Positions 1 to 64,000 are shown, counted from the stretch's first letter. The stretch: 64,000 bases of DNA from Candidatus Binatia bacterium (GCA_963664395.2 OY761159.2:1376001-1440000), one strand, 5' to 3'. Notes: generated by a model from the letters alone, not told the origin. Translations and numbers: made by a program.

Positions 1-1418
1 GATCGTTTCACAGAATCAGAAGAGGCTTCGGCCTCATATGTTTCGACTTGCTCAACACCTGACTCAACCGGCTCAACTGCGACAACTTCTTCGTCGCCCT
101 CGGCCTCTTCTGCCACATCTTCGCTGACTTCAAAGTCGTCGTCTTCAATCATGTCATCGACTGATGCAGTCTCTTCAACACGCGTGCTTGCAGGGCTTGC
201 AGGGCTTGCAGGGCGGGCATTCTCAGCTTCTTCTTCAGCGCTCAACACGCCAGCGGCTTCAAGCGCTTCAGTATCATCTTCAAGCTCAAAATCATCGGCA
301 TCGATTTCAAGGGTGAGTATTTCGTCGTCAGAAGGACCACGGCCCTCCCCGGCGGAGGCCTCATTCTCGGCCTGTTCCAATGCTCCGAAGTCGTCTTTAT
401 CATCCTCGAACTCCAGCGCTTCGATGTCAGCAGACTCAAAGCCTTCTCGCTCTGCTTCCAATGCCTCCAAGTCCACTTCTTGATAGGTGTCGCCCACTTC
501 GTAGGACCGTTCATCATCTTCAAAGGCGTCATTAAGGGCACGCTCTTCCTGCTCGGTCTCTTTCTCCGCGGCCAGCCTTTCCGTGTCAGCCTCCGTCCGG
601 GCCAGGCGTTCCCCGTCTTCTTGTTTTTTCAACTCGGAAACAAGCAACAATAATGGATCGACTCCAGCAACAGGGACTCCGTTCGAGCCGACGGCTTCGT
701 CCTCTTCAACTTGGCCGTCATTGATATTTGCCATGCGGGCGGCCTGCGCCCGGGCCGCCAAATCGGCCAACTCGACATTGCCTTCTTCGCTCAAGATCCG
801 TTCGAGCCGGCCCAAGGCTTCCGCGGTGGCATCGGTCTCGGAGTATTGCTCAATCAGGCTGCGCAGGCGTGCTTTTGTGGCAGCAACATTACCACGTTTC
901 TTATTGAAATTCGCAACGAGCAGTTCGTGGCCGGCCAGGGTATCACGGGCAGATTTGCTCTTTTCTTCCGCTTGGAGGACAAAAGCACTTTCCGGATAGC
1001 GGTCTATCACCTCTTGGAAAAATCCGTCTGCCCGGCGCGTCACCGCCTGATCACGATCCATGGAACGGATCTGGCTATAGTTCGTAATCCCAAGAAAATA
1101 CTTGACAAACGGCATATGTCGGCTGGTCGGATACGCCCGCTCAAAATCCTTAAAGGCTCCCGTGGCCTCGGCGTAACTTTCTTCCATAAAAAGCCCATAG
1201 GCCGCTTTGAGCTGGGATTCCTCGGCATACGGGTTGAGCGGATATTGATCCAGCAATTCCTGATACTGCTCGGAAGCCCCCAGATAGTCCTCGTCGGTAA
1301 AAGACTCGGCTGCCTGCTGATAATACTCTTTTGCCGAGGGGCGTCTGAGGGTTGCTGAGCACCCCCACACGCCCAGCAGAACGATGCTCAAACAGAGGAC
1401 CCATATTCGTTCGGACAT
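1..1418 (-). CDS. bamD: Outer membrane assembly lipoprotein BamD with long acidic C-terminal extension (3' end beyond window)
   Basis: Hand translation from ATG at 1418: MSERIWVLCLSIVLLGVWG-C lipobox, then EYYQQAAESF...YQELLDQYPLNPYAEESQLKAAY...FERAYPTS...DRDQAVT...IDRYPESAF...LAGHELLVANF (BamD/YfiO TPR pattern). Absent from the ORF track because there is no stop in the window. Confidence 0.85.
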   Translation of the reverse strand, partial: MSERIWVLCLSIVLLGVWGCSATLRRPSAKEYYQQAAESFTDEDYLGASEQYQELLDQYPLNPYAEESQLKAAYGLFMEESYAEATGAFKDFERAYPTSRHMPFVKYFLGITNYSQIRSMDRDQAVTRRADGFFQEVIDRYPESAFVLQAEEKSKSARDTLAGHELLVANFNKKRGNVAATKARLRSLIEQYSETDATAEALGRLERILSEEGNVELADLAARAQAARMANINDGQVEEDEAVGSNGVPVAGVDPLLLLVSELKKQEDGERLARTEADTERLAAEKETEQEERALNDAFEDDERSYEVGDTYQEVDLEALEAEREGFESADIEALEFEDDKDDFGALEQAENEASAGEGRGPSDDEILTLEIDADDFELEDDTEALEAAGVLSAEEEAENARPASPASPASTRVEETASVDDMIEDDDFEVSEDVAEEAEGDEEVVAVEPVESGVEQVETYEAEASSDSVKR

Positions 1419-1544
1419 TGTTCTGCACGCTAGAGGATTTCCGCAAGGGTTTCAATGTACCCGGCGTTGAGCGGCGCGCCGGCGAATGGGAGTATGAAAT
1501 ATGTGTGACCGCGGCGCATGGGCGCGGGCTGGCCGCGTTAGCCT

Positions 1545-3647
1545 TCAAATGGCTGCAAACCGGTCGGGCTCTTCCTCGACTGGCATCTGTGCCTCGGACT
1601 GTACCTTTGTAAATTCATACAGGCGTTGCTGAGAACGGACGGGTTGGAGCGGGTCAGGCTCCACCCGCTGGGAGCGTCCATCGGGTAGGATTATGCGGGC
1701 CTTGACCGTATCTGCCAGTTGAATGCTGAGCATTTCAAACAGCTGGTCCTGGATATGGGGGTCAAGGATAGGGAAGGCCACTTCCACTCGGCGGTCCAGA
1801 TTGCGCGGCATCCAGTCGGCGGAGGATAGGAAATACTCGGCCTCGCCATCATTATGAAAATAAAAGATGCGGGCATGTTCGAGGTAGCGATCAATAATAG
1901 AAATCACCCGGATACGTTCGGATATGCCTGGCAGTCCGGGCCGCAGGCAGCAGATGCCACGGATGATGAGATCAATCTCGACGCCCGCCTGACTGGCGGT
2001 ATACAACTCCTCAATCATGGCCGCGTCAACCAGACTGTTGATCTTGGCAATGACTCTGGCGGGTCTCCCCTCCAGGGCGTGTTCCGCTTCGCGCCGAATC
2101 CGCTCGATCATCCCCTCCCGCATACTCGTGGGAGCGACCAGGAGATGGTGAAACGCCTGCGGACGGGTATAGCCGGTTAACAGATTAAACAGATCCGTGA
2201 GATCGTCGCCAAAGGACTCACGGCAGGTAAAGAGACCGAGGTCGCCGTATATGCCACTCGTATTCACGTTATAGTTGCCGGTTGCCAGATGACAGTAGCG
2301 GCGGATACCATCATTCTCACGCCGCACCACCAGACACGCCTTGCAGTGCGTCTTATAGCCAACCAGACCATACACAACATGGGCGCCGACTTCTTCGAGC
2401 GCACGCGCCCAGGTAATATTGGCTTCCTCATCAAAACGGGCTCGGAGCTCGACCAGGACGGCCACTTCCTTGCCCGCTTCTGCGGCCCTGGTGAGCGCGT
2501 GGGCAATAGGCGAAGTCGGGCTGACCCGGTAGAGGGTCATTTTAATGGCAAGGACATTCGGGTCTGTTGCCGCCTCGTCCACAAAACGCGTGACCACATC
2601 GAAAGATTGGTAGGGATGATGCACCAGGATGTCACCCTCCCGAATCGCACTCCACATATCAGGCTTTTGCTCAAAGGCCGGGGTCGGGAGGGGCGTCCAC
2701 GGCTGGTCTTTGTGCTGCGGCAGGTCAACCGCTCCATAGAGTTGAAACAAGTCGGTAAAAGCGGTGAACCCCTCACCGGGATACAGGTCTTCGGGTTGCA
2801 GGTCGAGCTCATCAATAAACATATTGAGGACGCCCTGAGGCAGATCAGGGTCGTATTGCAGCCGCACCGCAGTCCCCATGCGTCGCTCTCGAACGCTCTC
2901 TTCGATACTCGTGAGTAAATCTTCCGTGCGGCCTATCGACAGGGCAGAGTCCGCGTCCCGCGTCACCCGGACGGCATGACACGACAGGATCTCATAGCCA
3001 TGATACGGGCGGGGTAAATACAGCCGAACGACATCTTCAAGCAAGATAAAGATGTGCTTGCCGGGTGGGGCCGGCAGAGCCATAAAGCGGTGGACGACTT
3101 GGCTGGGAACATGGACAACCGCCAGTTTGGTCTGGGGCAGACGGGAGGGCCCGGCGGAGCGCAAGGCAGCGACCAGGCACAGAGACCGATTGCCCAGGTG
3201 GGGAAAGGGATGGCCGGGATCAATCGCCAGCGGCGTGACAACCGGCAGCAAGGTCCGACGAAAGAACTCTTCCAGAAAATGGCTTTGCTCGGCACTCAAC
3301 TCTTCTGGATGGGCAAAATGAATCCCCTCAGCCTCCAACTGCGGCTGGATTGTCTCCAGAAAGCCACGATGTTGTTCCTCGGCCAGCTCATGGACTCGCT
3401 TTGAAATAGCTTTCAGTGTCTGGGCCGGCGTCATTCCATCCGGGCCAGCCTCCAGGTCGCCCTGAGCAATGCGACGCTTGAGCCGCGCCACCCGGATCAT
3501 AAAAAATTCGTCCATATTGGCGCTGAATATGGCCATGAACTTGACCCGTTCGAGCAGGGGTACACTTTCATCGAACGCTTCTTCAAGCACGCGTCGGTTA
3601 AATTCGAGCCAGGACAACTCACGGTTAATGAACGGCTTGTATTCCAT
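1545..3647 (-). CDS. ppk1: Polyphosphate kinase 1
   Basis: FINRELSWLEFNRRVL, HHPYQSF, IKMTLYR, ELRARFDE, KTHCK, SADWMPRNLDRRVE. Probable ATG at 3647. Confidence 0.97.
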   Translation of the reverse strand: MEYKPFINRELSWLEFNRRVLEEAFDESVPLLERVKFMAIFSANMDEFFMIRVARLKRRIAQGDLEAGPDGMTPAQTLKAISKRVHELAEEQHRGFLETIQPQLEAEGIHFAHPEELSAEQSHFLEEFFRRTLLPVVTPLAIDPGHPFPHLGNRSLCLVAALRSAGPSRLPQTKLAVVHVPSQVVHRFMALPAPPGKHIFILLEDVVRLYLPRPYHGYEILSCHAVRVTRDADSALSIGRTEDLLTSIEESVRERRMGTAVRLQYDPDLPQGVLNMFIDELDLQPEDLYPGEGFTAFTDLFQLYGAVDLPQHKDQPWTPLPTPAFEQKPDMWSAIREGDILVHHPYQSFDVVTRFVDEAATDPNVLAIKMTLYRVSPTSPIAHALTRAAEAGKEVAVLVELRARFDEEANITWARALEEVGAHVVYGLVGYKTHCKACLVVRRENDGIRRYCHLATGNYNVNTSGIYGDLGLFTCRESFGDDLTDLFNLLTGYTRPQAFHHLLVAPTSMREGMIERIRREAEHALEGRPARVIAKINSLVDAAMIEELYTASQAGVEIDLIIRGICCLRPGLPGISERIRVISIIDRYLEHARIFYFHNDGEAEYFLSSADWMPRNLDRRVEVAFPILDPHIQDQLFEMLSIQLADTVKARIILPDGRSQRVEPDPLQPVRSQQRLYEFTKVQSEAQMPVEEEPDRFAAI

Positions 3648-3842
3648 TGCGCTTACCGCCGGGTATCGGCACACTCTGAAAATGATACAAGCTCAGAGCG
3701 CTGCATGGCAACCCCGTGAGGCGGCAGGAGGAAAGAGGAAGGGGCGCTGCCAGGGCATGTGACCCTGGGGGAGGGAGGTCTGACACCGCACCTAGCAGCG
3801 CCGGGGGGAGGGATAGCGGCTGGTGTCTTTCTACTGCCTCTC

Positions 3843-3884
3843 ACGTGACAGCATTGTGACCCTACGGTGAAAAGTGTATGACTC
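3843..3884 (-). promoter_or_regulatory. Pho box array upstream of ppk1
   Basis: Minus-strand GTCAT/TTCAC/GTCAC/GTCAC half-sites at exact 11-bp spacing (+ strand positions 3878, 3867, 3856, 3845). Confidence 0.7.
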
Positions 3885-3991
3885 CGGAGGCCCATTGTGC
3901 CGCCCCCCTCCAGCCCAACTTGATCCACCCCTGAATCCAACGCTATGGTACGCAGAGCTTCCTCTCACCAACCTCAGTAAGAACACGACGC

Positions 3992-5413
3992 ATGGAAACG
4001 CATACGCCAGATTCAGCAACTTCGGCTGCCTCTCCTCAGGCGCCGGCGCAAGCACCTTCACAAGCACCTTCACAAGCACCTTCATTGGAACATCTCATCA
4101 TTCAGGCTGAGCTGGGTCAGGATGAGATTGTCCGGACGGGGGTCGCAGCCCTCCATCCGGCGGACACGGCAGAGTTGTTGAATGTGTTGGAAGAGCCCGA
4201 GGTGAAGCACAAAGTGTTTGGCTTCCTGGCCGTACCGCAAGCAGCTGAAGTCCTCAGCCTCGTTTCTGCACACACCAAAGACGCGCTGGTCGAACGCTTG
4301 TCGGATGACGGGCTGGGAGATCTGGTCGAATATCTTGACTCTGATGATGCCACTGACTTGCTGGCCTCCTTATCGGCCCGCCGCGCCAGAGCTGTTCTCG
4401 ACGAGGTGCCGCAGGACCTGTCCGACGAGGTAGCGCAACTCTTGCGCTATCCCGAGGATACGGCCGGTGGGATCATGCAGGTCGAATATATGGCGGTGTC
4501 CCAAGGCACGCGTATCGACCAGGCCATTGAGATGATTCGCAGTCGGAGCGATGAAATCCCGGACATCCACATCGTCTTTATCGTGAGTAACACCAATCAC
4601 CTGGTCGGTGTTTTACCTCTCCGAAAATTTATTCTCGCCCGCCCGACTGATCTCGTTGAAACCGTCATGGACCAGCAGGTCATTTCGGTTCGGGCGGATC
4701 TGGACCAGGAACAAGTCGCCCAGATGTTTAAAAAATATGACCTGATTTCTCTGCCCGTGGTCGATAGCGAAGGCCGCTTACTCGGGCGTATTACGGTCGA
4801 TGACGTGGTTGATGTGATGGAAGAGGAGGCGACGGAAGACATTTACAAGCTCGCCGGGCTCGATGAAGAGGAAGAAGTTCTGGACTCACCCTGGCAGTCT
4901 ATCCGTCTGCGGCTGCCCTGGCTGGCACTCAATTTGGTGACCACAACGCTGAGCGCCCTGGTCATTGCCTTTTTCGAGGGGACGATTCAGCAAATTGCCA
5001 TTGCCGCGGCCTTTATGACCATTGTGGCGGCCCAAGGTGGAAATGCCGGCGTGCAAACGCTCACCGTCATCGTGCGGGGTATTGCTTTAGGGGAAGTCCC
5101 CCTGACACAAACCAGGCGCGTGTTGGTCAAGGAATTGACCATAGCGCTGGGCAATGGTCTTGCCCTTGGCTGTGCGGCCGGCATTGTTGCCTACCTGTGG
5201 AAAGGCGATGCCACGCTGGGTGTTGTGCTGGCGCTGGCGCTGCTGATCAACCTGATTATTGCTGCGTTTGTCGGGAGTATGGTCCCACTGACCCTGCGTC
5301 GCCTGGGTATTGATCCGGCAGTGGCCTCAAACGTGTTTGTGACGGCGTGTACCGATATCTGCGGCTTTTTATCTTTTTTGGGTATTTTAACCCTGTTTCT
5401 ACAATTTGCCTGA
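3992..5413 (+). CDS. mgtE: Magnesium transporter MgtE
   Basis: LHPAD, YPEDTAGGIM, CBS pair, ITVDDVVDV, RLPWL, GGNAGVQ, GIDPAVAS. Confidence 0.95.
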   Translation: METHTPDSATSAASPQAPAQAPSQAPSQAPSLEHLIIQAELGQDEIVRTGVAALHPADTAELLNVLEEPEVKHKVFGFLAVPQAAEVLSLVSAHTKDALVERLSDDGLGDLVEYLDSDDATDLLASLSARRARAVLDEVPQDLSDEVAQLLRYPEDTAGGIMQVEYMAVSQGTRIDQAIEMIRSRSDEIPDIHIVFIVSNTNHLVGVLPLRKFILARPTDLVETVMDQQVISVRADLDQEQVAQMFKKYDLISLPVVDSEGRLLGRITVDDVVDVMEEEATEDIYKLAGLDEEEEVLDSPWQSIRLRLPWLALNLVTTTLSALVIAFFEGTIQQIAIAAAFMTIVAAQGGNAGVQTLTVIVRGIALGEVPLTQTRRVLVKELTIALGNGLALGCAAGIVAYLWKGDATLGVVLALALLINLIIAAFVGSMVPLTLRRLGIDPAVASNVFVTACTDICGFLSFLGILTLFLQFA

Positions 5414-5604
5414 CAGTGGCTCTGCCGGTAAGGAAGCCTATGCGTCCCCTATCCCTGCTCGTTGCTATTATCAGTCTTTCTAATAATTGAGATTCGTATA
5501 ATTCAGGTCGAATTATCTTCCCAAACCCGTATATCCATGCTATAGGACCTGCTTTCTTGTTAAATGTATACATAGCTGAGTTCTCCCCGACTCGGCATGT
5601 ATCA

Positions 5605-5647
5605 AGGCCCGTGGGTTTCCCCTCCTTTTTCCCACGGGCCTTTTTTT
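5605..5647 (+). terminator. Intrinsic terminator downstream of mgtE
   Basis: AAGGCCCGTGGG / CCCACGGGCCTT stem followed by a T run. Confidence 0.75.
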
Positions 5648-5732
5648 GTCTCTCGCGGCTGAGCGGTGTGGAGCGGGACAGGCCGCCATGCTGAAGCCAG
5701 CGCCTACTCTTGCAATACTGAGAATATATATA

Positions 5733-5772
5733 GTTCATGCAGATGTCTTTGCTCTGTAACGTCAGTGTCATA
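5733..5772 (+). promoter_or_regulatory. Pho box array upstream of acr3
   Basis: GTTCATG (5733), TGTCTTT (5744), TGTAACG (5755), TGTCATA (5766): 11-bp period. Confidence 0.6.
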
Positions 5773-5851
5773 TTCTTTGGCTTAGGTTACAGGGCTCGAG
5801 TTCTTCCCTTTTGGACTCCGTTTTCTTTCAGGAGCAGGAGAGAGGACACCA

Positions 5852-7081
5852 ATGGCAACCAAACCATCTCCGTTCAAGCCGTCACAGGGGCTGAGTGTTT
5901 TTGAGCGCTACCTCACTGTCTGGGTCCTGCTGTGTATTGCCGTGGGCATCGGTCTTGGGAGTGTCGCGCCAGGTATGGCGACCTTTCTTGACGGGCTGTC
6001 CCTGTATGTCGGAGACGCCCCGGTTGTCTCGATTCCTATTGCGATTTGTTTGTTCTTCATGATGTACCCCATCATGGTCAAAATCGACTTCGCCGAAGTC
6101 ATTCGAGCGGGTCAAAGCGTCCGGCCGGTTGGACTCACCTTGTTTATCAATTGGGCCATCAAACCCTTCAGCATGTATGCGATTGCCGTTCTTTTTCTCG
6201 GGAGCTTCTTTCTCGATGTGATCGGCCCGGAGGCGGTTGACCACGTTAAAATGCCGCTCGGTCTCAATCTGCCGGTTGGGTCGGCTCACGGCTCCGGTAC
6301 CGTCGTGTTGATTGACGGCCTCAAGATGTTGGAGGTGCCGCTGTGGCGCAGCTATCTGGCCGGCTGTATTCTGCTGGGCATCGCGCCGTGTACGGCCATG
6401 GTCCTGGTCTGGGGCTATCTGGCCAAGGGGAATGACAGCCTGACCCTTGTCATGGTCGCTATCAACTCTCTGACCATGCTGGTCCTGTATGGCGTGTTAG
6501 GCGAGGTGCTGCTCGGTATCGGCCGGCTGCCGGTCCCCTGGCAAGCCCTCCTGTTCTCCATTGGCGTATATGTCGCGCTGCCACTGGTGGCGGGCTATTG
6601 CTCCCGTCAGTGGATTATTCGTACCAAAGGCGAACAATGGTTTCGTGAGCGCTTTCTCCACTTTCTCACGCCTGTCACCATTAGCGCGCTCCTCATCACC
6701 CTGGTCCTGCTGTTCTCCCTCAAAGGCGCAATGATTCTGTCCAATCCGCTGATGATAGTCTGGATTGCGATTCCCCTCTTCATTCAAACGGTCTTTGTTT
6801 TCGCGCTGGCGTATGGGCTGGCGAAAGCCCTGGGAATGTCTTACCAAAACGCAGCCCCGACCGCACTCATTGGTGCCTCAAACCATTTCGAGGTTGCCAT
6901 TGCCACGGCAACCATGCTGTTTGGGCTGTCATCCGGAGCCGCCTTGGCAACGGTTGTGGGTGTACTGATTGAGGTCCCGGTTATGTTACTGCTGGTTCGC
7001 TTTTGCCAACGAACCGAGGGCTGGTTTGCAGCGGCCGCTCCCCGACCCACTTCTCAGGAAATGCCGCGTCCGGAAGGATAG
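5852..7081 (+). CDS. acr3: Arsenite efflux transporter, Acr3 family
   Basis: [59 protein letters not shown]. Confidence 0.95.
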
Positions 7082-7157
7082 AGAGCCGGGGAGCAATTTT
7101 CTCAGTCTTTTATGCATTTATACGGCTGTCTTTCGGTCGTAAGGAGGGAACGCACTG

Positions 7158-7571
7158 TTGAAAAAAATTATGGTAGTGGAGGACGAGACCAGTATTGCCC
7201 ATCTGATCGCCTATAATCTGGAGCAAGCCGGCTACTGGGTCGAAACCGCCGAAGATGGAGAGCAAGCCTGCACGCGGGTTGAATCATTTAGGCCCGATCT
7301 GGTGACCTTGGACCTGCTGCTGCCGCTCAAAAGCGGCTGGCAGGTCTTAGCATGTATCCGCCGGCATCCTGATGCACACATCCGTCAGGTGCCGATTATT
7401 GTAGTGAGCGTTCTTGCTTCTCAGAAGCAGCAACAGGAACTGAAACACAACGGCGTGCAACACTGTCTAAGCAAGCCATTTTCTCTTTCCGAACTCTGCC
7501 GGCTGGTCCACCAACAGACCCGCCCTGCTCTTCATAAGCTGATACAGGCCGCGTACCGGACAACCGGCTAG
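7158..7571 (+). CDS. Single-domain response regulator (receiver only)
   Basis: KKIMVVEDE, PDLVTLDLLLP, KPF; no output domain; AAGGAGG RBS before TTG start. Confidence 0.85.
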   Translation: MKKIMVVEDETSIAHLIAYNLEQAGYWVETAEDGEQACTRVESFRPDLVTLDLLLPLKSGWQVLACIRRHPDAHIRQVPIIVVSVLASQKQQQELKHNGVQHCLSKPFSLSELCRLVHQQTRPALHKLIQAAYRTTG

Positions 7572-7690
7572 CTGCGTCGCTGCATTCGTGCGCATACGTC
7601 CTTTTCGGACCTCCTTGTCGCCCGAAATCCGCCTTGACATTCAGCGTGTTCCATTCCCTCCAGTCAGCTCTCGATATATGCGACCCGGAT

Positions 7691-7730
7691 CTTCACACAC
7701 TCATAACGATCCCGTCATTTTCTCGTAACA
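7691..7730 (+). promoter_or_regulatory. Pho box array upstream of porin
   Basis: CTTCACA (7691), CATAACG (7702), CGTCATT (7713), CGTAACA (7724): 11-bp period. Confidence 0.7.
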
Positions 7731-7853
7731 GCCCGGATTTATCCTGGCCTCTGTCCAGTCCACCTGAGAGGGGGTGATCTACGACCTATAGACGCATCCG
7801 TACCGGAAGGAATGCAGAGAAAGAATTCAATCTATGAGGAGGAGAAACACGAT

Positions 7854-9281
7854 ATGAGAAGATTGGGATTAGCGCTCTGTGCCGGCCTTGTTGCTGCAGG
7901 GCTGCTCATGGCACGACCGGCGCAGGCAAAGAATGTAGCCGCGGAAATTCTTGATATTCTGAAGGCTAACGGGCAGATCAGCGAGCAGCAGTACCGCGAT
8001 CTGATGATTAAGGCCCAAGCCGAGGACGAGCAGGCGACCGCCGCGGCAGAGGTCGGTCCTGGCCTGACGGAAAAGATCGAAAAAATCGAAAAGAGCGTCG
8101 ATAAGAAAAACTTCCTGGCCGCGTACTGGAAGAGCGGCCTGCGGCTCGACTCGGCCGACGACAAGTTCAAGCTCAAAATCGGCGGACGGGTGCAGAACGA
8201 CTGGAGCGTCTACAGTACGCGCAAAAAGCTACGAACGAAGTTCGGTCGGATTGGCGACGGCTCGGAGTTCCGACGTGCCCGCCTGTTCATGGAAGGCAGT
8301 GTGTACGGCAATATCAAGTACAAAATGCAGTACGACTTCGCCAGCTCCGACCCGTTCAAGGACGCCTATATTCAGGTCAAGAAGCTGCCCCTGGTCGGGA
8401 ACTTTACGGTCGGCCACTACAAGGAGCCGTTCTCGCTCGAAGAGTTGACCAGCAGTAAATACATTACCTTTATGGAGCGCTCGTTGCCCAACGTGTTCTC
8501 CAGTGGACGTAACCTCGGGGTGCGGCTGAACAGGGATTTCATGGATAAACGCGCCACCGCGGCGTTCGGTTTTTTCCGCGAGGGCAATCCGGCCGATACG
8601 AGTACGACCTTCGGGAACAGCGGGATATACAACGCCACGACGCGGCTGACCTTCCTGCCCTGGTATCAGGAAAAGGGCAGGCGGCTGGTCCACCTCGGGC
8701 TGTCGTACAGACACGCGTTTCACGACGAAGCCAATCAGATTCGGTTCCGCCAGCGACCCGAGGCCCACCTCGGCCCCCGGTTCGTCGAAACACCGAAGTT
8801 CCAGGTCGAGGCCATTGACTACTTCAACCCCGAGGTGGCTTTGGTCTACGGCCCGGCCTCGTTGCAGTTCGAGTGGATGAGCGCATTGGTCGACCGGCCT
8901 ATTGGCGACGCTATCCAATACAACGGCTACTACATCTTCGGTAGCTTCTTCCTGACCGGCGAGCACCGTCCGTACAAGACATCGAGCGGCGCGTTCGATC
9001 GGGTCAAGCCCAAGAACAACTTTGACGGGAAGGGCGGCTGGGGCGCTCTGGAGCTCGCGGCCCGCTACTCCATGCTGGACCTGAACGACGAAGACCTGAA
9101 CGGCGGTGAGTTGTCCAACTTCACCTTCGGCCTCAACTGGTACCTCAACCCCAACGTGCGCTTCATGCTCAATTACGTGCGGGCGATGTTGGACGAGGAT
9201 GACTGCTATTTGAAAGGCAGCAAGGGCAACCACTGCAGCGACACCGACATTGTCCAGGCGCGGTTTCAAGTCGATTTTTAA
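7854..9281 (+). CDS. Phosphate-selective porin OprO/OprP family
   Basis: Signal peptide, KIGGRVQND, FRRARL, KEPFSLEELTSSKYITFMERS, GLNWYLNPNVRFM, C-terminal F. Confidence 0.9.
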   Translation: MRRLGLALCAGLVAAGLLMARPAQAKNVAAEILDILKANGQISEQQYRDLMIKAQAEDEQATAAAEVGPGLTEKIEKIEKSVDKKNFLAAYWKSGLRLDSADDKFKLKIGGRVQNDWSVYSTRKKLRTKFGRIGDGSEFRRARLFMEGSVYGNIKYKMQYDFASSDPFKDAYIQVKKLPLVGNFTVGHYKEPFSLEELTSSKYITFMERSLPNVFSSGRNLGVRLNRDFMDKRATAAFGFFREGNPADTSTTFGNSGIYNATTRLTFLPWYQEKGRRLVHLGLSYRHAFHDEANQIRFRQRPEAHLGPRFVETPKFQVEAIDYFNPEVALVYGPASLQFEWMSALVDRPIGDAIQYNGYYIFGSFFLTGEHRPYKTSSGAFDRVKPKNNFDGKGGWGALELAARYSMLDLNDEDLNGGELSNFTFGLNWYLNPNVRFMLNYVRAMLDEDDCYLKGSKGNHCSDTDIVQARFQVDF

Positions 9282-9316
9282 TGTTCACGTCATCACTCCG
9301 TAACACGAGTGCAACA
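9277..9316 (+). promoter_or_regulatory. Pho box array upstream of pstS
   Basis: TTTAATG (9277), CGTCATC (9288), CGTAACA (9299), TGCAACA (9310): 11-bp period. Confidence 0.7.
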
Positions 9317-9345
9317 CTCACCCATCTATAGTGGAGGATAACGGT

Positions 9346-10314
9346 ATGCGAATAAAGAAAATACTGGCAGCCTGCGGAGCCGTGGCTCTCAGCACTTCTC
9401 TGGCTACCGCCCAGACGATTGAAGTCGATGCTGGTTTGCCAAGCTACGAAAAGGTCAGCGGTGTCTCGGGAAACCTGAACAGTATCGGTTCAGACACGTT
9501 CAACAATCTGATGACCCTGTGGGCAGAAGGGTTTAAGAAAGTCTACCCCAACGTGAACGTCCAGATCGAAGGAAAGGGCTCAAGCACGGCTCCCCCAGCT
9601 TTGATTGAAGCCACGGCCCAACTTGGTCCTATGTCGCGGGCCATGAAGAGCAAAGAGCAAGACGCCTTTGAGGAGAAGTTCGGCTACAAACCGACCCCGA
9701 TCCGGACCTCGCTTGACTCATTGGCCGTCTTTGTCAATAAGGACAATCCGGTCACAGGCCTCAATCTTCGGCAGGTCGATGCCCTGTTCTCAAAAAATCG
9801 CAAATGCGGCGCAATTGCCGACGCCTCTACATGGGGCAACCTTGGTCTGACGGGAGACTGGGCATCAGCTCCAATCAGTCTGTACGGTCGTAATTCTGCC
9901 TCTGGGACGTACGGCTTCTTTAAGAAAAAAGCGCTGTGCAAGGGCGACTACAAAGACACGGTTAAAGAACAGCCGGGTTCGGCCTCTGTGGTCCAAGGCG
10001 TGAGCGAAGACCGCAACGGCGCAGGCTACAGCGGTATTGGCTACACGACCTCCGGCGTGCGTCCTATTCCCCTGGTCAAGAAAGGCAGTGACTATGTCGC
10101 GCCCACATACGGAAACGTCGCCAGCGGGAAATATCCCTTATCCCGTTTCCTGTACGTCTATGTGAATAAGGAGCCGAACAAGGCGCTCGATCCCCTGACC
10201 AAGGAATTTCTCAAGTTTGTCCTGAGTAAAGAAGGCCAGAAGATTGTGGTCAAGGACGGCTACTACCCGCTGTCCGCCCAGCTGGTGGCTGCCGACCGAG
10301 CCGCGTTGGAATAA
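9346..10314 (+). CDS. pstS: Phosphate ABC transporter substrate-binding protein
   Basis: [33 protein letters not shown]. Confidence 0.95.
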
Positions 10315-10353
10315 TCGCGCTGCCCACATATGCATTCGTATCGGGATTAACCA

Positions 10354-10375
10354 AGGGCGGGGGAAACCTCGCCCT
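10354..10375 (+). other. GNRA-capped hairpin after pstS (probable mRNA-stabilising element)
   Basis: AGGGCGGGG-GAAA-CCTCGCCCT, with no U run. Confidence 0.4.
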
Positions 10376-10419
10376 CCTTCGTTCGTCCTGTCCTCGTAGT
10401 ATCATAAGATAGGTCCGTC

Positions 10420-12768
10420 ATGCCGGAGATGCAGGAACATACATCCCAACCGTCGCCGCTGCCGACCTCAAGCGGGGAGCATCCGGTTGAGGTCCGTCTC
10501 TCGGCGACTGAAGATAAAAGCCGGATGCAACGCAAAAAGCTGGCGGATAAGGCCGCGACTATCCTGATCACCTGTGGCGGCTTTGCCGTGATTCTGAGCA
10601 TCGCGGCGATTCTTTTTGTGATCGTGGCAGAGACCTTACCCCTCTGGAACGCGCCAACCGCCGAGCTTGAGGCTCCGCCAACTCCGCTGGCCGACCTGGT
10701 CGGCAGTGAGCACGCTGCGGACGTTCTTGCTCTGGGCATTGGTGAATATCGAGAGATCGCCTACACGATTACCCAGGCGGGAACCGTTGACTTTATTTCC
10801 CTCACAGACAACCGACTCCTTCAGCGCTATGAGGTCCAGGCCCTTCAGGGACGCCGGATCACTGCGCTGCACTATCGCAACCTGACCCACACCGCTGCGC
10901 TCGGAACCGCCGACGGTGTCGTTATTCCCCTGACGATTTCCTTTCCCATCTCCTTTGAGGGTAAAACGCGCATTACCGCGCCTCAGGTCACGGAAAAAGA
11001 TGCGATTGTCCTGGACCCACACGGTCGCGCTATTAGCGCGCTGGCCTATCAATACACGAATGACACCGATGAGGATGAAGAGCGGTGGGCGCTGGCGGCC
11101 CTGCTCGGCCCCCACACCCTGCTCTTTATGACCCAAACAACACAAGAATCATTTTTAGGCGAGCCCGAAATCATAGAGCACCGGACAGAACTTTCAACTG
11201 CTCTGGACGCTGCGGCCACTGCAGTAACACTAGATGCCGAACAGCGAAATCTATTTGCCGCGCTAGAGACCGGTGAGGTCATACACTGGGATATTAGTGA
11301 TGCTGCTGCACCGCGGGTCGCCCAACGCCTACGGGGCGGGAGTCAGAAGCGGGCCCCGGTTCGGACAATGGCCTGGTTGATTGGAGATCGTTCTCTCGTC
11401 ATGGGCGATGACGCCGGAGGGGTGAGTGTCTGGTTCCAAGTCCGCGATCAGGATAATCCAGCCGAACTCCCATTTCGTGAAATTCATGTGATGCAGTCTC
11501 ACCAGGCGGCCATCACTGCCATCTCTGCCTCTCCCCGCAATAAAGGCTTTGTCACCGGCGATACGACCGGCGCGGTTCGGGTGCAATACGCCACCACCGA
11601 AGCCACCATGTTGAGCCGCGACACCAGCGGCAGTCCGGTTACGCATCTTACCTATGCCCCACGTACAAACGGCATCCTGGCCCTCAATCAACGGGGCCAG
11701 CTGTATCACTGGGCAATCGACAATCCCCATCCGGAAATTACCCTCTCCACCCTGTTTGGAAAGGTCTGGTACGAAGGCTATGACGCCCCGGATCATACCT
11801 GGCAATCCAGTAGTGGAACGGATGATTTTGAGCCGAAATTCAGTCTTTCTCCGCTAGCCTACGGGACGTTGAAAGGAACGTTTTACGCCCTGCTGTTGGC
11901 CATTCCCCTCAGTCTGTGCGGCGCTCTGTATACCTCCCAGTTCATGCACCCGCGCCTGCGCAATATCGTCAAGCCCTCGGTTGAGGTTATGGCCGCCCTG
12001 CCCAGTGTGGTGCTCGGCTTTTTTGCCGGCCTCTGGCTGGCGCCCCTTGTTGCGGACATGGTGCCGGCGCTGTTGCTAGTGTTTGTGGCGCTGCCACTTG
12101 TGACCCTGAGCGCCTCATTTGCCTGGCGTCTGCTCCCTCTTGCGTTTCGCAGTAACCTGAAACCCGGTGCCGAACTCTTTTTTCTGGTCCCGTTACTGAT
12201 GGGTACGATCTATGTCTGTATATTGCTCGATAATCCGCTCGAAGCCGCCCTCTTCGCCGGCGATTTTCCCCAATGGCTGTATGACACCAGCGGGGTTCGG
12301 TATGACCCGCGCAACTCCCTTATTGTGGGGTTTGCTATGGGCTTTGCCGTGATCCCCATCATTTACACCATCTGTGAAGATGCGTTTTCCAACGTCCCGC
12401 AGCATCTTATTTCAGGCTCTTTAGCGCTGGGGGCGACGCGCTGGCAAACCGCCCTGCGAGTCGTGCTGCCAACCGCCAGCCCCGGTGTGTTCTCTGCGAT
12501 GATGATCGGCTTTGGTCGAGCGGTCGGTGAAACGATGATTGTCCTTATGGCCACCGGCAACACGCCCATCATGGACTTTGATCCCTTTACCGGCTTCCGA
12601 GCCTTATCGGCTAATATCGCCGTGGAAATCCCCGAAGCTCCCCACGGCGGGACACTCTACCGAGTCCTCTTCCTCGCCGCCCTGCTCCTTTTTATTTTAA
12701 CGTTTTTGGTGAATACCGCGGCGGAAGTTGTCCGCCAACGCTTACGAGACCGCTATGGACGCATCTAA
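10420..12768 (+). CDS. pstC: Phosphate ABC permease PstC, long form with periplasmic beta-propeller-like insert
   Basis: [51 protein letters not shown]. Confidence 0.93.
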   Translation: MPEMQEHTSQPSPLPTSSGEHPVEVRLSATEDKSRMQRKKLADKAATILITCGGFAVILSIAAILFVIVAETLPLWNAPTAELEAPPTPLADLVGSEHAADVLALGIGEYREIAYTITQAGTVDFISLTDNRLLQRYEVQALQGRRITALHYRNLTHTAALGTADGVVIPLTISFPISFEGKTRITAPQVTEKDAIVLDPHGRAISALAYQYTNDTDEDEERWALAALLGPHTLLFMTQTTQESFLGEPEIIEHRTELSTALDAAATAVTLDAEQRNLFAALETGEVIHWDISDAAAPRVAQRLRGGSQKRAPVRTMAWLIGDRSLVMGDDAGGVSVWFQVRDQDNPAELPFREIHVMQSHQAAITAISASPRNKGFVTGDTTGAVRVQYATTEATMLSRDTSGSPVTHLTYAPRTNGILALNQRGQLYHWAIDNPHPEITLSTLFGKVWYEGYDAPDHTWQSSSGTDDFEPKFSLSPLAYGTLKGTFYALLLAIPLSLCGALYTSQFMHPRLRNIVKPSVEVMAALPSVVLGFFAGLWLAPLVADMVPALLLVFVALPLVTLSASFAWRLLPLAFRSNLKPGAELFFLVPLLMGTIYVCILLDNPLEAALFAGDFPQWLYDTSGVRYDPRNSLIVGFAMGFAVIPIIYTICEDAFSNVPQHLISGSLALGATRWQTALRVVLPTASPGVFSAMMIGFGRAVGETMIVLMATGNTPIMDFDPFTGFRALSANIAVEIPEAPHGGTLYRVLFLAALLLFILTFLVNTAAEVVRQRLRDRYGRI

Positions 12769-14437
12769 TTCTTCAGCGCTTTCCGCGCCGCACTCATCCG
12801 GAGGCGGTATGTTCAAAAGTTTTCTACGCAGCGGCGACCCTTTCATCTGGCTGACGGGGGGAACCTTGGCCTTCAGTCTGCTCATGATCGCTGCCTTAAT
12901 TTGGATCGTTGGGGCCAATGCCCTTGGATTCTTCTGGCCCACTCAACTCAGAGCCGTTGCCCTTCAGGACGGACACAAGCTCCTGGGAGCAGTCCGGGCC
13001 CAGGAGGCTATTCCGCAACAGACCGGAGACGACCTGGAACAGTATCGGACGCAGTTCCAGGTCGCGAACCGTGACCTGTATGGGGCTGATTTTCGTTGGG
13101 TCGATGACAGCCTGATGACCGGGCACTCGTTTCCGGAGCAGGCAATTTATTTAGAACGGTATGAATGGGGGCCCTTTTTTGGCTTTCTCACCACGGTGCG
13201 CCAAGACCGCGTGGCCGTGGCCGAGGGCTTTGCCCAAGCCTGGCCACAATTCCTCGCCCTCCACACCCAGACGCAGGCGACGCTCGATGCCATTCACACC
13301 ATCGAAAAGAAAGACATTGGTCAGATCAGCTATGAACTCGAACAACTGCGCATTGCCGTCAAGCGCGTCCAACGCAGAGAAACCGATCCTGGCCGCGCCC
13401 CCGAAAAAATTGCCGCCCTCGAGCAAGCCATAGCAACCTGGCAACAGACCTATGAGGAGAAGGCCCAAGAACTGGCTGCTCTGTACGCAGAAAACGCGCG
13501 TTATCACATTGTTGTGCAGGACATTAATGGCAAAGAGAAAGAGCTGTTGATCGCTGGTATTGTGCGCGGCTTTCTGCCCAATAATATGAGTTGGTTGGAA
13601 CGGCTCGGCCTGTATGTGGCTCGATTTTGGGAATTCTTTTGGGAAGACCCGCGCGAGGCAAACACCGAAGGAGGCGTGTTCCCCGCCATTTTTGGCACCG
13701 TCATGATGGTCATGGTCATGAGCATTGTTGTGGTCCCCTTTGGCGTGGTCGCCGCCCTGTATCTCCGAGAATATGCCAAGCAGGGCCCCCTCGTCCGCGT
13801 CGTCCGGATCGCAGTCAACAACCTGGCTGGTGTACCCTCTATTGTTTTTGGCGTCTTTGGCTTGGGTTTTTTTGTCTATGGTATTGGCGGGACGCTGGAC
13901 CAACTCTTCTACCAGGATGCCCTCCCAACCCCGACGTATGGCACCGGCGGGATTCTGTGGGCTTCGTTGACCTTAGCCTTGCTGACCGTCCCGGTGGTGA
14001 TTGTAGCAACCGAAGAATCGTTGTCCGCCATACCACGCGAGTGGCGGGAGGGCTCCCTGGCACTTGGAGCGACCAAGTGGGAGACCCTCCGAAAAATTGT
14101 TATTCCAGGCGCGTTGCCGGGGATTCTGACTGGGACTATTCTGGCCATGGCACGCGGCGCCGGGGAAGTCGCCCCGCTTATGATCACTGGTGTTGTCAAA
14201 CTGGCCCCGACATTACCCGTTGACGGCCACTGGCCGTTCTTTCATCTGGAACGTAAATTTATGCATCTCGGATTTCATATTTACGATGTTGGTTTCCAGT
14301 CGCCCAATGTCGAGGCGGCAAAGCCCATGGTCTTTATGACGACCCTGCTGCTGCTTGTGATCGTCATTGCTTTGAACCTGGCTGCGATTACGATTCGGAA
14401 TCGCTTACGCAGCCGCTTGCGCTTTGGAGCTTTCTAA
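12755..14437 (+). CDS. pstA: Phosphate ABC permease PstA, long form
   Basis: [50 protein letters not shown]. Confidence 0.93.
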
Positions 14438-14450
14438 AGGGAGTGTTAGT

Positions 14451-15308
14451 ATGGAAAGTCAGGAAAGATCGCCGGTCGGCCATGCCGTCACACTGCCGCC
14501 GCGACCGGAGTCGGGCAACAGTCATGACCCAACGGCCCTCGGCACGCATGACACAATAGAGATCGAGATTCGGGATGTCTGCCTCAGTTACGACGGCACG
14601 ACTCAGACCCTCAAGCACATCAATATGGACATTGCAAAAGGACAAGTGACGGCGTTCATCGGTCCTTCGGGCTGTGGGAAGTCAACCCTGCTGCGCTGCC
14701 TGAATCGCCTGAACGACCTGGTCGATGGCTGTACGATGAGCGGCAGCATTATCATGGCTGGCCTCCAAATCCTTGACCGAACGCTTGATGTGACAGCACT
14801 CCGCAAACGGGTCGGTATGGTGTTCCAAAAGCCGAATCCTTTTCCCAAGACTATCTATGAAAATGTTGCCTACGGGCCGCGTGTCCTCGGCATTCACAAC
14901 AAGGCTCAACTTGATGATATTGTTGAGAAGAGCCTGCGCGACGCGGCCCTCTGGAATGAAGCCAAGGATCGTCTGCATGACAATGCCCTGGGTTTATCCG
15001 GTGGTCAGCATCAACGCCTGTGTATTGCCCGGACCATTGCGATTGAGCCGGAAGTCGTCCTGATGGATGAGCCCTGTTCTGCTCTTGACCCGATTGCCAC
15101 GACAAAAATTGAAGAGCTCATTCATGAGCTCAAAAAGCAGTACACCATTGTCATCGTCACCCACAATATGCAGCAGGCCGCGCGTGTATCCGACGCTACA
15201 GCCTTTCTGTATCTGGGTGAATTGATAGAATTCGGGCAGACCGAAAAATTATTTACCACCCCGGAAAAACAGGCAACAGAATATTATATTACGGGCCGGT
15301 TCGGCTAG
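14451..15308 (+). CDS. pstB: Phosphate ABC ATP-binding protein
   Basis: [48 protein letters not shown]. Confidence 0.97.
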
Positions 15309-15330
15309 AGCGGTAAGAAACGGGGGCACT

Positions 15331-16086
15331 ATGCCACTACATACGGATAGCCAGTACGAAGAAGAACTTCAGCAACTCCGGGCCAAGGTATTGGAAATGG
15401 GGGGGCTGGTTGAAAAACAGATCGGTGACGCAGTCACCTCGCTTATAGAGCGCGATTCGGCAATGGCCCACGCGGTGATAGAACGCGACCATATGGTCAA
15501 CTATCTTGATGTCGTCATTGATGAGGCCTGTATCCGTTTACTGGCCCTGCATCAGCCCGCCGCTCGGGATTTGCGCTTTATTACCACCAGTCTGCGGATT
15601 TCAACTGATCTTGAGCGTATCGGCGATATTGCCGAGAATATCTGCGAGCGGGCGCTCGAACTCAATCAGGAGTCGCCGCTCAAACCGCGGCCCGAATTAC
15701 CCGAAATGGCTGAGGGGGCACGCGCCATGCTGCGCGATAGTCTCGACGCCTTTTTGCAGTCCTCGTCCGATGTCACAGCCTCCTCCAACACACGCGCCAC
15801 GCTACAAGATAGTCTCGACGATTTTGCGCGTGAGGCTCCCGACCTCGCCCTCAGCGTGTGTCAGCGAGATGACCGGATTGATGATTTAACCGCCCAGATC
15901 TTCAACGCGATACTCTCTCAGATGCGGCAGGACCCTGAATACGCCAGCCGCGCAACGCGGATATTGTTTGTCGCCAAATACCTTGAGCGCGTTGCCGACC
16001 ACGCGACCAATATTGCCGAGATGGTCATCTATCTGGCGAAGGGCAAGAGCATACGCCACGTCTCGCCTTTACCCGATTCGGTCTGA
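15331..16086 (+). CDS. phoU: Phosphate signalling protein PhoU
   Basis: QPAARDLR, DLERIGDIA, LERVADHATNIAE. Confidence 0.95.
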   Translation: MPLHTDSQYEEELQQLRAKVLEMGGLVEKQIGDAVTSLIERDSAMAHAVIERDHMVNYLDVVIDEACIRLLALHQPAARDLRFITTSLRISTDLERIGDIAENICERALELNQESPLKPRPELPEMAEGARAMLRDSLDAFLQSSSDVTASSNTRATLQDSLDDFAREAPDLALSVCQRDDRIDDLTAQIFNAILSQMRQDPEYASRATRILFVAKYLERVADHATNIAEMVIYLAKGKSIRHVSPLPDSV

Positions 16087-16099
16087 AACAGAGGAGGCT

Positions 16100-16855
16100 A
16101 TGGCAGTACAACAGGCAGCAGGGGTAGTCGTGGGGACCAAGCGAAAAATTCTCATTGTTGAGGATGAAAAAGATATCCGCGACCTGATTCGGTATAATCT
16201 GGAAACCGAAGGCTTTGCCGTCCTCGAAGCCGGTGACGGCGAGGTGAGTCTGCATCTGGCCGCTGCCGAACGGCCGGCGCTTGTGATTCTCGACTTGATG
16301 CTGCCCGGCCTGTCCGGCCTTGAGGTGTGTCGAATCTTACGCTCGAAAGACAAGACGGCCACCGTCCCGATCCTGATCCTGACAGCACGCGCCTCCGAGC
16401 TCGATAAAGTCCTGGGCCTCGAAATGGGGGCGGACGATTACGTCACCAAACCCTTTAGTCCGCGCGAACTCGTCGCTCGGGTCAAAGCCGTCCTGCGGCG
16501 GACCTATGGTCCAGCGGCGGACCAACCGCATCAAATGTATGAACGGGGTCGGCTGCAGGTCGATTACGATACGTACGAAATTATGCTCGATGGCCAGCCT
16601 CTGGAACTCGGTCTGCGCGAATTTGAATTACTCAAATTTTTCGTGCAGTCCCCCAACCGGGTCTTCAGCCGTACCCAAATTCTTGATCTGGTGTGGGGAC
16701 AGAACGTCTATATTGAGCCCCGCACGGTTGACGTCCATATCCGCCGCTTACGGCAGCGCATTGAGCAGGACGATGCCAACCCAAGCCTGATCCTTACCGT
16801 GCGTGGGGTTGGGTATAAATTTAACCCGGACGCGCTTGACGCCTGGCAGCGCTGA
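16100..16855 (+). CDS. phoB: PhoB-type response regulator
   Basis: Receiver plus winged helix: GADDYVTKPFSPREL, RTVDVHIRRLR, TVRGVGY; GAGGAGG RBS. Confidence 0.9.
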   Translation: MAVQQAAGVVVGTKRKILIVEDEKDIRDLIRYNLETEGFAVLEAGDGEVSLHLAAAERPALVILDLMLPGLSGLEVCRILRSKDKTATVPILILTARASELDKVLGLEMGADDYVTKPFSPRELVARVKAVLRRTYGPAADQPHQMYERGRLQVDYDTYEIMLDGQPLELGLREFELLKFFVQSPNRVFSRTQILDLVWGQNVYIEPRTVDVHIRRLRQRIEQDDANPSLILTVRGVGYKFNPDALDAWQR

Positions 16856-16881
16856 CACCGGACGAAGAGCGGCACCTTCGC

Positions 16882-18435
16882 GTGAAAAACAGCATTACCT
16901 TTTCCATTCTGTTTCCGGTTGGTCTGGCGCTGCTGGCCCTGCTCTTCCTCCAGCTCTTTTTTCTCTTTCCTGCGGAAGCGCGCCCGCTGTGGGTCTGGTA
17001 TGGCACCCTTGTCTGCGCCCTTGCCGCGCTGGGCGGTGCGTTCGCTCAGAGTACCCAACTCCGGCAACGCTTGCGTGCTCTCAGCACCTTTCTGACTAGT
17101 GTCCCGGACCGAACCCCGCTGCCCACTCTCCTGGTCCGAAAAAACGACGAGTTGGGCAATATCGAGCACCAGCTCTCCCGGCTCCTCAATGCCCAGAGCC
17201 AACAGCTCCAACAGCTCCAAGACGAGAAGAAAGAACTCGAAGCCCTCCTCCACACGATGGCCGAAGGCATTGTCGTGATTGACTTGAGTGGCAGTATCGT
17301 GCGTTGCAACCCGGCCGCTTTGCACCTGTTTGGTCTCAACCCGGCGGAAGACTGGCGGGGAAGACCCTTTCACGAATTTTCCCGCCACCCTGTTCTGCAC
17401 CAGCTTTTGTCCGCGGACGCGGCTGAGGGGGTTACCCGGGAAATCGAAGTGGAAGGGCGGGAGCCACGCCAACTCGCCGTGAGTGTCTTGCGCCTGTTAC
17501 ATACCGATGGAAATGGAACGCATAGGGTCAGCCGCCCAACGGCCAACGGGTACGTGTTAAGCTGTCACGACTTGACCCCAATCAAACGGCTTGAATCCAT
17601 CCGGGCAGACTTTGTGGCCAATGTGTCGCACGAACTCCGCACCCCGCTCACCGCGATCAAGGGCTATGCGGAAACCCTCCTCACGGGTGCACTGCAAGAT
17701 CCCGAGCACGCCACCCGCTTTCTCACGATTATTGACCGGCACTCGGAACGCCTCAGCCGTCTCATAGACGATCTCCTCACCCTGTCCAACTTAGAACTTG
17801 GCCGGGCCGAGCTCCACCGCAAAGAACTGCTCATCTCCGAGTTGATCCAGGAAGCGTTTGATGTGGTACAAGAGAAAGCCCAACGTGGGAAAGTGACCCT
17901 CTCTCAGCATATCCCGCCGGCCCTCCCGGCAGTGAGAGGAGATCGTGATCGACTGCATCAAGTCCTGATCAATCTGATCGATAATGCCGTCAAATATACC
18001 GCCGCTCAGGGTCAGGTCACCGTCTCTGCCAAAATGCACAAAATGCACAAAATGTATAAGATGCATACTCCGCGTGCCGACGGAGAGGAGTCTGAATGGT
18101 GGGGGCAATCCGCCGGGGCGGAGCAACCCCGTACGACCACTGTTGCCAGCGCTCCTGTTGTCGGGGGAGACGACTGGCTGGAGATCGCCATAGCCGATAC
18201 CGGCTGTGGCATCCCGGAAACGGATATCCCGCGTCTGACCCAGCGTTTTTACCGGGTGGATAAAGCCCGTTCACGCGAACTGGGCGGAACAGGATTAGGG
18301 CTGGCGATTGTCAAACACATTGTCCTGGCCCATGGCGGCGCACTCAAGATAGAGAGCAAGGTCAATCACGGCACAACGGTACGCGTCGCCCTGCCGCTCA
18401 CTCCTCTCCCGTCGGATCAAACCACGCATGTGTAA
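16882..18435 (+). CDS. phoR: PhoR-type sensor histidine kinase
   Basis: 2 TM, PAS, FVANVSHELRTPL, NLIDNAVKY, FYRVDKARSRELGGTGLGL. Confidence 0.9.
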   Translation: MKNSITFSILFPVGLALLALLFLQLFFLFPAEARPLWVWYGTLVCALAALGGAFAQSTQLRQRLRALSTFLTSVPDRTPLPTLLVRKNDELGNIEHQLSRLLNAQSQQLQQLQDEKKELEALLHTMAEGIVVIDLSGSIVRCNPAALHLFGLNPAEDWRGRPFHEFSRHPVLHQLLSADAAEGVTREIEVEGREPRQLAVSVLRLLHTDGNGTHRVSRPTANGYVLSCHDLTPIKRLESIRADFVANVSHELRTPLTAIKGYAETLLTGALQDPEHATRFLTIIDRHSERLSRLIDDLLTLSNLELGRAELHRKELLISELIQEAFDVVQEKAQRGKVTLSQHIPPALPAVRGDRDRLHQVLINLIDNAVKYTAAQGQVTVSAKMHKMHKMYKMHTPRADGEESEWWGQSAGAEQPRTTTVASAPVVGGDDWLEIAIADTGCGIPETDIPRLTQRFYRVDKARSRELGGTGLGLAIVKHIVLAHGGALKIESKVNHGTTVRVALPLTPLPSDQTTHV

Positions 18436-18476
18436 GGAGGAGCGTGGCCTTCCAGGCCGCACTTCCATTCATGACT

Positions 18477-18511
18477 GTCGACTTTTCGACCTCCGACTTT
18501 CGACCTTTCAG
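18477..18511. repeat. Heptamer tandem repeat (approx. TTTCGAC) between convergent phoR and cca
   Basis: gtcgac-ttttcgac-ctccgac-tttcgac-ctttcag. Confidence 0.55.
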
Positions 18512-19830
18512 CATTTCGCCGTATACCGCTGCACCCAAGAGAGTGCCGCCTGCCGGGTGAGCACCCTCCCTTCGAGCTGTGCCTCCTCCAGCGCCTCAAG
18601 GATTGTGGAGAACTGGGGGCCTGGTTGAAATCCCATTTGGATAAGATCACGCCCACTCAACAGACCAGGCGGGCTCAGTTCCTCAGGTTCAAGTGCTGCG
18701 AGTTTTTGACGGCAGAAGATATACGCCTCAAGATTGCCGTTTGAGGCCAGGGCATCCAGGCGGGCGAGGTCCAGGAGTTCTTCAATACCGTCCAGGCGCA
18801 GGAAGCGCTTGAGCGTTGCCGCTCGCATGCGGGGCGCGTCAAGGAGACGCAGATGGTTTTTGACCAGAAAGGCCACTCGTTCCCAGGTAGTCCGTGACCG
18901 CTTCAGACGCTGGCAGATTTGAATTGCCATGTCCGCGCCTTGTTCGCAGTGGCCGTAAAACGTAACCCGCTCTCCTTTCTGCCCCTGACACACCGGTTTG
19001 GCGACATCGTGGAGCAGCGCGCCTAGGGCCAGCGCCTCGCTCGGCTGATGCAGCGCGTCGAGCTGCTTCAACACCAGCAGGGTATGGACGAATACGTCTC
19101 CTTCGGGATGAAAATCCGGTGACTGCGCGACACCACGCAGTGTCATGATCTCGGGCAGAATAACGTCCAGCAGTCCGGAGGCAGTGAGCAGTGCAAATGC
19201 CGGCCACGCACGGCCTTCAGTCAGAATTTTGACGACCTCCTCTCCAATCCGCTCCCACGCAATCTCAGCCAGCGTTGGTGCGAACTGCTGCATGGCGGCA
19301 AACGTCTCCGCAGCAATGGAAAAGCCCAGCCGGGCGGCAAAGCGGACGGCTCGAATCATTCGCAAGTGATCTTCTTGAAAGCGTGCCGTCGGGTCTCCAA
19401 TGGCGCGAATGATACGATTGTTGAGATCTGCCTGCCCACCAACATAATCAATGACGGCGTCCGTCAGCGGGTCAAAGAACATGCCATTGATCGTGAAATC
19501 CCGTCTCAGCGCGTCCTCTCGGGCATCGCTGAAACGAACCGCCACCGGGTGACGGCCATCGAGATAGTCGCCATCGGCACGAAACGTCGCCACCTCATAG
19601 GGAACACCCTCCAGAACAACGAGGATGACGCCGAACTGCGCCCCGACCGGGATCGTGTGAGGGAATAATGCCTGCACCTCGGCGACACGGGCATCCGTTG
19701 CGATATCGAAATCTTTGGCTTGCACGCCAAGGAGGCGATCCCGCACACAGCCACCGGCAAAATAGGCCGTATAGCCATGGCGGCGCAGCGTCTGCACAAT
19801 CGTCCTGGCCTGTTCTTCCCGCTGGCTCAT
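18508..19830 (-). CDS. cca: CCA tRNA nucleotidyltransferase with HD domain
   Basis: AGGCVRD, DFDIAT, RRDFTIN, EDHLRMIRAVRF, HPEGDVFVHT, LLHDVAKP. Confidence 0.92.
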   Translation of the reverse strand: MSQREEQARTIVQTLRRHGYTAYFAGGCVRDRLLGVQAKDFDIATDARVAEVQALFPHTIPVGAQFGVILVVLEGVPYEVATFRADGDYLDGRHPVAVRFSDAREDALRRDFTINGMFFDPLTDAVIDYVGGQADLNNRIIRAIGDPTARFQEDHLRMIRAVRFAARLGFSIAAETFAAMQQFAPTLAEIAWERIGEEVVKILTEGRAWPAFALLTASGLLDVILPEIMTLRGVAQSPDFHPEGDVFVHTLLVLKQLDALHQPSEALALGALLHDVAKPVCQGQKGERVTFYGHCEQGADMAIQICQRLKRSRTTWERVAFLVKNHLRLLDAPRMRAATLKRFLRLDGIEELLDLARLDALASNGNLEAYIFCRQKLAALEPEELSPPGLLSGRDLIQMGFQPGPQFSTILEALEEAQLEGRVLTRQAALSWVQRYTAKC

Positions 19831-19945
19831 ACGCGCATGGTGACACGCGACACACAGCAGAGCAATGGAGCACGCCGTGTTGGTATACACGCCTTGTACA
19901 AGCACGCTTGCGACGCCTGGGCAGCCTCGATAGAGTTGGGCTATT

Positions 19946-21364
19946 GTGGGAGTTGCACTACGCGCGCAAGATGTCTGTACCGCCACCAAAGGAACCCTGA
20001 AATGGGGTCGCCCGGACACGCTCTTTACCTCGGTCAGCATCGATTCACGCCACATCGCGCCCCAGGCGCTGTTCGTCCCGCTCGCCGGCGAGCGGGTCAA
20101 TGGCCACCGCTATATCCCGGCTGCGGTGAAGGGCGGAGCGGCCGGCTTTCTTTTTTCGGCGTCTTTCCCGGTCGGGCAATCCGACGGCGCCACCGGGATC
20201 GCAGTCGCCGATCCGCTGACCGCCCTTCAAGACCTCGCCACCTGGCACCGCCAGCGGCTGTCCGCACGGGTGATTGGCATTGCCGGCAGCAATGGCAAAA
20301 CAACGACCAAAGAACTCATGGCCCAGGTCTTTAGCGCCCAGCGACCCACCCGGGCGACCCAGGGGAATCTGAATAATCACATTGGCCTGCCACTGACCCT
20401 GCTATGCGCCGCGCCGGAGGACGACTTCCTGGTCCTGGAAATGGGGACCAGCGGCCCTGGAGAACTCACCGCGCTGGGCCGCTTCGCCCAGCCCCATATT
20501 GGTGTCATTACTACCATTAGCGAAGAACACACCGAGACGCTCGGCGACCTTGAGGGTGTGCTGGCAGCCGAAACCGAATTACTCGCGGCCCTGCCGCCGG
20601 ACGGCGTGGCTATTGTCAATGGCGACGACCGTGTTCTTCTGGACGCCGTCCGGCGCCGGACCCATTGTCGGATTATCACATTTGGCGAACAGCCCACCAA
20701 TCAGGTTCGGGCGTCGCGTATTCAGGTTGCGCGCACGGGGACAAGTTTTCAGATTCATGCCCAAGGACAGAGCCGCCAGGTTCATCTCTCGCTCATTGGC
20801 AGTCATTGTGTCCCTGCTGCACTTGCGACCCTTGCGGCAGCCCTGGAGAATGGCTTGGACCTTGATGCGGCCTGCGCGGCGCTGCGGACCGCCCAGGGCG
20901 CGCCACGTCGTCTTGCCAGGCTCACCGTTCCAGCCTATCAACTGACCGTTCTGGACGATTGCTATAACGCGAATCCAGCCTCCATGCAGCACGCCATACA
21001 GACCGCCACTACGATTCGGAATACCGACGAGCGCCTGCTCCTTGTCTTGGGCGATATGCTCGAGTTGGGTGCGGTCAGTGAGCTACGGCACCGAGAGATC
21101 GGGGCCTATGTCGCCGGGCTCAAACCCGTCCCGGACGCTCTGGTGACGGTTGGCCGGTACGCCCCGCAGCTTGCCGAGGCAACGGTTCAGGCTGGGCTCC
21201 CGGCCCACGTCTTCCCCGATGCAACCGCCGCCGCCCCGTGCGTCCGGGCTCTGGTGCGGCAGGCCGACGGGCCGCAGCTCATGCTGGTCAAAGGCTCCCG
21301 CGGTGTGCATCTGGAGCAGATACTGGAAGCGCTCGTTGACCGGAATGAAAAGGAGGAAGCATGA
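19946..21364 (+). CDS. murF: UDP-N-acetylmuramoyl-tripeptide--D-Ala-D-Ala ligase
   Basis: [46 protein letters not shown]. Confidence 0.92.
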
Positions 21365-21867
21365 CCCCTCAAATCGGCATCATTATGGGAAGTGATTCAG
21401 ACCTCGAGACGATGAAACAAGCGGCCAAAGTCTGTGAGGAGTTTGAGGTTGGGTATGAAATCCGCGTCCTGTCCGCCCACCGCACCCCGCACGATGCCAC
21501 CGACTATGCGAGTCAGGCGCACGAAAGAGGCCTCAAGGTCATTATTGCCGGAGCCGGAGGAGCCGCCCATCTGGCAGGGGTAGTTGCCGGACATACACCC
21601 CTGCCGGTTATTGGTGTTCCGATAAAGAGTGCGGCCTTCAGCGGACAAGACTCACTGTTGTCCATTGTCCAGATGCCGGCCGGTGTGCCGGTAGCGACCG
21701 TCGCCATCGATGGCGCCCGCAACGCCGGCCTGCTGGCCATTCAAATCCTGGCAACCAGCAACGCGGGTCTGCTAGAACGGTTCCAGGCCTTCAAAGCCGA
21801 ACTGGTTGAAAAGACACGAGACAAAGACCGGCGCTTGCAGGAGCGCGTCAAGGCAGGTGCGCTGTAA
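21361..21867 (+). CDS. purE: N5-CAIR mutase
   Basis: [32 protein letters not shown]. Confidence 0.97.
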
Positions 21868-21899
21868 CAGCTCAAACGGACTTTTCTGAGGGTATTCTT

Positions 21900-23138
21900 A
21901 TGATCTCCGTACATGAAGCGCTGACCCGGATCTTGGAGACGGTCTCTCCGCTGGCCGGTGAACGTATCAGTTTGCTTGAAGCAAGCGGACGCGTCCTGGC
22001 TGAGGATGTCCACTCTATCCGCGAGGTCCCGCCGTTTACCAACTCGGCCATGGATGGCTATGCCGTCCGGCATGACGACATTCAGTCCGCCAGGGCGGAC
22101 CAGCCCGTTGCGCTGTCCGTCCTGGAAGTCATTCAAGCCGGTGCCGTCCCAACCAAAACTGTCGGACACAAGACGGCGAGTAAAATCATGACTGGCGCCG
22201 TCCTGCCGGCGGGCGCCGATACGGTCATCAAGGTCGAAGACACACAGGAACAATCGGACCAGGTGCTCATTCGCAAGGCCGGTCCCAAAGGCAATAATAT
22301 TCGCGCAAGCGGTGAGGACATCCAATCCGGCCAGACGATTCTCAAGTCGGGCCGGGTCCTCCGTCCGGCGGATATCGGTCTGCTGGCCTCGGTCGGGCGC
22401 AGCTTTGTGCTGGTGCATCAGCACCCCAGGGTCGCCATCTTGAGTACGGGCAATGAGCTGGCCGAAGTCGATGTCCCACTACAACCGGGTCAGATCGTGA
22501 ACTCCAACGCCTACACCCTGGCCGCAGCCGTGCGTGAGGCCGGCGGTCAGCCCGTCCCCCTGGCCATTGCCCGCGATAGCCTGGAAGAAACGCGCGCCGC
22601 GCTCGAAGAGGCCGTACGCCATGACGTCGTGTTATCCACCGGTGGGGTGTCCGTTGGGGATTTTGATTTTGTCAAAGCGGCCATGGACGACATCGGCATT
22701 GAGCGCCTGTTCTGGCGGGTCGCCCAAAAGCCGGGCAAGCCGCTGACGTTCGGTCTGCTCCGAGGACGGCCGTACTTTGGCCTGCCCGGTAATCCGGTCT
22801 CTGCTCTGGTGTGTTTCTATCTCTACACCTGGGCTGCGCTGCGCCGCATGGCCGGCTACCGCAAGCTCTTTTTTCCTACTGTCCAGGTCACTCTTGGTGA
22901 AGACATTCCCAAGGCAAAGGGACTGACCGAATTCGTCCGGTGCCAGTTGACCCGGAACGGCACAGGGTATGAAGCGCGTTTGACCGGCACCCAAAGTTCC
23001 GGCGTCCTGAGTTCGCTTTCTCTCGGAGAGAGCCTGGTGATCGGCCCGCCCGATACCGATATGCTACGGAAGGGCACCACCGCGACCGCTATCGTCCTTG
23101 ATCGGGAAGAGTTCATGCCCACCGAGCTGCCCTTTTAG
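21900..23138 (+). CDS. moeA: Molybdopterin molybdenumtransferase
   Basis: SAMDGYAV, IMTGA, STGNEL, GGVSVGDFD, KPGKP, LPGNPVS. Confidence 0.95.
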   Translation: MISVHEALTRILETVSPLAGERISLLEASGRVLAEDVHSIREVPPFTNSAMDGYAVRHDDIQSARADQPVALSVLEVIQAGAVPTKTVGHKTASKIMTGAVLPAGADTVIKVEDTQEQSDQVLIRKAGPKGNNIRASGEDIQSGQTILKSGRVLRPADIGLLASVGRSFVLVHQHPRVAILSTGNELAEVDVPLQPGQIVNSNAYTLAAAVREAGGQPVPLAIARDSLEETRAALEEAVRHDVVLSTGGVSVGDFDFVKAAMDDIGIERLFWRVAQKPGKPLTFGLLRGRPYFGLPGNPVSALVCFYLYTWAALRRMAGYRKLFFPTVQVTLGEDIPKAKGLTEFVRCQLTRNGTGYEARLTGTQSSGVLSSLSLGESLVIGPPDTDMLRKGTTATAIVLDREEFMPTELPF

Positions 23139-23172
23139 GCGACTCGGACCTTTGTTCTTCCGTATTCCCGAC

Positions 23173-23411
23173 TCAACCGTAGTGATACCGGCAGGCAATG
23201 ATCGTCACATGGGTATCGGTCACTGCGTAAACGAGCCGGTGTGTCACGTCGATTCTCCTTATAGCGCCTCCGACTTTCCAATACCTTCAAGTGGAGTCCG
23301 GAGCACACTCGTTATCAAAATATTAATGCGCTTTACTGTCTTTTTATCCTGGCCTTGCCAGTACACATAATCGGACCAGGCAGCGTCGGTCCAAGCCAAA
23401 TGCCTACTCAT
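23173..23411 (-). pseudogene. yoeB: Txe/YoeB toxin broken by an internal deletion and frameshift
   Basis: MSRHLAWTDAAWSDYVYWQ...GIGKSEAL-stop (23259); the C-terminus RRIDVTHRLVYAV...IIACRYHYG-stop (23173) lies in another frame. Confidence 0.85.
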
Positions 23412-23658
23412 CCAGCAGTTCTCTCTCCTTGGCCTGGCCGGTACGGAACTGTTCAATAGATTTACTGAGATGGACAGCGTTAGCTGGAGATTTGAGCAGA
23501 TGAATCGTTTCCATGAGACTGTTGTAGTAGTCTAAAGACATGACGACAGCATCCTGACTGTCCCGACGGGTTATCACGGTACAGTCAGCATCGTTAATCG
23601 CTTGATCTAAAATCTTTTTCAGTCCATTGCGCGCTTCTGTAAAGGAGACGGTACGCAT
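23404..23658 (-). CDS. yefM: YefM/Phd antitoxin
   Basis: MRTVSFTEARNGL, VVMSLDYYNSLMETIHLLKSPANA; overlaps the yoeB start. Confidence 0.9.
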   Translation of the reverse strand: MRTVSFTEARNGLKKILDQAINDADCTVITRRDSQDAVVMSLDYYNSLMETIHLLKSPANAVHLSKSIEQFRTGQAKERELLDE

Positions 23659-23808
23659 CTTTCCTCCGCATATTGGATGTATGGTGCAGATATAGGCTTT
23701 CCCATAGACATAGACAAGACATCCGACCTGTCTCTCGGCGCTACCCACCCGTTGACTTTCCCCAGGGCTTCTGATTTGCAAAAAGCCTCTTTTTGTAAGG
23801 AGGTTTCT

Positions 23809-24723
23809 GTGGAAAACGGCACAATCTGGATGGACGGTGAACTCGTTCCCTGGGACGAGGCGAAAGTCCACGTCCTCACCCATACACTCCACTACGGGGT
23901 GGGAGTATTTGAAGGCATTCGCTGCTATGCGGGTGAAGACGGCCGGTCAGGCGTTTTCCGCCTGCCCGAACATATTGAGCGGCTGTTCGACTCGGCCCAC
24001 ATCCTCGGGCTCACTATCCCCTTTTCCCAAGACGCCATTCTCAATGCCTGCCTTGAAACTGTTCGTGCCAATGAACTCAAGGAATGCTATATCCGCCCGC
24101 TGGTCTTTGTTGGCGAAGGGGACCGTGGTCTCCACGCCAGGACAAATCCAATTCGCGTTTCCATTGCGGCCTGGGCCTGGGGGGCCTATCTCGGCGAAGA
24201 AGGGCTGCTCAAGGGTATTCGGGTCAAGACTTCGTCGTTTCAACGCTTTCACGTCAATACCATGATGACCAAGGCCAAGGCCGTCGGTACCTACCTGAAT
24301 TCCATTCTGGCCGGGCAGGAGGTCTGGGCACTTGGCTATGACGAGGCCCTGCTGCTCGATACCGACGGCTACGTGGCTGAAGGACCGGGAGAAAACATTT
24401 TTATCGTACGGCGGGGCAAGATCAAAACGCCGCCGCTCTCGTCTTCACTCCTGCCCGGTATTACCCGCGATACCGCCATCACCCTGCTGCGGGAGATGGA
24501 TGTCCCGCTGGAAGAGGACCGGATTACTCGGGACGAAGTCTATCTTGCCGACGAGGTCTTTTTTACCGGCACGGCCGCAGAGGTTACACCGATTCGTGAA
24601 CTCGATGGCCGTATAATCCGTGGCGAAACACCCGGAGCGGTGACAAAAGAACTCAAAAAGCGCTTCGATGCCGTCATTACAGGAGCCAATCCGAAGTACA
24701 AGGATTGGCTGACCTATGTGTAG
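23809..24723 (+). CDS. ilvE: Branched-chain amino acid aminotransferase
   Basis: LHYGVGVFEGIRCY, KAVGTYLNS, EGPGENIF, LPGITR, GTAAEVTP; AAGGAGG RBS before GTG. Confidence 0.95.
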   Translation: MENGTIWMDGELVPWDEAKVHVLTHTLHYGVGVFEGIRCYAGEDGRSGVFRLPEHIERLFDSAHILGLTIPFSQDAILNACLETVRANELKECYIRPLVFVGEGDRGLHARTNPIRVSIAAWAWGAYLGEEGLLKGIRVKTSSFQRFHVNTMMTKAKAVGTYLNSILAGQEVWALGYDEALLLDTDGYVAEGPGENIFIVRRGKIKTPPLSSSLLPGITRDTAITLLREMDVPLEEDRITRDEVYLADEVFFTGTAAEVTPIRELDGRIIRGETPGAVTKELKKRFDAVITGANPKYKDWLTYV

Positions 24724-24796
24724 AATTAGGGATTGGAAGTTGGAGATTGGGGACTGGCTCTCTGTTCTTCCCCCAATCCCTAATCCCTAACCCCCC
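24723..24796. repeat. Inverted pair of heptamer tandem arrays (STRR-like)
   Basis: GAATTAG-GGATTGG-AAGTTGG-AGATTGG-GGACTGG ... CCCCAAT-CCCTAAT-CCCTAAC. Confidence 0.65.
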
Positions 24797-24802
24797 TGCT
24801 TC

Positions 24803-27800
24803 ATGTCATCCATTCGAAACCTGTGGTTTGATACGCGCCATTTGCTCGGCGATGCCCGCGGCCACGCCTTGTTGGCGGAACTCAATGCATTGCCAGAGTC
24901 GGCACGGGAAGCCATTCTTGCGGCTGGCGACCGGCTTGCTGACATCTCGCTCACGTTAGCCCAAGTGTTTTGCCGCAATGCCCCTGCTTCCTGGCACGCG
25001 TTTGGAGAGGAGGACGTATTTTCTCGTTGGGTGCAGGTCGGCGAACAATTTGTCCGGCACGAGCCGACCTCGCGTGAAGGAGCGGCTGCGTATTTTTCCA
25101 TCCCCCCCGCCGCACTCGCCCGGCTCGGATTGGATCAAGCCGAGGCCTGGGCCGCAATCGGTCGGGAAGTCCTCCGGATTTCGCGCCGCCTAGGCTCTCA
25201 ATTTTTACAGACCTCAGCTCCCCTGCTCGCCAGCCTGCCGACTCCTATCGAGACCCGCCTGCAAGCCTGGGCAAAGCACGGGAGTGCGTTGCTCAGAGAA
25301 AAGGGCTGGAAGGGCGAGTTTCTGGCGGTCTCCTACTTTTCTGCCGCCCCAGTAGCCCTGCCCATTCTGAGCCCGCAAGAGATGCAGGAATGGGCCGCAT
25401 TGGGCATTCTCGTCCAGGATGCCGGACCGTGGAAGTTTTACACTACTTTGCCAAACGGCTTTGCCGAGTTGGCTGAAAAGATACGCCTCCAACTATTACT
25501 TGACTGCCAGACTGCGGCCAGCCGTTCGCCCCAAGCGGCAGAGGCCATCTTTGTCCGCTTACCGGCTGTTCTGGCTGGGTTGCCAACACCCCTCCAGGCT
25601 TTTCTCCTGACCATCCTGGCACCAGTTATCCGGTCCGACCCTACGGCCCTGCCCCCGCTCTTTCCGCTCATGGGCCCCTGCCTCAAGGCTATTGAGAGCA
25701 CGCAACGCCCGGCACTGCGCGCCGCATTAGTCGCACTGGCCCAGGATTTCGCGCCAGGCATTCCACCCGCCCTGCGGACCTTACCCAGGGCGTATGAGGA
25801 AGCCGGCGAGCAGCGTTTGCTGGAATGGATAGCCAAAGGACGGGCTATAGGGCGAGCCGGCACGCAAGCAGGTGTGGCATTTTTTGCGCTGGAATCCCGG
25901 ACCAGCCTGCGCGTACTCCGACACGACGACACTGGGGTCGATTTGGAAGAAGTCCAAGAGGTGCTGCGCAAATATATCCAGATGTTGTCCGGCTTGGCTG
26001 CCGGTATCGAGCGTCAGGAATTTTTCTCCTATCCACCCGCACTCGAAGAATTTCCTGTTCCCGGAGACGCCGTCCCACTGCCGGCTCGGATTGACCTCTT
26101 TTCAACCTATGAAGAGAATTTCAGACTCTTTCGGGCGTTGGCGATGTTGCAGGCCGGCCGGCGTGAGTTTGGAACATACGCCTTCAGCCTGGAACGCTTG
26201 TGGCCACAGCTCTCCGAGGAGGTGCGCGCGCTCAGAGAGGAGCGAAAACCGGCACACGAGCAGCCACAAAAGCAGCCAAGCGGTGGTCTGCCCGCTTTCT
26301 TCTCCTGTTTTCCGCACCCACATGTTGTAGAAGCCCTTTTTCTCCTGGTGGAAACGCGGCGCATTACGCACCGGGTCGGCCAGTCATACCGAGGGCTGCG
26401 GGAGGACCTCGCATGGTTGAACAGCGTGTCTCTCCCCTCGCTCTTGCCCGAAACCCTACGGACGCTCTTTGCCACTCTTGCTCTCCCCTCACAGCCGTCT
26501 CACACGGTCTATGATTCTGCCCGGTGGGCAGCGGACACGTATCAGCGCATGGTGTCCTCCCTGGTCATGCTGCAACGTCAAGATCAGGACCCGGCAGCGT
26601 TTGAAGCAGCGCTGTTTGAAAAAATGACCGGCGATGCGCTCATTGACCCGGACATGGACGATGACAGTCCACCACCGGATGCGCTGGAGCTGCCCGAGTT
26701 GGATACACTGAAATTGGAGCCCGAGGGCGACGATGATGCGGGCGGAGCGCCGCTCTCTCCCGAAGAACTCAAGGCCCTCATCGAGGCGGGAGTAGAGTTG
26801 CAGATTCGGCCAGGCAAGCCGGATAGCCTGACTCCGCAAGGACTGTATATCACTGATTTGGACGGCAAGCTGCCGGCCCAAGCCGACCCGGACGCCCTCC
26901 TGCCTGAGCATGGCACGCTGGTCAACGCCGGACGCCGCAGGGAGCGAGCGGAAGCGCTGACCTTTTTCTATGACGAGTGGGATTACCACATTGCCGATTA
27001 TCGTTCACGCTGGTGTCGGCTGCGTGAAATTATCCTCAGCGGTGATGCCGGCGAGTTTTTCGCCAAGACCCTGGGCGACTACGTCGCCCTCACCCCCGCG
27101 ATTAAGGCAGAGTTTCAACGCATCCGCCCCGAGCAGTATCGCCTCGTACGCGGCCTTGAAGATGGCGAAGAGTTTGATCTGAACGCGGTGATTACCGCAG
27201 TCAGCGACCGCCGGGCGCGGCTTACTCCATCGTCCAAAGTCTACACGACCAAACGGCAGACCGAGCGAGATGTGGCGGCCCTGTTTCTGCTTGATATGAG
27301 TGCGTCAACAGACGAACCCATAGTGCCGCTTCCACCCCAGTATGGTAATGACGAGCCTGACGATTGGCTGGCGACATGGAAGAAAAAACCCGAGGTCCCT
27401 CAGCCCAAGCCACGCCGCATTATTGATGTCGCCAAAGAAGCCCTGGTGTTGATGGCCGAAGCGCTGGAAGAGATCGGCGATGCGTACGCGGTCTATGGCT
27501 TTTCCGGTCAGGGCCGTGACAATGTCGAGTTCTATCACATCAAATCATTCACCGAGGCACTCTCACCAACCATCAAGGGCCGTCTTGGAGCGATTGAACC
27601 CAAGCGTTCGACCCGGATGGGTCCGGCCATTCGACACTCACTGGAAAAACTGAAAGATATCGCCTGTCGGGTCAAACTCCTGGTCCTGCTCAGCGATGGC
27701 TTTCCACAGGACATGGACTATGGCGATGACCGGCGTTCCGCCACATACGGCATTCAGGACACCATGATGGCGCTGCGTGAGGCCGACCGGGCCGGAGTGC

Positions 27801-27952
27801 TGACATTCTGTCTGACCATAGATAAGGCCGGCCATGACTATTTACGAGACATGTGCGCGCCGTCTCGGTATATGGTACTCGAAGATGTGGCATCTCTTCC
27901 CACGGAATTGCCAAAAGTATATCAACGCTACATCCGTCCCTGGCAGACGTGA
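24803..27952 (+). CDS. NorD/CbbO-like VWA domain protein with large helical N-terminus
   Basis: YDEWDY, DGEEFDL, LLDMSAST (MIDAS), YGFSG, TRMGPAIRH, LLSDGFP. Confidence 0.8.
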   Translation: MSSIRNLWFDTRHLLGDARGHALLAELNALPESAREAILAAGDRLADISLTLAQVFCRNAPASWHAFGEEDVFSRWVQVGEQFVRHEPTSREGAAAYFSIPPAALARLGLDQAEAWAAIGREVLRISRRLGSQFLQTSAPLLASLPTPIETRLQAWAKHGSALLREKGWKGEFLAVSYFSAAPVALPILSPQEMQEWAALGILVQDAGPWKFYTTLPNGFAELAEKIRLQLLLDCQTAASRSPQAAEAIFVRLPAVLAGLPTPLQAFLLTILAPVIRSDPTALPPLFPLMGPCLKAIESTQRPALRAALVALAQDFAPGIPPALRTLPRAYEEAGEQRLLEWIAKGRAIGRAGTQAGVAFFALESRTSLRVLRHDDTGVDLEEVQEVLRKYIQMLSGLAAGIERQEFFSYPPALEEFPVPGDAVPLPARIDLFSTYEENFRLFRALAMLQAGRREFGTYAFSLERLWPQLSEEVRALREERKPAHEQPQKQPSGGLPAFFSCFPHPHVVEALFLLVETRRITHRVGQSYRGLREDLAWLNSVSLPSLLPETLRTLFATLALPSQPSHTVYDSARWAADTYQRMVSSLVMLQRQDQDPAAFEAALFEKMTGDALIDPDMDDDSPPPDALELPELDTLKLEPEGDDDAGGAPLSPEELKALIEAGVELQIRPGKPDSLTPQGLYITDLDGKLPAQADPDALLPEHGTLVNAGRRRERAEALTFFYDEWDYHIADYRSRWCRLREIILSGDAGEFFAKTLGDYVALTPAIKAEFQRIRPEQYRLVRGLEDGEEFDLNAVITAVSDRRARLTPSSKVYTTKRQTERDVAALFLLDMSASTDEPIVPLPPQYGNDEPDDWLATWKKKPEVPQPKPRRIIDVAKEALVLMAEALEEIGDAYAVYGFSGQGRDNVEFYHIKSFTEALSPTIKGRLGAIEPKRSTRMGPAIRHSLEKLKDIACRVKLLVLLSDGFPQDMDYGDDRRSATYGIQDTMMALREADRAGVLTFCLTIDKAGHDYLRDMCAPSRYMVLEDVASLPTELPKVYQRYIRPWQT

Positions 27953-28019
27953 GCCGGAAGAAAAAGAAAGCCGAGATCATACAGCGCGCGGATAACGCGG
28001 ATAAAGATGGAGGACAGAC

Positions 28020-28790
28020 ATGGATATTCAGAATAGTGTGGCGGTCATCACCGGGGGCGGTTCCGGCCTGGGCGAAGCAACGGCGCGGGCCCTGTCTGCA
28101 AAAGGGGCCAAAGTGGCGGTGCTTGATCTGAGCAAATCGAACGGAGCCGCCATTGCCGAAGAACTCGGGGCCACTGCCACGTTTCTCGAAGCCGATGTCA
28201 CCAATGACGAGCAGTTAGCGGCAGCCATCGCCCAGGCGGCTGAACGGTTGGGCGCGATTCATGTCGCGGTGAATTGCGCCGGCATTGCCACCGCGGGCAA
28301 GACCTTGGGCAAGGGCAACGAGCCGCTGAACATAGGACCGTTTCGGAGAACAATTGAAGTCAACCTCATCGGGACGTTTAATGTGATTCGTTTTGTTGCC
28401 GCACAAATGGCGAAAAACCCGCCGGGTGACGATGGCGAGCGGGGCGTTATCATCAATACGGCCTCGGTGGCCGCCTTTGATGGGCAGATCGGTCAAGCTG
28501 CCTATTCTGCCTCAAAAGGCGGCGTTGTCGGCATGACGCTCCCGATCGCTCGGGATCTATCTCGGGATGGGATTCGCTGCTGTACTATCGCTCCAGGTAT
28601 CTTTGAGACGCCGATGCTGATGGGACTGCCCGAGCCGGCCCGTCAGGCACTCGGAGCCAGCGTGCCCTTTCCGCAGCGTCTGGGCCGTCCGGCGGAATAC
28701 GCGGCGCTGGCCTGCCAGATTATAGAGAACTCGATGTTAAACGGTGAAACCATTCGGCTCGACGGCGCTATTCGGATGGCGCCCAAATAG
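28020..28790 (+). CDS. SDR, 3-hydroxyacyl-CoA dehydrogenase type II (HSD10-like)
   Basis: [43 protein letters not shown]. Confidence 0.92.
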
Positions 28791-28793
28791 CCC

Positions 28794-29393
28794 GTGGCTT
28801 ATACACGCAAGGATGCCTTCTATAAAAAAGCCAAGCAGGAAGGCTATCGCTCCCGCGCAGCGTATAAACTCCTCGAACTCAACCGCGTCTGGCGCTTTTT
28901 GCGGTCGGGGAACCGGGTCATTGATCTCGGCTCCTGGCCGGGTGGTTGGGTGCAGGTCGCGGCCAAGGCGGTTGGGCCATCCGGGCAGATTCTTGGCATT
29001 GACCTGGTCAAGCTGGAACCCCTCCCCCTTGCCAACGTCACTCTGGTTCAAGGGGATGCCACCGACCCGGCTCAGCAGCAATCCCTGCTTTCCTCTTTAG
29101 GACGCCCGGCTGACGTCCTCCTCTCGGACATGGCGCCCAAGCTGAGCGGGGTGCGTGAAGCCGACGACGCCCGCATCACCGCGTTATGCCAGACCGCTCT
29201 GACCTGCTGCGGCCCCCTCCTGAAGCCAGGGGGCGTGTTATGCCTCAAAGCTTTCATGAACGAAGGGTATCAGCCTTTTGTGGCAGCGCTCCGCTCCGCC
29301 TTCAAGACTGTCAAAACATCCCGTCCGGAAGCTACGCGGAAAGGCTCGGCGGAGGTCTACGTGCTGGCGACAGACAGGAAAAAAATGGTTTGA
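28794..29393 (+). CDS. rlmE: 23S rRNA Um2552 methyltransferase
   Basis: GYRSRAAYKL, DLGSWPGGW, LSDMAP, SAEVY. Confidence 0.93.
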   Translation: MAYTRKDAFYKKAKQEGYRSRAAYKLLELNRVWRFLRSGNRVIDLGSWPGGWVQVAAKAVGPSGQILGIDLVKLEPLPLANVTLVQGDATDPAQQQSLLSSLGRPADVLLSDMAPKLSGVREADDARITALCQTALTCCGPLLKPGGVLCLKAFMNEGYQPFVAALRSAFKTVKTSRPEATRKGSAEVYVLATDRKKMV

Positions 29394-29397
29394 CAGC

Positions 29398-29658
29398 CTG
29401 ATAAGCGCGCCCTTTCAGACTGTCGCTCAGTTCCACGTACAGGGAGAAGTCTTTCTCTATAACGGCCGAGACGGACGACATTTGATTACCTTTGACAATC
29501 CCTACCCGCACCAGGGCTCGATGTTCGGCTATGCGCTGGCCTCGCCCGGCGATATTAACGCCGACCACATTCCGGAGTTTGTTTTTGGTGCGCCAGGCCA
29601 GCACATCAGGGATAAGCCGGCCGTTGGCCGTGTCTTTCTGTTTGTGTCCAAACGCTAG
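29398..29658 (+). pseudogene. 3' remnant of an FG-GAP (integrin-alpha-like) repeat protein
   Basis: LISAPF...GEVFLYNG...FGYALASPGDINADHIPEFVFGAPG...GRVFLF; no 5' part or start, begins right after the rlmE stop. Confidence 0.7.
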
Positions 29659-29754
29659 ACAGGGAGCATTGACACCAGAGCGTCAAGATTCCTAGAATGC
29701 GCTCACTCCTAGCCCCCGCCGCGTGAGCAAAAGGAGACGATCAAGGAAACCATC

Positions 29755-30390
29755 ATGGAGACCATCATGGGGAAGTCCATCCTGACCTTATCTCACTCAT
29801 ACGGTAGCGGCGGCAGCCTGATTGCCCGCACTGTGGGCCGGCGCTTGAACTGGACGGTCTGGGAAAAAGAGATCGTGCGGCAGATCGCCTCGCAGTATCA
29901 AGTCTCGGAAGACTACATTGAGGCAAAAGACGAGCGGGTTGACTCGTTTATTGAACGGATGGTCGGTCTGTTCGGCCTGGGCGGCTTTGAGTCCGCCTAC
30001 GATATTCCGCCGCCCCTCTGGCTCAACGATGCGCAACTTGTCCGCATGACCAAAACTATTGTCGAAGAGGTTGCCCAAAGAGGGAACACCATTCTTGTGG
30101 GCCGAGGTGGAAATCGCATCCTTGAGCACCACCCAAACGCCCTGCACGTTTTCCTGCACGCTCCGCTCGAAACTCGCCTGGAGCGCATGGTACAGGCCGA
30201 AGGCCTGGACCGAGCCAAAGCCCGGCAGCGTATTGTCGGCATGGACAAACTCCGGGCAGATTACGTCCACACCTTCTACCACGACGATTGGCGCGACCCG
30301 AGCCATTACAACCTGACGATCGATTCCAGCCGCTGGGGTGATGCCGGGACTGCCGACCTGATCATGTGGGCCTTGGAGCATATTCAGTAG
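29755..30390 (+). CDS. Cytidylate kinase-like family protein
   Basis: LSHSYGSGG, VGRGG, LHVFLHAP, YNLTIDS. Confidence 0.8.
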   Translation: METIMGKSILTLSHSYGSGGSLIARTVGRRLNWTVWEKEIVRQIASQYQVSEDYIEAKDERVDSFIERMVGLFGLGGFESAYDIPPPLWLNDAQLVRMTKTIVEEVAQRGNTILVGRGGNRILEHHPNALHVFLHAPLETRLERMVQAEGLDRAKARQRIVGMDKLRADYVHTFYHDDWRDPSHYNLTIDSSRWGDAGTADLIMWALEHIQ

Positions 30391-30425
30391 CTCAGCGGCG
30401 CCTCCCACCTATCAGGACTTCCGCG

Positions 30426-31649
30426 ATGAATCCCGTCCAGCCCTTTCTCAACAATGAGCGCGGCCCGGACCACGCCCTTCTATGTGCCCCTATTCTGCCC
30501 GCTATTGCTGAGCAGGCCGCCCAGGCAGACCAGACTCGCAGCGTCGCTCCACACGTGATCGCAGCCATCAAAAACACCGACCTTATTCGGGCGTCAGCCA
30601 CCCGTAATATTGGTGGCATAGAGGCCGGTATTGGGGCGATCGCGCAGGAACTTGAAGCCGTGGCAGGGGCCTGTGCCTCAACCGCCTGGTGTCTGTGGAA
30701 CCACTTGTGCGTGTTCCATTTCATCTGTGGTCAACTCGGCCCGGATGGGAGTGGCGTCCTGCGGCAGATTGTCGCCCAGCGTGAATGGGTCAGTTTTCCC
30801 GCTGGAGCAGGCACCGGCGTACACGGAAAAATTGACGGGGAAGACCTGATTCTCAATGGTCGGGCCAGCTTTGCCTCCGGCGCTCGCTATGGAGATTGGG
30901 CCGCCTGCTTGTTTGCGCTGGAGCGGAGTACGCAACAGCCCGGCGAAAAACCGGACCTGCGCTTTACCGTTGTCCGTACCCATGCCCAGGGCGTATCCGT
31001 TGACCCAACCTGGCTCTCAATGAGCCTGCGCGCCTCGGCAACCGACCACATCAATTATGAGGCAGTGACCGTTCCGGCCGCGTTGATCCGGCCCTTTCCC
31101 ATAGATTTTCGAGTGCAATTTCGAGACGCGGACCGCCCGATGGTCGCGCATCGCTACCGTGAAGACTGGACTGCGGTGTCCGATCTCTGGCTTGGCGCGC
31201 AGGCCGTTGGGGTGGCCGCCGCGGCGTTGGAGGAAGCCTGCCAAGAGCTGAGCGGCCGGATTGCCATCTTCGGGACCAAAGTCGCCGAACGGCCCGCGGT
31301 CCAGCTCAATATAGGCCAGGCCGGAGCCGCCATTACCTCCGCCCGCGCCGCCGTCCTGACGGGCTGTGCGGAAACAGACGCGCGGATTGAGTCGGGTATC
31401 ATCCCGACGGAGGCGGATTATCTGCGTCAGCTTGGCTATAGCATGACAGCGCTTCGGCTATGTGACGACGCCATGCGGCTACTGCTGCGCGTCCAGGGTG
31501 GGAATGGCTTGCGTGAAGGTGGCTCTTTCGAGCGCCGCTATCGTGACTTTCAGGCCATGCCGCTGCATATCAACGCCCATCCCGACCGGGTAGCGGAACT
31601 GGTTGGGAAACACTTATTAGGCGTAGACAACGACGCCCCGTTTCAGTAG
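30426..31649 (+). CDS. Acyl-CoA dehydrogenase-fold flavin-dependent hydroxylase
   Basis: CASTAW, NGRASFASG, W..MSLRASAT, FERRYRD. Confidence 0.75.
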   Translation: MNPVQPFLNNERGPDHALLCAPILPAIAEQAAQADQTRSVAPHVIAAIKNTDLIRASATRNIGGIEAGIGAIAQELEAVAGACASTAWCLWNHLCVFHFICGQLGPDGSGVLRQIVAQREWVSFPAGAGTGVHGKIDGEDLILNGRASFASGARYGDWAACLFALERSTQQPGEKPDLRFTVVRTHAQGVSVDPTWLSMSLRASATDHINYEAVTVPAALIRPFPIDFRVQFRDADRPMVAHRYREDWTAVSDLWLGAQAVGVAAAALEEACQELSGRIAIFGTKVAERPAVQLNIGQAGAAITSARAAVLTGCAETDARIESGIIPTEADYLRQLGYSMTALRLCDDAMRLLLRVQGGNGLREGGSFERRYRDFQAMPLHINAHPDRVAELVGKHLLGVDNDAPFQ

Positions 31650-31676
31650 TCTTCCCCACTCTCCTCCCACTAATAA

Positions 31677-31727
31677 TCCCCTCTTGGGAGGGATGGTCCT
31701 GAGCTTGTCGAAGGGCCGGGGTGGGTT
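31677..31727. repeat. REP-like intergenic element between convergent genes
   Basis: TCCCCTCTTGGGAGGG...GGGGTGGGT frame with internal GTCCTGAGCTTGTCGAAGG. Only one copy in the window; recognised by resemblance to common bacterial short repeats. Confidence 0.4.
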
Positions 31728-31768
31728 TCTCTCACGCATGCCCTATCCGTAGATCCATCCCGCCCCTA

Positions 31769-33912
31769 CTAGAAAAACACCGTCAGCCCGCTGCGGACAT
31801 TGAGGCCGTAGCCGGACACTATATTCGTATCCGATATCCCCGGCCCGCCGCCATTGATGGGACACCGACGGTCTGTGCCGACTTCGTGCCGGAGACAGGA
31901 GTCCGTGGCAAACTGTGTCTCTCGCCAATTGGTGTCGGCGAGGTTGAGCACATCAAGGGACACCTCGATGTTGCGCCAGCGGTAACGCACGAGCAGGTCG
32001 ATCAGGGCATACCCCCGCGCAGTCACGCTCCGGTCTTCATTGGCGGCGCGGTCGTCCAGGAAACGCACACGCAGGGCGGCAGAGAAATTCTCAATCGGGT
32101 AGGCCGTCAGCCCTCCGTTCATCAGCAGAGTCGGAGCCAGGGGAATGGCCTCGCCCGTGATGCGAAAGCGGGGGTCGCTATAGGTCAGGTCGTAGTCAAG
32201 CAGCAGCCAGGGCAACACTTCGGCCCGTATCTCAAAATCAACGCCCCAGCGGCGCGTGGGGCCTCGCTGTTCGGTCGTGCCCTCGTCACCCACAAAGACC
32301 AACTCGCTACCCCCAGGTCGAGCCACCACAGCGAGGAGGCCAACTCAACTCGATTATACAGTCTGGTGCGTGCCCCGATTTCTGCGCCGGTTGAGCGCGC
32401 CAGCCCGCTGCCCCCCGGCTGGACCGCATCCCGGGCATCGTTGGAATGATAGCCCATGCCGAAATTGAGAAAGAGGTCGGTCTGGTGTCAGAGGCTCGCC
32501 GGGTTGATAAAAGGCGACACGATCAGGCTGGCCTTGGGGCTGACAATGCCGTCGGTCGCCTCGCGCGGAGAACGGTCGTCAACATCAAAGACAAACACGT
32601 CACCGCGCAGGCCAACGATGAAGCGCAGCCACTCGCGGATAAACAGCTCGTGTTGGGTATAGCCGCTGAAGGCGTTCTCCCAGATCTCGGCTTTCTGAGT
32701 GGTGACAAAGCGTTGCCGCCGCTGCTGCCGAAACAAGCCGACATCGGCATTATCGTTGCGCGTCTCAAAGCCAATAGTGCTCTCAAGCGGCAGGCTGCCG
32801 AGCGTCCACAACCGATGATAATGCGCCCGGCCACCAAACAGCACACGGCTATCGAGTTGTTCAATGCCATCGCCCTGCACCGGGTCGCCGCTGAAAAAAG
32901 TAAAGTTTGAGAACATACGCAGCCGGTAGCGACTGAAGTAGAGTTGCACAAACCAGCTTTCCTCCGGGTTTGGGTTTGCCGTATAGATGAGATTCAGGTT
33001 TTCCCGGTCGGAGCGCCCGCCCTCGGTCGGGTCGAGCGAACCGAACCGGTCCAGCCTCCCGCTCCTGACCGCTCGGAGTGGAATCTGGCCGGAGGCGTCC
33101 CAGTCTCCGGTATACAGTGAGGTCCACAGACTCAGCTTCGAGGTCGGGCTCGGCTTGAGGGTAAACTTGCCGAAGAAATTATATTTGACGAAATTCTCGC
33201 CGTGCTTGAACGGCCCGTCGGTGAAATAGACCTCGTTGGCGACCAGGCTCTGCACCGGACCGAGGCGCGGCGACAGGATGCCGACATAGCGCATGGTGTT
33301 GAAACTCCCGCCGACGGCGCGGAGCGAGTTGTGGGCGGTATCTTCTTTGGTAATAAAGTTGACTGCGCCTGAGTTGGCAAAATTCCCAGCGTCCGCGAAA
33401 TAGGGGCCCTTGCGGTAATCGATAGACTCGACCACCTCGGGAATCAAAAAATTGAGGTCGGCATAGCCCTGACCGTGGGCATGACTGACCATATTGACGG
33501 GGATACCGTCAACACTGATGGCCACGTCAGTGCCATGGTCATTATCAAAACCGCGCAAGAAGTATTGCATGGCTTTGCCGCCCCCGGCGTGTTGACCCGC
33601 CACAAATCCCGGCAGATTATTCAGCATTTCCGAGGCCGTGTTATGCGGCCGGACCGCAAAGTCTTTTTCACGCACCCGGCTTTCGGTGGCCGCGCTGATC
33701 GGACGACGCTCGGTGACAGTAATATGTGGCAACTGTTTCGTTGAGTTGGCGGCAGGATGTTCGGCTTCCTGAAGGCCGGTTGTGTCGCGGCCGTAGCTCA
33801 TATCTGCCATCCACAGCAGTACGATGACACAGCATATCCAGCCGGACAGACGGCGCAGGGCGAGGCTGTTTTTTCCAGGTATCAGGTGTCCGTGGTTGTT
33901 CGCTGCTTGCAT
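31769..33912 (-). pseudogene. TonB-dependent receptor with in-frame stop and frameshift
   Basis: Plug motif QHAGGGKAMQYFLRGFDNDHGTD. In-frame TGA at 32488-32490 with the frame continuing (HQTDLFLNFGMGYHSNDAR). Frameshift in the G5 tract at about 32310-32314. Ends in C-terminal F. Confidence 0.85.
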
Positions 33913-33980
33913 GGCGAGTGTAAAACCTCCTGCTCTCCGGCCTCGTCTGTATCATAGGTCGCCGCGGTTGGCGCACGTGG

Positions 33981-36900
33981 TCAGGGGATAATCACAAAGT
34001 TCTGGAGCGACTGTTCCCACTGTAGCTTTTTGGTTTCCCCAGGGCTGGGAAAGTCTGGAATGGGAAACGTGCCACTCACCCCCCGCAGGAACTGCTCCCC
34101 AAAGGTCGTCACCCGCACGGTGGTGTTGGCAAACTCCTCCCCGTCAAGCAGCGCCCGGACCGTATGCGGTCCGGCTCCCAAGTTATTCCAGTTCCACAGC
34201 AGGCTGAAACCGTTGTCGGTATCGTCACAGACGCCACGGGTATCCTCCCGCACGGTTCCATAGCCCGCTTTCAGTGGCATCCCGTCCAGCTCAATGACAA
34301 TCTCTCCCGCCTCGCACGCCCAGCCGGAGATCACTCCCACCCCACTCTGCGCCGATCCTAGCGACGGGTTTTCCAATATGGCGCTCACGCCCGCTACTCG
34401 ATCATACCCCCCTCCAGTATTCGGCTGCCCGTCGGTGATCACAAAGTTCTGGAGCGACTGTTCCCACTGGACGACGGTGGTCTCGCCGGAGGCGGGAAAG
34501 TTGGGTAGGTCAAAGGTGCCACTCGCCCCTCGTAGGAACTGCTCCCCAAAGGTGGCCACCCGCACGGTGGTGTTGGCAAACTCCTGCCCGTCAATCAGCG
34601 CGCGAATCGTATGCTCTCCGTCGCCCAGCAGGTTCCAGTTATACAATAGACTGAAACCATTATTGGTATCGCCACAGCGACTGCGCGTATCCTCCCGTGT
34701 GGTTCCATAGCCCGCTTTCAGCGGTATCCCGTCCAGCTCAATGACAATCTCGTGGGCGTGACACGCCCAACCCGAGATGACGCCCAGCCCACTCTGAAAG
34801 GAGGTGGACCGGGGGTTCTCCAGGGTCACTGGGGAGACGAAATCCGTTGAGAACACGGCCACGTCGTCGATAGTCCAACCGTCTGCGGTCCCACTGGCAT
34901 CGGACAACATTTGGAAACCGATCTCTATCGGCCGTCCGACAAAGGGAGTCAGGTCAATCTCCGCCTGTTGCCACGCGGCCCGGCCGGAGAAGGATGCCAC
35001 ACTCTTCCACTCGCCGTTCGCCTGCACCCAGACGTTCCCCATATCGCCAGTGTCAAAGTCGTACCGATGCCAGAAGGTCAGGGTCGCTGAATTGTGCCTA
35101 GTCAGATCAATAGTCGGAAGAAAAAGGCTGCTGTTTTGGTCATTCCGGTAATTGCCCCGCGGACTGTCCGTCCAGGCACGCGCGCCGCTCCGTGAAGAAG
35201 CCGTAGTCCGGGCCCATGGGGAGTTCGCAGACCAACCGTTTGCGCCGCTCTCCATGTCATCTTCAAACAGGCTCTCGTTGACTCCCGACTGAGTCACGGT
35301 CAAAGTCCATCCGCCAATGGTGAGCGTACCAGTCCGAGCGCTGGGGCCGGGATTCGCCGCAACCGCGTAGCTGACGCTGCCAGGACCGCGAATTCTGTCC
35401 CCGGACGTAACACGCAGCCACTCGGCGTTGCTCGTTGCGGACCAGTCACAATTCCCTGCCGCCTCAACCTGTACGCTGGCGTTGTCCCTCCCCGGCCCGA
35501 AGATATGGTGTGAAGTAGAAAGAAAATCGATGCAGGTGCTGAACGTGGCGGGGTTTGTGTTGATGGTCACGTGGTAGCCGGTGGCGTAAGCCGCGTCAAT
35601 TGAGACCTGGATAGCATTCTCTGCATCGATAAAGATTTCGCCCACCGTCCACATCGCCCCTGCATCGTTCGGGTCGCCGTTGTTGTCCACGTCTACGACC
35701 TGAGCCAGCCGGTCTTCCCGCGTGGTATCCACCTTATGGATGACCACCGCTTCATCCGGGATTTCGTCGTCATAGCCGGCAAACAGCCGTGTTTCGACGG
35801 TGTAGAAGTCGGTCGGCGACCTCCCAATGGGAATCTGAGCCATCAGATAGCCCTCTTCGCCCGGCTGGGCCGAGCGTTCAAGGGTAATGGTCTGGGTGCT
35901 ATTGGGCGGGGCCACATACTTGCGGGCCGGGGGAATCCAGCCCAGAAAGTCTTTGTGGTAGGCGATGGTATGCACGCCCAGGTAGCCGTAGCCGGGATAT
36001 GGGTCAAGCGACTGGCCGCCGCTCATGACATCCCAGTCAGAGTCATAGGTGCTGGGACTAAATGAGTGATCATCTTGACCATAGGGACCGGAGGAATGCT
36101 GCAAGCCTAAGGCATGGCCCATCTCATGTGCCCAGATTTCCTGTCGTTCATGTGCCCGTTCCGGCAGCCAGGTGATCCCCCAGAAGCGTGTCCGCCTATC
36201 CTTTGTAAACCGCCGGGTGCCGCCATAGGCGCGACGCCCATCAAGGTCCTGGTTAAAGGCGAGGTTGATATGCTCAAAATCCGGCAAAAAGACGTCCGCA
36301 TCGGCCGCGGCAGTACAGTCTCTGGCGGCTCTCTCCAAATCGGCATCTTCCTCTCCATCCCCGTCTGTGTCAGACACGTAATGCGCGCGGGGCCGGGGCA
36401 GATTGTACCAACCCACCACCACGCTGCCGTTCAGATTGGGGAGGTTCTCGTCAGAGACCTCTCGCCAATAATGCTCCAGGCCGGGATAGGACGATCCCAT
36501 TAGTTTCTCATAATGACTGACCGGATGCGGGGTGATATTTCTCGCATCCCCAAACCGACACAAGATGGTCACCCATGCCTGAGAGCCGCGCACATGCAAA
36601 TCGGCCTCCGCGGCCGGGAGAGCCGACCTGGGCGGAGTGGGCTCATCCGGAAACAAGTCGGCGGCGAAGGTTCTGCCCGACGAGGCCGTGGACGGTAACG
36701 GGGCCAGTTCGATGGAGCGGGCTCGGAACCGTAGCGGGTCGTGCTCCCACTCGCCCACGACCGTCACCCGCTTGCGGTTCAAGGTCACCGGGCCGCCGAG
36801 CGGCTGCATGAGTGCTGTATCGATCAGGAGTTCGTGCCGTGCGCCCGAGTCCTCAGTCAACGCATAGCTGGTTTCCGCGGCCCGGCCGGACTCGGGCGGA

Positions 36901-37055
36901 TAATCGGCGACCGTCAGGCTGAACCAGCCGGTGAGGGCCTGGTGTTGGGCTGCGGCGGGAGATACCCCCAGCAGCAACAGGACCAGACAGATTGTGACGC
37001 GTGCTGGGAGGGGCGGGTTCACCTGGTCCCTTTCACTTTCCTGAGAGGGACACAC
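33981..37055 (-). CDS. Secreted zinc metalloprotease (M6/M11-like) with BACON, immune-inhibitor/MAM-like and duplicated C-terminal domains
   Basis: Signal peptide, HEMGHALGLQH, WDVMS Met-turn, CDWSATSNAEW...ARTGTLTIGG (BACON), FEDDMESG...DGWTIDDV. The real start may be the GTG near 37022. Confidence 0.75.
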   Translation of the reverse strand: MCPSQESERDQVNPPLPARVTICLVLLLLGVSPAAAQHQALTGWFSLTVADYPPESGRAAETSYALTEDSGARHELLIDTALMQPLGGPVTLNRKRVTVVGEWEHDPLRFRARSIELAPLPSTASSGRTFAADLFPDEPTPPRSALPAAEADLHVRGSQAWVTILCRFGDARNITPHPVSHYEKLMGSSYPGLEHYWREVSDENLPNLNGSVVVGWYNLPRPRAHYVSDTDGDGEEDADLERAARDCTAAADADVFLPDFEHINLAFNQDLDGRRAYGGTRRFTKDRRTRFWGITWLPERAHERQEIWAHEMGHALGLQHSSGPYGQDDHSFSPSTYDSDWDVMSGGQSLDPYPGYGYLGVHTIAYHKDFLGWIPPARKYVAPPNSTQTITLERSAQPGEEGYLMAQIPIGRSPTDFYTVETRLFAGYDDEIPDEAVVIHKVDTTREDRLAQVVDVDNNGDPNDAGAMWTVGEIFIDAENAIQVSIDAAYATGYHVTINTNPATFSTCIDFLSTSHHIFGPGRDNASVQVEAAGNCDWSATSNAEWLRVTSGDRIRGPGSVSYAVAANPGPSARTGTLTIGGWTLTVTQSGVNESLFEDDMESGANGWSANSPWARTTASSRSGARAWTDSPRGNYRNDQNSSLFLPTIDLTRHNSATLTFWHRYDFDTGDMGNVWVQANGEWKSVASFSGRAAWQQAEIDLTPFVGRPIEIGFQMLSDASGTADGWTIDDVAVFSTDFVSPVTLENPRSTSFQSGLGVISGWACHAHEIVIELDGIPLKAGYGTTREDTRSRCGDTNNGFSLLYNWNLLGDGEHTIRALIDGQEFANTTVRVATFGEQFLRGASGTFDLPNFPASGETTVVQWEQSLQNFVITDGQPNTGGGYDRVAGVSAILENPSLGSAQSGVGVISGWACEAGEIVIELDGMPLKAGYGTVREDTRGVCDDTDNGFSLLWNWNNLGAGPHTVRALLDGEEFANTTVRVTTFGEQFLRGVSGTFPIPDFPSPGETKKLQWEQSLQNFVIIP
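33990..34822 (-). repeat. Tandem duplicated ~125-aa module at the protease C-terminus
   Basis: LENP...SG(L/V)GVISGWAC...IELDG...NGFSLL(Y/W)NWN...ANTTVRV.TFGEQFLRG...QWEQSLQNFVI occurs twice, with near-identical DNA blocks at about 33990 and 34437. Confidence 0.85.
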
Positions 37056-37058
37056 TCA

Positions 37059-38384
37059 CTACAAGGTCAGTGTGAAGTCTTCGACCAAAAGCCCCGGCAG
37101 TCGGCTGCTGCCTGTTGAGCGGGCATGATAGGTGTTGGGATCAAGCATATAGTCCCGCTCGGCGGTGATGCCAGCCAGGTTTGTCCCCAGTATACGGTAG
37201 AGCGATTCGTCAAACCGCATCACGTTGAGCGGCGCCTGAATCTCACCGTTTTCCACCCAGAAAGTAGCAAACCGGGTCATGCCGGTCATGCGGCAGGCCG
37301 CAAGGTCCGAATAGTTCAGATACCACAAATTGTTGATATAGATGCCGGTGTCCAGTTGCGTCAGCAGCGTATCCTGGGTCAGTTCACCTGCGGCCATGTC
37401 AATGGATTCGGCCGCCTCCCAACTCGATGCCCCATTGGTGGCCACGCCGTATTCCTTGGCAGACCGGGGAGACACCAGACAGTCTGCCCGACGACCGTGG
37501 GTGATGAGGCGGACTTGGTCCGGTTTCCGAAAGCCGTCCTCCTGGAAGTTCGGGGCCACTCCGTCCCGCATATTTTCAATAAGGGTGACAGCGGGGTGCA
37601 GCTCCGCTCCCTCCTGTGTCATTTTGATCAGCGGCGTTTGTTTGGTCCGCTGCTCCTTGAGACCAAATCCACCCCAGTTCAGCAGTTCCATAATTTCACA
37701 CACGGCCGAGGGCGCCAGATACACCCGGTAGCGGCCGGGCGTAATGGTCTTGGCCGGCCTGGACAGCCCGGCCAACTGTTGGTCCGCGGTATCGACCTTG
37801 TGTTCAAACACGTTCGGATTCCACACAAAACCGGCCTCAGCCGTTTTGACCGCTTTGTCGCCACTGAGATAGAAACTCCAGTCCACACTATAGGTATAGG
37901 TGGAGAACCAGTTGCGTTGGCCAAAGGAATTGGCGAACCCCGCGTGGATGCCGCCGGCCGCATAGAAGCCAACCAGGTCCCGTCCCTGTCCGGCCTGCAG
38001 GACAGCATCGACGATCATCCCCCGTTCTTCCGGCAGCCGGTTTTCGCCGTGATGCTCGCTCGACTGGACCTCGGTCGCGTGGAAGACATGCGGGTCCTCG
38101 GGCAGATAGGGAAGCTGGGCACGCAGGCTGTCCAGCACAGCGCGGGCGCGCTGACTGTCCACGGCAAAGTCGCCGCATAGGCTGATATCCCCGGCTGCGT
38201 GGCGTTGTCCGATAACGAGTTCAACCGCGATGGAACGTTGCGCCACCGTTCCCGCCTGGCGGATCGCGCTGTTATTGAATCGGACGAAGTCCGAGTCCTC
38301 GGCCGCAAAATTACACAGCGCATGCTCCTCGCCGGTCAGGTGGCTGATGATGAAGTCGGCAAGCTGGTAGAAATACTCCTGCAT
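37059..38384 (-). CDS. tldE: TldE/PmbA family protein
   Basis: RFNNSAIRQAG, PGRYRVYLAP, LWYLN, TGMTRFATFWVENG. Confidence 0.85.
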   Translation of the reverse strand: MQEYFYQLADFIISHLTGEEHALCNFAAEDSDFVRFNNSAIRQAGTVAQRSIAVELVIGQRHAAGDISLCGDFAVDSQRARAVLDSLRAQLPYLPEDPHVFHATEVQSSEHHGENRLPEERGMIVDAVLQAGQGRDLVGFYAAGGIHAGFANSFGQRNWFSTYTYSVDWSFYLSGDKAVKTAEAGFVWNPNVFEHKVDTADQQLAGLSRPAKTITPGRYRVYLAPSAVCEIMELLNWGGFGLKEQRTKQTPLIKMTQEGAELHPAVTLIENMRDGVAPNFQEDGFRKPDQVRLITHGRRADCLVSPRSAKEYGVATNGASSWEAAESIDMAAGELTQDTLLTQLDTGIYINNLWYLNYSDLAACRMTGMTRFATFWVENGEIQAPLNVMRFDESLYRILGTNLAGITAERDYMLDPNTYHARSTGSSRLPGLLVEDFTLTL

Positions 38385-38447
38385 CCTCTCGACCCCGCCC
38401 TAAAAGAGTAAACGTATCCTCCAATACATATGAGATGCTGGACACGT

Positions 38448-39896
38448 TTACTCTTTCTCGCCCCCAAAAACCTCAACGCCCGAGAATACACACGCCGGAG
38501 CGGCATGTCCAACCCGGATGACCTGATTGGGCTCGCCCTTGCCGCAGAACGGGGTGCCGAGCACCTCATAACTGTCCAGGTTGCCGACCCTGGCCAGGTT
38601 GCGCCAGAATGTGGCCGACACTCCCCGGTAGTTTGGTTTTTTGACCACCGTTGTCAGCGTGCCGTCTTCAATCAGTTGGCCCCACTCGCAGCCAAACTGG
38701 AATTTGTTGCGCGAATCATCAATGGACCAGGAACAGTTGGTTTTCATATACACGCCCCGCTCAATGGCGCCGACCATAGACGAAAAATCGGACTGTCCCG
38801 GTTCCAGGTTCAAATTCGCCATGCGGTCAATCGTCGGCCTGTTCCAGGTGTCGGCGCGGGCGTTGGCGACACCGGGCATCCCCAGCCGCGCTTGGGAGAC
38901 TACTCCGCCCAGTCCGCGCAGCAGGCGGCCGTTCTTGATCAGATATTCCTTGCGGGCGGGCTGGCCGTCGTCATCAAATTGATAGCTGGCATACTGTTCG
39001 GGTCGGGAGGGGTCAAAGGTGATATTCAACAAGTCCGAGCCGTACTGATATGTGCCGAACATGTCCGGCGTCACAAAGCTGGTACCGGCATAATTCCGCT
39101 CATCCCCGAGAATGCGGTCGAGCTCAAGCGGGTGGCCGATCGACTCATGAATCTGAAGCATCATTTGATCCGGGGCAAGGAGCACGTCCAGCTGCCCGAC
39201 CGGGCAATCGGGCGCGCTCAGGAGCTGGACTGCCTCAGCGCTGAGTTGCGGTGCGGCCGCATGAAACCCGGTTTGCTCCAAGACTTCCAAGCCCCCCTGG
39301 CGGCAATAGCCACGCCCGCCGAACGTCCGCGTGTGCGTCTCCGTCCCGGCGTTGGCGGTCACGCTCAACATCGGCACGATATAGGAGAATCGCTGGCGGG
39401 TGTGGGCGCCACCATTTGTGATCGAGAGCGTGTCGCTCTCCGTATGCCACAGGCTGGCCTCCCAGTCGACAATCCGCTCGTCCGTTTTCAAGCGGGCGCT
39501 CTCCTGCTGGAGCAGCGCGATTTTATCGGCCAGGGACACGGCATCCCAGGCGACGGCCACCGGCGTCTCATACTCACCCTGCGGCTGGGCAAAGACCACC
39601 TGCGAGAAGTCGGTCACGCCACACGCCGCGCTGCGCTGTGCCCAGCCCCTGGCGTGTTCGAGCGCGCGCGCTAAGCCCGCCTCAGTCAGGTCGCTCGTCC
39701 CGGCATAGCCGCAGCCCCCCTGATGGACGACCGTCAGCATGACCCCCAGGTCGTCGCCGTTTGACACCGGCTGTAAGACATCCTGACGAACCGCCAGCGA
39801 CTCTGACTGCTCGCGCACAATGCGGAGCGAACAGAACTCGACGCTGGGCATGAGGCGCCGAAAGCGTTCGGCTATCTGCTCGTGTGGCTGCTCCAT
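38448..39896 (-). CDS. tldD: TldD family metalloprotease
   Basis: QIHESIGHPLELDR, RMANL, WSIDDSRNKFQFG, CGKGEPNQ. Confidence 0.9.
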   Translation of the reverse strand: MEQPHEQIAERFRRLMPSVEFCSLRIVREQSESLAVRQDVLQPVSNGDDLGVMLTVVHQGGCGYAGTSDLTEAGLARALEHARGWAQRSAACGVTDFSQVVFAQPQGEYETPVAVAWDAVSLADKIALLQQESARLKTDERIVDWEASLWHTESDTLSITNGGAHTRQRFSYIVPMLSVTANAGTETHTRTFGGRGYCRQGGLEVLEQTGFHAAAPQLSAEAVQLLSAPDCPVGQLDVLLAPDQMMLQIHESIGHPLELDRILGDERNYAGTSFVTPDMFGTYQYGSDLLNITFDPSRPEQYASYQFDDDGQPARKEYLIKNGRLLRGLGGVVSQARLGMPGVANARADTWNRPTIDRMANLNLEPGQSDFSSMVGAIERGVYMKTNCSWSIDDSRNKFQFGCEWGQLIEDGTLTTVVKKPNYRGVSATFWRNLARVGNLDSYEVLGTPFCGKGEPNQVIRVGHAAPACVFSGVEVFGGEKE

Positions 39897-39902
39897 GCCG
39901 GT

Positions 39903-40256
39903 TTAGTCCTGTTTTTCCGTATTCAGAATCACTTCATGGATTTCCAGCACATTCGCGCCGGCAAACATTTCTGCGGGTGGGCGGTTGCTATGGGCGAGGC
40001 GGAAGGACTCGCTTTTTGTCCAGTCCCAAAACGCTTGTTCACTTTCCCAGTAGGTTTGGACCAGGTAAAATCCCTGCTCTTCCTTCTCTTCCCACTCACC
40101 CGTTTGGTGGCTGAACCGACGCTGGACCGGCCGCATCACCAGGTTTTTGATAAACCCGGGGGACTGGTCGATCAGATGTGCCCGGTTCCGAAACCGATCC
40201 TCAAACTCTTCTTCATGTCCCTCAGCAACGGGAATCCGGTTCGTGACGACAAACAT
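39903..40256 (-). CDS. ABM-domain monooxygenase, IsdG/HmoA/MhuD-like heme oxygenase
   Basis: MFVVTNRIPV..G.EEEFE.RF, PGF, TYWESEQAF..W, FRLAH. Confidence 0.75.
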   Translation of the reverse strand: MFVVTNRIPVAEGHEEEFEDRFRNRAHLIDQSPGFIKNLVMRPVQRRFSHQTGEWEEKEEQGFYLVQTYWESEQAFWDWTKSESFRLAHSNRPPAEMFAGANVLEIHEVILNTEKQD

Positions 40257-40541
40257 AGCGTGTTCTCCTCCGCTGCAAATATATTGCTGTGTCTTCACTG
40301 TAAAAGAGTTACGAAAGAGATGGAAGCGCTCCCCAGGCTCAACACCGCAGTCAGTCTCTTGCCCCCTCGACTTAAGGGTGTTCTCCAAAGAGAACACAGA
40401 AAAAATGCCCCCGCGTGGAAGGCGTTCGGCCATTCCCGCGGTTGCGTTCAGCTCAAAAAAGCAATAAAGTCCGGTTCAGAAGGAAAAGTGTCGCAGACTG
40501 TCTACCACGTCTGTCGGTTTTGAGTTGGTTCACACGATCAT

Positions 40542-40599
40542 AAGCCCTGGGGACCTCCTCATATGGTTCCCAGGGCTTTTTTATTTGTCAGGAGGTCCC
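40542..40599 (+). promoter_or_regulatory. Two-state leader (terminator vs SD-sequestering helix) upstream of the RRM gene
   Basis: Stem 40542-40555/40565-40578 plus T run; GGGACCTCCT (40550-59) is the exact complement of AGGAGGTCCC (40590-99). Confidence 0.6.
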
Positions 40600-40604
40600 G
40601 TAGC

Positions 40605-40895
40605 ATGAAACTCTTTGTTGGTAATCTGCCCTTCAGCACGACGCAAGAAGACCTTGAAGCACTCTTTGGCGAATCAGGCGCAGTCACATCGGTCAATGTT
40701 ATTACTGATCGGTTTTCCGGCAAATCTCGTGGATTCGGCTTTGTCGAAATGGAAAACCAGGAGGAGGCGCAGGCTGCGATAGAGCGCCTGAACGGGAGTG
40801 ATCTCCAAGGGCGTCCGCTGACCGTCAACGAGGCCCGCCCGCAAAGAGAACGCTCACAAGGCCCCAGGAGGGATGGCGGCGACCGAGATTGGTAG
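40605..40895 (+). CDS. RRM RNA-binding protein
   Basis: KLFVGNL (RNP2), KSRGFGFVEM (RNP1), VNEARP. Confidence 0.93.
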   Translation: MKLFVGNLPFSTTQEDLEALFGESGAVTSVNVITDRFSGKSRGFGFVEMENQEEAQAAIERLNGSDLQGRPLTVNEARPQRERSQGPRRDGGDRDW

Positions 40896-41013
40896 GAGGA
40901 AAGAAGAGCTTCCGTAGGATAGAAGGTGTTTGCCATATGTCCGTGAGTAAGGGAAACGGCTTCCTCACAATCCAACACTGTGCGACGGTGATCGGTTTCT
41001 AAGGAGAGTACCC

Positions 41014-41442
41014 ATGATCAAGGTAAAAGACGGTGACACTGTTCGCGTTCAGTATACCGGCAGGCTTAAGGACGGATCAGTCTTTGACTCATCGGCGAAG
41101 AGTGACGCACTACAATTTACCATTGGGAAAGGCCAGGTACTCCAAGGGTTTGAGCAAGCCGTAATCGGCATGCGCCCAAAGGAATCGAAAACGGTCCTCA
41201 TCCCGGCTGAGTCAGCCTACGGCCCACACCGGGATGGGATGACCACGCAAGTCCAACGCAGTCAATTCCCGAATAATGTTGAACTGAAAATTGGCCAGCG
41301 GCTGCAAATCAATCAGAAAAATGGCCAGTCAATCGCCGTCTCCGTCCTCGCCCTATCCGACTCTACGGCAACCCTGGATGCCAACCACCCTCTGGCGGGC
41401 AAGGACCTGACGTTTGACCTTCAACTCGTCGAGATCACCTGA
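41014..41442 (+). CDS. slyD: FKBP-type peptidyl-prolyl isomerase (SlyD/SlpA-like)
   Basis: YTGRLKDGSVFDSS, AYG, LDANHPLAGKDLTF. Confidence 0.9.
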   Translation: MIKVKDGDTVRVQYTGRLKDGSVFDSSAKSDALQFTIGKGQVLQGFEQAVIGMRPKESKTVLIPAESAYGPHRDGMTTQVQRSQFPNNVELKIGQRLQINQKNGQSIAVSVLALSDSTATLDANHPLAGKDLTFDLQLVEIT

Positions 41443-41681
41443 CCCCCCTCCGGACGTATTCCGCCGCCCAGTCCGAGTCGGCCTGCGGATGGATTATTCA
41501 AACGGAAATACGACCCGGCAGCGATGACCGGCCGGGAGCGTCCCGCCTTGATTGGGCAGCGTCAGACGCACCCCGAACGAACCACTGGCCGAGTCACGCC
41601 TGTCTCAAGCGACTGCCGACAAATATGGGCTCTGGCACGAGCCGTGATGCCAAGGGGTCCGCGACCGAGCGGGGGCTGCCT

Positions 41682-43046
41682 TCAGGCCACCTCCCCTCGC
41701 GCGCACAGGATAACCCGCCGGATCACCTCGAAGTTTGTCACCAGCGCGATCACGATCAGGATGAGCAGCGGCTGGTCGAGAAGCGCGCCGAGAAAGATGA
41801 TGAACACCCGGACATCGCGGCCCAGCCGAAAATAGGGCACGTCCGCGAGCTTCCGCGCCATCCACCCGTCATATTTGTCCGCAGTGTAGCTGTTCATGTA
41901 CGCACCGACGATAGCCGCGAAACCGATCACTACCAGCGCCAGGTGCACGCCGTTGGGCGCGAGCTCGTGCCACATGAGACCGAACAACAGAAAGGCGTCG
42001 GCGTAGCGGTCGAGGATCGCATCGAACCAACCGCCAAAATCGCTTTGCATTCGTTTGAGCCGCGCGACCTCGCCGTCGCAACCATCGATGATCGAGGCGA
42101 GTTGCGCGATCACCCCACCGGCCGCAAGCGCCGGGTAGCCACCGACTGCGAACAATGCGGCACCCATGCAAGACAGGCCCCAGGAAACCACGGAGATCTG
42201 GTTCGGAGTCATCGGTGTGCGCACCAGGTAGCGCGTCAGCCAACGAGAGACCGGCCGGTTGAAGCGACGCGAGACCGGACCGTCGCGGGTCTTGCCCGCC
42301 TGCTCGCGCAGCAGCCGGCGCTCCGCCTCGCGCCAAGCCTCGGGCGTGTCAATATCGAGCCACGATTGGCCGGTCACATCGACGGCTCTCGCCTGTCTCT
42401 TCTTCGCGAGCGCCCGCAGACCGTCGGACAATCCGCCCTGACCCTTCGCTGCCGCCTGCTCGAGCCCTTCGAACAGCCCCGAGGTGCAAAGCATGACGCC
42501 GGTGTCACCCGCCTGCCACACTTCGAGGTGCTTCCCGATTGCCTCAATGCGCTCGCTGCTGATCTGCACCCGGGTGACGTCGTCGACATCGAAGATACCG
42601 CCCTTGTCACGGTCTACGGCGAGGCAGAGCTCCCCGGGCGCGGGTGGGTCGCGCACCAGCGCCTGGGGAATTTTCTCATCGAAAAGATGGTCGCTCATGA
42701 CCAGGAAAAAGGGCGCATCGCCGGTGCGGCCCTTTGCAGAGAGTGCGCTCGCGCCGTTACCCTGTCGCCAGTCCATGGCTTCAGCAAACTCGACCTCGAC
42801 CCCCCGACGCCGGGCGATGTCGGTGAAATGTGCCCTCACCGTCTCGGCTTCAAAGCCAAGGGTGATGATGAAACGCCGGATGTTCGTGGCCTCGCGCAGC
42901 GCACAGATGACCCGCTCGGCGAGCGTCAACCCGAGCACCTTCGTCAAGGGCTTCGGCGTTTTCGTGCTCGGGTAAAGCCGAGCACCTTCGCCCGCGGCGA
43001 GAATAACCGCGACCTTCGGGGCCGCCGTCTGCCTAATGCGCATCAC
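41682..43046 (-). CDS. Bifunctional inositol-1-phosphate cytidylyltransferase / CDP-alcohol phosphotransferase (IPCT/DIPPS)
   Basis: ILAAGEGARL...PKPL, WLDIDTPE, DGPVSRRFNRPVS, TPNQIS, DGCDGEVAR...FGGWFDAILDRYAD, RDVR. Confidence 0.9.
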   Translation of the reverse strand: MMRIRQTAAPKVAVILAAGEGARLYPSTKTPKPLTKVLGLTLAERVICALREATNIRRFIITLGFEAETVRAHFTDIARRRGVEVEFAEAMDWRQGNGASALSAKGRTGDAPFFLVMSDHLFDEKIPQALVRDPPAPGELCLAVDRDKGGIFDVDDVTRVQISSERIEAIGKHLEVWQAGDTGVMLCTSGLFEGLEQAAAKGQGGLSDGLRALAKKRQARAVDVTGQSWLDIDTPEAWREAERRLLREQAGKTRDGPVSRRFNRPVSRWLTRYLVRTPMTPNQISVVSWGLSCMGAALFAVGGYPALAAGGVIAQLASIIDGCDGEVARLKRMQSDFGGWFDAILDRYADAFLLFGLMWHELAPNGVHLALVVIGFAAIVGAYMNSYTADKYDGWMARKLADVPYFRLGRDVRVFIIFLGALLDQPLLILIVIALVTNFEVIRRVILCARGEVA

Positions 43047-43953
43047 CGCTCAATCGATCCACGATTTGAGCAGAGAGCGCCCGGTTCGATGCCGCGACCA
43101 AGGCGATGCCATCGGTCAATCCATGCGCCACCGAGAGTGGCGCCCCATCGAGCCCCACCACGCACCCTCCGGCCTCGATCAACAGGCGTGCAGCGGCGAG
43201 ATAGCTCTCAGGGGTCAGTCTTTCGCGCACATCGACATGCGCGTCCACCGCGCCAGCGGCAACCAAGGACACGGCCCGCGATGCGCAGCCGTAACTGCGA
43301 ACCCCCCTCGCGTCGGCCATCATTCGTGCGAGGTTACGCGAAGGTGCGAAGTGGTTTAGCTCCACCGAAATCACCGCGTCCGCGATGCAACGAACCCCCG
43401 AGGTTGCGAGCCGTGCGGCACCGCGCCAAGCTCCCGCACCCTGCTCCGCCACCAGGGGGACCAGCTTATCGAGCGGACCGACCATCGCCGATTCCACGGA
43501 CTCGGGATGCAACGGTGCATTGATGGGCATCACCGCGCAAGCCAAGGCAGAGAGCGGAAGGCCCCGAGCCCAGTTGTCCGACCCATCCACGGGATCGAGG
43601 ACCAGTCGGTGACGAGGCGTCCCGACGCCGAATTCGAACGGCTCTGCCTCTTCGGATTCAACCCTGAGCGGCACAGAGAGCCGCGCTAGAAACTCGAGCG
43701 CGGCATCGTTAGCAGCGAGGTCGAATACCTTGACCGCGTCACCTTTTGCGTTGGTGATCCCAGCGCCTTCCCGGCCAGTTTTCAATACCGCGCGGCGTAC
43801 CACGCGGTGGAGCGCAATCAGTCGCTGCGTCCACGGGCGTTCGAAGGCTGGTGCCGAGCCGCGGCCTGAGCCCGTGTTGCCGCGCGCGCGCCTCGCTAAC
43901 TGCGGAACGGTAGGGTTATGAGTCAAGAGCACCTGCTTCACCGACTCACTCAA
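43033..43953 (-). CDS. Inositol monophosphatase / FIG family phosphatase
   Basis: NAKGD..K.FD, ESEE, LDPVDGS, RSYG; start codon uncertain. Confidence 0.8.
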   Translation of the reverse strand: MSESVKQVLLTHNPTVPQLARRARGNTGSGRGSAPAFERPWTQRLIALHRVVRRAVLKTGREGAGITNAKGDAVKVFDLAANDAALEFLARLSVPLRVESEEAEPFEFGVGTPRHRLVLDPVDGSDNWARGLPLSALACAVMPINAPLHPESVESAMVGPLDKLVPLVAEQGAGAWRGAARLATSGVRCIADAVISVELNHFAPSRNLARMMADARGVRSYGCASRAVSLVAAGAVDAHVDVRERLTPESYLAAARLLIEAGGCVVGLDGAPLSVAHGLTDGIALVAASNRALSAQIVDRLSGDAH

Positions 43954-45055
43954 GCCCGCTGACGGCCCCATCCATCCCCTCGATAAATGCATCGGTCAGC
44001 TCACGGGCAACGGAATCGCGCATCTGTTTACTCGGGCTCTTCATGTAGTAGGCGCTTGCCGCCACCAGCGGGCCACGCATGCCCCGCACCAGTCCGAGTT
44101 TTGCGCAGCGCACCGCATCGATGACCACGCCGGCACTGTTCGGTGAATCTTCGACCGAGAGCCGCAACTCGACCTCCATCGGCACATCGCCGAAGCCGCG
44201 TCCCTCCATGCGGATGAAACACACCTTGTTGTCGTCCTGCCACGCCACGTAGTCGGAGGGCCCGATATGGATGTCCGCATTGGCCAACCGCTCGTCGAGT
44301 TGCGACTGGACGGACTCTGTTTTGGAGAGTTTCTTGGACTTCAGACGGTCGAGTGCCAGCATGTTGAGGAAGTCCGTGTTGCCGCCGGTGTTGAGCTGAT
44401 AGGTCCGATCCAGGCGCACGCCCCGATCCCCGAACAAACGTGCGAGCACTCGGTGCACGATGGTGGCACCGACCTGACTCTTGATGTCGTCGCCGAGGAT
44501 GGGCAAGCCCGCCTCGTGAAACTTCCGTGCCCAGCCGGGATCGGATGCGATGAATACGGGCACACAGTTGACCATCGCCAACCCGGCATCGAGGCACACC
44601 TGGGCGTAGTGGTGCACCGCCTCCTCCGAGCCCACCGGCAGGTAGCAGATCAGGATCTCGGCCTGCGCTTCCCGGACCACCTGGACGACATCGACCGGCT
44701 CGGCGTCGGCTGGCCTGAAGGCCTCATCATCAGCATAGTCCGCCATGTGTGGCGCCACGCCGTCGAGAATCGGCCCCATCTGCACCGTGACCCCCGAGGC
44801 GGGTAGCACGTTTTGGAATACCGTGGTGCAGTTGGGCTTGGCAAAAACAGCTTCCTCCAGCGGCCGGCCGACCTTGCGGTGGTCGATATCAAAGGCAGCA
44901 ACCACTTCGATGTCGCTAACGCTCCAGCCACCGATTCTTGGATGCATGAGACCGGCGAACTTGCTGGTGCTACGGCCTCTGTAATACTCGAGCCCCTGGA
45001 CCAAGGCGCTGGCGCAGTTGCCGATGCCGGCAATTGCCACTTTAATTTTTTGCAT
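43946..45055 (-). CDS. ino1: myo-inositol-1-phosphate synthase
   Basis: GIGNCASALVQG, YLPVGS, GDDIKSQVGAT, TYQLNTGGNTDFLNM, DSPNSAGVVID; GGAGG RBS. Confidence 0.95.
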   Translation of the reverse strand: MQKIKVAIAGIGNCASALVQGLEYYRGRSTSKFAGLMHPRIGGWSVSDIEVVAAFDIDHRKVGRPLEEAVFAKPNCTTVFQNVLPASGVTVQMGPILDGVAPHMADYADDEAFRPADAEPVDVVQVVREAQAEILICYLPVGSEEAVHHYAQVCLDAGLAMVNCVPVFIASDPGWARKFHEAGLPILGDDIKSQVGATIVHRVLARLFGDRGVRLDRTYQLNTGGNTDFLNMLALDRLKSKKLSKTESVQSQLDERLANADIHIGPSDYVAWQDDNKVCFIRMEGRGFGDVPMEVELRLSVEDSPNSAGVVIDAVRCAKLGLVRGMRGPLVAASAYYMKSPSKQMRDSVARELTDAFIEGMDGAVSGLE

Positions 45056-45340
45056 GAGTTCACTCTTCCTCCATTGGACTTCCTCGGCCGCTCGGTCGGG
45101 GAGACCCGCTTGTTCCGTTGTCGATGCATGAACTGGCCGAGCCAGGCATGAAGCCATACCCGGGCCGCACTCAGGCATGGAGCCCGGTGGTGATCCCCCA
45201 CGGCGTGCGGCTTGGTGCGGTGTCTGAGAGCGACCGCCACCGATGGTACTGTCGCCCTCAACACATGCACATTAACGGAAAACCGTACCTATAACAACAC
45301 CTGTAAGTATCGCTCGGTAGCGTCCCAAGCGCCATCGGCC

Positions 45341-45481
45341 CTACATCTCGTTACGGAGGGTGGCTCGAGGGCGGAGCCGCGCGAGGATGGGTTCAAGCGC
45401 CGTCTCAAGATCGTCCTCCCAGAACTCCTGGGCAGTCGCGGTACCTGCTTGCTCGAGGGAGTCCACCGTGAATTGGGTCAT
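45341..45481 (-). CDS. Small hypothetical ORF (46 aa), possibly a truncated gene
   Basis: GGAGAAAG RBS, then MTQFTVDSLEQAGTATAQEFWEDDLETALEPILARLRPRATLRNEM-stop. Confidence 0.4.
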   Translation of the reverse strand: MTQFTVDSLEQAGTATAQEFWEDDLETALEPILARLRPRATLRNEM

Positions 45482-45511
45482 TGTTCTTCTTTCTCCGTCC
45501 GTCGTACGGGG

Positions 45512-45736
45512 CTATTTGTGGTGCGTCGCCACCACCTTGCCCAGAATCCTCAGCTCATCTTCAGGTCCGACCGTGATCGGTCGGTGGCGGGTGTTTTCCG
45601 GTCTCAACTCGATTGTGTCGTCTCCAATGTAGAGACGCTTCACGGTTGCCTCCTCGCCCAGCAGCGCTACGACGATGTCCCCGCTCTCCGCCAGCTACCG
45701 CCGCCGAACCACGACGAGGTCCCGGTCGTGGATGCC
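45512..45736 (-). pseudogene. lexA: LexA/S24 peptidase C-terminal remnant with internal stop
   Basis: GIHDRDLVVVRRR*LAESGDIVVALLGEEATVKRL...LRPEN...RILGKVV; DNA-binding domain absent. Confidence 0.8.
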
Positions 45737-46162
45737 GCACGAAGACGGAACGGTCGCCAGGAGCCGTTGGAGTCCGCTCGGCATCGCACGGGGGCGATGC
45801 CGCCGGCACCCACAACGGGCTCCGCTCTCACGGCCACGGCGGCTGTCTGGTGATCGGCCGGACCCCTGTGGTCCGACCTGCTCGCTGACCGCGCGGGCTC
45901 TGGCGCTGCCGGTCACGCCCTACGACCCGGAGGTCAATTACCGCCGGGTGCGCGGCAAGTGGTGGGGCATGGGGATAGAATGAGGAGCCCTCACAGGGGA
46001 GATGATGGGCCATGCCCACGCCAGAAAGGGGCCGGGGAGCGACTGAGAGGAAAGAGAACTGGCTTATGAAGGTTCATGAAGGTATGACATATAGTCAATA
46101 ATCCTTTCTTTATTGATTATGGTAAGGCAAACCAATATATTGAAAGGTATTAGGAGCACAGT

Positions 46163-46396
46163 ATGATTGAATCCTCCGTCACGAAGAAGGGGCAAACGAC
46201 ACTGCCCAAGCCTGTTCGGGAGTCACTTGGCCTGCAAGCCGGGGACCGGGTGCGCTACGTCATTTCCGACGGCGAGGTGCGCATTTTGCCCGTGCGTCCC
46301 ATCAGTCGGCTGTTCGGCGCGCTCCAGCATAACGGTCCCGCCGTCACGTTGGAGAAAATGGAGCAGGCCGTAGCCGACGGGGCATGCGAGGGATGA
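46163..46396 (+). CDS. AbrB/MazE-type antitoxin (VapB)
   Basis: SSVTKKGQTTLPKPVRESLGLQAGDRV. Confidence 0.88.
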   Translation: MIESSVTKKGQTTLPKPVRESLGLQAGDRVRYVISDGEVRILPVRPISRLFGALQHNGPAVTLEKMEQAVADGACEG

Positions 46397-46785
46397 TCGC
46401 ACTCGACACCAACGTCCTCGTGCGCTATCTGGTCCGCGACGATGTGCAGCAGGCAGACGCCGCCCGCGCACTCCTGGAGTCGCTTACGGCCGAACGTCCC
46501 GGCTACGTATGCCGTGAGGTGACGGTCGAACTCGCCTGGGTGCTGGAACGGGCCTATGGCTTCTCCCGTGACCGGATTGCGACGATATTGGAAGAACTCG
46601 TGGCAACCGAGGGGCTCGTGGTTGAGGAGGCCAACGATGTAGCCCGTGCGGCGTTCCGGTATCGAGCGGGTGGCGCTGGATTTTCCGACCTGATGATCCT
46701 GGCGGCGGCCGAACGGTCCGGAGCCCAGCCGCTGTACACCTTCGATCAGAAGGCCGCACGACTTGAGGGTGTGTCGCTGCTGTAG
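46393..46785 (+). CDS. vapC: PIN-domain toxin VapC
   Basis: IALDTNVLVRYL, ELAWVL, GFSDLMI, TFDQK; ATGA overlap with the antitoxin. Confidence 0.88.
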   Translation: MIALDTNVLVRYLVRDDVQQADAARALLESLTAERPGYVCREVTVELAWVLERAYGFSRDRIATILEELVATEGLVVEEANDVARAAFRYRAGGAGFSDLMILAAAERSGAQPLYTFDQKAARLEGVSLL

Positions 46786-46836
46786 CGTCCAGGCTAGACC
46801 GGTTCTCGATAGTCTCTCGCCGTGCAGGGGGCTCCT

Positions 46837-46887
46837 GTCATGCCGGACGTGATCCGGCATCCAGAGGGCGGAGGGGTCGGGAGCCTG
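46837..46887. repeat. Truncated REP-like palindromic element
   Basis: GTCATGCCGGACGTGATCCGGCATCCAGAG...GGGAGCCTG, near-identical to the left half of the element at 60553. Confidence 0.75.
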
Positions 46888-46918
46888 CTGCTCGCGAGAG
46901 CGAGTCCGAGCCCAATCA

Positions 46919-47602
46919 TCAGATATCCTGTTCGAGGATTTGGCCGTTATCCCTCAGCCAGCTTCGCGCCTTTTCCAGCGTTGGCGCATGCGTCCGAACG
47001 ACATTCCAGAATCGGGGGGTATGATTTGCTTCGAGCAGATGGGCGAGTTCGTGCACGATGACGTAATCGACCACGAACATGGGCGCTTTGATCAATCGCC
47101 AGTTCAGGTTCACGTTGTTCTTGACAGTGCATGAACCCCAGCGGAAACGATTGTCCACAATCTTCGCGCTGGCAAACTCCACCCCGAGCATAGCCGCAAT
47201 GGATTTTACTTCTGGAAGAATCCTCTCTTTCGCACGGTTGACGTACCAGTTGCGAAGCACACTTTGTCGTTCGCCCGCCAGGGAAGCCGGGATGAAGAAA
47301 CGCTGCTCGAAGCGTATCTCCGTCGAGTCGGTCGGGATGACTTCAATTTGGTACTCACGGCCAAGATAGAGCGCGGATTCACCGCTTACCAGCTCCTTAC
47401 CAGGCGGATGAGGCCGTTCTTCGTACTTCTGGGCATGCTTCCTCTTCTCATAAATCCACTGACGTTTCGACTCAACAACTTCCCGGATCGTCTCTTCGGA
47501 CGTGGACTCGGGTGCATGAACGACGACGCTCCGGTCCCGTTCGACTGTTATCGTCAGCTTCCGACGTTTCGGCGAGCGTTTGATGGTGTAGGCCGTATCC
47601 AT
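46919..47602 (-). CDS. YgjP/DUF45 (M48-like) metal-dependent hydrolase associated with type I R-M
   Basis: RWGSC, LNWRL, DYVIVHELAH, HTPRFW. Confidence 0.88.
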   Translation of the reverse strand: MDTAYTIKRSPKRRKLTITVERDRSVVVHAPESTSEETIREVVESKRQWIYEKRKHAQKYEERPHPPGKELVSGESALYLGREYQIEVIPTDSTEIRFEQRFFIPASLAGERQSVLRNWYVNRAKERILPEVKSIAAMLGVEFASAKIVDNRFRWGSCTVKNNVNLNWRLIKAPMFVVDYVIVHELAHLLEANHTPRFWNVVRTHAPTLEKARSWLRDNGQILEQDI

Positions 47603-47604
47603 GC

Positions 47605-50600
47605 TTACTCCGCATAGAGAATGATGTCATTATTCTTTTCCGCGATCTCCATCACGCGGCTGATTATTGTGTTGTACTTCTTCGTGAGATTTGGCAGCTT
47701 CACAAACGACGGCTGGAGAAGCGTCTTCTGAATCTCGGCCTTCAACTTGTTGCGCGCGGGAATGGCCTCCCAAAATCCGACCAGCTTCAGCTCCTGCTCG
47801 ATCACCAGTGAGACACTCTGCGTCAACGCAACCAAGTGGCTGATTTTGTCGTCCTCGCTCAATCCGTAACGTGGACTCGTTTCCGCCACCCTCAATTCGT
47901 CAGCGCCCTTAACCATGTCCACGTCAAACAGCTCGCGTCGAAACATACGAAAGAACGGCATCTGCTTTTTGCGGTGCAGCCCGTAGGTCGGCTCCTTGTT
48001 CGCGTTGACGATACGCTGCCGCAGTTTCTCCAGTTCTTCGTAAATCCTTTTCCAGTTATCCCGGAACTCTTGAAATATCTGCGCGAGTGCTTCCGCGAAG
48101 GACGCTTGCAAGTCCGGATCGTCATCCAACTCAATATCGAGGTGGTGGCGGATAGCGTGTTCTACCTCTGCCGCTTTGGTTTTTGTACGGCGGCGCTGAT
48201 CGACGTTCTTTTGGAAGTCCTCGTCCAGAATCGAAATCGGCTTGACCTTCTGATCAATGCTCTTCGACTCCAGGTATGTATCCGTGATTGCACGCAGCTT
48301 CGGCGGGATGCCTTTCATGCTGAGGCGTTCATCTCGAAAGTGCTTGCCGGCGAGGACGTTGATTTCAGCGAGGGCGTTGTAATCGTTCATAAACGCCAAC
48401 GCTTGCCGCGCGGGGAAGACGAGGTTCAGGCATTTGGTAAACTTCTTGAACGCCTGCATGTAGTCAAAGCGCAGGTCCTCGTCATAAAACACATCATAGA
48501 AAGCGTCGTGGTCCGTCAGGTCCGTCAGGCCATGCTGTTCAAGCAAGGCCATAATCGCGGCATGGCTGTCCTCAAGGTTTTGCAACTCCTCTTCGGGAAA
48601 GCTGAGGGCGTCGATAATTTTCTTTTGTTCTCGCTCGTCATAAGCGTCGATGGCTTTCCTGAGATGATGACCAATGCCGACGTAGTCAACCACGAAGCCT
48701 TTGTCCTTCGTGTCGCCTTCAACTCGGTTCACCCGAGCAATGGCCTGTAAGAGGTTGTGGTCGGTGATGACCCTATCCAAATACATGACCTGTTCCACGG
48801 GAGCATCGAAACCCGTGATGAGCATGTTGTTGACAACGAGGATGCCCATGTCCCCGCTGACGCCTTCATCTTCACTCCCGAAGGCCTTCTTAAAACTCTT
48901 GATACTGCGTTCGTGCCTGGTCTGGTCAGCGTGTGCCTTGAGGTACGGCCGGTCGTTGTTTTCGCTAGAGATCACGACATCGGTTTGCAGCCTCTTTAGC
49001 TGCTCCAGGTCAAGGCCGTTCGGGTTTGATGTTTCCAACTCGGCAACGGCTGCACCCAGGGCGGCGTCGAGGTGCTTCTTGTAGCGTACCGCTGCTTCGC
49101 GCGATGTGGCCACCACCTGGGCCTTGTAGCCGTTCGGAAATACATGGGTCAGGTAGTGCTTGACCATATCCTTGGCCTTGGCTGCAATCGTGGGTTCTGC
49201 CTCCAGGTAGGCATCTCGGGACCCGTAGCCCAGGATTGCCATCCTTTGCTGAAGGTCGTGGTCGCTGAACGCATCTGCAAACGCCGCATCCATGCCTTCC
49301 TGGTCGGATATTTCCGCGTTGTGGGTGCGGCCCTCGTAGACGATCTCCAGGGTGACGCCATCGCATATAGACTCTCGCATGGTGTACTTGTCGATGTACT
49401 CACCGAAGACGCGTTCGGTCTTGTCAATCGGCGTGCCGGTATAACCGATCTTTGTAGCGTTCGGGATGGCCCTATCGAGATTCGCTCCGAGCTTCTTGTA
49501 TTGGGAACGATGGGCTTCATCGGTCATGACCAGGATGTTGGGGCTGTCATTGAGTTGTGGGAAGGTTTCGTTCAGATCCGCTTCCTGGAACTTGTGGATC
49601 ATGGCCATGACCAGGTCCGAGGTGTCGGCCCGGAGCAGGTCCTTCAGTTCGCTGATCCTATTGGCCGTCTTCACCGTGAAACCGATACTTTGGCTGGTCT
49701 CGCTCAATTGGTCTTCGAGCTGCGTCCGGTCGGTAACGAAGACCACTTTCCAGTTGGCCAATTGGGCGTGGCGGTACATTTCACGCACCATGAACATCAT
49801 GGTGAGCGATTTGCCCGAGCCCTGGGTGTGCCAGATGATGCCACTCCGTTCGCGCGGGTTCCTGCCCTCCAGCAATCGCTTCACGGCCAGCTTGACCGCG
49901 CGAAACTGCTGGTAGCGTCCGACGATCTTGATGGTCTGCCCTCTGTCGTTGGTCGAAAACAGAGTGAACGTGCGGATAAGATCAAGCAGGTTGTTTTTGT
50001 CCATCATCCCGGCGACCAACCGCTGCTGGTCGTTTGGGCTGCCTGCGCCATGATCGAGATCGTTGACCGTTCTCGGATGGGGGTCGGTCCAGCGGTAGAA
50101 ATGCTTTTCACTATGCGTGGTGATCGTCCCGAACTTGGCCTCCTGGCGACAGGTGGCGACCACAAACTGATTGAAATAAAAGAGCGGCGCACTTCCTTCG
50201 CCTGTGACACCACGCTGCTCGCTGTAGCGCAGCATCTGGTCGATGGCCTCGGGGATGGCGTCCTTCACCTTGGGCGACTTGCATTCAATCAGGACCACGG
50301 GCAGGCCATTCACGAACAACACAGCGTCCGGGATGATGTGGTGCTCGGTGCCCAGGATACGGACCTTGCATTGGCACACGGCAATAAAGCGATTGTTGGC
50401 GCGATTCTTGAAGTCGATAAAGCGTACGGTCGGGCTATTCTCGCCCGTCTGCCGGTTCTCGTTGACGCTGGTGTTCTCCAGAAGGAGGCGAAGGACGTGC
50501 TTGTTGTTCTCGATTAACCCGCCGGGGGAGCTCGCGGTGAGTTGCCTGACGACTTCTTCGACCTGATCGTCTTCCAGCCACGGATTGATGACTGTGAGCT

Positions 50601-50784
50601 GTTCTCGCAGTACCGGCAGCATGACGACTTCGGTAAAGTTCTCTCGAAACGTATCAGCGGGCTTCTGCTGCTTGTCGGTCAGGTCGATGATCTCCCAGCC
50701 CAGGCCGTGTAACTGCTCAAGGAGGGGCATCTCGACGTGGTTACGTTCGTCCATGCGAAGGGACTGCGCCCTCATAGTCATCAC
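47605..50784 (-). CDS. hsdR: Type I restriction endonuclease subunit R
   Basis: PD...IECK, WHTQGSGKS, DEAHRSQY, TGTP, MLITGFDAP, QAIARVNR. Confidence 0.95.
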   Translation of the reverse strand: MMTMRAQSLRMDERNHVEMPLLEQLHGLGWEIIDLTDKQQKPADTFRENFTEVVMLPVLREQLTVINPWLEDDQVEEVVRQLTASSPGGLIENNKHVLRLLLENTSVNENRQTGENSPTVRFIDFKNRANNRFIAVCQCKVRILGTEHHIIPDAVLFVNGLPVVLIECKSPKVKDAIPEAIDQMLRYSEQRGVTGEGSAPLFYFNQFVVATCRQEAKFGTITTHSEKHFYRWTDPHPRTVNDLDHGAGSPNDQQRLVAGMMDKNNLLDLIRTFTLFSTNDRGQTIKIVGRYQQFRAVKLAVKRLLEGRNPRERSGIIWHTQGSGKSLTMMFMVREMYRHAQLANWKVVFVTDRTQLEDQLSETSQSIGFTVKTANRISELKDLLRADTSDLVMAMIHKFQEADLNETFPQLNDSPNILVMTDEAHRSQYKKLGANLDRAIPNATKIGYTGTPIDKTERVFGEYIDKYTMRESICDGVTLEIVYEGRTHNAEISDQEGMDAAFADAFSDHDLQQRMAILGYGSRDAYLEAEPTIAAKAKDMVKHYLTHVFPNGYKAQVVATSREAAVRYKKHLDAALGAAVAELETSNPNGLDLEQLKRLQTDVVISSENNDRPYLKAHADQTRHERSIKSFKKAFGSEDEGVSGDMGILVVNNMLITGFDAPVEQVMYLDRVITDHNLLQAIARVNRVEGDTKDKGFVVDYVGIGHHLRKAIDAYDEREQKKIIDALSFPEEELQNLEDSHAAIMALLEQHGLTDLTDHDAFYDVFYDEDLRFDYMQAFKKFTKCLNLVFPARQALAFMNDYNALAEINVLAGKHFRDERLSMKGIPPKLRAITDTYLESKSIDQKVKPISILDEDFQKNVDQRRRTKTKAAEVEHAIRHHLDIELDDDPDLQASFAEALAQIFQEFRDNWKRIYEELEKLRQRIVNANKEPTYGLHRKKQMPFFRMFRRELFDVDMVKGADELRVAETSPRYGLSEDDKISHLVALTQSVSLVIEQELKLVGFWEAIPARNKLKAEIQKTLLQPSFVKLPNLTKKYNTIISRVMEIAEKNNDIILYAE

Positions 50785-50800
50785 TCCCGTAGCACCAGCG

Positions 50801-51088
50801 TCACGAAACCGCGGCTGGCACCTCGCCTTCGATCACGCGCCCTTTGACGCTTTCCACTACCGAGATGTCGTATCCGCTTTGCAGGTTCATCCAGAATGCC
50901 GGGCCGGTTCCAAGGTAGCGGCCGAGGCGCACGGCAGTCTCGGCTGTGACCGCCCGTTCGCCCCGCAGGATGGCGGTAATCCGGTTTGCAGGTACCCGGA
51001 TAGCGAGTGCAAGCCGGTTTGCGCTCATGCCTCTCGCTTCCAGTTCCGCCCGCAGTACCCGACCGGGATGTGTCTTCACTCGCGTCAT
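50801..51088 (-). CDS. higA: HigA-family antitoxin (no higB partner)
   Basis: THPGRVL, LALAIRVPANRI, AVTAETAVRL, FWMNLQ..YD. Confidence 0.9.
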   Translation of the reverse strand: MTRVKTHPGRVLRAELEARGMSANRLALAIRVPANRITAILRGERAVTAETAVRLGRYLGTGPAFWMNLQSGYDISVVESVKGRVIEGEVPAAVS

Positions 51089-51137
51089 AGCCTGCCTCCC
51101 GATTTCGTCCTTAAACTGCTCTGAAGATGGCGGTCAC

Positions 51138-51539
51138 TCATGGCGACTTCGCTTCCTGCAGAACCTGAAAACCGAGCACCTCCGCAACGGCGCCTTGCCG
51201 GGCGTCGAGCGTGGCGAACGAAAGACTGCCAGATTGGGGAGCGACATAAAGGGCCGTCGCGAGATGCCATAGGTCGGCGCCCCGCAAGTAGGCTGTTTCG
51301 AGCACTGTTGCGAACTCGGGAGCAAGCGTCCTATCGGGCAGAATCCATTCGATCCCCGCGATCGCACTTTCTTGAAAGATCAGATTCTCGCGGGCGAACG
51401 ACGCCCGCAGTTCGGCTTCGAGCAGGTTTGAAGAGATCAGGCGAGTGAATTCGTCCAGCCGCTGCGCGTGCGCTGCCGCACCCGGTTCGTCGAAGGCGAT
51501 GGCCGCCAACACCGAGGTGTCAACGTACGCGATGCTCAT
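51138..51539 (-). CDS. vapC: PIN-domain toxin VapC
   Basis: AYVDTSVL, LRGADLWHLATA, TLDARQ. Confidence 0.85.
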   Translation of the reverse strand: MSIAYVDTSVLAAIAFDEPGAAAHAQRLDEFTRLISSNLLEAELRASFARENLIFQESAIAGIEWILPDRTLAPEFATVLETAYLRGADLWHLATALYVAPQSGSLSFATLDARQGAVAEVLGFQVLQEAKSP

Positions 51540-51814
51540 TCGCCGCGCTCGGCGAGAAACCTCGACAGTGCGCCGGGCCGTCGTTCAACCGGTCCGAATG
51601 TCCTCCTCGGGATGGCCGAGCGAACCAGGGAGCCGCTACGTTCGAGGTCCTTCAGCCGCTCGTCGAGCGTCGGCTTTTGCCGCTCCCGGATCGAACGGAT
51701 TTCTGCCACTGGTTCTCCCCGATAAGAGACGGTGACGGTCTTGCCTTCGCGCACTTGCCGAATGACCTCGGAAAACCGCGCCTTTGCTTCGTAGATTGAG
51801 TAGTTGAGCGCCAC
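51536..51814 (-). CDS. Phd/YefM-type antitoxin
   Basis: SIYEAKARFSEVI..V..G..V.VSYRGEPVA; palindrome ACTAGCTAGT (51823-32) upstream. Confidence 0.85.
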   Translation of the reverse strand: MALNYSIYEAKARFSEVIRQVREGKTVTVSYRGEPVAEIRSIRERQKPTLDERLKDLERSGSLVRSAIPRRTFGPVERRPGALSRFLAERGE

Positions 51815-51870
51815 GGCGTTACACTAGCTAGTCAGACTGGTCATAGCAACCGCAATTATCGGCGCTGTCA

Positions 51871-51916
51871 GCAGTACCCGACCGGGATGTGTCTTCACTC
51901 GTGTCTTGGTATTCAT
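51871..51916 (-). pseudogene. Truncated second copy of the higA 5' end
   Basis: [15 protein letters not shown] starts overlapping the hsdS stop; 31 bp identical to 51052-51082. Confidence 0.8.
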
Positions 51917-53175
51917 GCGCCACCCTCTGCATCAGTCAGCAACGGAACGACAGACACCTTGCCGGTGAGGAGGTCTTGCATCAGGGCAGCTTTCAAATGG
52001 CTCTGCTTATTCAGTTCAGCTTGCAAGCGCGATATCATCTCAGTGTTCGCATCTAGCACTTTTGTAATATGGTTCTGCTCGTCGAGAGGGGGACTTGCCA
52101 CCAGAAGGCTTCGTATCGTAGGGAGGTTCAACCCGGCTTTCGCACCGGATTCATTGTGCCTTTCAAACTGGGATTGACCTGCTCGACTTTGAAGGAACCA
52201 GCCAACGAACCTTTGATCTACTTCGGGATCGGTAATCCGCACTAAAGCGATATGCTGATTGACATAGCCCTCTCCAAAGCCTTCAGGTATTACGCCAATC
52301 ATACCGAGGTCCGCCGTGACAGATATCAAAACATCACCGGGTACAACCAAGGTACGCAATCCCTCGGCGCGCACTGGTGGCCGTACAAAAACTGTATCGT
52401 CAAATCGTAGATTTATGTGGTCGCGTGTCAGGTTTCCAATGCGGAGAAATGCAGCACCTTCATCGCTGTAATACTTCGCCCACCCTCGTGCGCCACTCGT
52501 GACAAAATCCGAAATGGAATCAATGTTCTGGATATTCCACTCTACCGGAATTCGCCCTAGCGGCGAGTCCTTGAATTCGTGGGTTTCCTCAGAGCGGAGG
52601 TCTCCGTTTTCGTCGATACCGCGCGTGAGCAGGTCTTGCATCAGGCCGGTCTTGATGCGCTGTTGCTTGGCGATCAATGCCTCAGTCTGCTCAATGGCTT
52701 GATCTACTGTCGAGAGTATTTCGACGATTTTGGATTGTTCAAGCCTGCCACTAGGAGCTTCTATTGACCACTTGCTCAATTCAGACGAATTAATTGCCTC
52801 GAAGGTTGAACCCTGTGAAGCGCTTCGAAAATTTGCCTCTTGAAATTTAAGAAATTGCTCCAAATACCTTTGATTAACTCTTGTTCCAATGATGGCAGCC
52901 AAACCTCGGCCAATGATGTAATCCCGATCAGCGATGTTAAGTCGCCCGACTGGAGCTCGTACACTGAACAAGATCGAGTTTTTGGGAGCTACTTTCTTTG
53001 GTTGACTACAATAGACTGCATGGGTCGGAAACCGACTTCCAAATTCAGCGCACCCCTGTAGGAACGGTAAGCCAATTTCTTCATCGGAATAAAAATTTGA
53101 TTCAGGGGATTGCCCCATGATTAAATTCGCAACCTGTCCAAGAGGCTCATTTTTCCAACTTGTTCGCTCACTCAT
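51913..53175 (-). CDS. hsdS: Type I R-M specificity subunit S
   Basis: Two TRDs, [42 protein letters not shown]; lower GC. Confidence 0.95.
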
Positions 53176-55856
53176 GCTAAGTACCCCAACCCTCCCATAA
53201 ATCCATTGAGGGCCTTGAGCGTTGCTCCTCGCGCCTCCTCCATCTCTTGGCTGCTCACCGCGTACTTGTCCCACAGATTCTCAACGCCTGAAACCAGATG
53301 CCGCATCTCTGCATTGAGGTAGCGTTCGAGTTCGGTGCCGGCGATGTCGTAGAGCTTCTTGAGGATAAGGTGCTTGGCTTCGTCATCGGTTAGCTGGCCG
53401 TTGATTGCTTCCAGTACCGTGTCAGTCTTGGCGATGCGTTCCTCAAGTACAACCTTGTCTTTGTTTAAGGTATCGATCTTTTTGTTGTCGGTCTTGTCGC
53501 GTGGGTCCAGATTCGTAAGCTGGTCTTCGATCTGCTGAATGAGTCCCCGGCTTTCGGCTTTGAACCCTTCGCCGCCAAGACGTTTAAGTTGGATTTTGAG
53601 TTCCAATTCGTTGGTCTTATTCTTCGACAAGGCTCTGCTGACACTGATTTTATTTTCGATCTCCTTTATGGCGGCATCCTGTGCCTTGAGGTCATTACGC
53701 TCTCGCTGGGCGGATGCGCCCGCACTATCCTTCAGGTCATCTATGAGGGTTTTCAGAGCCTTCTTGATGACTGCGGCCGTAACCTTTTCGTCTTCTTCGG
53801 GTTCGTAGGAAGCCACCTCTTGCGCAGTTTCTACAGCCTCAGCCAGCTCGGTTTGGAGTTCGTTGATGTGAGTTTCCAATTCCTCAATGGCGTCCGCCTC
53901 GCTCTGGAAGAACTCGGTGATCAGATATTCGTCCGGGATGAGCGTGTGGTGCCAACCTAGTGAGACAATGGTTTTCAGGTCGTAACGATTTTCCTGCCAC
54001 CAGTTGACGAACACACCGGCGCTCTTGAACTCGTCCAGCACGCCCAGGGGAACGAGCTTGTCCTTGAGTGTGGTCAAAAGCTCATGCCGTACTTCCGGCA
54101 TTTTCCGACCGCTGTGATTGGCGCTCTCAAGCTCGGCGAAGTCGTCACGGGCTACGCTCCACCATTCCTTGAGGGCATTTCGGTGGGTCTCCAACGTATG
54201 CCCGACCGATTGGTCCACTTCGATGATCTCTTTAATATCGGCCTTGCTTGCAATCGACTCCTTGAATGTGAGGTATCCCGGTCGATCCGGCTGGAACAGC
54301 GTTTCACATTGAAGGCCAAACTTGTTGAAGTTGTCGCTTTGTGCCGAAACCTCACTTTCAGGGATGCCGCCGATCAGATGGGCCTGTACGTCTTCCGGTT
54401 CCGGCTCCGGGGTATTGTCTACATAGCGCCGAATGTTCAGATTGTAGTCGTTTTTGTCAGCGATTTCCGACTTGTCCACGAGTCGGCTGTATTTTAGAAT
54501 CTCGCGTTTGTTGGAGAACACGAAGTCGATTTTCTCCACGTCCTCCGGGCGCAGTTTGTTTTGATTCTTTCCTTCGGCATACTCCCGGTCCGCATTGATG
54601 AACAAAATCTTGCCACGCAAGGCATCGGGTTTGTTCTTGTTGCAAACGAGCACACAGGCCGGAATACCGGTCCCATAAAAAAGACCCTGCGGCAAACTGA
54701 TGATCGCCTCGATAACGTCGTCGTTTATCAACCGCTCGCGAATCAGCTTCTCTTTGCCACCGCGAAAAAGCACACCATGGGGCATGATCGTGGCCATGTG
54801 GCCGTCGCTCTTGAGGCTGGCCAGCATGTGCTGGACGAACATCAAATCGGCTTTCTTCCCGGTCTCTGGACACCACTCGCGGAAACGGTTGGTGAATTTC
54901 ATAGTGGCGCGGCTGTAGTTCTGCGAGAATGGTGGGTTGGCCAACACCCGGTCGAACTTGCGTATCTGTCCGTTTTCCAAAATCTGCGGGTCCTCCAGGG
55001 TGTCGCCGTTCTCAATGGTGAAACTCGTGATGTTGTGGAGGATCATATTCATATTGCAGATTGACCACGTGGTCCCGTTGGAGTCCTGCCCGTAGAGGGC
55101 CAGATTATTGGCGTTCTCGCCCCGCTCCTCGACGTACTGGTGGGCCTGGATGAGAAAGCCACCGGAACCCGCGGCTGGGTCGTATATCTCATTCCCTTCT
55201 GTGGGCTTGGTTAGCTGTACCAGCAGGCGCACCACCTCCGCAGGGGTATAGAATTCACCGCCTTTCTTGCCGGCGCTGTCCGCGAAGTACTTAATCAGAT
55301 ACTCGTAAGCCGCCCCAAGCAGGTCGGGGAACTCGAAATTGTCGTTGACCAGGACGAAGCCCGGCTGGTTGAAATGATCGAGCAGCTCTTTCCACTTCTG
55401 ATTCTCTATTTTCGTCCTGCCCTTGGCCGCGTTGAAATCAATGTTGTTCTTCAGCACCCCGGCCAGCGAGTCGTTCGCATCCTCGACCGCAGCAAGGGCT
55501 TTGTTCAGCATGTTGCCGATATCGTCTTTGAGGTCCTTGAGCGCCGGCACCAAGTCACCGTTCTCATCCGTCCATGTCTCGTGCCAGCGAGCACGATCGG
55601 GAACGAAGAACGTCTCGCCGTAGGCGGTCTTGTCCTCAACGAGTTGCGCCAGGAGATCAGGCTGGTCCTTGAGGTGGGCGTATTCCGCTCGTACCTGCTC
55701 GCGCTTGCGGTCGAACTCGTCAGACAATCGTTTCAGGAACAGCATACCGAAGATGAACTCCTTGAACTCGGAGGCGTCCATCTTGCCGCGCAGGATGTCG
55801 GCAGCTTTGAACAGGAAGGATTCGAGTTGGGCTAAGGTGATTTTTTCAGTCTGCAT
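53172..55856 (-). CDS. hsdM: Type I R-M methyltransferase subunit M, long form (894 aa)
   Basis: [43 protein letters not shown], then a coiled-coil-rich extension. Confidence 0.95.
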
Positions 55857-55857
55857 A

Positions 55858-58800
55858 TTACGCGACATTTGATGGTGAGGATACTTCCTCTGCCATAGCT
55901 TTAAGACTATTACGATACGCCGCTGTGAGCGGGGATCTGACTGCCTCGGAAGCTGCAAGGATGAGCTTCGCGATAAAACTGCTGTCATCTACGGGTATCG
56001 CCAGAACTTCCTCAATGAGGGGTACAGTCTGCCGAGGGCTGGAAAGACGAAACGTTTCTGCGCTTAATATGCGTTTCCAACCAGTCCTCAGCCAAGCGGC
56101 GAGACGGGGTGTGAGGAAAGGCTTGAAATTGGATTGGTTGATCCAATTGAAGAAACACAGTCCTGCCATCCAGAAATAATATGGTTCTACGTACTCGTTT
56201 TGAAGAAGCACTTTGATGATGCTGACGACTGTTTGGTCCAATTCCGCGGATAAGGCTGACTTCTCATTCCAATGATCGAATACAGATTTGCCGGGAAACG
56301 GGCCTGAGAATTGACCCTCCAGAGCGGTTTTAAGCTCCGTCATCGCCTCCGGCTGAGGCTGGCCTGCCAAGGCGGAACGGATGCCATAAGCGAGGATGGC
56401 ATCTTTTGCCATCCGTTCGGTCGTAGAATCAAATGGCCCATGCTTGTCCAGCATCGGCACCTGCCCTCTTTCCAGCGCCAACGGATCGAATGTCGCCCGG
56501 AGTCGATCGGCCTCCTTTGACAAATATACAGCGATTTCGACGTATGTCGTGAAGTGGGCGGCAAATCCGCTGGTATCGAGCCTGGCGATATCTGTTTGTA
56601 CCATTTGCGTGCGCAGGTTGACCTCCATCACCGGGATCGGACCTTGCGCCAGCAGATCGTCAAGTGCCACCGCGATTCCCACGTCGAGGCCGGTCGCGGA
56701 TTCCGCCTCCGCTAACATGTACCAAGCAACATCAATGTGTCCAAGCGGGAGTTCCCGGATTGCAGGTAAGGGATCGGGATTGCTGCAGGTTCCCGCTTCC
56801 ATTGCGATTGGCCGCCCGCCAATCTGGACGTCGCTCCCTGTGATGCGGGATTGCGCCCAAAGTACGGTATGGCGAATAACGCGGTGGCAGTATGCAGCAA
56901 GCAGTGTTGCCTCTGGGTCAATCTCCGCCAATGCATCTAACGCTTCTACGAGGCGTGTGAGCGCCCGGCCTGCATCCCCAGTTTCGAGAGCGGCTACCGC
57001 CGAATCGGCACCCAGGCCCACCGCCATCGCGTCCATGTCCACGCTGCGAGCCAGTCTAGCAGCGCTTTGCGCATCAAGGAACCATTCCTCCGCTTGCGAC
57101 CATTCGTCGCATTTTGCCGCGCTGATAGCCGCCTCGCGCAGCGCGAACGCGCGCTCAACCGGACTGTCGCCGCCAACCTGATCCGCGATGCCATGGAGGA
57201 TTTCGAGGGCTGTCCCGTGTTCATCATGGCGATAATGAACTTTAGCTATGGCGCGACTGAGGATTATATCGTCCCCATAGGCTGCTCTCGCCTCTGCAAG
57301 AACTGCCAAGGCACCTTCTTTGTTGTTCTGATACTCATCCAGCATGATCGCCTGGGCCACCGAACATTGGAGAGAAAGAGGACGAATGACCCAGTTGTGC
57401 GTCTTCTCCGCCATTCGTTGGTAGCGCTTCGCCGCATCCGTAGCGTCGAAAGCCTCGCTGTGCCGCTGTGTCTCCCAAGGGCCGTTGATGAATAGGGAAT
57501 AATCGGAAGAATCTCTGTCTACCGGCGTCAGCAAGAGCGACCGCTCGTCCGCGTCGAGCTTATCAAGTGCGTTGATGATACGCTCCAGTCGCTCTACAGA
57601 AGCAAGGTGGGCACTTCCCACACTGAACAGCATCCCAAAGAAGTTTGCACCCGATGTATCGAAGGCACCTTCAACATTGGCCACTATGCCTTGCAAAAAT
57701 TCGTCGGCCTCTATCAGGGCTTTGAAGCGAAGTAGGAGAGCGACCCAGTCATTGAGATAGTTCGCGATACCCATCGTGCCGAGCACGGCGAATGCTGCCA
57801 TCGCTTCCAAAGCGCGTCCTATCTCACCTTTCGGTTCCGGCAGGCTGTCGATTTCATTGAAGAGTGCCGCCACAATAGCGGAGATATTGTTTCCTTCATC
57901 CGTTGTGGCAACCAGTTTGAATTGCGCGAGCCGAAGTATCCCGGAGGCAAAAGAATCCTCAGGGTAGACTGGTACATCAGTGGAAAAGAGGCGGAAGAGC
58001 AAGAGGTGTTCCGCCAGCTTCTCAACCGGAGAGTCAGCCAACAATACACTAAGGCCAAGCATAGCCAAAATTTGGGGCATCTTGCCTGCAATCGCATGCA
58101 TCATAATTGTGTCGAAATCGCTCGCGTCGATCGTACCTTTTCCGAACATCTGGACCGCAATGGTCTCATGGATGCGCCTTCGCTCATCAGGGGACAGCAT
58201 CTCAGGCCCAAAACTTCTCGCAAGTGGTGAGACCCGGAAGACGTCTCTGCCGACGGCTTCGAGCCACGGCCCGACCAACTGGTCCAGGCATTCACCAGCT
58301 TGGGACACCACTGGAGAAATTTCGCCGATGGTCAACGCCAGTGACCGATTGAAGCGTCCGGTCGCAATACTGAGTCGATAGAGAAGACTTCGCGTTCCTT
58401 CGGGAAGCGTGGACACTAAGCTCCGCCGGGCCGCTTCGCGGGCGGCATCGGTGTCATCGGACGACAAGCCTCGGCTGACGACAGCTTCAATCTCTTCGAC
58501 TGGCCATCCCCGCGCCGCAATACCGGTTACAAAAGCATGTGTAAGCTGGGGATGACCGCAAGCTCCCGCCAAATAGGCGAGACGCCCCCACCTAGCTGGG
58601 TCCCCTCCGTTGTCAAGGACAAGCGCGCGGGCTTCTTCCTCCGAGAAGTAGGGGCAATCCACGACGCACCCCCGGTCGAGGCCGATTTCAGTCCGCGTCT
58701 TCAAGGAGGGTTGCTGGTAGCAGATAATGAGCGCTTTGCGGTAGCGACGCAGTAGAGCTTCAACGACGCGCGCCAGCGACAATGTAACGCGCGTGTCGTC

Positions 58801-59979
58801 AATATGGTTCAGGTCTTCCAGAATCAATACCGAAGGAGGTAAGCCTCCAACACGGGCAAACACCATATCGAGCCGGCGGCAGGTTTCGTCTGCGTCAGTG
58901 TTCCGAAAGTCCACTATGAAGAATGTACCGGCCCGCGCGACGGCAACCGCCCGTGACACGATGGACTTGCCAAGGCCGCTGCCACCGACGAGCACGCCCA
59001 CACCGGAATTATCAATCGCATCCGTTACTGCCGACTCGACGGTGCTCCGGGCGATCATCCCCTGCGGAGCGGGAAGCCTAGTGCCGTCAATAAGCCAGCC
59101 TGTTTCTGTGACGGAAAGAGGATTGCCTGTGCCCAGACCTCCGCCGAGCACTCTCGCCAAGCCTGAGGCAAGTTGGGCAAGATCGTCTATAGAAGCGCGT
59201 GGTAGTGAAATACGGGTTGCCGTATCGATAACTTGGTAAAGCTCAGCCCGCGTAAGAACGCGTTCACTGGTCGTCCGGACAATACTTTTTTCCAGCACCC
59301 GATAGACCAAATGATCGACAAGTCCCTGCGCCTCTTGAGAGGAAAGTCTAAATAGGTCGCGGCCGATGACGACCAGCCGCGCTTCTAGCTCCTGACGAAG
59401 CGTTGAGAAATTTGGTTGACCGCAATCCCAGTGGATTCTCTCAATGAGGTCATGGCGGAGTGCTGCGTCGTCGCGATTCTTAGAGAACGTTCTTACGGAT
59501 TCATGGAATTTATCGCTCTCCAATATTGTGCGGAGAGGCGAGAGGTCCGCCCCCGCGGCGACCTCTTGCCAATACTTCAGCCCGGCCATCCCTGCCGGAC
59601 GGTCAGCAACAGCTTGTTCTGTTCCAATCTCCGATGTCGTGAAGAAACGGAGGTCAACCTGAATAGCGGGATTGCGCTCGGTAAGATCGATAAACGCAGC
59701 GACCGCATTGCGGACGCTTGGGCTATTCAACGTGATTGATCCGGACCTTTCTGTGTCCTTGACCTGAACGGCGTCGAGCGCCTGCCCCGCTATGATCGCA
59801 TAGTCTTCCGCGACTTCCAGGAAAAGCCGCCCATGCTCGTCGATATCGAGCCATGCCAGCGCGGTCGCTAGGGCCTGATACGCATACCCTCGCAGAGAAT
59901 CGACTGCTTGTCGCGCCGTGTCGCCCTGCGGGACAAGGCCAGCGGAAGGACCTGCGTTGAAAAGATCGTGAGAGTTCAT
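55858..59979 (-). CDS. Putative defence protein: Cap4/DUF4297-like PD-(D/E)xK nuclease + P-loop NTPase + helical/TPR-like C-terminus
   Basis: N-terminal LRGYAYQ...EVAED...QVK; Walker A GGSGLGKS; Walker B LILEDL; GHPQL (GxP-like); long Ala/Leu/Glu-rich helical tail. Confidence 0.7.
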
Positions 59980-60105
59980 TATCAGCATTCCTGAGAGCAC
60001 AGCTCGAAACTAGCGCGGATGTATCACAAAACATTAGTTTGGTCTCAATCGCCGGTGAGTGCTGATGAAGAAGCTTACACGCGGAGCCCCAATCCTGATG
60101 TTAGC

Positions 60106-60438
60106 TCACTCGAAGTGTGTGAACCGTAGGACTGAATACACCACTCTGCCTTCCCGCAGGGCGGGCTTGATGATTAGCGCGTGGCTATCCTTGAATCGCT
60201 CTACATCCTCGGGGGAGACTACGATTGCATCAACCGCAGCGCCGACCCCATGCAGCTTCCGGTAGATCCGAGCCATAAGATTGAGCGCATCCGCCTCCTC
60301 CTTTATGATAAGCAGGTCAACATCGCTGTTGGGACCCATGTCGCCCCGAGCCGCAGACCCGAAGAGAATGATCTTCTCCGGCTGGGCCGTCTCCACAACG
60401 CGCCGGATGATGTCATCCGATGTCTGTCTGTCGAGCAT
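60106..60438 (-). CDS. Minimal nucleotidyltransferase (MntA-like antitoxin), HEPN partner missing
   Basis: PEKIILFGSAARG...SDVDLLI...EGRVVY. Confidence 0.85.
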   Translation of the reverse strand: MLDRQTSDDIIRRVVETAQPEKIILFGSAARGDMGPNSDVDLLIIKEEADALNLMARIYRKLHGVGAAVDAIVVSPEDVERFKDSHALIIKPALREGRVVYSVLRFTHFE

Positions 60439-60552
60439 TGTTCGATGCTGCTCCAGCCCTCTTTGACTGGCTCTCTTCAAGAGAACCAAAGGAATAGCTC
60501 CTAAGTATATGAAAATCGTAGTCTTCGCTCAACGAATCGGCCCGCTCCGCTC

Positions 60553-60628
60553 CCGTCATGCCGGACTTGATCCGGCATCCAGAGGCCGGGGCTGGGAGCC
60601 TGGATTCCGGCTTTCGCCGGAATGACGG
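60553..60628. repeat. Complete REP-like palindromic element
   Basis: CCGTCATGCCGGACTTGATCCGGCATCCAG...CTGGATTCCGGCTTTCGCCGGAATGACGG; nested inverted repeats. Confidence 0.8.
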
Positions 60629-60674
60629 CAGGGACCGGCTGGCTATACGGAATCGTAAATTGATCCATATACGA

Positions 60675-60707
60675 CAAGACCCCGAGGGGTCGGCCCTCGG
60701 GGTCTTG
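60675..60707 (-). terminator. Hairpin downstream of tRNA-Asn
   Basis: CAAGACCCCGAGGG-GTCGG-CCCTCGGGGTCTTG perfect inverted repeat. Confidence 0.6.
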
Positions 60708-60744
60708 CGTTTCTGGCGAGTCGCCAGATTTGGTGGTCAATAGT

Positions 60745-60820
60745 TGGCTCCTCGGGTTGGACTCGAACCAACAACCTATCGGTTAACAGCCGATTGCTCT
60801 GCCAATTGAGCTACCGAGGA
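60745..60820 (-). tRNA. tRNA-Asn(GTT)
   Basis: TCCTCGGTAGCTCAATTGGCAGAGC-AATCGGCTGTTAACCGAT-AGGTTGTTGGTTCGAGTCCAACCCGAGGAGCCA. Confidence 0.97.
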
Positions 60821-60883
60821 TCAATGCAGAAACGATATTAGCAGGGTTTTGTAGCAAAGGGAAAAACAAGTGTAAAGGCGGCC

Positions 60884-61483
60884 CTACATCTCCCGTCGGC
60901 CTTCAATCGCCCGGCCTAGTGTGACCGCGTCGGTGTATTCCACATCACCGCCCATCGGAATGCCGTGGGCAATCCGGCTCACTTGGATGCCCAGCGGCTT
61001 AATGACCTTCGCCAAATACAATGCGGTTGCCTCTCCTTCGACATTCGGGTTTGTCGCAACAATCACCTCTTTGACTGTACCCCGGCGCAAGCGGTCCAGG
61101 AGCGGGGCAATTTTGAGTTCATCCGGGCCAATACCATCAAGCGGTGCCAGGACGCCGTGTAAGACATGGTACCGGCCCTTATATTCATGTGACCGTTCAA
61201 CCGCCATCAGGTCGGCAGGGTCTTCAACGATACAGATACATTCGGTACTCCGCTGCGGATTGTTACAAATAGCGCAGCGCTCGCCTTCAGCCAGCCCAAA
61301 GCATTCCTGGCACAGGGTGGTCTCGGTCTTCACCGCCCAGATTGCCTCGGCCAGACTTTCCGCATAATCCCGCCCGGTGCCCAGGATGAACATGGCCAGG
61401 CGAGTCGCTGTTCTCTCTCCAATCCCAGGGAGCCGGCCCAACTCTTGAACCAAGCGAGCCAATGCGGGGGTCAGCGTCGTCAT
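60884..61483 (-). CDS. recR: Recombination mediator RecR
   Basis: LPGIGERTATRL, C4 zinc finger, YHVLHG, NVEGEATALY, RIAHGIPMGG. Confidence 0.97.
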   Translation of the reverse strand: MTTLTPALARLVQELGRLPGIGERTATRLAMFILGTGRDYAESLAEAIWAVKTETTLCQECFGLAEGERCAICNNPQRSTECICIVEDPADLMAVERSHEYKGRYHVLHGVLAPLDGIGPDELKIAPLLDRLRRGTVKEVIVATNPNVEGEATALYLAKVIKPLGIQVSRIAHGIPMGGDVEYTDAVTLGRAIEGRREM

Positions 61484-61534
61484 ACGCACCTCGCCATGAA
61501 TCTCGTACCCCACTCAGCCCTTACACAGGCCGCC

Positions 61535-61852
61535 TCACGCATTCAGCCCAGGAATCTTGAGTCCTCCGGTGACCTTCCCCATTTCATTGGCCATCATGTT
61601 TTGGGCTTGCCGAATGCCCTCGTTCACCGCGGCGGTCACGAGGTCCTGGAGCATTTCGACATCATCGGCTGAGGCCACTGCGGGATCAATACGCAGCGCT
61701 ACGAGTTCCAACCGGCCGTTCACCGTCGCCATGACCATATTGCCACCGGCTGAGGCTTCAACTGTCTTTTTCCCGGTATCTTCCTGAATCCGAGCCAGTT
61801 TCGCCTGCAACTGCTGGGCTTGCTTCATCATATCTCCCATATTCTGTGCCAT
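61535..61852 (-). CDS. ybaB: YbaB/EbfC nucleoid-associated protein
   Basis: MMKQAQQLQ, ASAGG, DVEMLQDLVTAAVN; dnaX-ybaB-recR synteny. Confidence 0.95.
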   Translation of the reverse strand: MAQNMGDMMKQAQQLQAKLARIQEDTGKKTVEASAGGNMVMATVNGRLELVALRIDPAVASADDVEMLQDLVTAAVNEGIRQAQNMMANEMGKVTGGLKIPGLNA

Positions 61853-61873
61853 GCTGTGTCCTCCACTATGCGA

Positions 61874-63613
61874 TTAGCTGGGCTCGTTTGCTCCAGGTGT
61901 CTGCCTTTCCCGGACTTTCCCACCAAGGATATCAAGGGCGGTTTTGACCAGCGGGTCTACCGGCTTTACCGGGTTTGGCGGGTCTGGCGGGTTTGGTGGG
62001 TTTGGCTGACCTTGGGCGCTCTTGGGTAGCCGTTGTCCCCCCTTTTGCACGGCAACTTTCAGCTTCCGTCCAAAAAACTGTTCGGCAGATTCCTCTAAAA
62101 TTGTCCGATTCTCTTTCCGTGTCAGCTCCTTCAGATAGGGGTCCTTATCCACTCCAACCTGCAAAGCTGTCTGTGTCAAGTCAAGCAAATAGCTGGACTT
62201 CAAAGCAAAGAAGAGGGAGATTTTCTTTTTCTGAACCGTTGCAAGAAAGCCGTCCCACTGCTCGCCCTGTTCCAATTGATCCACGGTGCCACCCACCACA
62301 GCAGGGGCAGACGCAGGAGCGGAGGGAGAATGCGGGGGGGGAGCTTGCTGAGAGTGACCCTCAGCGTGTGGCACTGCGATTGTACCAGTACTCCGGGGGG
62401 GTTGCCGCGGCGGCGGCGGGGCTGATGGTGCTGGCCTGTCAGAAGTGACTGAGCGCATACTGCCGCTTCCCAATTGATGGTGCAGCTCTTCCAGTTTGGC
62501 AAGCGCTGCGTCGATGGGGAGAACGGGCGGCTGACTCGCAAGCTTGACCAGGGCCATCTCAATGACGAGCTGGGTATAGGCCGACCGCCGCACCGCCTCT
62601 TCTGTCTCCAACAGGAGCGAGAAGAAGCGCTGGAGATCCTCTCGTGAGCGTGAGGCAGCCTGTTTTTGAACTATCTCAACCTCGTGATCCGGAAGATCGG
62701 CCAGGACGGACAGGTCAGAACTCACTTTCGCAACAACGAGATCATGGAAATGTTCGAGCAGGTCGTGACAGAGTCGACGTGGATCATACCCGTATTGATA
62801 CAGATCGCCTGTCAGCCGGAGCACCTGAGCCGGGTCTTCGGCCAGTACCGCCTCAACCACACGAAACAGGGCCTGGCGGTCGGCGACGCCAAGGGCGTCT
62901 CGGACAGACGCTTCATCGACCCGGCCGTTACTCCACGCAACAACCTGGTCGAGGAGGGATTCGGCATCGCGCAGGCTCCCGTCGGCCTCACGCGCAAGCA
63001 GGGCGAGCCCGGCCTCATCACATTGAAAGCCTTCTTCTTGCGTGAGGTGTCTGAGCTGTTGTATGACGTCACGCAGTGGAATGCGCTTAAAGTCGTAGCG
63101 CTGGCAGCGAGACAGAATCGTCTGCAGAATTTTCTGCGACTCCGTTGTCGCAAAAATGAATTTCACATGCGCCGGGGGCTCTTCCAACGTTTTCAGGAGT
63201 GCATTGAACGCTGCATTTGAGAGCATATGCACTTCGTCGATAATAATGACGCGAAAACGGCCCTTTGCCGGTCGATACTGCACGCCTTCGGTCAAATCCC
63301 GGACATTGTCCACTCCAGTATGCGAGGCGCCATCGATTTCCAGGACGTCAATCGCGCTGCCGTTCGTAATCTCCTGACACTGGCTACACACATTACAGGG
63401 ATCTGGAGTTGGCCCGTTATCGCAATTCAACGCCTTGGCCAAGAGCCGGGCTGTTGTCGTTTTCCCTACCCCGCGCGGCCCGGTAAACAGGAAGGCATGA
63501 GCGACGCGATCACTGCGGATCGCATTCCGCAAGGTCCGGGTGACATGCTCTTGCCCAATGACTTCATCGAACGTCTGAGGGCGCCACTTCCGGGCAAGGA
63601 CTAAATAGCTCAT
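61874..63613 (-). CDS. dnaX: DNA polymerase III subunit gamma/tau
   Basis: YLVLARKWRPQTF, GPRGVGKTT, IDEVHML, AFNALLKTLEEPP, SRCQ. Confidence 0.97.
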   Translation of the reverse strand: MSYLVLARKWRPQTFDEVIGQEHVTRTLRNAIRSDRVAHAFLFTGPRGVGKTTTARLLAKALNCDNGPTPDPCNVCSQCQEITNGSAIDVLEIDGASHTGVDNVRDLTEGVQYRPAKGRFRVIIIDEVHMLSNAAFNALLKTLEEPPAHVKFIFATTESQKILQTILSRCQRYDFKRIPLRDVIQQLRHLTQEEGFQCDEAGLALLAREADGSLRDAESLLDQVVAWSNGRVDEASVRDALGVADRQALFRVVEAVLAEDPAQVLRLTGDLYQYGYDPRRLCHDLLEHFHDLVVAKVSSDLSVLADLPDHEVEIVQKQAASRSREDLQRFFSLLLETEEAVRRSAYTQLVIEMALVKLASQPPVLPIDAALAKLEELHHQLGSGSMRSVTSDRPAPSAPPPPRQPPRSTGTIAVPHAEGHSQQAPPPHSPSAPASAPAVVGGTVDQLEQGEQWDGFLATVQKKKISLFFALKSSYLLDLTQTALQVGVDKDPYLKELTRKENRTILEESAEQFFGRKLKVAVQKGGQRLPKSAQGQPNPPNPPDPPNPVKPVDPLVKTALDILGGKVRERQTPGANEPS

Positions 63614-63712
63614 ACCATAGCCGATAGTTTGGGCAGTTTGAGGCTGTCCGGTGCGTCACACATGGGGCGACATGCTCGCGCGCGATGTTCGGAACAGGTT
63701 GGGCGTCACTGA

Positions 63713-63815
63713 TGATAGCTAGGCTACCCTACGGCACAGGGAGAATTCCGGTACCGCTGCTTCCTTCCGGATCTGACGGATTTCCCGGCTTCCCTTGCGC
63801 AGGACCTAGCTATCA
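63713..63815 (-). ncRNA. ffs: Signal recognition particle RNA (4.5S)
   Basis: TCAGATCCGGAAGGAAGCAGC motif; closing stem TGATAGCTAGG/CCTAGCTATCA; located upstream of dnaX. Confidence 0.92.
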
Positions 63816-63822
63816 CCACTGA

Positions 63823-63909
63823 CGGAGAGGGAGGGATTCGAACCCTCGGTACCGTGAGGTACACACGATTTCCAGTCGTGCCCGATCGGCCTGACTCTGG
63901 CACCTCTCC
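63823..63909 (-). tRNA. tRNA-Ser(GGA), CCA not encoded
   Basis: GGAGAGGTGCCAGAGTCAGGCCGATCGGG-CACGACTGGAAATCGTG-long variable arm-GAGGGTTCGAATCCCTCCCTCTCCG. Confidence 0.93.
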
Positions 63910-64000
63910 CTTATGTCCACTCTCCAGGGTCACATGTGTGCAAGACGTTTACCACCTCCACAGGACTCCTGCAAGGAAGGGACACGCAGTCTAACGGACC

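Follow-up and report, generated by a model that had tools for sequence, protein, structure and literature searches.

The window analyzed here, i.e. the whole stretch of 64,000 nucleotides from a Candidatus Binatia bacterium (OY761159.2:1376001-1440000), contains a defense island in which a type I restriction-modification (R-M) operon is directly preceded by a large gene, referred to below as BIG. The features of the locus, all on the minus strand, are as follows, starting from the most upstream one.

60745..60820, minus strand, tRNA-Asn, between recR and the island
60106..60489, minus strand, MNT-type nucleotidyltransferase (Pfam Polbeta/NTP_transf_2, NCBIfam MntA-like)
55857..60135, minus strand, inserted cassette of 4279 bp made up of BIG and about 156 nt upstream of it (breakpoints compared with same-genus loci)
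55858..59979, minus strand, BIG, an ORF of 1373 aa (ORF list, translation, family conservation)
59200..59922, minus strand, predicted PD-(D/E)xK nuclease domain of the Cap4/DUF4297 type, approximately residues 20-260 of BIG (PADLOC LmuA, DUF4297 profile alignment)
58120..59097, minus strand, NTPase module, approximately residues 295-620 of BIG: nucleotide-binding domain, helical domain with GHP, winged helix (motifs, model, Foldseek)
55861..58119, minus strand, all-helical TPR-like region, approximately residues 621-1373 of BIG, the presumed sensor (model, TPR solenoid matches)
53172..55856, minus strand, hsdM, 894 aa (Pfam N6_Mtase, E 1.1e-105, and HsdM_N; PADLOC)
51913..53176, minus strand, hsdS, Methylase_S, its start overlapping the hsdM stop in ATGA at 53176 (Pfam, PADLOC)
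51138..51814, minus strand, Phd-PIN toxin-antitoxin pair in the slot between hsdS and hsdR (Phd 51536-51814, PIN 51138-51539; Pfam)
50801..51088, minus strand, HTH_3 (Xre-type) gene upstream of hsdR (Pfam; 95% identical in locus L002)
47605..50784, minus strand, hsdR, HSDR_N and SWI2_SNF2 (Pfam, PADLOC)
46919..47602, minus strand, YgjP-like (DUF45) metallopeptidase gene, the last one of the operon (Pfam)

The open frame of BIG spans positions 55858-60000, and the ORF list and translation place its start at the ATG at 59979, with AGGA located 9 nt upstream. The stop codon of BIG (55858-55860) is separated from the hsdM ATG at 55856 by one nucleotide, the junction reading GCG TAA T ATG CAG ACT. 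All three genes of the R-M system, hsdM, hsdS and hsdR, are present and intact, with full-length Pfam and PADLOC matches and no internal stops. Direct repeats of 35 nt (51052-51086 and 51871-51905) lie on both sides of the Phd-PIN pair.

The protein search yielded 523 relatives of BIG at E<=1e-3, and the wider search 3158 cluster representatives; hence, BIG is a real conserved gene rather than a chance ORF. Clustering at 50% identity yields at least 1238 family clusters at E<=1e-30. Its architecture is uniform, as 112 of the best 150 representatives are at least 1280 aa long, and no other N-terminal effector has been seen in place of the nuclease among these 150. The distribution is patchy, covering at least five phyla, with BIG carried by none of 60 relatives. 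Seven full-length copies are located on plasmids, and no relatives have been found in phage records. The public names of the family members are limited to "hypothetical protein", "AAA family ATPase" and "tetratricopeptide repeat protein".

At the level of sequence, the N-terminus of BIG carries the motif set of Cap4/DUF4297-type nucleases, namely, G31-Y32-x-Y34-Q35, E55..E58-D59 and Q72-V-K74. In particular, residues G31, Y32, Q35, E55, E58, D59, Q72 and K74, as well as the key residues of the NTPase module described below, are invariant or nearly so both in 24 homologues with 52-87% identity and across 48 sequences with 24-73% identity. The best match in the PADLOC library is the LmuA model PDLC03848 (residues 23-253, E 1.8e-13), and the profile of the N-terminal domain retrieves DUF4297 chains from PDB (8xav_G, E 6.5e-4; 8ziq_A, E 2.2e-3), the GYxYQ, ExxED and QxK motifs being aligned with RGYCYQ, IECIEDVDV and AIQCKY of 8xav_G. 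Among the 48 family members, LmuA matches 33, DUF4297 matches 33, and Pfam Cap4_nuclease matches 11; the window protein has no Cap4_nuclease match at E<=0.01, and the NCBIfam model DUF4297_antiphage gives it 15 bits against the cut-off of 300. The catalytic stretch (residues 57-79) is modeled with pLDDT below 50, and in the VIA-align comparison of the model of residues 1-700 the matches are filled by the NTPase domain, so that the nuclease fold is barely covered there.

The NTPase module has a STAND-like domain order: first the nucleotide-binding domain, next a helical domain carrying the GxP motif, and then a winged helix. Walker A, GGSGLGKS, occupies residues 332-339 (window positions 58963-58986), with G332xxGxGK338 being invariant; D389 of the Walker B motif LILED389 is near-invariant, and the GxP motif G475-H-P477 is invariant or nearly so. 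The module is modeled mostly with pLDDT 85-95, with helices in residues 447-536 and then a helix-helix-hairpin in residues 545-583. The first ranks of the Foldseek search with residues 1-700 are taken by Apaf-1 (E 2.3e-7), CED-4, Avs3 (8dgc_B, 5.9e-7), MalT and plant NLRs, and a STAND-TPR protein is also among the best matches. In VIA-align, the NLR NRC4 is aligned over residues 302-608 (284 residues, Z 12.2), level with classical AAA+ proteins (PAN/Rpt and Vps4, Z 12.6-13.3 over about 213 residues), while the best Pfam and PDB sequence matches are AAA/VCP-like. In the 48 family members, the Pfam domains found are AAA (32), AAA_22 (29), AAA_16 (15) and nSTAND3 (15), and more rarely nSTAND6 (3), nSTAND1 (3), nSTAND5 (2) and NACHT (1). 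Therefore, the assignment of BIG to STAND as opposed to another AAA+ clade relies on the domain order, the motifs and the Foldseek ranks.

The remaining approximately 750 aa are TPR-like, with helices throughout the model (pLDDT 90.8, pTM 0.83). The structures matched are Pins/LGN (Z 15.7/14.3) and MalT domain III (Z 12.2); the matches listed are generic TPR proteins, with no solved Avs sensor among them, and barely cover the last 300 or so residues.

Thus, what the first-pass annotation had read from the sequence holds. The ORF of about 1370 aa ending at 55858, with hsdM starting one base later, is indeed there (1373 aa, TAA-T-ATG), and Pfam and PADLOC confirm the operon hsdM-hsdS-(toxin-antitoxin cargo)-hsdR-DUF45. 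The proposed three-part architecture of nuclease, NTPase and helical repeats agrees with the motifs, the DUF4297 alignment, the Foldseek ranks and the TPR-like C-terminus; GYxYQ, ExxED, QVK, Walker A, Walker B and GHP were all found where they had been placed and are conserved in the homologues, and the attribution of the N-terminal motif to the Cap4/DUF4297 type is supported by the alignment with solved DUF4297 chains.

The origin of the tight junction can be traced in relatives of the same genus. The same R-M operon lacks BIG in nine same-genus genomes; in particular, the gene order is recR-MNT-hsdM in G006 and MNT-HEPN-hsdM in G014. The MNT-HEPN pair heads the R-M operon in the relatives, with HEPN and hsdM spaced by 6 nt. 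The homology to these loci ends at position 60136 and picks up again at the hsdM ATG (55856), and the window MNT gene, 97% identical in G006 and 94% identical in G014, has no HEPN partner and an altered C-terminus. Judged from these alignments, the 4279-bp cassette displaced the HEPN partner of the MNT gene at the start of an R-M operon typical of the genus, and the 1-nt junction results from the replacement of a HEPN gene that already abutted hsdM. In one metagenome run (X2), separate contigs bridge the BIG/hsdM and MNT/BIG junctions, and in one more contig 55848 is directly followed by 60136, with 4287 nt missing between them, which corresponds to the cassette-free form. The 156 nt upstream of BIG have no blastn match in other loci. 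About 60 nt upstream of BIG loosely resemble locus L006 in the alignment.

The neighborhoods of BIG relatives were surveyed in 66 genome loci and 79 metagenome loci, 44 of the latter having at least 3 kb of flanking sequence. The R-M system of the window was found in two genome loci (L002 and L011) and in no metagenome locus, that is, it is missing from 64/66 and 79/79 loci, respectively. No neighbor family recurs beyond 4/66 loci. Genes of R-M, Abi, toxin-antitoxin, McrBC or Thoeris-TIR systems, reverse transcriptases, transposases or integrases lie near BIG in 10 of the 11 closest loci. Of another 53 loci, 18 have a PADLOC match (E<=1e-8) in one of the two adjacent ORFs, four of these 18 being near-identical islands, and 35 have none in either ORF; about two thirds of the immediate neighbors match no defense model. 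Other R-M types do occur beside BIG relatives, with Type ISP directly upstream in L001 and Type IIG/DrmMI at L051, L053, L054 and L056. Since some R-M-like genes flank the relatives, BIG may have a looser affinity for R-M neighborhoods. Still, the link between BIG and this R-M system is local and not a family trait, and BIG preceding the R-M operon is a common defense-island layout rather than a new coupled system.

These data bear directly on the idea of the first-pass annotation that BIG is functionally coupled to the R-M system as a PrrC-like guard, sensing its inhibition (e.g. by proteins of the Ocr/ArdA type) and then firing the nuclease, as PrrC does for EcoprrI. This idea could draw on BIG sharing an operon with hsdM, one nucleotide away, on three related arrangements that involve this R-M family (in the window, L002 and L011), and on the other R-M types listed above. 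Yet the operon is kept without BIG in the nine same-genus genomes, most loci of the family lack this R-M system, the position of BIG relative to the hsd genes varies (before hsdM in the window, between hsdS and hsdR in L002 and L011), and the junction is accounted for by the HEPN replacement. Moreover, no PADLOC match to PrrC was obtained in the window, and the domain architecture of BIG is presumably unrelated to that of PrrC. The functional coupling is thus not borne out, and a PrrC-like guard, rejected for the lack of conserved hsd linkage among the surveyed loci, is highly improbable.

A softer form of the link is that BIG is autonomous in its mechanism, yet has been selected for co-regulation, forming one putative transcription and translation unit with the R-M genes; this could provide layered defense or could stabilize the cassette, as lost translation of BIG would lower HsdM. 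Consistent with co-regulation, no Shine-Dalgarno-like sequence precedes the hsdM ATG at the 1-nt stop/start junction, the ancestral HEPN-hsdM spacing was as short as 6 nt, and the terminator scan finds no terminator-like site between BIG and hsdM; defense systems located inside type I R-M operons and regulated together with them have been published (DarTG2 in RRDM, PMC12255303). On the other hand, the promoter and terminator scans give about as many sites as shuffled sequence does (9 vs 7.3 expected and 17 vs 15.7 expected, respectively), the arrangement with BIG at the head of the operon is rare in the family, and the loose similarity of the upstream region to L006, with no blastn match, may point to BIG having its own promoter. 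Selection for co-regulation thus seems unlikely, though it deserves more credit than the guard.

Another interpretation extends the link beyond this operon: the recurrence of BIG beside methylase-bearing systems would be no accident, the cassette being swapped at conserved "landing pads" of R-M-led islands, with the coupling to hsdM making the loss of the sensor unbalance the R-M system, or with an anti-restriction protein acting as the trigger. Such a scheme, which we regard as very improbable, would cover the type I systems of the window, L002 and L011, the Type ISP system of L001, the Type IIG/DrmMI systems of L051-L056 and the DUF1156 methylase operons observed at L004 and L006. The MNT-HEPN modules entered by BIG would, under the same scheme, be those of the window and of L003/L006.

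BIG might also have no immune function at all, being a STAND/AAA+ signaling or DNA-processing protein with a housekeeping or mobile-element role. The generic public names, the 35/53 loci with no PADLOC match in either flanking ORF and the absence of copies from phage records would agree with such a role, while the Cap4/DUF4297 motifs invariant across the family, the patchy occurrence (at least five phyla, 0/60 relatives) and the repeated placement of BIG among defense and mobile genes argue against it, as does the predicted architecture shared with Avs3 and Avs7, for which antiviral activity has been demonstrated experimentally (PMC13581612). We consider a non-immune role improbable.

The explanation that we favor, and consider likely, is that BIG is an autonomous single-gene Avs-like sensor-nuclease occupying a defense-island cargo slot, and that it represents a family without a name. 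Across the surveyed loci, it occurs as a lone gene whose neighbors change, many of these being defense or mobile genes. If BIG works like Avs3 and Avs7, its TPR-like region would bind a conserved phage protein, the binding would lift autoinhibition and lead to nucleotide-dependent oligomerization, and the assembled Cap4 domains would cut double-stranded DNA with no sequence preference, halting phage replication at a cost to the cell. As for hsdM, given the 1-nt stop/start junction it is now probably translated by coupling to BIG, as it was earlier to HEPN; we infer that its relation to BIG is co-expression in a defense-island cargo slot and not mechanistic dependence on the R-M system.

If this explanation is true, BIG defines a large family of pattern-recognition receptors armed with Cap4, from several phyla (at least 1238 clusters) and unnamed in the searched libraries and records. 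The family would then be well suited to the trigger screens currently run on Avs families. It opens no new kind of system, and the exciting idea of an R-M guard is unsupported. At the same time, the locus neatly illustrates how cassettes turn over in a natural defense island: among close relatives, two slots of one and the same type I R-M operon are occupied by different cargo, the breakpoints are known at single-base resolution, and one sample contains the forms with and without the cassette.

Several known systems can be compared with BIG. PrrC is reportedly a defense cargo within the type I R-M operon EcoprrI. DarTG2 is embedded in a type I R-M operon of the EPEC RRDM island, and the slot between hsdS and hsdR has been called a likely recombination hotspot (both PMC12255303). 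As with DarTG2 in RRDM, a defense gene lies inside the hsd operon here, and the hsdS/hsdR slot holds the Phd-PIN pair in the window and a BIG relative in L002 and L011. Unlike the DarTG2 and PrrC cargo, BIG of the window is located at the 5' end of the operon, before hsdM, where it replaces HEPN, and there is no sign that it detects or requires the R-M system.

The nuclease of the HerA-DUF4297 system and LmuA of Lamassu share GYxYQ, ExxED and QxK with BIG, and the chains 8xav and 8ziq are aligned with it, but in BIG a single polypeptide combines the nuclease with an NTPase and a sensor, unlike DUF4297 of the HerA system and LmuA. Pfam and PADLOC detect no HerA or LmuB partner gene adjoining BIG in the window, and the membership in Lamassu was rejected, as no LmuB partner is adjacent. 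An LmuB-like neighbor of a BIG relative was found in one of the 53 loci (L042).

The closest counterparts of BIG are two antiviral STAND proteins that carry a Cap4 nuclease at the N-terminus, Avs3 (SeAvs3, structure 8dgc) and Avs7 (SeAvs7, described in PMC13581612). BIG is much shorter than Avs3 (1373 aa vs about 2000 in 8dgc), and its sequence profile does not list Avs3 among PDB matches at E<=1. The listed matches of its sensor are generic TPR proteins. Effector swapping has been described for Avs7, whereas one effector type is observed among the best 150 BIG representatives. The first-pass remark that BIG is not a named Avs type is valid for the PADLOC-DB v2.0.0 library, whose Avs models give no match to the window protein and none, at E<=0.01, to the 48 family members. 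With regard to the first-pass suggestion of an undescribed system, proteins of the Cap4-STAND-TPR kind are already established (Avs3 and Avs7, PMC13581612), and BIG resembles both of them in the order of its parts, a predicted Cap4-type nuclease, a STAND-like NTPase and a long TPR-like sensor, all encoded by a single defense-island gene.

The frame lies open from 60000 to 55858 on the minus strand of the window, and an ATG at 59979, with AGGA 9 nt upstream, yields a protein of 1373 aa. A single base separates its stop from the start of hsdM (GCG TAA T ATG CAG). Both the ORF and this junction, described in the first-pass annotation, were confirmed in the sequence, as were all the motifs listed there, including Walker A (GGSGLGKS, 58963-58986). 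The ORF is a real, conserved gene, and its product is very probably defensive. The surrounding genes are the following.

Genes around the ORF (hsdM and the genes downstream of it were identified with Pfam and PADLOC)
Upstream of the ORF: MNT-type nucleotidyltransferase gene, tRNA-Asn gene, recR, ybaB, dnaX
53172-55856, minus strand: hsdM, 894 aa, directly downstream of the ORF
Downstream of hsdM: hsdS, its start overlapping the hsdM stop as ATGA
Downstream of hsdS, in this order: Phd-PIN pair, HTH_3 gene, hsdR, YgjP-like/DUF45 gene

HsdM (53172-55856) is unusually long: its Pfam domains stop near residue 484 and some 400 further residues fall in none, yet the PADLOC MTase_I model PDLC03031 matches it over the whole length. 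The operon is followed by a 201-aa ORF (46255-46860), which belongs to no Pfam or NCBIfam family and has a 99% identical counterpart in G006, a genome of the same genus.

The origin of the junction can be read from the relatives. In 60 relatives, including 27 of the same genus, the ORF did not turn up, and the same hsdM (83-92% identity) is present in nine same-genus genomes that do not have it. G006 is syntenic with the window (dnaX-ybaB-recR-MNT-hsdM-hsdS-hsdR-YgjP-orf201, MNT being 97% identical), and another such genome, G014, has the order MNT-HEPN-hsdM; there 6 nt separate the HEPN stop from the hsdM ATG. Similarity of the window to these two genomes extends to 60136 (...GTGGTGTAT) and resumes at the hsdM ATG (55856); in between, HEPN is absent, and a 4279-bp segment is found, comprised of about 156 nt, the ORF and one base. 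Hence the stop/start junction marks the 3' boundary of a cassette, and what the cassette displaced was a gene that already lay next to hsdM: the ORF does stand at the front of the operon, as had been noticed, but it came there by replacing HEPN. The homologue is likewise preceded by an MNT gene and the 40-45 opening codons of HEPN in two Latescibacterota MAGs (L003 and L006). The MNT gene of the window (60106-60489) has lost its HEPN partner, and its C-terminal tail differs from residue ~119 onward; in G006 HEPN was lost as well, by a separate deletion that left MNT about 20 nt from hsdM.

Public runs support the window arrangement; among those listed as containing the locus there was no RNA run. 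In the metagenome run X2, contigs without any differences cross the ORF-hsdM junction (55818-56285) and the MNT-ORF junction (59798-60193). In a third X2 contig, which may derive from a related strain or species present in that sample, position 55848 is joined to 60136, 4287 nt being skipped.

The slot between hsdS and hsdR also differs among same-genus relatives, containing Phd-PIN-HTH, Phd-PIN, or nothing. In the window a 35-nt direct repeat (51052-51086 and 51871-51905, 97% identical), a duplicated 5' end of the HTH gene, stands on both sides of the Phd-PIN pair, and the short remnant ORF left by it overlaps the hsdS stop. To judge by the sequence, this repeat resembles the scar that a cassette would leave on entering the slot. 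For a dispersed repeat of ~90 nt with a hairpin core (60540-60640 and 46831-46871), 36 matches occur in the genome that the window comes from, and its depth in metagenome contigs is extreme; its copies (41 nt, 93% identical) flank the whole MNT-to-YgjP island. The tRNA-Asn(GTT) gene (60745-60820) lies between recR and the island, tRNA genes being a classical integration site.

The first-pass annotation proposed that the ORF product is co-expressed with R-M and perhaps guards it, and linkage to R-M was examined in 66 genome loci (Binatia, Terriglobia, Latescibacterota, Gemmatimonadota, Alpha-, Beta- and Gammaproteobacteria) and 79 metagenome loci, the ORF calls in the loci being crude and related loci not independent. 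According to tblastn with the operon proteins, the R-M system of the window occurs in only two of the genome loci, L002 and L011 (identity 75% for hsdM, 87-95% for HTH, 76% for hsdR, 65-67% for YgjP); L019 (25%) and L065 (27%), with weak, distant helicase-like hsdR matches and no hsdM, were not counted. In both loci the homologue sits between hsdS and the HTH-hsdR genes rather than before hsdM, and in L011 the Phd-PIN pair precedes hsdM, a mirror image of the window. None of the metagenome loci, 44 of which extend 3 kb or more beyond the homologue on one side or both, contains window-type R-M neighbours, and when the ORFs lying within 6 kb were all clustered, no neighbour family recurred in more than four of the 66 genome loci. 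Thus, linkage to R-M does not hold as a family trait. Other R-M genes do adjoin the homologue, a point in favour of the proposed link: in L001 the gene directly upstream encodes a Type ISP enzyme, and four near-identical islands (L051, L053, L054, L056) have a Type IIG/DrmMI-like gene. They stand among many other defence genes, as would be expected of defence islands. Defence or mobile genes lie near the homologue in 10 of the 11 closest loci (R-M, AbiV, HicA, Xre-RES, McrBC, ThsB-TIR, AAA_21/DUF4276, reverse transcriptases, transposases, integrase), and for 18 of 53 further loci a PADLOC model is matched at E<=1e-8 by one or both flanking ORFs (e.g. SIR2, Hhe/PDC-S37, PD-Lambda-4, LmuB, PD-T7-1, CBASS 4TM effector). 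The coupling to R-M arose as a by-product when the cassette went into a slot of a defence island.

In L027 (14076-18023) a full-length PD-Lambda-4_A gene directly follows the homologue, and, as Avs8 is equated with PD-lambda-4 by Lee et al. (bioRxiv version), two large sensor-type genes stand there in tandem. L004 and L006, both Latescibacterota MAGs, share downstream of the homologue a DUF1156-(ORF)-DUF499 set with AAA_21, DUF4276 and MNT(-HEPN) genes, a set that could form a defence operon of several genes with a methylase among them.

The family is large and very uniform. A word-seeded search with the ORF protein retrieved 523 proteins at E<=1e-3, the best 120 of which are almost all 1355-1406 aa long, 52-100% identical, and unnamed or "hypothetical"; other names in public records are "AAA family ATPase" and "tetratricopeptide repeat protein". 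The profile of residues 290-1373, searched against 1.84 billion cluster representatives, matched 3158 of them at E<=1e-3, of which 1238 reached E<=1e-30. Among the best 150 of the 3158, 112 have at least 1280 aa, and the match of this NTPase-plus-sensor profile begins near residue 220-330, so a domain of similar size precedes the NTPase throughout; no alternative N-terminal effector was seen among them. The homologue is an intact ORF of at least 1300 aa in 47 of the 66 genome loci. In L003 (10001-15331), L011 (10001-15240) and L019 (4985-12478) the homologue is broken into several ORFs and exceeds the length of an intact copy by 1.1-3.4 kb, which suggests insertions or decay.

The N-terminal domain (residues 23-253) matches the PADLOC LmuA model (E 1.8e-13), and among 48 diverse family members LmuA is matched by 33, DUF4297 by 33, and Pfam Cap4_nuclease by 11; the window protein alone falls below the Pfam and NCBIfam cut-offs for N-terminal nuclease families. 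The profile of the first 270 residues matches the solved DUF4297 nucleases 8xav (E 6.5e-4) and 8ziq (E 2.2e-3), with which GYxYQ, ExxED and QxK, invariant or nearly so in the family, align residue for residue. The nuclease motif set noticed earlier is thereby borne out, but the AlphaFold model is poor exactly at residues 57-79, and so the Cap4/DUF4297-type assignment, made from sequence, is firm at the motif level only.

The middle part contains invariant Walker A residues, an hhhhED Walker B, a conserved GHP motif and a winged helix (helix-helix-hairpin). The model of residues 1-700 (pLDDT 81.4, pTM 0.74) has Apaf-1, CED-4, Avs3 (8dgc), MalT, plant NLR resistosomes and a bacterial STAND-TPR protein at the top Foldseek ranks, while VIA-align puts classical AAA+ ATPases (Z 12.6-13.3) on a par with NRC4, an NLR (Z 12.2), and sequence matches are AAA/VCP-like. 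The module can therefore be called STAND-like, as suggested before, by domain order, motifs and Foldseek ranks, its clade assignment being provisional. Residues 620-1373 are modelled as helices only (pLDDT 90.8), in agreement with the predicted helical-repeat C-terminus, and structurally match the TPR proteins Pins/LGN (Z 15.7 and 14.3), MalT domain III (Z 12.2) and Rap/PlcR-type receptors; in this comparison no specific solved sensor stands out from generic TPR proteins.

The list of parts and their conservation, the occurrence as a lone gene, the defence and mobile context and the cassette history in the window are observed. By analogy with SeAvs3 and SeAvs7 (PMC13581612), a phage protein would bind the TPR-like region and release autoinhibition, whereupon the protein would oligomerise with bound nucleotide and its Cap4 domains would cut DNA. 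Translational coupling of hsdM to the ORF is plausible, since the hsdM ATG has no Shine-Dalgarno-like sequence ahead of it and the one-base gap is too short for a terminator.

By sequence the family is none of the Avs types of PADLOC v2, no model of which matched, and profile searches of PDB identified it with no solved chain; it may well be included in the 2026 census of 589 STAND clades, whose seeds, according to PMC13581612, include Cap4-bearing proteins. The Cap4 nuclease-STAND-TPR architecture that the ORF product shares is of an established kind (Avs3, Avs7), and cargo inside type I R-M operons has already been published (PMC12255303).
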